Below are positions 1 to 4,738 of a stretch of 4,738 nt of DNA, piece by piece. This stretch comes from a virus (taxonomy: Duplodnaviria > Heunggongvirae > Uroviricota > Caudoviricetes). How positions within the stretch are numbered: position 1 is the first letter of the stretch; the number at the start of each line of letters is the position of its first letter. A model generated the notes under the pieces. It had not been told where the DNA came from, did no database searches, and worked only from the letters and a program-made list of their open reading frames with translations. The position numbers and the translations under genes were made by a program. Location of the stretch: the IMG/VR virus record IMGVR_UViG_2778261249_000005. One strand, 5' to 3'.

Positions 1-69
1 ATTCCCGGCTACCTGTTCGCCGGTGGTGTGGCTTACGACGGCGATGTAATTACGGTTTACCCCGGATAA
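1..69 (+). CDS. I: 3' end of baseplate assembly protein (P2 gpI-like), truncated at window start
   Basis: Frame 1 is open from the window edge (…IPGYLFAGGVAYDGDVITVYPG*) with TAA at 67-69, 10 nt upstream of the H start. Identity is assigned mainly by synteny (I precedes H in P2); 22 codons is too short to be sure. Confidence 0.5.
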   Translation: MPGYLFAGGVAYDGDVITVYPG

Positions 70-79
70 GTGAGGAAGA

Positions 80-1945
80 ATGAGCACAAAATTCAGAACC
101 GTTATCACCACTGCCGGTGCAGCAAAGCTGGCAGCGGCAACCGCGCCGGGAGGGCGGAAGGTCAACATTACCACGATGGCCGTCGGGGATGGAGGTGGTA
201 AATTGCCTGTCCCGGATGCCGGACAGACCGGGCTTATCCATGAAGTCTGGCGACATGCGCTGAACAAAATCAGCCAGGACAAACGAAACAGTAATTATAT
301 TATCGCAGAGCTGGTTATTCCGCCGGAGGTGGGCGGTTTCTGGATGCGTGAGCTTGGCCTGTACGATGATGCGGGAACATTAATTGCCGTGGCGAACATG
401 GCCGAAAGTTATAAGCCAGCTCTTGCCGAAGGCTCAGGGCGTTCGCAGACCTGTCGCATGGTCATCATCGTCAGCAGTGTGGCCTCAGTGGCGCTGACCA
501 TTGACACCACAGCGGTGATGGCGACGCAGGATTACGTTGATGACAAAATTGCAGAGCATGGACAGTCACGACGTCACCCGGACGCCTCGCTGACCGCAAA
601 AGGTTTTACTCAGTTAAGCAATGCGACCAACAGCACGTCTGAAACACTGGCCGCAACGCCGAAAGCGGTAAAGGCCGCGTATGATCTTGCTAACGGGAAA
701 TACACTGCGCAGGATGCCACCACAGCGCGAAAAGGCCTTGTCCAGCTCAGTAGCGCCACCAACAGCACGTCTGAAACGCTCGCCGCAACACCAAAAGCGG
801 TAAAGGCAGCATATGACCTTGCTAATGGGAAATACACTGCACAGGACGCCACCACAGCGCGAAAAGGTCTTGTCCAGCTCAGTAGCGCCACCAACAGCGA
901 TTCTGAAACGCTGGCTGCAACACCAAAAGCGGTGAAGTCTGCCTATGACAATGCTGAAAAACGTCTTCAGAAAGATCAAAATGGCGCGGATATTCCTGAT
1001 AAAAGATTATTCCTGCGCAATATTGGAGCAACAAATTCAACAACCATGTCTTTTAGTGGTGGTACAGGATGGTTCAGGCTGGCAACTGTAACCATGCCAC
1101 AGGCCAGTTCCGTGGTTTACATAAGTCTGATTGGTGGTGCTGGATATAATGTTAACTCCCCTATGCAGGCTGGTATATCTGAACTTGTTCTTCGTGCGGG
1201 AAATGGAAATCCAAAAGGTCTTACTGGTGCGTTATGGCGACGGACATCGGTTGGATTTACTAATTTTGCATGGGTGAATACATCCGGTGATACCTATGAT
1301 GTTTATGTTGAAATAGGTAATTACGCCACAGGTGTTAATATTCAGTGGGATTATACCAGTAACGCCAGCGTAACGATTCATACATCACCAACTTATACAG
1401 CGAATAAACCAACAGGTCTTACAGATGGAACTGTATATGTAATTTACAGTTCGCACATTAAACCGACTGCTGCTGATGTTGGGGCGTTGTCATTATCTGG
1501 AGGTCAATTGAATGGTGCACTGGGCATCGGAACATCCAGTGTTCTTGGCGGTAACTCAATTGTTTTGGGTGATAATGACACGGGCTTTAAACAAAATGGT
1601 GACGGTAATCTGGATGTTTATGCTAATAACGTTCATGTTATGCGCTTTGTCTCCGGTAGCATTCAAAGTAATAAAACCATAAATATTACGGGTCGTGTTA
1701 ATCCCACAGATTACGGTAACTTTGATTCCCGCTATGTCCGGGATATCCGGCTTGGTGGTGCTGCCACATACAAACCTGCGAACAATGGCATGACATGGAC
1801 ACATCAGGCACCGTCCGGGTGTGTATATTCCGGCATTATTATTCAGGATACCGGCTCAAACTCTGCCGATAACATTGGTGGCGTATATTACAGACCGGTG
1901 CAGAAATACATTAACGGGACATGGTATAACGTGGCACAGGTATAA
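80..1945 (+). CDS. H: Tail fibre protein (P2 gpH-like), 621 aa; conserved N-terminal baseplate-attachment region, divergent distal receptor-binding region
   Basis: N-terminus MSTKFRTVITTAGAAKLAAATAPGG…GLIHEVWRHALNKISQDKRNSNYIIAELVIPPEVGGFWMRELGLYDDAGTLIAVANMAESYKPALAEGSGR closely matches my recollection of P2 gpH. Internal motif GGNSIVLGDNDTGFKQNGDGNLDVYAN and C-terminus RPVQKYINGTWYNVAQV are also gpH-like. GAGG at 72-75 precedes ATG at 80. Confidence 0.95.
   Translation: MSTKFRTVITTAGAAKLAAATAPGGRKVNITTMAVGDGGGKLPVPDAGQTGLIHEVWRHALNKISQDKRNSNYIIAELVIPPEVGGFWMRELGLYDDAGTLIAVANMAESYKPALAEGSGRSQTCRMVIIVSSVASVALTIDTTAVMATQDYVDDKIAEHGQSRRHPDASLTAKGFTQLSNATNSTSETLAATPKAVKAAYDLANGKYTAQDATTARKGLVQLSSATNSTSETLAATPKAVKAAYDLANGKYTAQDATTARKGLVQLSSATNSDSETLAATPKAVKSAYDNAEKRLQKDQNGADIPDKRLFLRNIGATNSTTMSFSGGTGWFRLATVTMPQASSVVYISLIGGAGYNVNSPMQAGISELVLRAGNGNPKGLTGALWRRTSVGFTNFAWVNTSGDTYDVYVEIGNYATGVNIQWDYTSNASVTIHTSPTYTANKPTGLTDGTVYVIYSSHIKPTAADVGALSLSGGQLNGALGIGTSSVLGGNSIVLGDNDTGFKQNGDGNLDVYANNVHVMRFVSGSIQSNKTINITGRVNPTDYGNFDSRYVRDIRLGGAATYKPANNGMTWTHQAPSGCVYSGIIIQDTGSNSADNIGGVYYRPVQKYINGTWYNVAQV
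611..957 (+). repeat. Imperfect direct tandem repeat, period 132 bp (44 aa), about 2.6 copies, inside the tail-fibre CDS
   Basis: Unit starts at 611, 743 and 875 (copy 3 partial and divergent). Encoded units: (T)QLS(N/S)ATNSTSETLAATPKAVKAAYDLANGKYTAQDATTARKGLV ×2, then QLSSATNSDSETLAATPKAVKSAYDNA. Copies 1 and 2 differ at roughly 15 nucleotide positions by hand alignment. Corresponds to the phage tail-fibre repeat motif. Confidence 0.9.
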
Positions 1946-1948
1946 TTT

Positions 1949-2476
1949 ATGCAGCATTTAAAAAATATTACGGTGGGTAATCCAAAAACGGTTGAACAAT
2001 ATCAATTGACAAAGGGCTTTGATGTTGTCTGGTTTTTTACAGAAGATGGTAAGAACTGGTACGAAGAACAAAAGTATTTTGCTGATGACACGATAAAAAT
2101 AGCGTACGACAAAGATAATATCATCCGCTATGTGGAAAAGGATGTGACAGCTATCAGACCGGATGGATTAAGTGTGGTTGAAGTGGCGGATATTACTGCT
2201 AACCGACGGGCGGATATTTCAGGGGGCTGGATGTTTAAGGACGGCAAAGTGATTAAACGCATTTATACGGCAGAGGAATTACAGCAGCAGGCAGAAATTC
2301 GGAAAGCCAGACTTCTTGCAGATGCTGAATCCGTGATTTTGCCGCTGGAGCGCGCGGTCAGACTGAACATGGCAACAGAGGAGGAGCGCACACGGCTGGA
2401 GGCTTGGGAACGCTACAGCGTTCTGGTCAGTCGTGTGGATCCTGCAAATCCTGAATGGCCGGAAATGCCGCAATAA
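1949..2476 (+). CDS. G: Tail fibre assembly chaperone (P2 gpG-like), 175 aa
   Basis: MQHLKNI…GNPKT…EQYQLTK…DGKNWYEE… and C-terminal [12 protein letters not shown](E/D)EER…LE(A/S)[23 protein letters not shown] match recalled P2 gpG. Starts 3 nt after the H stop, suggesting translational coupling. Confidence 0.93.
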
Positions 2477-2511
2477 GTTGTATGAACTCTGGTGTGAGCT
2501 TACATATCTAT

Positions 2512-2551
2512 GGCACAGAGTAAAGCCTAATCTGACAGTCCGCTCTGTGCC
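2512..2551. repeat. Inverted repeat (9-bp arms GGCACAGAG / CTCTGTGCC, 22-nt spacer) just downstream of G
   Basis: Seen directly in sequence. No U-tract follows on either strand, so it is not a canonical intrinsic terminator. It could be an RNA stem-loop or a recombination or regulatory site at the boundary of the cargo insertion. Confidence 0.4.
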
Positions 2552-2729
2552 AAAAGCGGGCGTTGATCACATGGGCTATGCTAACCCATTATAACAGTGT
2601 AACAGAGCTACCCACGATTACTCCCGGCCTCTAAAGTTTGCTACATAATAAAGAATCATTCCCTTTAATCTGATCTTAGCGGTATAGTATCTGGTGACCA
2701 GTAAGACAATCACCGACACTACAATCATG

Positions 2730-2757
2730 TTGATTTGCATTGTGTTTAGTCTAAAAT
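2730..2757 (+). promoter_or_regulatory. Candidate sigma70 promoter for the cargo cassette: -35 TTGATT (2730-2735), 16-nt spacer, -10 TAAAAT (2752-2757)
   Basis: Hexamers read by eye. Position about 50 nt upstream of the ATG at 2807 is appropriate. AT-rich DNA yields many chance hexamer matches, so confidence is low. Confidence 0.3.
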
Positions 2758-2806
2758 TGTGGTGCGAAAAGACCAATGAAAGTTATTGATAATAAGGAGG
2801 AATCAA

Positions 2807-3592
2807 ATGTCAGGAATAAGATGGTTGGATAAAAAAGATTTAATCCTTAAAGGAATAAATGAAGGCACCTACCCAGAATCAGTTTACAAGTTCAGAACTA
2901 TAGATAAAGCCTGTGATATTCTTCAAAAAAAAGAATTTTACTTTTCATCAGCGGAAAATTTTAATGATCCATTTGATTGTATGCTGGATGAGGAAAAAGA
3001 ATACTCTTTATCAGACTTTACTTGTTGGTTATATTCATATCAGAATGGATTAACCAAGAAGGCAAAGCAGAACTTAATAGATGTGTATAAAGAAAACAGC
3101 CAAGCATTTAATGATCTAGTTAAAAATATAAAAACAAAAGCCGTCAATGCCCATGGCATTTTATCGCTATCTAAAACTAATGAAAATGTTCTTTTATGGT
3201 CTCATTATGCGGAGAACCATACCGGAGTTGCTATAAAACTCAATATTGCTAAGGATCCAGAGTTCTTTATAACCCCCCAAAACATAGTATATATGAAGCA
3301 ATATATTCCATTAAATTATCTTAGAGACCCTAAAAAATCAATACTCGACACACTCTCTACGAAATCAATGGATTGGAATTATGAAGAGGAGATTAGAGTT
3401 TATAAAAGTAATATTGGAGCCTATAAGATTAAGCCAGAGGCAATAACTGATGTTTTTTTTGGTTTGAAAACGCTGGAACAGGATATTGCAAAAATCAAAA
3501 ATATATGTAGTGAAAATGGTCTAAGCCATGTGAAGTTTCATCGGGCTGAAAAAAAATATGGAGAATTTGCGCTACGTTTTAATCCTATTTGA
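2807..3592 (+). CDS. Hypothetical protein with DUF2971-like motifs, 261 aa; cargo gene 1
   Basis: Strong Shine-Dalgarno AGGAGG at 2795-2800, 6 nt before ATG 2807. The six-frame track begins at TTG 2786, which I consider less likely. The protein carries an FNDPFD motif (aa 52-57) and an LLWSHYAENHTGVAI motif (aa 129-143), which match my recollection of DUF2971 (PF11185) hallmarks (…fNDPfE… and …lMWshYAd.hkG…). Very AT-rich with a Lys/Asn/Ile-rich composition unlike the flanking phage genes. Confidence 0.75.
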   Translation: MSGIRWLDKKDLILKGINEGTYPESVYKFRTIDKACDILQKKEFYFSSAENFNDPFDCMLDEEKEYSLSDFTCWLYSYQNGLTKKAKQNLIDVYKENSQAFNDLVKNIKTKAVNAHGILSLSKTNENVLLWSHYAENHTGVAIKLNIAKDPEFFITPQNIVYMKQYIPLNYLRDPKKSILDTLSTKSMDWNYEEEIRVYKSNIGAYKIKPEAITDVFFGLKTLEQDIAKIKNICSENGLSHVKFHRAEKKYGEFALRFNPI

Positions 3593-3678
3593 CTTTTCTA
3601 TTTAGTAGTTAAATGATAGTGCATTACGGGCCAATTAAATTTAATTCTATGGTTGTGTAGACAATAAAAGGTAACTAG

Positions 3679-4164
3679 ATGAATCAAGATGAGTTAAAAA
3701 ATTTTTGTGTTGATGTGCGTGAAGCACTTGAGAAGATGACCAAAAAAGATCATTCACGGCTGTCATCCTTTAGAAATTCGAACTTTCCAGTGGGATGCTG
3801 CGGAGATACATCGAAACTGCTTGCTTATTTGCTTTATCAGCAATTCGGGATAGTCTCTGAAGTACTCGCAGGATATTACTATGAATCTGATCATAAGTCC
3901 CCCGCCAGCGGTCTTTCAAACGGTAATTCACATGCTTGGCTTGTCGTGGATGGAATGATTGTTGATTTGACTGCAGATCAGTTCAACGACCGGGGATATA
4001 ACAATCTTCCCGTCATGATTACATCAGACACTAGGTTTCATGACCTCTTTGCCAATCGTAATGCCTCGTTTCAACCTTCTCAAGGTAATGAAATTATTCT
4101 ACCTGATATTCTAAAAATGACAGCATCACATGTGCAGCAAAGGCTTAAAGAGCGAGGTTGGTAA
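3679..4164 (+). CDS. Hypothetical protein with transglutaminase-like / papain-fold Cys-His-Asp signature (putative cysteine peptidase or amidase), 161 aa; cargo gene 2
   Basis: AAGG at 3668-3671 precedes ATG 3679, which is immediately preceded by an in-frame TAG. Motif GCCGDTSKLLAYLLYQQFGIVSEVLAGYYY (Cys40/41, codons 3796-3801), then SHAWLVVDGMIVDLTADQF (His85 at 3931-3933; Asp100 at 3976-3978), resembles the transglutaminase-like core (G-C-x-x-fA … HAW-x-E-V … D-P-T). Same strand and composition as cargo gene 1, 86 nt downstream, so likely co-transcribed. Confidence 0.75.
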   Translation: MNQDELKNFCVDVREALEKMTKKDHSRLSSFRNSNFPVGCCGDTSKLLAYLLYQQFGIVSEVLAGYYYESDHKSPASGLSNGNSHAWLVVDGMIVDLTADQFNDRGYNNLPVMITSDTRFHDLFANRNASFQPSQGNEIILPDILKMTASHVQQRLKERGW

Positions 4165-4484
4165 TGCGGGTGCAGCAGAATCTAAAGCTGATACTTAAAA
4201 TTATATAGGAAGAGCATAAACTTATCCTAAATCTGGCTGTAATAGATCCTTTCATATATCGGCCAGATTAATATGAAGTAATCCAAATTAGTGTCTGAAA
4301 ATATAATCAGCTCCATAACAATAGATTTATCGCTTAAAAATAACGTCAACATGAGGGTAGAAAACATCCCTAAAGATAAGTCTGGTCTAACCTTTGCTCC
4401 TCGCTCAAAGCAGACTGTCAGAATTGATAGCGTTTGGGCTATGTAAATTGTCAGTCGGAAAATGAGTGAGTACAAATCAGGACA

Positions 4485-4511
4485 GGCGGGCGAATTGCCC
4501 GCCTTTTCTTT
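4485..4511 (+). terminator. Rho-independent terminator: stem GGCGGGC (4485-4491) / GCCCGCC (4497-4503), loop GAATT, followed by TTTTCTTT
   Basis: Perfect 7-bp GC-rich stem plus U-tract on the + strand, seen directly. Lies about 320 nt downstream of cargo gene 2 and about 100 nt upstream of FI, so it plausibly insulates cargo transcription from the late sheath operon. Confidence 0.6.
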
Positions 4512-4607
4512 ATCTGTTGTTTCATCCACTGACCAGTCAGGTCAAATAGCGTCTCATGCTCTGCACAACAGAAAATAGTTGCACCCATTAACCACGGAGT
4601 TAAACGG

Positions 4608-4738
4608 ATGAGTGACTATCATCACGGCGTGCAGGTTCTGGAAATTAACGACGGCACCCGTGTCATTTCCACCGTATCCACTGCCATTGTCGGCATGGTC
4701 TGCACGGCCAGCGATGCGGATGCGGAAACCTTCCCCCT
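4608..4738 (+). CDS. FI: 5' end of tail sheath protein (P2 gpFI-like), truncated at window end
   Basis: [43 protein letters not shown] closely matches the recalled N-terminus of P2 gpFI. GGAG at 4596-4599 precedes ATG 4608. Confidence 0.92.

Follow-up and report, generated by a model that had tools for sequence, protein, structure and literature searches.

A probable nested mosaic tail fibre gene (H) in a P2-like prophage, with an exchanged segment extending into chaperone gene G

Organization of the tail fibre locus

The 4738 nt stretch of DNA analysed here (the window) carries genes in the order I, H, G, cargo and FI, which is the order found in P2 and in 123 phage records, and the Pfam domains of the locus agree with this P2-type arrangement. 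As is usual for a P2-type H, the tail fibre gene is preceded by baseplate gene I and followed by assembly gene G, and the FI sheath operon lies downstream. The P2 I stop lies 10 nt upstream of H, and positions 1–805 of the window are 96.5% identical to P2. The protein encoded by H is already present in RefSeq, where an exact sequence look-up identifies it as WP_097290091.1. By homology, H is predicted to bind the host receptor and to form the six tail fibres of the virion. The features to which we refer are as follows, all on the plus strand.

1–69, +: 3′ end of baseplate/tail gene I; P2 backbone, collinear with P2 I
80–1945, +: gene H, tail fibre protein of 621 aa; ORF with Pfam Phage_tail_fib (PF12571) and Phage_fiber_2 (PF03406)
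80–580, +: N-terminal tail-collar/baseplate-attachment domain of H, aa 1–167; P2 backbone, G+C 0.55, PF12571
581–976, +: three tandem 44-aa Phage_fiber_2 units, aa 168–299, from TRF and PF03406; the last part of the third diverges, passing into the linker
966–999, +: crossover zone encoding QKDQNGADIP, where P2DC1-like proximal and Mu Sv-like distal similarity overlap in the DNA alignment
968–1755, +: Mu-type 'Sv' variable cassette, with the lowest GC3 (0.23–0.40) and similarity to the vB_YpM_5 cassette
1046–1441, +: portable middle module, aa 323–454, tentatively a beta-sandwich
1442–1747, +: block with the conserved GGNSIVLGDNDTGFKQNGDG motif, aa 455–556, homologous to the distal shaft of gp37 and Mu S
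1748–1891, +: 'type B' variable tip block, aa 557–604, co-inherited with the G N-terminal domain
1892–1942, +: conserved C-terminal end RPVQKYINGTWYNVAQV, aa 605–621, from sequence comparison
1949–2476, +: gene G, tail fibre assembly protein (Tfa) of 175 aa; Pfam Caudo_TAP (PF02413)
1949–2278, +: N-terminal domain of G, aa 1–110, within the exchanged cassette; low G+C in the first 85 codons

The proximal part of H is typical of the P2 family. Residues 1–151 match the entire PF12571 profile (E 9.7e-59), which places this region among the tail-collar domains, and the N-terminal domain is 96–100% identical to those of P2, P2_AC1, P2DC1 and KKo009. Over aa 1–160, identity with P2, P2_AC1, P2DC1 and P24E6b ranges from 84% (P24E6b) to 99%, and over aa 1–250 the protein is 94–99% identical to P2-family H proteins, with P2 itself at 94%. 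The original prediction of a GC-rich, P2-H-like proximal part (G+C 0.551) is thus borne out. Three stretches matching PF03406 follow (E 6.2e-61), so that the units belong to the Phage_fiber_2 repeats, and TRF reports a repeat of period 132 with 2.5 copies at nt 626–949. The 44-aa repeat is present in three copies in the window, two in P2, four in KKo009 and five in ECC-1470.

The same allele is found elsewhere. The H proteins of KKo009 (WP_001537281) and ECC-1470 (WP_041520905) are 99–100% identical to that of the window block for block, and differ from it only in the number of repeats. KKo009 also shares G and the two cargo genes, whereas ECC-1470 carries other cargo after G. Uniform similarity to a single known H, with no compositional breakpoint, had been named as the observation that would speak against a mosaic. 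Full-length matches do exist in these two strains, but a breakpoint was computed (below), and because both proteins represent the same mosaic allele, a full-length match does not refute the mosaic.

These genomes also bear on whether the module junctions, or the repeat number, might stem from chimeric joining, or from collapse, of sequence from two co-resident P2-like prophages. The window is the entire 4738-bp contig recorded with H, a short draft contig that begins and ends in the conserved backbone genes I and FI, and its three copies of the 132-nt repeat compare with four or five in complete genomes that carry the same allele. Nevertheless, we regard an assembly artefact as very improbable. 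KKo009 is a complete E. coli chromosome with the same arrangement of I, H, G, both cargo genes and FI at an overall identity of 99.0–99.3%, and with 100.0% identity over nt 968–2476; moreover, the distal H plus G cassette is present in 87 of 5426 complete genomes. All of the module junctions are therefore real, the repeat count of three in the window being set apart from this statement.

Composition and ancestry of distal H

The original prediction placed a switch from P2-like, GC-rich to AT-rich sequence at about nt 960, with loss of similarity to P2 beyond it, and both the break and the loss are confirmed. Between nt 80 and 958 of H, G+C is 0.551 and GC3 is 0.56, and between nt 959 and 1942 these values are 0.435 and 0.338. 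The maximum-likelihood change point for G+C is nt 943 (log-likelihood ratio 13.9 versus at most 8.9 among 300 shuffles), that for GC3 is nt 898, and GC3 counts differ across the break with p = 3e-8 by Fisher's test. When examined by block, GC3 is 0.53–0.68 in the proximal part, 0.23–0.40 in the Sv cassette, about 0.5 in the tip, 0.35–0.42 in the N-terminal half of G and 0.53–0.62 in its C-terminal half. By blastn, similarity to P2DC1 stops at 996 and similarity to vB_YpM_5 begins at 968. The predicted start lies within about 10–40 nt of the mapped crossover zone.

The break had also been taken as the signature of horizontal exchange, and this part of the claim does not hold for a lineage-specific event. 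We used eight other P2-like phages, P2 included, as a control sample, and every H tested shows the drop, with GC3 of 0.52–0.60 in the first 250 codons and 0.42–0.47 in the remainder. Low G+C in distal H and in the N-terminal half of G is common to the P2-like phages tested, including the H and G genes of P2 itself. The composition break in H is real, yet it is not special to the window. Because the drop is generic to P2-like H genes, it is uninformative on when or in which lineage an exchange occurred, and we dropped it as a dating marker of lineage-specific acquisition. The drop falls at synonymous sites (GC3 0.56 to 0.34), and is thus not an amino-acid effect.

Evidence on ancestry comes instead from the alignments. 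P2 gpH and gpG resemble the products of the window in gene order, tail-collar domain, Phage_fiber_2 repeats, GDN motif, the C-terminal 17 residues and a 175-aa Caudo_TAP G. However, P2 H has two repeats rather than three, and the region at aa ~296–604 is replaced in the window by other modules. Over aa ~250–448 the two proteins match only where repeats align on repeats, without true homology, and P2 H has no counterpart of aa 323–454. P2 also carries an insertion of about 70 aa downstream of the GDN block. Over aa 449–621 identity is 36%, and the alignment includes 70 gap positions. This residual similarity is carried by two short blocks, GGNSIVLGDNDTGFKQNGDGNLDVYAN (aa 490–516, nt 1547–1627) and RPVQKYINGTWYNVAQV, which are the conserved blocks that had been predicted to be shared with P2. 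Accordingly, DNA matches to P2 in the distal half are restricted to nt 1544–1626 (84%) and to nt 1891 onward (77%).

The cassette at nt 968–1755 has a relative in the invertible segment of the Muvirus vB_YpM_5, where a cassette beside hin shares 92.5% DNA identity with it and identifies it as an Sv homologue. The match to the Sv protein starts at the QNGADIP linker and reaches aa 556, with 95% identity (95% over aa 323–556; 82% over aa 323–621). In vB_YpM_5 a gix-type site and the same linker lie ahead of the cassette and, as in the window, a 175-aa Tfa comes next. The tip and G N-domain of vB_YpM_5 are of another type, with 29% and 71% identity to those of the window. That distal H differs in ancestry from the proximal part, as originally predicted, is upheld by 92–95% identity with a Muvirus and P1-like phage-plasmids whose other genes are unrelated.

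Within the cassette, the middle module (aa 323–454) is 95% identical in a Muvirus and about 95% identical in P1-like plasmids, occurs also in ST64B and T4-like gp37, and turns up in phages of unrelated types (298 records); its similarity to the H proteins of P2, P2_AC1, P2DC1 and P24E6b is not detectable. The beta-sandwich assignment is tentative because the structural model, which represents a monomer of a trimeric fibre, is of moderate confidence (mean pLDDT 66). The block that follows, aa 455–556, is 89% identical to P24E6b H, 95% to vB_YpM_5 Sv and 55% to P2, and aa 487–559 match the S16 gp37 tip fragment (PDB 6f45), which corresponds to the GDN block. The Pfam gp37_trimer profile gives a weak match of 18.6 bits, below its cut-off of 21.7.

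We also considered membership among T-even gp37 proteins and rejected it. Alignment to gp37 of Tequatrovirus F2 is limited to the middle module (aa 834–970 of gp37, 48% identity) and the GDN motif, whereas the window lacks the N-terminus of gp37, its His-rich needle/head tip and any gp38 system. The last ~230 aa of F2 gp37 have no counterpart in H, and the chaperones are unrelated: G and the F2 assembly protein match with E 0.004 across 42 aa, which is not significant.

The tip block (aa 557–604) is 96–98% identical to those of P2DC1, P24E6b and ECC-1470 and 17–38% identical to P2-type tips, the tip of P2 being of type A and that of the window of type B. The short tail fibre of phiTE (9cuy) is a sequence relative, with E 2e-18; this entry was rejected as a solved type-B tip because only its N-terminal residues 3–92 are modelled. 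The terminal 17 residues are 82–100% identical in 14 of 14 other H or S sequences, regardless of tip or G type. They are conserved in Mu S as well, whose linker and C-terminal region are sequence homologues of those of H and whose complex with Tfa has been solved (5yvq).

Taken by block, H comprises at least four ancestry units with separate distributions rather than the two halves originally proposed. Breakpoint positions were taken from a spread sample of matches in E. coli genomes, in which partial matches begin near nt 1460, 1712–1724 and 1886, at or adjoining conserved blocks.

Another reading dispenses with exchange and holds that distal H is the fast-evolving end of a gene of P2-like ancestry, altered in place by diversifying selection, its low G+C reflecting amino-acid or codon constraints on fibres. 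The short blocks shared with P2 do show common ancestry of the fibre architecture, and with low G+C in distal H and the N-terminal half of G in all P2-like phages tested, composition alone is no proof of foreign origin. In-place divergence is nonetheless very unlikely, marginally more so than an assembly artefact. It leaves a segment (aa 323–454) with no detectable similarity to four H proteins that are 84–99% identical over aa 1–160, a middle module about 95% identical in a Muvirus and P1-like plasmids, blocks that are differently distributed among loci sharing the same G, and a drop in G+C that occurs at synonymous sites.

Least credible of all is a remnant of an invertible Mu/P1-type segment still alternating between two host ranges: the cassette is 92.5% identical to one beside an invertase and is joined in the linker that follows a gix-type site in vB_YpM_5, but gix/hix/cix-like sites are absent from the window (degenerate pattern, up to 3 mismatches allowed), no invertase gene and no opposed or inverted Sv′-U′ cassette occur among its ORFs, unrelated cargo and then FI follow G, and a P2-type fibre repeat occupies the position equivalent to gix. 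Membership among invertible tail fibre segments was rejected on these grounds; unlike the Mu and P1 segments, the window holds a cassette fixed in one orientation with no alternative, and the cassette alone is shared.

Pairing of the chaperone with the fibre tip

Gene G begins 4 nt past the H stop, and aa 40–175 of its product match PF02413 (E 1.5e-33), which identifies it as a Caudo_TAP protein. The exact G sequence is present in 114 contigs, its cluster has 1446 members, and identity is 96% to P24E6b G and 74% to P2 G. The gene is divided internally. G+C is 0.376 in codons 1–85 and 0.541 in codons 86–175, and identity to P2 G is 69% over aa 1–110 versus 83% over aa 111–175. Full-length type-A partners give 67–73% and 77–88% for the same two regions. 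As judged from these identities, G has the two-part Tfa build of a variable N-domain and a conserved C-domain. The swapped unit had been described within H, but given the diverged first half of G and its low G+C (0.38, with 69% identity to P2 G), the exchanged unit passes the H stop into the N-terminal half of G.

The type of the G N-domain follows the type of the tip. Among 15 H–G pairs (the window and 14 others), a type-B tip is always paired with a type-B G N-domain (at least 95% identical), and type-A tips are paired with type-A G N-domains that are 67–73% identical to that of the window. When IMG/VR loci were examined in which G is of type B and H is readable (n = 71), the type-B tip was present in all 71, the same GDN block in 21 and the same middle module in 10.

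Because the C-terminal 17 residues are unchanged across G types and aa 557–604 track the type of the G N-domain, the data point to the variable tip block as the probable chaperone contact, away from the C-terminal block to which this role had been assigned. In phage Mu, the fibre is bound by the non-conserved N-terminal domain of Tfa, and the conserved C-domain drives trimerisation (PMC9608196).

Since the tip and G are neighbours, physical linkage could by itself explain why they co-occur perfectly, with no selection for matched pairs.

Proposed origin and function of the mosaic

Overall, the original interpretation of H is partly supported. The region is very probably the distal, receptor-recognising portion of H in a P2-like (Peduovirus) E. 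coli prophage, making up a single functional cassette with the N-domain of G. On the alignments above, H itself is a nested mosaic of a P2-family N-terminus, repeats, a Mu/P1-type Sv cassette with inner modules, and a type-B tip. The P2-family attachment domain and a variable number of 44-aa repeats make up the proximal part, which is joined inside the conserved linker QKxQNGADIP to a cassette like the variable 'Sv' of Mu- and P1-like invertible tail fibre segments. The cassette holds the portable module, putatively a beta-sandwich, and the conserved GDN-motif shaft block, and the type-B tip is inherited jointly with the N-terminal domain of G.

We infer that recombination may occur at short conserved blocks, namely the linker, the GDNDTGFKQNGDG motif, FDSRYVRD and the C-terminal end, with co-resident prophages and infecting phages as the likely exchange partners. 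The N-terminal domain of G would fold and trimerise the fibre tip, as in Mu, and G may stay bound. The tip and G, possibly with the middle module, could then bind a cell-surface saccharide, most likely a variant of the LPS core other than that used by P2, with a different host range as the consequence. A host range changed from that of P2, as originally proposed, is plausible on this basis. The receptor of P2 is LPS, and natural fusions of the P2 fibre with the fibres of other phages are known (PMC9594776).

Where P2-based particles are to be retargeted, the block map offers natural, already functional splice points: the crossover in the QKDQNGADIP linker, the junctions at the GDN motif and FDSRYVRD, and the tip block with the N-terminal domain of G. 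In such designs the chaperone should be exchanged together with the tip. Basic understanding is little affected by the mosaic in H. Since 1992, when mosaic P2 tail fibres were reportedly described by Haggard-Ljungquist, the mosaic tail fibres of P2, Mu, P1, lambda and T-even phages have served as textbook cases of horizontal exchange, and the module shuffling in the window is of this long-known, common kind.

A similar case is the P2-like Yersinia phage L-413C. PMC7460101 (after Garcia et al. 2008) describes its H as a four-region mosaic proposed to set host specificity, with a P2-like N-terminus of 207 aa that matches P2 H at 91% or more, foreign middle regions and a partly P2-like C-terminus; the altered specificity of the phage was attributed, as a proposal, to this mosaic origin. 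Set side by side by that description, the H proteins of L-413C and the window are the same kind of object with other inserted modules.

Organization and occurrence of the locus

The window comes from an Escherichia coli prophage of the P2-like (Peduovirus) type and has the following layout.

nt 1-69, 3′ end of baseplate gene I
nt 80-1945, tail fibre gene H (621 aa)
nt 1949-2476, tail fibre assembly gene G (175 aa; Pfam Caudo_TAP)
nt 2565-4395, cargo island of low G+C with two ORFs
nt 2786-3592, + strand, cargo ORF of 268 aa, DUF2971 protein
nt 3679-4164, + strand, cargo ORF of 161 aa
from nt 4396, pF region, with the start of sheath gene FI at nt 4608

The H protein is matched exactly by RefSeq WP_097290091.1, an entry recorded on a single 4738-base contig; the window is therefore a draft contig in full. 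Both contig ends (nt 1-79, gene I; nt 4396-4738, pF region and FI start) lie inside conserved P2 backbone, the pattern expected when short-read assembly breaks at sequence common to several P2-like prophages per genome.

The mosaic described below is not an artefact. In the complete E. coli KKo009 chromosome this locus, I through FI, recurs at 99.0-99.3% identity, rising to 100.0% over nt 968-2476; one additional 132 nt repeat is the sole difference. In 11 complete genomes a single place holds 80% or more of gene H, and 87 have the distal H plus G cassette. Database relatives of the distal half of H number 4771 at E <= 1e-5, and almost all bear names of phage tail or tail fibre proteins from E. 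coli and Salmonella. H represents a familiar type of tail fibre allele, ordinary and already on record; Haggard-Ljungquist, Halling and Calendar reportedly found in 1992, as their title states, that P2 tail fibre gene segments are horizontally transferred among unrelated phages. For the P2-like phage L-413C, H was described as a mosaic of four regions proposed to set specificity (PMC7460101), and P2 fibres have already been re-engineered on the mosaic principle (PMC9594776). The useful addition here is only the detailed block map and the pairing of the fibre tip with the N-terminal domain of G.

Block structure and composition of H

The original prediction held that a P2-like proximal half is fused to a divergent distal half acquired by horizontal exchange. 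The observation was correct and its interpretation broadly right, with the mosaic standing and the picture of two halves giving way, on sequence comparison, to a nested mosaic of several blocks. Residues 1-250 share 94% identity with P2 H. In the protein alignment the following 200 or so residues have no true counterpart in P2 H, and residues 449-621 align at only 36% identity with 70 gap positions, an alignment carried by the two short blocks (aa 490-516 and 605-621) that had been excepted from the divergence. P2 DNA likewise matches the distal half only at nt 1544-1626 and from nt 1891 onward. Comparison with P2-like phages, one Muvirus, one P1-like plasmid and two complete E. coli genomes gave the following blocks.

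aa 1-167, tail-collar domain, 96-100% identity with P2, P2_AC1, P2DC1 and KKo009
aa 168-299 (nt 581-976), three tandem 44 aa Phage_fiber_2 units with a 132 nt period
nt 966-999, crossover zone encoding QKDQNGADIP
nt 968-1755, Mu-type cassette, 92.5% identity with the cassette of Yersinia Muvirus vB_YpM_5
aa 323-454, portable module inside the Mu-type cassette, found in 298 phage records
aa 455-556, GDN-motif block, 89% identity with P24E6b H and a match to the S16 gp37 tip fragment 6f45
aa 557-604, variable tip block, termed type B (the P2-type tip being type A)
aa 605-621, conserved C-terminal end, kept in every fibre compared

Within the crossover zone the two similarities overlap, that to P2DC1-type H ending at nt 996 and that to the Mu-type cassette starting at nt 968, which places the proximal join within a conserved linker. 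In the standard view of tail fibre genes, short conserved blocks serve as recombination joints. In a sample of hits (not a census), partial matches in E. coli genomes start repeatedly near nt 1460 (shortly upstream of the GDN block), 1712-1724 (FDSRYVRD) and 1886 (conserved end); exchange at H probably proceeded through such blocks.

Repeat number differs among otherwise near-identical H alleles (three Phage_fiber_2 units in the window, four in KKo009 and five in E. coli ECC-1470; P2 has two), which implies fibres of different length. In a draft contig this short, the count of three could reflect short-read collapse.

The predicted compositional breakpoint was confirmed. G+C is 0.551 and GC3 0.56 over nt 80-958, falling to 0.435 and 0.338 over nt 959-1942 (third-position counts, Fisher's test, p = 3e-8). 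By maximum likelihood the change point falls at nt 943 for G+C (log-likelihood ratio 13.9, against a top value of 8.9 among 300 shuffles) and nt 898 for GC3.

GC3 along H and G
Proximal H: 0.53-0.68
Mu-type cassette: 0.23-0.40
H tip: about 0.5
G, N-terminal half: 0.35-0.42
G, C-terminal half: 0.53-0.62

The break assigns the distal cassette to a different gene pool. The drop is not peculiar to the window: in eight P2-like phages (P2, P2_AC1, P2DC1, P24E6b, pro147, 12474III, Wphi and P37), GC3 falls from 0.52-0.60 over the first 250 H codons to 0.42-0.47 over the rest, the window value of 0.36 being somewhat more extreme, and the N-terminal half of G lies at 0.33-0.42 in all eight. The distal-module pool as a whole is A+T-richer than the P2 backbone. 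The break therefore neither dates nor localizes an exchange, and the case for exchange relative to P2 rests on the sequence comparisons.

Relatives of the distal cassette and pairing with G

In vB_YpM_5 the counterpart cassette lies inside an invertible segment adjoining the hin invertase, with a gix-type sequence, GGTTTGCAGGAA, and the same linker as in the window lying ahead of it. A switchable H was rejected, since no gix-like site, invertase or opposed cassette was found in the window; H is a fixed fibre gene. The vB_YpM_5 segment (2890-5700) holds two opposed cassettes of variable fibre part (Sv) and chaperone (U), both with a type A tip and a type A-like U N-domain and with differing upstream modules; all products are annotated 'hypothetical protein', and the Sv ORF is begun at an internal Met.

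The portable module occurs at 95% identity in Yersinia Muviruses and one P1-like phage, at 55% in ST64B and SJ46, and at 48% in a T4-like gp37 (aa 834-970 of 1204). Of 5426 complete E. coli genomes, 242 contain it, and plasmids account for more than half of its places. In the P1-like phage-plasmid pC5104 (E. coli C51, 93 kb), a 1474 aa tail fibre (774-5198) contains it, with 94.7% nucleotide identity to nt 1034-1503, and is followed by truncated tail fibre assembly and recombinase genes; this locus looks like a decayed invertible C-segment.

The exchanged cassette extends into part of G. Codons 1-85 have a G+C of 0.38 and the remainder 0.54; identity with P2 G is 74% overall (69% over aa 1-110, 83% over aa 111-175) and 96% with G of P24E6b and P2DC1, both of which carry a type B tip. 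Tip type and G N-domain type agreed without exception in 15 H-G or S-U pairs (the window and 14 others). Among 80 IMG/VR loci encoding type B G, 71 had a readable H, and all 71 carried a type B tip (at least 90% identical); 21 of these shared the GDN block and only 10 the middle module. Tip and G N-domain thus behave as one unit joined to several upstream modules. That they form a matched pair is something we infer, because physical linkage of adjacent DNA could yield the same co-occurrence. Such a unit fits phage Mu Tfa, whose N-terminal, non-conserved domain binds the distal fibre, trimerization being driven by the conserved helical C-terminal domain (PMC9608196); the C-terminal region of H is homologous in sequence to Mu S as solved with Tfa in complex 5yvq. 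The last 17 residues of H, proposed earlier as the contact with G, are the same whichever chaperone type is present, and that idea was accordingly corrected.

Predicted function and cargo genes

By homology, H would form the six tail fibres and G would help them fold. In an AlphaFold2 model of aa 294-621 (mean pLDDT 66) the middle module folds as all-beta, and most of its 10-residue blocks score pLDDT 66-87; this is only a hint that it might bind sugars. Foldseek with this model also recovered Mu S (5yvq) and S16 gp37. The phiTE short tail fibre (9cuy) has a type B tip in its sequence; the 9cuy model lacks the tip. P2 adsorbs to LPS (PMC9594776), which Mu fibres also recognize (PMC11915804). 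Because tip, chaperone N-domain and middle module are all unlike those of P2, the window allele likely binds an LPS-core or other surface saccharide different from that of P2.

The cargo island (G+C 0.35) lies between G and FI, where P2 has Z/fun. Along its full length, the 268 aa ORF is matched by PDC-S31, a candidate anti-phage defence family in PADLOC (E 2.6e-46); the 161 aa ORF had no PADLOC hit and a sub-threshold YunG match only. The KKo009 prophage has the same two cargo genes, and other P2-like phages carry fun(Z), a SMEK-domain protein, a metal-binding protein or hypothetical proteins at this position.

Follow-up and report, generated by a model that had tools for sequence, protein, structure and literature searches.

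The DUF2971 family spans thousands of species, and to our knowledge its only tested member is Aristaios, a lactococcal Abi gene. Among ADP-ribosyltransferases (ARTs), DarT and Tpt1 act on nucleic acids; DarTG is a phage-defense toxin-antitoxin system, and ART toxins of the DarT kind depend on a partner. Aristaios is a validated Abi system consisting of a single DUF2971 gene on the Lactococcus plasmid pUCCL641_199 (PMC11381338), and it blocks phage transcription and protein production with an Abi phenotype (PMC11381338, PMC13064643, PMC12967558). DUF2971 has been predicted to be an ART of the HYE clade that resembles DarT and AbiGi; the same work predicted secretion as effectors for about 18% of the DUF2971 proteins and noted an operon variant with a papain-fold toxin domain (PMC12522546). 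The PDC systems of PADLOC have candidate status and were picked out by lying inside BREX, DISARM, or type I RM loci (10.1101/2024.01.29.577857). Z/fun is a recognized variable hotspot with defense cargo in P2-like phages (PMC9519451), and its G-FI slot has been documented as such (preprint 10.1101/2024.10.15.618418).

The window analyzed here, i.e., the whole stretch of 4,738 nucleotides, contains such a slot with a DUF2971 gene (gene 1) followed by a gene for a small Cys-His-Asp protein (gene 2). An earlier note, made from the DNA letters, had regarded this pairing as possibly undescribed, but gene 1 matches PDC-S31 (E 2e-46) and shares its Pfam family with Aristaios (PMC11381338). Judged by its sequence, gene 1 adds a further member to a family that is already on record as an anti-phage candidate. 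The two genes are probably separate cargo and not a new two-part system, because gene 2 adjoins unrelated defense genes elsewhere.

Genomic locus and cargo

Positions 2477 to 4607 of the window are the G-FI (Z/fun) slot of a P2-like E. coli prophage, in which two co-oriented + strand ORFs lie between G and FI. The product of gene G is a "tail fiber assembly protein" in the RefSeq annotation of identical prophages, and that of FI a "phage tail sheath protein." The following features were assigned:

1949 to 2476, + strand: gene G, tail-fiber assembly protein, left backbone neighbor (Pfam Caudo_TAP, E 1.5e-33)
2477 to 2566, unstranded: left flank of the Z/fun slot, conserved backbone, nearly identical in P2-EC67 and Wphi
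2531 to 2557, unstranded: left arm of the bounding inverted repeat, 27 nt, 78% complementary to 4396 to 4422
2567 to 4389, + strand: variable AT-rich cargo (leader, gene 1, spacer, gene 2, trailer), GC 0.352
2683 to 2688, + strand: TATAGT box, candidate -10-like element, kept in all three cassette copies
2730 to 2757, + strand: weak promoter candidate TTGATT-16-TAAAAT (pattern scan, 9/12 matches)
2794 to 2800, + strand: ribosome-binding site AAGGAGG of gene 1, read from the sequence, 6 nt before ATG 2807
2807 to 3592, + strand: gene 1, 261-aa DUF2971 protein with predicted ART fold, PADLOC PDC-S31 type
3593 to 3678, + strand: 86-nt spacer from gene 1 to gene 2, without a terminator-like site
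3679 to 4164, + strand: gene 2, 161-aa stand-alone papain/transglutaminase-like Cys-His-Asp protein
4165 to 4389, unstranded: non-coding trailer of the cassette, 75-79% conserved in the Serratia and Klebsiella copies
4396 to 4422, unstranded: right arm of the bounding inverted repeat, inside the right flank common to Wphi and P2-EC67
4484 to 4504, + strand: intrinsic terminator of the backbone, 9-pair stem (7 GC), 3-nt loop, then TTTTCTTT
4608 to 4738, + strand: start of FI (tail sheath; ATG at 4608), right backbone neighbor, by alignment to Wphi FI

Past about position 2566 the window diverged completely from P2-EC67 and Wphi, and 4390 to 4607 was again conserved backbone common to both phages; the variable part of the slot thus amounted to 1.8 kb (2567 to 4389). 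Among 5426 complete E. coli genomes, 12 carried this cargo at 99% identity or more; it was not found in the phage collection, where no record covered more than 15% of the slot and the matches were confined to its flanks. A tblastn search of either protein against 50,697 phage records returned no P2-like phage and no homology to the P2 Z/fun product. RM or BREX genes were absent near gene 1 in the slot. GC content was 0.319 in gene 1, 0.409 in gene 2, and 0.352 over the cargo, vs. 0.458 in G, 0.46-0.48 in the flanks, and 0.565 in FI. The difference in GC between the two genes was counted toward their being independent cargo. The description in the earlier note of two co-oriented, AT-rich, non-structural genes in a variable defense hotspot of P2 was thus borne out. 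Of the moron architecture that it had proposed, the deviant composition stood, a terminator was present by pattern, and the promoter was a weak candidate. The terminator at 4484 to 4504, which is identical in P2-EC67 and Wphi, belongs to the backbone because the right flank is conserved in all P2-like phages whatever their cargo. Promoter-like sites in the region (12, vs. 7.6 ± 3.2 in shuffles) matched the consensus only weakly; the strongest of them (2730 to 2757) has a -10 that was not conserved in the Serratia or Klebsiella copies. The box at 2683 to 2688, reading TATAGT, TGTAGT, and TATAAT in the three-way alignment, may serve as a -10 element, albeit without a good -35. For gene 1, ATG 2807 is the most likely start codon.

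The left inverted-repeat arm corresponds to the "left inverted repeat" annotation of AJ512685 and was kept in the Serratia and Klebsiella copies, whose homology stopped at 4407 to 4414, within the right arm. From repeat to repeat (2526 to 4414), the block shared 81% nucleotide identity with the Serratia and Klebsiella loci, which lie outside any G-FI slot. A likeness of the arms to Vibrio attC (VCR) sites via TGACAGTCC was rejected as chance, because 28/300 and 100/300 shuffles reached the same local alignment score.

In the cassette-copy alignment, conservation was lower in the spacer (0.73/0.60) than in the genes (0.83-0.85), and at loci carrying gene 2 alone the homology to the window started inside the spacer, at 3636 to 3659. 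Positions 4154 to 4279 matched the 3' end of a DRT9 gene and its downstream sequence in K. aerogenes, beside a gene 2 homolog. Other candidate elements were rejected. The minus-strand 52-aa hydrophobic ORF at 2618 to 2776 lacked codon-position bias and its frame was broken in Klebsiella. Two ORFs with PHROGs matches extended into the conserved backbone flank, namely 4291 to 4446 on the + strand, with even substitutions over codon positions (16/16/15), and 4227 to 4529 on the minus strand. The 240-nt leader folded no better than shuffles (z +1.3), arguing against an ncRNA, and Rfam gave nothing at E ≤ 1 within the slot, including the 225-nt trailer.

Gene 1: DUF2971 protein

Gene 1 matched PF11185 (DUF2971) with 25.0 bits (gathering score 22, E 4.8e-5) and all five PADLOC PDC-S31 models, the best of which, PDLC04990, covered residues 23-259 of 261 with 156.9 bits. 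A sequence-level match in the PDB was not found. The predicted structure had an ART fold closest to the nucleic-acid-modifying ARTs Tpt1/KptA and DarT, with large insertions of helices (residues about 62-114) and, at the C-terminus, an additional beta subdomain. Y134 (motif II Tyr) and E193-x-E195 (motif III ExE) were invariant, in agreement with the ART signature described for DUF2971 (PMC12522546). N53-D54-P55 (of NDPFD) and W131-S132-H133-Y134 (WSHY) were invariant in 59 homologous sequences. Substitutions by codon position were 46/32/59 and 42/32/69, highest at the third position.

The assignment of gene 1 to DUF2971 and of gene 2 to the papain/transglutaminase-like proteins had both been proposed from the sequence and proved right, and the motifs singled out in each were invariant among homologs. 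The roles proposed for them, with the DUF2971 protein as sensor and the peptidase-like protein as effector, fared otherwise: since the predicted fold of DUF2971 is that of an ART and its Y / ExE catalytic signature is intact, gene 1 probably encodes a DarT-like ART that acts as an effector enzyme and not as a sensor.

Gene 2: Cys-His-Asp protein

The predicted fold of gene 2 was papain/transglutaminase-like, with a Cys-His-Asp triad whose Cys lies at a helix N-terminus: C40 and C41 were placed at the start of helix 41-56, and His85 and Asp96 on successive strands. C40, C41, H85, D96, and D100 were invariant across 21 sequences; besides its CC dyad, the protein has an additional helix with invariant F9-C10-R14. 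Profile searches, which for gene 1 had confirmed DUF2971 and PDC-S31, left gene 2 below threshold in Pfam (Transglut_core, 13.5 bits vs. 23; YunG, 24.0 bits vs. 27), and no PADLOC v2 defense model matched it. There was no sequence-level relative in the PDB, and the viral fold library BFVD returned uncharacterized proteins with poor TM-scores. Structural neighbors included effector deamidases and proteases acting on host proteins (SseI, PMT, SpvD, and Cif), and similarity to known anti-defense proteins was absent in Pfam, PHROGs, and fold searches. The literature yielded nothing on PDC-S31, the WP_ accessions, the PHROG ids, or "transglutaminase-like" combined with anti-phage. Gene 2 is modeled as a putative cytoplasmic enzyme, which could be a deamidase, protease, or acyl-transferase.

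Substitutions by codon position were 21/23/28 and 20/20/31, a slight third-position excess. Natural alleles were known in which gene 1 carries a frameshift while gene 2 is intact, and an allele with gene 2 truncated before His85 occurred on 50 contigs, a count that covers gene 2 only. Both kinds of allele were counted in favor of independent cargo.

Distribution and gene neighborhoods

The pair was shared with Serratia (71 and 76% amino acid identity for genes 1 and 2, respectively) and with a Klebsiella lambdoid prophage (74 and 77%), and the paired block was also present in metagenome contigs at 94% nucleotide identity. Pairing was limited to this one cassette lineage, comprising the E. coli, Serratia, Klebsiella, and metagenome copies. 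Homologs of gene 1 occurred solo at 60, 44, and 34% identity, as well as on six viral contigs.

Gene 2 homologs were found beside DRT9 on an ICE (71% identity), after McrBC (69%), adjoining McrBC (59%), convergent with bSEFIR on an ICE (53%), and directly after ApeA/PDC-S58 (48%). In lambdoid prophages they formed an opposite-strand moron near the small terminase genes, and the family was also present on Pseudomonas megaplasmids. The homologs with a defense neighbor or as a lone prophage moron spanned 45-71% identity. A Vibrio cassette array contained the DUF2971 and gene 2 families next to each other, yet each in a cassette of its own, delimited by attC-like (VCR) repeats. Among close-clade contexts of gene 2, the immediate neighbor fitted a PADLOC defense or candidate model in 5 of about 12, and McrBC was the neighbor in two more. 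The neighbors across gene 2 contexts shared no similarity with one another, so that no conserved partner emerged. Around 57 distant relatives no Pfam family was enriched and PADLOC matches were scattered; the wider family (1699 representative clusters) showed no consistent neighborhood and few defense neighbors. Distant relatives may have housekeeping roles.

For the more distant relatives of gene 2, none of the 73 genome loci examined had a DUF2971 gene within 5 kb, nor did any of 25 viral loci, the latter count leaving out a 26th, which is the cassette itself. The two families were not found to have come together independently in several lineages. The idea that the pair forms one system, as had been suggested, was therefore not upheld by the co-occurrence check, which recovered a single clade moving as one cassette.

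Proposed function

We favor, as somewhat more probable than its alternatives taken together, the reading that the slot holds an AT-rich, inverted-repeat-bounded cassette of about 1.9 kb that brought in two functionally independent accessory genes. Anti-phage activity of the cassette is a prediction drawn from the protein families and from where the genes lie. The lysogen would make the gene 1 ART in a restrained state, from which infection by another phage would release it. Using NAD+, the enzyme would then attach ADP-ribose to a nucleic acid, much as DarT and Tpt1 act on nucleic acids, or to some part of the gene-expression machinery, and this modification would halt phage gene expression, so that the infection is aborted. 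Gene 2 would most likely be independent of gene 1, a second cargo of defense or conflict type that moves alone among the defense hotspots of prophages, ICEs, and integrons. A single juxtaposition event would have joined the two genes, and the cassette would then have spread as a block.

For gene 2 itself, it is tentatively proposed that it founds a hitherto unrecognized family of minimal papain-like Cys-His-Asp enzymes (about 150-170 aa), which would be autonomous single-gene immune or conflict modules, cassette-borne among prophage morons, ICE slots, and integrons. These would possibly lodge, time and again, beside unrelated DUF2971 ART, DRT9, ApeA, bSEFIR, and McrBC genes. As such a module, gene 2 could enzymatically modify a phage protein through deamidation or proteolysis, or it could potentiate an adjacent defense.

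A true two-component system is unlikely but is the best surviving alternative. It would have the DUF2971 ART as toxic effector and gene 2 as an antitoxin-like restrainer, an activating protease/deamidase, or a sensor of phage proteins. The dependence of toxins such as DarT on a partner speaks for it, and how a potentially toxic ART would be restrained in the lysogen without gene 2 is a point against the independent-gene reading. The co-oriented pair, with its short spacer free of a terminator, was kept through about 18% nucleotide divergence and in at least three insertion contexts, which also fits a functional operon; it diverged in parallel in the E. coli P2 slot, Serratia, and Klebsiella and was present in metagenome contigs as well, and the reported DUF2971 operon variant with a papain-fold toxin domain (PMC12522546) points the same way. 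The paired copies, however, count as one event and not as repeated association, because they belong to one lineage with the same bounding repeats. Moreover, homologs as close as the paired copies, or closer, were seen in which either gene lacked the other, the neighbors of gene 2 were unrelated defense genes, and Vibrio has the two families as separate integron cassettes. Aristaios works alone (PMC11381338), and the truncated gene 2 alleles may argue against an essential antitoxin.

It is improbable that gene 2 is a counter-defense or host-manipulation factor of mobile elements that comes near defense genes merely via common hotspots. Such a factor would neutralize a function of the host or of a competitor, for instance through cleavage or deamidation of a protein. 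Its presence on prophages, ICEs, Pseudomonas megaplasmids, and an integron array would suit such a factor, as would structural neighbors acting on host proteins, the lack of a PADLOC model, and distant relatives whose neighborhoods are not defense-enriched. Against this, gene 2 is an AT-rich or separately oriented moron (P2 slot, lambdoid late regions) and not part of an early operon, a placement that would fit expression in the lysogen; the defense neighbors in the close clade and the absence, in Pfam, PHROGs, and fold searches, of similarity to known anti-defense proteins also tell against it.

It is very improbable that the cargo plays no part in conflicts between phages and serves instead in lysogenic conversion or virulence, or is inert DNA that hitch-hikes: the share of predicted secreted DUF2971 effectors (PMC12522546), a P2-EC67 Z-region ORF annotated "putative lysogenic conversion protein," and the frameshift alleles of both genes are outweighed by the PDC-S31 match, the Aristaios precedent, the defense hotspot, and the defense neighbors of gene 2 homologs, all pointing to conflict functions, by the lack of an obvious signal peptide at either N-terminus (by eye), and by two intact ORFs whose catalytic residues are conserved across 70-85% identical orthologs and whose substitutions favor the third position, if slightly in gene 2.

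If the cassette protects, gene 1 would be the first E. coli example of, and a tractable model for, DUF2971 ARTs. Gene 2 is the more open question and an orphan worth testing, being very small, without a PADLOC v2 model, and recurring beside DRT9, ApeA, SEFIR, and McrBC; its function, once shown, would extend the phage-host conflict repertoire by a new enzymatic activity. The locus also documents Z/fun cargo travelling as an inverted-repeat-bounded block that is found in non-P2 contexts too.

Comparison with known systems

Gene 1 has the same domain and a similar size as PDC-S31, a single-gene candidate of PADLOC. It differs in context, lying in a P2 prophage hotspot instead of a BREX, DISARM, or type I RM locus, and in having a second cargo gene behind it. 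With Aristaios, compared by family and fold and not by sequence, it shares PF11185, the predicted ART fold, and carriage on a mobile element. Aristaios has 316 aa and a Gram-positive host, whereas gene 1 encodes 261 aa in an E. coli prophage; Aristaios acts as a single gene, and homologs of gene 1 likewise occur as lone cargo.

The catalytic layout of DarT and Tpt1/KptA, with conserved Tyr and Glu, is that of gene 1, but sequence identity is only 8-14%. DarTG needs an adjacent macrodomain (DarG); none is present here and the fold of gene 2 is papain-like, so the pair is not a DarTG system. Gene 2 resembles the papain/transglutaminase-like enzymes Atu2299/DUF2026, the deamidases SseI and PMT, protein-glutaminase, LapG, TglA, and Pfam YunG, from which it differs as a minimal, stand-alone protein of 161 aa. 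Other cargo of the G-FI hotspot comprises P2-EC67 ORF1, Wphi orf44, and three PD systems (Vassallo et al., 2022). The present cassette has the slot, the conserved flanks, the bounding inverted repeats, and the backbone terminator in common with them, while the proteins of genes 1 and 2 have no relatives among the cargo that P2 and the other sequenced P2-like phages carry.

Organization of the slot and its prophage setting

The whole window belongs to the late region of a P2-like prophage. Complete P2-like E. coli prophages with identical DNA were found, in which RefSeq gives the gene order tail fiber, assembly protein, DUF2971 protein, transglutaminase-like protein and sheath. The features of the window were as follows.

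Features of the window (positions in nucleotides)
80-1945, tail fibre gene H (Phage_tail_fib and three Phage_fiber_2 repeats)
1949-2476, tail-fibre assembly gene G (Caudo_TAP)
2531-2557 and 4396-4422, arms of an imperfect inverted repeat around the cargo
2683-2688, TATAGT box, kept in orthologous cassettes
2807-3592, gene 1 (261 aa)
3679-4164, gene 2 (161 aa)
4484-4504, hairpin terminator inside the conserved right flank
from 4608, tail sheath gene FI, right of the slot

Alignment with P2-EC67 and Wphi showed conserved backbone at 2477-2566 and 4390-4607, which leaves only 2567-4389 as variable cargo. The G-FI junction is a known hotspot (10.1101/2024.10.15.618418, PMC9519451), and the inverted repeats were also known, the two arms being annotated as "left/right inverted repeats" in the P2-EC67 Z-region record. 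As the earlier note had described, the two genes are AT-richer than their structural neighbours (GC content: cargo, 0.352; gene 1, 0.319; gene 2, 0.409; G, 0.458; FI, 0.565). The same note had proposed a moron with a candidate promoter of its own and a terminator downstream. The terminator was found, but it is part of the backbone because it lies in the conserved right flank, and a dedicated promoter is at best tentatively indicated, since the site closest to the consensus (2730-2757) includes a -10 element that differs in orthologous cassettes.

Two small ORFs, 4291-4446 (+) and 4227-4529 (-), gave strong PHROG matches (phrog_23566, E 8e-40, and phrog_11095, E 5e-24, respectively). Both overlap the terminator and the conserved flank, and substitutions in the plus-strand ORF showed no codon-position bias; these ORFs are probably annotation artefacts that have spread through phage databases.

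GC also dropped within gene H, from 0.555 (80-900) to 0.436 (901-1945), and was likewise low in G, which fits a swapped-in receptor-binding module (the H C-terminus plus G) beside the cargo slot; such a swap at this hotspot has been reported in a preprint (10.1101/2024.10.15.618418). Gene H further contained tandem copies of ~132 nt (44 aa) at 598-955, detected as blastn self-matches and corresponding to the three Pfam Phage_fiber_2 stretches. In E. coli GPEC1042 (L001, 20249-22551) and related chicken isolates, ISEc12 (IS21 family, istA/istB) was located between the cargo and FI. This element parts the sheath operon from the upstream region, and the prophage is thus probably defective, with its cargo intact.

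Gene 1 belongs to a catalogued candidate defence family

Gene 1 scored above the Pfam DUF2971 threshold and matched phrog_1762 as well as all five PDC-S31 models of PADLOC, the best with an E-value of 2e-46 over nearly the full length. The AlphaFold model, built from 59 homologues, was confident (pLDDT 93.2) and showed an ADP-ribosyltransferase fold. The NDPFD and WSHY motifs singled out earlier proved to be invariant in homologues, together with K186, W190, E193, E195 and R197. Following the description of DUF2971 in PMC12522546, where a DarT/AbiGi-like ADP-ribosyltransferase (ART) is predicted, ART motifs II and III correspond to Y134 and E193-x-E195. On the basis of the PDC-S31 match, the ART motifs and the DUF2971 literature, gene 1 adds a new member to an already catalogued candidate defence family (10.1101/2024.01.29.577857), so that the suggestion of an undescribed system no longer holds for this gene. 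Its proposed role as a sensor was also abandoned, as motifs II/III and the DUF2971 literature point to a probable enzyme effector.

Gene 2 encodes a small Cys-His-Asp enzyme

What is new here is this cargo, which was found in no sequenced phage record, and gene 2, the one interesting orphan gene of the cargo. Gene 2 had no match in NCBIfam or among the PADLOC v2 models, and its other sequence-model matches were sub-threshold (YunG, 24 bits; Transglut_core, 13.5 bits). Across 21 homologues, C40, C41, H85, W87, D96 and D100 were invariant, which bears out the catalytic residues C40/C41/H85 read from the sequence before. The geometry is canonical, with the Cys dyad at the N-terminus of helix 41-56 and the His and Asp on successive strands. 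A full-database profile search recovered 1699 representative clusters in the gene 2 family, nearly all of which were stand-alone proteins of ~150 aa.

Distribution of the paired cassette

Of 5426 complete E. coli genomes, 12 carried the whole cargo (>=99% identity), and in none was gene 1 or gene 2 present alone at the sensitivity of megablast. Outside E. coli, the pair was found in Serratia quinivorans (71%/76% aa), where it neighbours mntH/mntR at the margin of an element that carries integrase and gpA genes, and in Klebsiella variicola (74%/77% aa), in a lambdoid prophage; both loci lie outside P2 G-FI slots. DNA homology to the window spanned from arm to arm (2526-4414 for Serratia and 2538-4407 for Klebsiella). 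Since this homology is bounded by the inverted-repeat arms, all paired copies represent one lineage moving as a block.

Nucleotide identity was ~81% over both arms, leader, two genes and trailer (window 2526-4414, Serratia L002 4848-6740, Klebsiella L012 4723-6594). In Klebsiella, sequences resembling the right and left arms were adjacent to each other just upstream of the cargo. The arm-to-arm sharing and the side-by-side arms suggest that the arms may serve as recombination sites for cargo exchange.

A 466-aa protein was encoded ~840 bp upstream of the K. variicola cassette on the same strand (L012/L013, 2758-4158), with no match in Pfam or PADLOC. Its length equals that of the Providencia ApeA encoded before a gene 2 homologue, but BLASTP showed no similarity of the two proteins.

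Each gene occurs without the other

Beyond this lineage the genes were found apart. Gene 1 homologues occurred alone at a prophage end in Providencia vermicola (60%) and, on a Pantoea plasmid, singly amid the transfer genes of an ICE (44%), and gene 2 was absent near the homologues from Aliarcobacter (34%) and from six viral contigs. Conversely, no DUF2971 gene was located within 5 kb of more distant gene 2 relatives at 73 species-representative genome loci and 25 viral loci.

Instead, gene 2 homologues adjoined a DRT9 reverse transcriptase (E 5.9e-215) in a K. aerogenes ICE (71%), followed McrBC (69%) or abutted it (59%), were convergent with a bSEFIR gene in an Erwinia ICE (53%), and followed ApeA/PDC-S58 after a 50 bp gap in Providencia (48%). 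In lambdoid prophages, relatives at 44-48% were opposite-strand morons, either by small-terminase genes or between tail and lysis genes. No similarity was shared among the gene 2 neighbours across loci. Gene 2 is marked as conflict-related cargo by its recurrence, on prophages, ICEs and integrons, close to defence genes that are unrelated to one another, with defence, accessory or counter-defence functions as candidate roles.

The only distant co-location of both families was in a VCR-type integron array on a 600-kb Vibrio replicon, where each gene occupied a separate cassette between attC-like repeats. This array (L129, Vibrio sp. HDW18, NZ_CP049914.1 572000-586000) contained two distinct DUF2971 cassettes and a cassette of the gene 2 family, all three with one gene between attC-like repeats of ~127 nt, in addition to GNAT/DUF1778 toxin-antitoxin and other small cassettes.

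Window 4154-4279 (the gene 2 end plus the first 115 nt of trailer) was 74% identical to 8294-8421 of the K. aerogenes ICE (L123), which comprises the 3' end of the DRT9 gene and downstream sequence; DRT9 follows the gene 2 homologue there. This alignment gives the impression of an exact insertion or deletion of DRT9 at the boundary of gene 2 and a common trailer.

The earlier note had read the two genes as one candidate defence system. A true two-component system would agree with the persistence of the block through ~18% nucleotide divergence, and restraint of a potentially toxic ART has no other explanation; we nevertheless regard it as unlikely, given that the pairing is confined to one cassette lineage and the genes are separate elsewhere. 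The simplest account is a single juxtaposition event that put two autonomous cargo genes into one cassette.

Naturally broken alleles

Two metagenome records (L090, L133) had the same slippage indels in gene 1 (-1 in A8 at 2925-2932 and -2 in a TA repeat at 3288-3289), which break this gene; gene 2 was intact in both. A 92-aa allele of gene 2 that stops short of His85 (P0254; ENT2040194.1 is an example) occurred on 50 E. coli contigs, the frame being lost at a C5 run (3899-3903). C-terminal variants of gene 1 with 258 aa (P0261, 11 contigs) and 265 aa (P0262, 7 contigs) both begin to differ at the residues encoded by the second A8 run (3549-3556); in four complete genomes (H34-H37) the 258-aa allele is accompanied by a 1-nt indel. 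These simple-repeat frameshift alleles may reflect genuine on/off variation or, in some cases, errors of sequencing.

Comparison with known systems

The PDC-S systems were catalogued as untested candidates that lie within BREX, DISARM or RM loci (10.1101/2024.01.29.577857). Aristaios, a DUF2971 protein of Lactococcus, has been validated as an Abi-like system of one gene, which halts transcription and protein production of the phage (PMC11381338, PMC13064643, PMC12967558). We infer the trigger, target and phenotype of gene 1 as follows: it would work like Aristaios or DarT, by infection-triggered, NAD+-dependent ADP-ribosylation, which would stop phage gene expression.

Follow-up and report, generated by a model that had tools for sequence, protein, structure and literature searches.

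A prophage-borne DUF2971 protein with a predicted ADP-ribosyltransferase fold as a candidate anti-phage effector in the P2 Z/fun locus

A cargo gene in the late region of an Escherichia coli P2-like prophage, here called gene 1, encodes a genuine DUF2971 protein, and the core of this protein is predicted to adopt a divergent ADP-ribosyltransferase (ART) fold. We propose that the protein may serve as an NAD+-dependent anti-phage effector, which the prophage would carry as accessory cargo of its Z/fun locus; we put the probability of this reading at roughly 0.6. The DUF2971/PDC-S31/Aristaios type of protein, the Z/fun hotspot and inserts flanked by inverted repeats are all known already, and gene 1 is plausibly an added candidate among them. 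The original prediction for this gene had suggested a role in phage-host or phage-phage conflict. Its match to PDC-S31, its place in the Z/fun hotspot and the precedent of Aristaios strengthen that suggestion and leave it short of proof.

We analyzed a DNA stretch of 4738 nt, referred to as the window; its features are listed in Table 1.

Table 1. Positions of genes, motifs and cassette elements in the 4738-nt window.
Feature	Position (nt)	Strand	Remarks
Tail fibre gene H	80-1945		Phage_tail_fib and Phage_fiber_2 domains
Tail-fibre assembly gene G	1949-2476		Caudo_TAP
Left inverted repeat of the P2 Z-region	2453-2563		AJ512680 match, 96% over 2453-2559
'B' site, hairpin-like inner end of left repeat	~2540-2562	+	GTCCGCT-CTGTGCCAAA-AGCGGGC
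Conserved non-coding leader	2564-2806	+	Kept in Klebsiella, metagenomic and P4-like copies
Sigma-70-like promoter candidate	2730-2757	+	TTGATT-16-TAAAAT; promoter scan
Gene 1, DUF2971 protein, predicted ART-like fold, 261 aa	2807-3592 (stop codon included)	+	ATG start
FNDPFD block, residues 52-57	2960-2977	+	
WSHYAENH block, residues 131-138	3197-3220	+	
YEEEIR/ExE block	3380-3397	+	
Intergenic spacer between gene 1 and gene 2, 86 nt	3593-3678	+	
Gene 2, predicted papain/transglutaminase-fold protein, 161 aa	3679-4164	+	Facultative neighbour of gene 1
Non-coding cassette tail	4165-4391	+	Kept with Klebsiella and L078 copies to 4407/4415
Right inverted repeat of the P2 Z-region	4392-4482		AJ512680 match, 95% over 4396-4479
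'A' site, inner end of right repeat	4393-4415		TTTGCT-CCTCGCTCAA-AGCAGAC
Intrinsic-terminator-like hairpin and T-run	4484-4504	+	9-bp stem, 7 G-C pairs, TTTCTTTATC tail; in P2 backbone between cassette and tail sheath gene
Tail sheath gene FI	start 4608		

Gene 1 and its predicted ADP-ribosyltransferase fold

Seven bases before its ATG, gene 1 has an AAGGAGG ribosome-binding site (2793-2799), and RefSeq gives the identical ORF as WP_001537278.1, a 'DUF2971 domain-containing protein'. Homologues of the protein fall into 81 clusters, the best with an E-value of 7e-168, and nearly all of them bear a precomputed PF11185 label. Compared with the Klebsiella orthologue, differences amount to 42, 32 and 69 at codon positions 1, 2 and 3, respectively. 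Substitutions hence pile up at third codon positions, from which we conclude that gene 1 is under purifying selection. The RefSeq record, the homologous clusters and the third-position bias together confirm the reading of this ORF as a DUF2971-like gene, as it had been called from its letters.

A search against PF11185 had been set beforehand as the check on this assignment. The Pfam DUF2971 model matched the gene 1 protein with 25.0 bits (E 4.8e-5), i.e., above its gathering cut-off of 22 bits, and covered residues 130-198 with profile positions 1-89 of 89. The FNDPFD block therefore lies outside the Pfam model. No family other than DUF2971 matched in the Pfam search, nor was a different, characterised family found, and NCBIfam held no model matching the gene 1 or the gene 2 protein. 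Five of the five PADLOC PDC-S31 models matched the gene 1 protein (E 2e-46, 7e-33, 4e-30, 2.5e-12 and 1e-5), the best of them over residues 23-259, and PHROG 1762, to which no function is assigned, matched at 1e-62. The family is large: DUF2971 is found in 5981 species (PMC12522546), and we confirmed 270 relatives in IMG/VR viral contigs.

The protein is hydrophilic (GRAVY -0.51) and rich in Lys (11.9%) and Asn (7.7%). Its top 19-residue window reaches a Kyte-Doolittle value of only 0.57, which is why no transmembrane segment is indicated, and inspection of the sequence found neither a signal peptide nor an evident secretion signal. All this agrees with the earlier description of a Lys/Asn-rich protein that has no transmembrane segment and is probably cytoplasmic.

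Residue conservation was assessed in an alignment of 62 sequences, the majority of which share 20-35% identity with the window protein. Fifteen positions were invariant (N53, D54, P55, W131, S132, H133, Y134, A135, G140, K186, W190, E193, E195, R197 and G219), and F52, D57 and H138 were conserved in at least 90%. FNDPFD and WSHYAENH, which had been named as conserved blocks of the family, are thus confirmed as such. A third invariant block, K186..W190.YE193.E195.R197 (KS..W.YEEEIR), carries an ExE motif and had been missed. The gene 1 protein accordingly has all the DUF2971 blocks, i.e., NDP, WSHYA and Y-E-x-E-x-R. Conservation is poor in motif I (a strand-1 His or Arg), where position 30 is taken by R, H, V, A, F and others. 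A published survey describes DUF2971 in the same terms, with a strictly conserved Tyr in motif II, ExE as motif III and a poorly conserved motif I (PMC12522546). The invariant residues of gene 1 match this description, and we therefore assigned Y134 and E193-x-E195 to motifs II and III, respectively. Judged by their invariance and by the published motif assignment, Y134 and E193-x-E195 are probably the NAD+-binding and catalytic residues. The original prediction had listed N53/D54/D57 and W131/H133/H138 for alanine substitution. Numbering and positions were right, and Y134 and E193/E195, by conservation the likeliest catalytic residues, were left out.

An AlphaFold2 model built on the 62-sequence alignment (pLDDT 93.3, pTM 0.88) has the split β-sheet fold of ARTs and places the ExE at the start of a β-strand, as in motif III. 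In a fold search with this model, a run of about 45 matches below the top consisted almost entirely of ADP-ribosyltransferases, among them the TreX and TreTu toxins, PARPs, scabin, and the pertussis, cholera-like and diphtheria toxins. A Foldseek search of the PDB returned nothing at E ≤ 0.001, DarT and Tpt1 appearing only at E 0.15-0.5, and profile (HMM) searches of PDB sequences with the gene 1 family found nothing. The proposed search for structural neighbours thus yielded ART fold matches and, in Foldseek against the PDB, none at that threshold. According to the model, the core of the protein is a divergent ART fold, nearest, as a remote match at fold level, to Tpt1/KptA and DarT, which modify nucleic acids. 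Our fold search agrees with two published predictions: a 2025 survey predicted DUF2971 to be a modified H-Y-E ART akin to DarT and AbiGi (PMC12522546), and the authors describing Aristaios arrived at the ART fold by the same route (PMC11381338). The label 'family of unknown function', given to DUF2971 at the outset, is therefore outdated.

The two nearest folds differ from the gene 1 protein in several respects. DarT, the single-stranded DNA thymidine/guanosine ADP-ribosyltransferase of DarTG, has no match to it at the sequence level, and none of the DarT models in PADLOC and Pfam matched. Compared with DarT, the gene 1 protein has a long helical insertion (residues ~58-114) and an additional C-terminal α/β domain (~213-261). 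DarT requires an antitoxin. In DarTG this partner is the macrodomain protein DarG, whereas the neighbour of gene 1 has a predicted papain/transglutaminase fold and no macrodomain. The Arg-His-Arg-Arg catalytic tetrad of Tpt1/KptA is not evident among the DUF2971 invariant residues; moreover, Tpt1/KptA serves in housekeeping or RNA repair and is not mobile-element cargo.

A degenerate motif I could also mean that the ART fold is catalytically dead, in which case the protein would merely bind, as a decoy or nucleic-acid-binding protein, or would be decaying cargo with no function. One viral contig has a copy of gene 1 with a frameshift and a derivative with gene 1 deleted exists (see below), both of which would fit decay, as would the rarity of the cassette: it is patchily distributed and, among 5426 complete E. 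coli genomes, 12 have it, every copy with at least 99% identity. However, the gene 1 ORF is unbroken in all 12 of these genomes as well as in more distant copies of 60-87% identity. Its substitution pattern is that of purifying selection, and the fifteen invariant positions, which include the Tyr and the ExE, have been kept across sequences 20-35% identical to the window protein. We hence consider a dead or decaying protein very improbable.

A mobile cassette in the Z/fun locus

The window covers the late region of a P2-like prophage of E. coli, and a 2.1-kb insert of low GC content occupies the stretch after gene G. In strain KKo009 the same sequence lies inside a complete P2-type prophage, which extends from terminase to ogr and adjoins yegQ. 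GC content is 31.9% in gene 1 and 40.9% in gene 2, compared with 46-56% in the phage genes. The position of the insert between G and FI is that of the classical Z/fun accessory locus, which a 2026 survey counts among the P2 defence hotspots (PMC13586616). For the other P2 hotspot, a different DUF2971 arrangement is listed as untested (Rousset 2022 supplement).

Within the insert, the cassette measures 1.8 kb, is low in GC and is flanked by inverted repeats. Its border sites A and B are related, 23 nt long and share the same stem, and the right repeat pairs with 2531-2557 (inverted repeat I1). We used L192, a P2-like prophage with different cargo, to place the backbone boundaries: the two have common sequence up to ~2565 and again from ~4387 onward. 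What the cassette has in common with copies in non-P2 elements extends from ~2546/2610 to 4407/4415. The inner 20 nt of the left repeat are also found at the cassette edge in these elements. The P4-like copy has no cassette tail, and similarity to it stops at 4170. 'Left' and 'right inverted repeat' were annotated in 2004 in the GenBank P2 Z-region records AJ512679 and AJ512680, the latter being the Z-region of P2-EC46. Because sites A and B are the inner ends of these annotated repeats, the inverted-repeat borders have been described already. The Z-region inserts of that time (Nilsson, Karlsson and Haggard-Ljungquist 2004; AJ512676-AJ512681) have the same repeats (95-96%) and the same position between G and FI as the cassette, but differ from it in their cargo genes.

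Besides the P2-like prophage, the cassette is present in a prophage of the lambda-P type, in the hotspot of a P4-like satellite and in a further phage-like element; it moves between elements. Its border sites are distributed still more widely. An exact 16-mer of the right site occurred at no fewer than 120 IMG/VR loci; at 94 of these, the stretch retrieved encoded no P2-type late proteins. A left-type and a right-type site were found together at 45 of the loci, arranged alike relative to each other and separated by 0.3-4.8 kb. These pairs enclose one to three ORFs, with the exception of one pair, 342 nt apart, that encloses none; some paired-site cassettes stand in tandem with composite junctions. 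We also considered the flanking sites as covarying hairpins and rejected this, as stem covariation is weak and only 36 of the 88 unique copies have a pair at stem position 4; conservation of the sites is therefore mainly at the sequence level. To our knowledge, none of the ERIC, REP, attC, dif, nut or invertase sites fits them. In the literature searched, the site sequence was found in unrelated primers only and no mechanism of transfer was described, and we found no recombinase for the cassette.

Cargo of this kind need not be defensive. Gene 1 might instead encode a lysogenic-conversion or phage-takeover factor, which would modify a host protein or nucleic acid for the benefit of the prophage or host, as T4 Alt, ModA and ModB do; it might also be a virulence-type effector, or a counter-defence enzyme that knocks out the immunity of another element. 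It is well established that phage ARTs can reprogram the host. Of the DUF2971 proteins, about 18% are predicted to be secreted effectors, and a Legionella effector candidate was the DUF2971 member behind the study in question (PMC12522546). Moreover, the 2004 depositors named the Z-region ORFs 'putative lysogenic conversion proteins', and P2 hotspots are known to carry non-defence cargo too, e.g., cytolethal distending toxin and partition systems. Against this stand the lack of a signal peptide or evident secretion signal in the gene 1 protein and its top profile matches, which are to defence-candidate models. Aristaios, the sole DUF2971 member to have been tested, is a defence system. Kindred inverted-repeat cassettes also carry mostly defence-like genes: 6 of 10 sampled cargo proteins of paired-site cassettes were of this type, matching LmuB, an ABC ATPase, HEPN_LA2681, GmrSD_N/NsnA, RelA_SpoT/PDC-S33 and PDC-M36A. 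A role outside defence thus appears improbable, and we prefer that of a cargo effector directed against phages.

The sigma-70-like site at 2730-2757 and the terminator-like hairpin at 4484-4504 enclose the two genes as a unit. In the Klebsiella, metagenomic and P4-like copies, the leader upstream of gene 1 roughly matches the coding sequence in its degree of conservation. We considered a structured RNA in this region and rejected it: there was no Rfam match, no excess stability (z +0.87) and almost no covariation. A 52-aa minus-strand ORF within the leader (2618-2776), considered as a small hydrophobic type I toxin, was likewise rejected as non-coding: its changes of 8/6/7 over the codon positions show no bias, and it is interrupted in the copy L080. 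A minus-strand ORF of 100 aa at 4227-4529 (phrog_11095) extends over the terminator and P2 backbone; we took it for a spurious call.

A papain-fold neighbour and its facultative pairing with gene 1

Gene 2 belongs to a family of 1699 clusters at 50% identity, made up of stand-alone proteins of about 150 aa. Family alignment shows C40-C41, H85 and D96/D100 to be invariant. In the structure model (pLDDT 90.7) the Cys lies at a helix start and the His and Asp lie on adjacent strands. Pfam matches to YunG and Transglut_core were both below threshold.

In every close copy examined, genes 1 and 2 were adjacent, co-oriented and 78-87 nt apart. These copies come from four element types, i.e., the P2-like prophage of E. 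coli, a prophage of Klebsiella variicola whose replication genes are of the lambda-P type, a P4-like satellite with the gene pair downstream of its primase, and another phage-like contig. The spacer between the genes has a mean column identity of 85% across the four types; it contains a weak promoter-like site, TTGACT-17-AATGAT, at 3589-3617, and a scan found no terminator in it. Both genes diverge in parallel, with gene 1/gene 2 identities of 87/93, 74/77 and 72/78%.

These observations would suit a system of two genes, in which the papain-fold protein might, as a protease or deamidase, detect infection and switch the ART on, or might act instead as its restraint or antidote. Its Cys-His-Asp triad is predicted to be intact in a confident fold model, and a published note describes another DUF2971 operon that carries a papain-fold toxin domain. 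However, each of the genes is also found on its own. A Providencia copy of gene 1 with 60% identity has no gene 2, and neither has any of 80 distant viral DUF2971 loci. Gene 2 copies of 74, 71 and 69% identity occur without gene 1 and adjoin an RT gene or McrBC; more distant ones have McrBC or TIR genes as neighbours or stand by themselves in prophages. Gene 2 relatives with no adjacent DUF2971 gene were found at 73 genome loci and 25 viral loci. In Serratia bockelmannii, the same cassette lacks the equivalent of window positions 2771-3547, i.e., almost all of gene 1, and has kept leader, gene 2 and tail. No fusion of gene 2 with DUF2971 was found among the ~1700 clusters of the gene 2 family, and we found no other recurrent neighbour of gene 2. 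At one locus (L022), a weak match of 26 bits to a profile of the gene 1 alignment (a1) lies ~5 kb from a gene 2 relative. The unlike GC contents of the two genes also speak against a two-gene system, as does Aristaios, which acts as a single gene.

Solo copies of either gene, the gene 1 deletion derivative and the lack of fusions rule out an obligate partnership. We therefore treat the pairing as facultative. A joint action of both proteins is possible and in our view doubtful. Somewhat less likely still is its boldest form, an undescribed two-component anti-phage system in which a Cys-His-Asp enzyme would sense or license the ART, for instance by proteolysis or deamidation, or would provide the antidote to it. 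The ART would then modify nucleic acid of phage or host, and an inverted-repeat-bounded cassette would be swapped among unrelated phages and satellites.

Proposed action of the gene 1 protein and its relation to known systems

As an anti-phage effector, gene 1 would be expressed in the lysogen from the cassette's own promoter, and its product would stay idle until a superinfecting phage sets it off. It would then use NAD+ for ADP-ribosylation, the target being more likely a nucleic acid than a protein on which gene expression depends. Phage transcription and translation would be shut down in a manner resembling abortive infection, and the lysogen population would be protected. We infer the step of ADP-ribosylation and shutdown from the predicted fold and from the phenotype of a distant relative, Aristaios.

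Aristaios is a DUF2971 protein of 316 aa from the Lactococcus plasmid pUCCL641 and a validated single-gene, Abi-like system, which affects phage transcription and abolishes production of structural proteins (Grafakou et al. 2024, PMC11381338). Like the gene 1 protein, it belongs to DUF2971/PF11185, has a predicted ART fold, sits on a mobile element and lacks an obvious antitoxin. The two are nevertheless distant: Aristaios comes from a different phylum, resides on a plasmid and not in a prophage, is 55 aa longer and acts alone, whereas gene 1 travels with a papain-fold neighbour. At the sequence level, the link between the two is their shared Pfam family. Two 316-aa matches (P0055 and P0074) were considered as Aristaios itself and rejected, as there was no lactococcal plasmid match. 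By sequence, the gene 1 protein is a member of PDC-S31, with a best match over almost its whole length. PDC-S31 is a computational single-gene candidate defined by its association with defence islands, and we found no experimental test of it in the literature searched.

Should gene 1 simply behave like Aristaios, the result would be incremental. Aristaios is, however, the single validated defence member of the very large DUF2971 family, and the E. coli prophage copy, with its confident model, its few candidate catalytic residues (Y134, E193 and E195, along with the NDP and WSHYA blocks) and its compact 1.8-kb cassette, would be a convenient system for study. The facultative pairing with a widespread papain-fold protein, whose family often stands beside McrBC, RT and TIR genes, poses a second testable question. 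As for DUF2971 itself, the E. coli copy could reveal whether the substrate class of these proteins is RNA, DNA or protein, and could show how a potentially toxic ART stays silent without a DarG-like antitoxin.

Leader and flanking features of the window

The non-coding leader 5' of gene 1 (2564-2806) is conserved about as well as the coding sequence in a comparison of elements with proteins sharing only 72-87% identity. We looked in it for RNA structure, an Rfam match and a coding signal, and none was detected. Promoter or operator sequences may lie in the leader; the predicted promoter has a -10 that is not strictly conserved.

On the minus strand, an ORF matching phrog_11095 spans the terminator hairpin, and its match is confined to the portion within the conserved P2 backbone. 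Both the ORF and its phrog are probably a spurious ORF family. In the tail fibre gene H, a 132-nt unit is repeated three times in tandem (598-955); this unit is the Phage_fiber_2 repeat and contains GLVQLSSATNSTSETLAATPKAVKAAYDLANGKYTAQDATTARK.

Features of the window and of comparison loci
Feature	Location	Strand	Description
Border sites	window 2540-2562 and 4393-4415		related pair, 23 nt each, enclosing cargo
Minus-strand ORF	window 4227-4529	-	100 aa, phrog_11095 match
Gene 1-deleted cassette	L195 3638-4737		Serratia bockelmannii
Gene 2 + reverse-transcriptase (RT) locus	L193 4001-6421		Klebsiella aerogenes
Split gene 1 copy	L086 5111-5780		IMG/VR UViG 3300045988_117647
Example site positions	L199 4604/6871; L212 6741/9231; L227 1430-2798; L078 6588/6629		

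Variant cassettes and the gene 2 family

The Serratia cassette, on the margin of an element that carries an integrase, equals that of the window minus 2771-3547, a precise deletion that takes out nearly all of gene 1. Still present are the leader, gene 2, the tail, the right border site and the final 19 codons of gene 1. At the Klebsiella locus, gene 2 (71% identity) is followed by a gene for a 500-aa RVT_1 reverse transcriptase, downstream of which homology to window 4154-4279 is found. Judged from this sequence arrangement, it looks as if an insertion of the RT gene had separated gene 2 from the cassette tail. A copy of the cassette in L086, 95-98% identical, has an intact gene 2 and a gene 1 broken into two ORFs by a frameshift, which may reflect either genuine decay or faulty assembly.

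Gene 2 (window 3679-4164) is a member of a large, uncharacterised family with a papain/transglutaminase fold (1699 clusters at 50% identity). The family consists of stand-alone, YunG-like proteins that are about 150 aa long, carry a Cys-His-Asp triad and score under Pfam thresholds. Relatives recur on mobile elements (L081, L082, L083, L193, L195 and L197), and neighbours of family members include McrBC (twice), a reverse-transcriptase gene, a TIR-domain gene and DUF2971.

Border-site pairs in the window and on IMG/VR contigs

The canonical border site reads TCCGCTCCTGGCACARAGCGGAC on one strand and TCCGCTCCTCGCTCAWAGCGGAC on the other. These sites are the inner ends of the P2 Z-region inverted repeats already annotated in 2004, and their stem covariation is weak. 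Among the loci examined, no recombinase for such cassettes was identified.

Equivalent site pairs enclose 45 stretches of 0.3-4.8 kb on IMG/VR contigs (L199-L318), nearly all with one to three ORFs. Within the stretch fetched for each site-bearing IMG/VR locus, P2 late genes were absent in most. Some loci carry tandem cassettes, joined as right site, about 18 nt and left site. Six of ten cargo proteins sampled from site-bracketed cassettes were defence-like. Paired border sites with their cargo resemble a general cassette-exchange device, a likeness tempered by the weak stem covariation and the negative result for a recombinase.

Follow-up and report, generated by a model that had tools for sequence, protein, structure and literature searches.

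DUF2971 proteins have been proposed, on bioinformatic grounds, to be DarT-like ADP-ribosyltransferases (ARTs) of the H-Y-E clade, with a conserved tyrosine and an ExE motif (PMC12522546). Aristaios, a DUF2971 protein encoded on a lactococcal plasmid and predicted to have an ART fold, was identified by experiment as a previously unknown anti-phage system (PMC11381338). Aristaios and the PADLOC candidate PDC-S31 share the DUF2971 domain with the first gene of the locus described here, but both are single-gene systems, whereas in this locus and in its Serratia, Pectobacterium and Klebsiella relatives that gene is followed downstream by a transglutaminase-like one. The DarT-DarG system likewise has a DarT-like ART as the first gene of a two-gene unit (PMC12522546). 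[quoted passage not shown]

Our literature searches found no description of a two-gene arrangement of DUF2971 and transglutaminase-like genes, and no paper on the family to which the second gene (gene 2) belongs. The fold-level annotation of gene 2 in RefSeq was already known. New are its corrected catalytic residues, the size of its family and the family signature FPxGCCGD ... SHAW ... DxTADQF, as well as the mobile two-gene DUF2971 cassette, the promiscuous defence neighbourhood of gene 2 and the fusion of its domain into a polyvalent protein.

The locus lies in a 4,738-nt stretch of DNA (hereafter the window; positions refer to it unless another sequence is named), which annotation and comparison with phage Wphi assign to a P2-like Escherichia coli prophage, of which it is the tail module. 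Its genes and borders are as follows:

80-1945, plus strand: P2-type tail fibre gene H (Pfam Phage_tail_fib, Phage_fiber_2 and Caudo_TAP across H/G; PHROG 136; annotated prophage context)
1949-2476, plus strand: tail-fibre assembly gene G (same Pfam, PHROG 136 and prophage-context basis as H)
about 2566-4386, plus strand: cargo insert relative to Wphi, homology to which resumes at 4387
2807-3592, plus strand: gene 1, encoding a DUF2971 protein of 261 aa (Pfam DUF2971, 25 bits against a cut-off of 22; PADLOC PDC-S31, E 2e-46)
3593-3678, plus strand: intergenic spacer of 86 nt, homologous in all cassette copies
3679-4164, plus strand: gene 2, encoding a single-domain protein of 161 aa with an ATG start (ORF call)
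4484-4504, plus strand: strong intrinsic-terminator-like hairpin (9 pairs, 7 of them GC, with a T-run) in the conserved P2 flank, 5' of the sheath gene
4608-4738, plus strand: start of the tail sheath gene FI (96% nucleotide identity to Wphi FI; sheath annotation in an E. coli prophage)

The Z/fun hotspot is bordered by genes H and G on the left and by FI on the right. The flanks are matched in 1,027 of 5,426 complete E. coli genomes, the cargo being present in only 12, and phage Wphi carries another gene, orf44, at the cargo position. The GC content is 31.9% in gene 1 and 40.9% in gene 2, against 46-49% in the flanking tail genes. An Rfam scan of the window gave no credible match.

Gene 1 is preceded by a Shine-Dalgarno sequence, AAGGAGG, 7 nt before its ATG. 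Among 43 homologues, NDP53-55, WSHYA131-135 and E193xE195 are invariant. The protein thus combines its PDC-S31/DUF2971 membership with both ART motifs, the tyrosine motif II (SHY132-134) and the ExE motif III (E193xE195). NCBIfam matched neither gene 1 nor gene 2. From its sequence, gene 1 is predicted to encode a DarT-like ADP-ribosyltransferase and is a candidate defence gene.

The initial annotation had singled out the reading frame at 3679-4164, and homologue clusters, dN/dS and PGAP annotation all confirm it as a real gene. In Enterobacterales, 24 homologue clusters are found at E ≤ 1e-32, and dN/dS against orthologues ranges from 0.19 to 0.59. PGAP/RefSeq calls it a 'hypothetical protein' in older records, and recent records name it a 'transglutaminase-like domain-containing protein'. 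At E ≤ 1e-3, an exhaustive profile search of the family yielded 1,705 cluster representatives, of which 255 reach E ≤ 1e-10, the roughly 1,700 clusters resulting from clustering at 50% identity. [quoted passage not shown] No secretion signal is evident in the gene 2 protein, which is probably cytoplasmic.

Two variants, one of the gene and one of its family, deserve mention. A frameshift in a C5 run (window 3900-3904) produces an allele of 92 aa that diverges past residue 75 and loses His85 and Asp96; it is present on 50 E. coli contigs, the longest of 5.05 Mb, and may be a natural knockout. A 274-aa protein represents a tandem duplication of the gene 2-type domain, with the Cys, His, Asp and Gln kept in both copies.

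Curated databases place gene 2 only loosely. All its Pfam scores are below threshold (YunG, 24.0 against 27 bits; Transglut_core, 13.5 against 23; DUF2026, 12.5 against 25), so that no curated family reaches its gathering cut-off, and the YunG (PF24585) alignment pairs only residues 78-111 with profile positions 58-89 of 116. PADLOC left gene 2 unmatched, and its sole strong profile match is a PHROG without assigned function. When 114 diverse members were scanned one by one, weak matches were obtained to YunG (39 members), Transglut_core (17), Transglut_core3 (7), DUF2026 (6) and Tox-PLDMTX (2), all of which we take to be transglutaminase/papain-like families; the YunG and Transglut_core counts are at E < 0.01, and the best Transglut_core match among the 114 reached E 1.6e-6. 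Sequence searches of the PDB with a narrow profile, a wide profile, the single protein and the core segment gave nothing significant.

An AlphaFold2 model built with 22 homologues is confident (mean pLDDT 91.1, pTM 0.88). The predicted structure has the core of the superfamily, an alpha+beta fold in which the nucleophilic Cys starts a helix packed against an antiparallel sheet that bears the His and Asp, and the family shows the Cys, His, Asp order of the superfamily. The initial annotation had named HHpred or Foldseek as a check on its superfamily assignment; Foldseek of the model against the PDB returned nothing below E 0.1, and a structure search of BFVD found only uncharacterised phage proteins. 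The interpretation given in the initial annotation is partly supported. Judging from the model, gene 2 has a predicted transglutaminase/papain-like thiol-hydrolase fold and is enzyme-like. Because it fails the YunG, Transglut_core and DUF2026 cut-offs, we file it in the superfamily and in none of these families.

The gene 2 family is thus large, unnamed and related to YunG and DUF2026, and no model for it exists in Pfam, NCBIfam or PADLOC. YunG and Transglut_core (PF01841), the most frequent weak matches across the family, cover the S-H-A-W...D-I-T motif; relative to them, the gene 2 family is longer (about 150 aa) and has its own FPxGCCGD and DxTADQF motifs. The closest structure is that of Atu2299/DUF2026 (PDB 2hly), a structural-genomics protein with 13% identity and a score of 12.5 against 25 bits; since it has no known function or context, it adds no mechanism for gene 2. 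Among papain/transglutaminase-like deamidases and glutaminases, Salmonella SseI (4g29) gave a non-significant E of 0.47; SseI and protein-glutaminase (2zk9/3a54/8z3i) are secreted effectors or enzymes, whereas the gene 2 protein is small and predicted to be cytoplasmic. The closest characterised enzymes (SseI, protein-glutaminase, LapG and the NATs) have only the fold in common with gene 2.

The candidate catalytic residues, read from the sequence, are encoded at:

3796-3801, plus strand: Cys40-Cys41 (Cys41 at 3799-3801)
3931-3933, plus strand: His85
3964-3966, plus strand: Asp96
3976-3978, plus strand: Asp100
3979-3981, plus strand: Gln101

A Cys40-His85-Asp100 triad had been proposed at the outset. 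The underlying Cys, His, Asp order and local motifs are real across 146 diverse representatives, and His85 holds in every one of them; in the best-supported triad, Cys40 and Asp100 give way to Cys41 and Asp96. In the family-profile alignment, Cys41, His85, Trp87, Asp96, Gln101 and Pro37 are each present in 146/146 representatives, and the same invariant set is recovered in a MAFFT alignment (114/114 sequences). Cys40 is kept in 123 representatives and replaced by Ala, Trp, Ser, Thr or Gln in 23; the doubled cysteine, which had been considered unusual, is therefore indeed present, and common rather than invariant in the family. Asp100 is kept in 137 and replaced by Ser, Val, Asn, Ala or Lys in 9. 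Relatives without Cys40 or Asp100 retain Cys41, His85 and Asp96.

In the fold, a Cys at the start of a helix and the His and Asp on the following strands form the canonical arrangement. In the AlphaFold2 secondary structure, helix 41-56 starts at Cys41, His85 stands at the beginning of strand 84-90, and the strand after it ends with Asp96. The D-[IL]-T of gene 2 also resembles the D-x-T of transglutaminase cores. Conservation in 146/146 and the secondary structure of the model make Cys41-His85-Asp96 the best-supported triad and most likely the active site; Gln101, also invariant, is likely to be a further active-site residue. Asp96 was chosen over Asp100 by conservation alone, not geometry. 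In a simple hairpin register, Thr98, not Asp96, would lie directly opposite His85.

We consider it very unlikely that the earlier triad is right, with Cys40 as nucleophile and Asp100 orienting His85. Cys40 and Asp100 are invariant among the 22 closest homologues, but so are Cys41, His85 and Asp96, and with all five invariant this set cannot discriminate between candidate triads. The spacing of 15 residues from His85 to Asp100 resembles that typical of transglutaminase cores. Against these points, Cys41, His85 and Asp96 persist where Cys40 or Asp100 is substituted, the fused copies in a polyvalent protein (see below) have Met or Gln at the Cys40 position and, in one copy, Ser at the Asp100 position, and the model helix begins at residue 41.

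Beyond the two genes, the cargo displays the following elements:

2531-2557, no strand: left arm of an imperfect 27-nt inverted repeat bounding the cargo (repeat search)
2730-2757, plus strand: sigma-70-like promoter candidate upstream of gene 1, TTGATT-16-TAAAAT (consensus match only)
4230-4269, plus strand: conserved stem-loop with a 10-bp stem (4230-4239/4260-4269) and a loop of about 20 nt (repeat search)
4396-4422, no strand: right arm of the imperfect 27-nt inverted repeat (repeat search)

A block of about 1.9 kb (approximately 2510-4414) recurs at about 80% nucleotide identity in elements other than P2, its homology ending at 4407-4414. We found copies of this cassette in two Serratia-type prophages, where it adjoins the integrase, in a Pectobacterium ICE-like element and in a Klebsiella variicola lambdoid prophage. 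Gene order is identical in these copies, the spacer of 78-86 nt is homologous and the end sequences are kept. Protein identities are 69-74% for gene 1 and 76-78% for gene 2, so that the two genes diverge in step. The end cores, GCTCTGTGCCAAAAGC on the left and GATCCTCGCTCA on the right, are conserved both in P2 phages with different cargo and in the non-P2 cassette copies, which suggests either a mobile moron unit delimited by repeats or a site of recombination. The left arm overlaps a local hairpin (2511-2520/2543-2552). For the P2-EC67 'Z-region', the GenBank entry annotates a left and a right inverted repeat on either side of a cargo of its own, different from the present one.

Putative control signals are retained as well. 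The promoter candidate falls in a block conserved across all cassette copies, the ribosome-binding site of gene 2, AAAGGTAAC, is conserved among them, and no terminator-like site was found between gene 1 and gene 2. Downstream of gene 2, about 250 nt (4165-4414) are conserved at about 80% in all cassette copies; the stem of the stem-loop is kept in four of them, with only wobble-compatible changes. This 3' region has no consistently open reading frame on either strand across the copies. We considered a third gene there and rejected it because the reading frames are broken in the window and in another cassette copy.

Gene 2 starts 86 nt 3' of gene 1, and in complete E. coli genomes the two genes occur in exactly the same 12. 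We give roughly even chances to a composite interpretation in which gene 2 encodes an active thiol enzyme of phage-host conflict that is co-transcribed with the ART-like gene and acts with or alongside its product. Both genes would be transcribed together in the lysogen, and the DUF2971 protein would serve as an ADP-ribosylating anti-phage effector. The gene 2 protein would cleave, deamidate or cross-link a protein in the same conflict, either as an accessory to the ART, processing or licensing that enzyme or its target, or as another effector beside it; it would not be a classical antitoxin.

We may also hypothesize that gene 2 is an autonomous module, for defence or some other lysogenic conversion, that merely shares a small mobile island with the DUF2971 gene; this we judge unlikely, if a serious contender. 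Several observations speak for it. The family has no fixed neighbour: in about 100 loci of distant gene 2 relatives, no DUF2971 gene is found nearby, and phmmer with neighbour clustering over about 100 loci detected no recurrent partner beyond closely related loci. DUF2971 proteins, for their part, work or occur alone, and gene 1 orthologues in Providencia (60% identity) and Aliarcobacter (34%) have no gene 2-type neighbour. The two genes also differ in GC content, as given above.

Close orthologues of gene 2, moreover, sit beside unrelated systems. In Klebsiella aerogenes, an orthologue (71%) without gene 1 adjoins a reverse transcriptase (RT). One at 69% identity lies 266 nt downstream of a McrB/McrC pair, another at 59% is convergent with a different McrBC-like pair, and a third at 48% follows ApeA on the same strand at a distance of 50 nt, with a prophage integrase as a further neighbour. 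Distant relatives in a Pseudomonas phage and in Pseudomonas plasmids have an integrase on one side and a gene for a 1,650-aa AAA/nuclease on the other. A PADLOC scan of the neighbours lists McrB-like RmrA, AbiU, ApeA, PDC-S58 and mad2 as near families and only methyltransferases as far ones; because it gives top families only, without totals, the defence association it indicates is suggestive only. Members of the family are repeatedly neighbours of bona fide defence genes and probably act in phage-host conflict. A Citrobacter lambdoid prophage (5459-6939 in one record) has a gene 2 homologue (48%) between genes for a 144-aa protein with a hydrophobic N-terminus and a 120-aa protein, at a moron site between the tail-fibre assembly and lysis genes; it is possibly a different, three-gene unit.

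Autonomy agrees poorly, however, with a cassette that has moved independently at least four times and still keeps both genes, their order and the homologous spacer of 78-86 nt, with the lack of a terminator-like site between the genes and with their strict co-occurrence in E. coli. The union of an ART with a transglutaminase-like domain in one polyvalent protein also argues against it. This protein, a metagenomic sequence of 3,200 aa, contains three gene 2-type domains (about 1450-1544, 1751-1849 and 2162-2228) interleaved with InPase (1571-1689) and ART-PolyVal (best stretch 2021-2089), along with an NTP_transf_2 match. All three fused copies keep the equivalents of Cys41, His85, Asp96 and Gln101. 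The architecture is of the phage polyvalent type, and the fusion constitutes an independent link of the gene 2 domain to an ART, in a single protein only; a homology search for further fusions of ART and transglutaminase-like domains returned none.

Polyvalent proteins have been proposed to act as injected effectors, and their embedded MPTase peptidase domains to release or activate neighbouring effector domains (PMC5512222). These peptidase modules, described by Iyer et al. in 2017 (PMC5512222), are zincin-like and differ from the gene 2 domain, which for its part matches none of the polyvalent-protein domains named in Pfam. Gene 2 itself, in contrast to polyvalent proteins, is stand-alone, and the gene 2-type fusion is a single example. 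The presence of the domain three times in such a protein, with InPase and ART-PolyVal, and the occurrence of the family in phage genomes and plasmids could be taken to mean that gene 2 is a counter-defence or host-takeover enzyme with which the mobile element attacks host immunity, for instance through cleavage or deamidation of one of the host's defence proteins. We regard this as distinctly improbable: gene 2 resides in a hotspot for prophage morons and forms an operon-like unit with a candidate defence gene, its orthologues lie directly downstream of ApeA and McrBC, and anti-defence genes, found in 28 P2 elements, were reported to be few in P2-like phages (PMC13586616).

With a DarT-like gene as the first of two, the locus is laid out like a toxin-antitoxin system, and gene 2 might accordingly be cast as the antitoxin of a toxic DUF2971 ADP-ribosyltransferase, or as its immunity partner, on the model of DarTG. 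Such a role appears very improbable. A DarTG-like unit has an ADP-ribose-removing second gene and an obligate link to the ART; gene 2, by comparison, is papain-like and has no Macro, NADAR or ARH hydrolase fold, and it is dispensable for other DUF2971 genes, given the orthologues of gene 1 that lack it and the known single-gene DUF2971 defence system. In addition, most of the gene 2 family has no ART nearby, and 50 E. coli contigs, in which gene 1 may or may not be intact, bear the frameshift allele that loses His85 and Asp96.

Besides the composite interpretation that we prefer, a broader proposal can be entertained, although we think it fairly unlikely: the gene 2 family would be an unrecognised, widespread thiol peptidase or deamidase, acting as a stand-alone anti-phage system or as a portable licensing or processing module for unrelated effectors. 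Its partners would be the DUF2971 ART here, ApeA, McrBC and RT elsewhere, and ART and InPase in injected polyvalent proteins. For instance, cleavage of an inhibitory segment or of a phage-encoded inhibitor might switch the effector on. Finding the target modified by gene 2 would reveal a new enzymatic activity in phage-host conflict, and the same work would tell whether DUF2971 systems (PDC-S31/Aristaios) have a two-component variant. The corrected residues are direct targets for mutagenesis, and the idea can be tested with a handful of constructs.

Variation was also observed in gene 1 and in the surrounding prophage. Length variants of an A8 run in gene 1 (window 3549-3556) alter the last 12-15 or so residues of the DUF2971 protein, giving forms of 258 aa on 11 contigs and 265 aa on 7; they reflect either slippage or homopolymer sequencing error. 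In four complete genomes (GPEC464, GPEC606, GPEC1165 and GPEC1185), gene 1 measures 787 nt. An IMG/VR contig with 98.6% identity to the window has an intact gene 2 but two frameshifts that split gene 1 (5132-5911 of that contig), either as a pseudogene or through an assembly error. In E. coli GPEC1042, the IS21-family element ISEc12 is inserted between the cargo and FI (22372-24674 of that record); the annotated FI coding sequence is 1,134 nt long, against 1,191 nt in Wphi, and the prophage may be defective. Finally, gene H contains about 2.7 tandem copies of a 132-nt unit encoding the Phage_fiber_2 repeat (window 598-955), and its GC content falls from about 55% to about 42% beyond position 950 or so, a drop that suggests a mosaic, receptor-binding C-terminal part.
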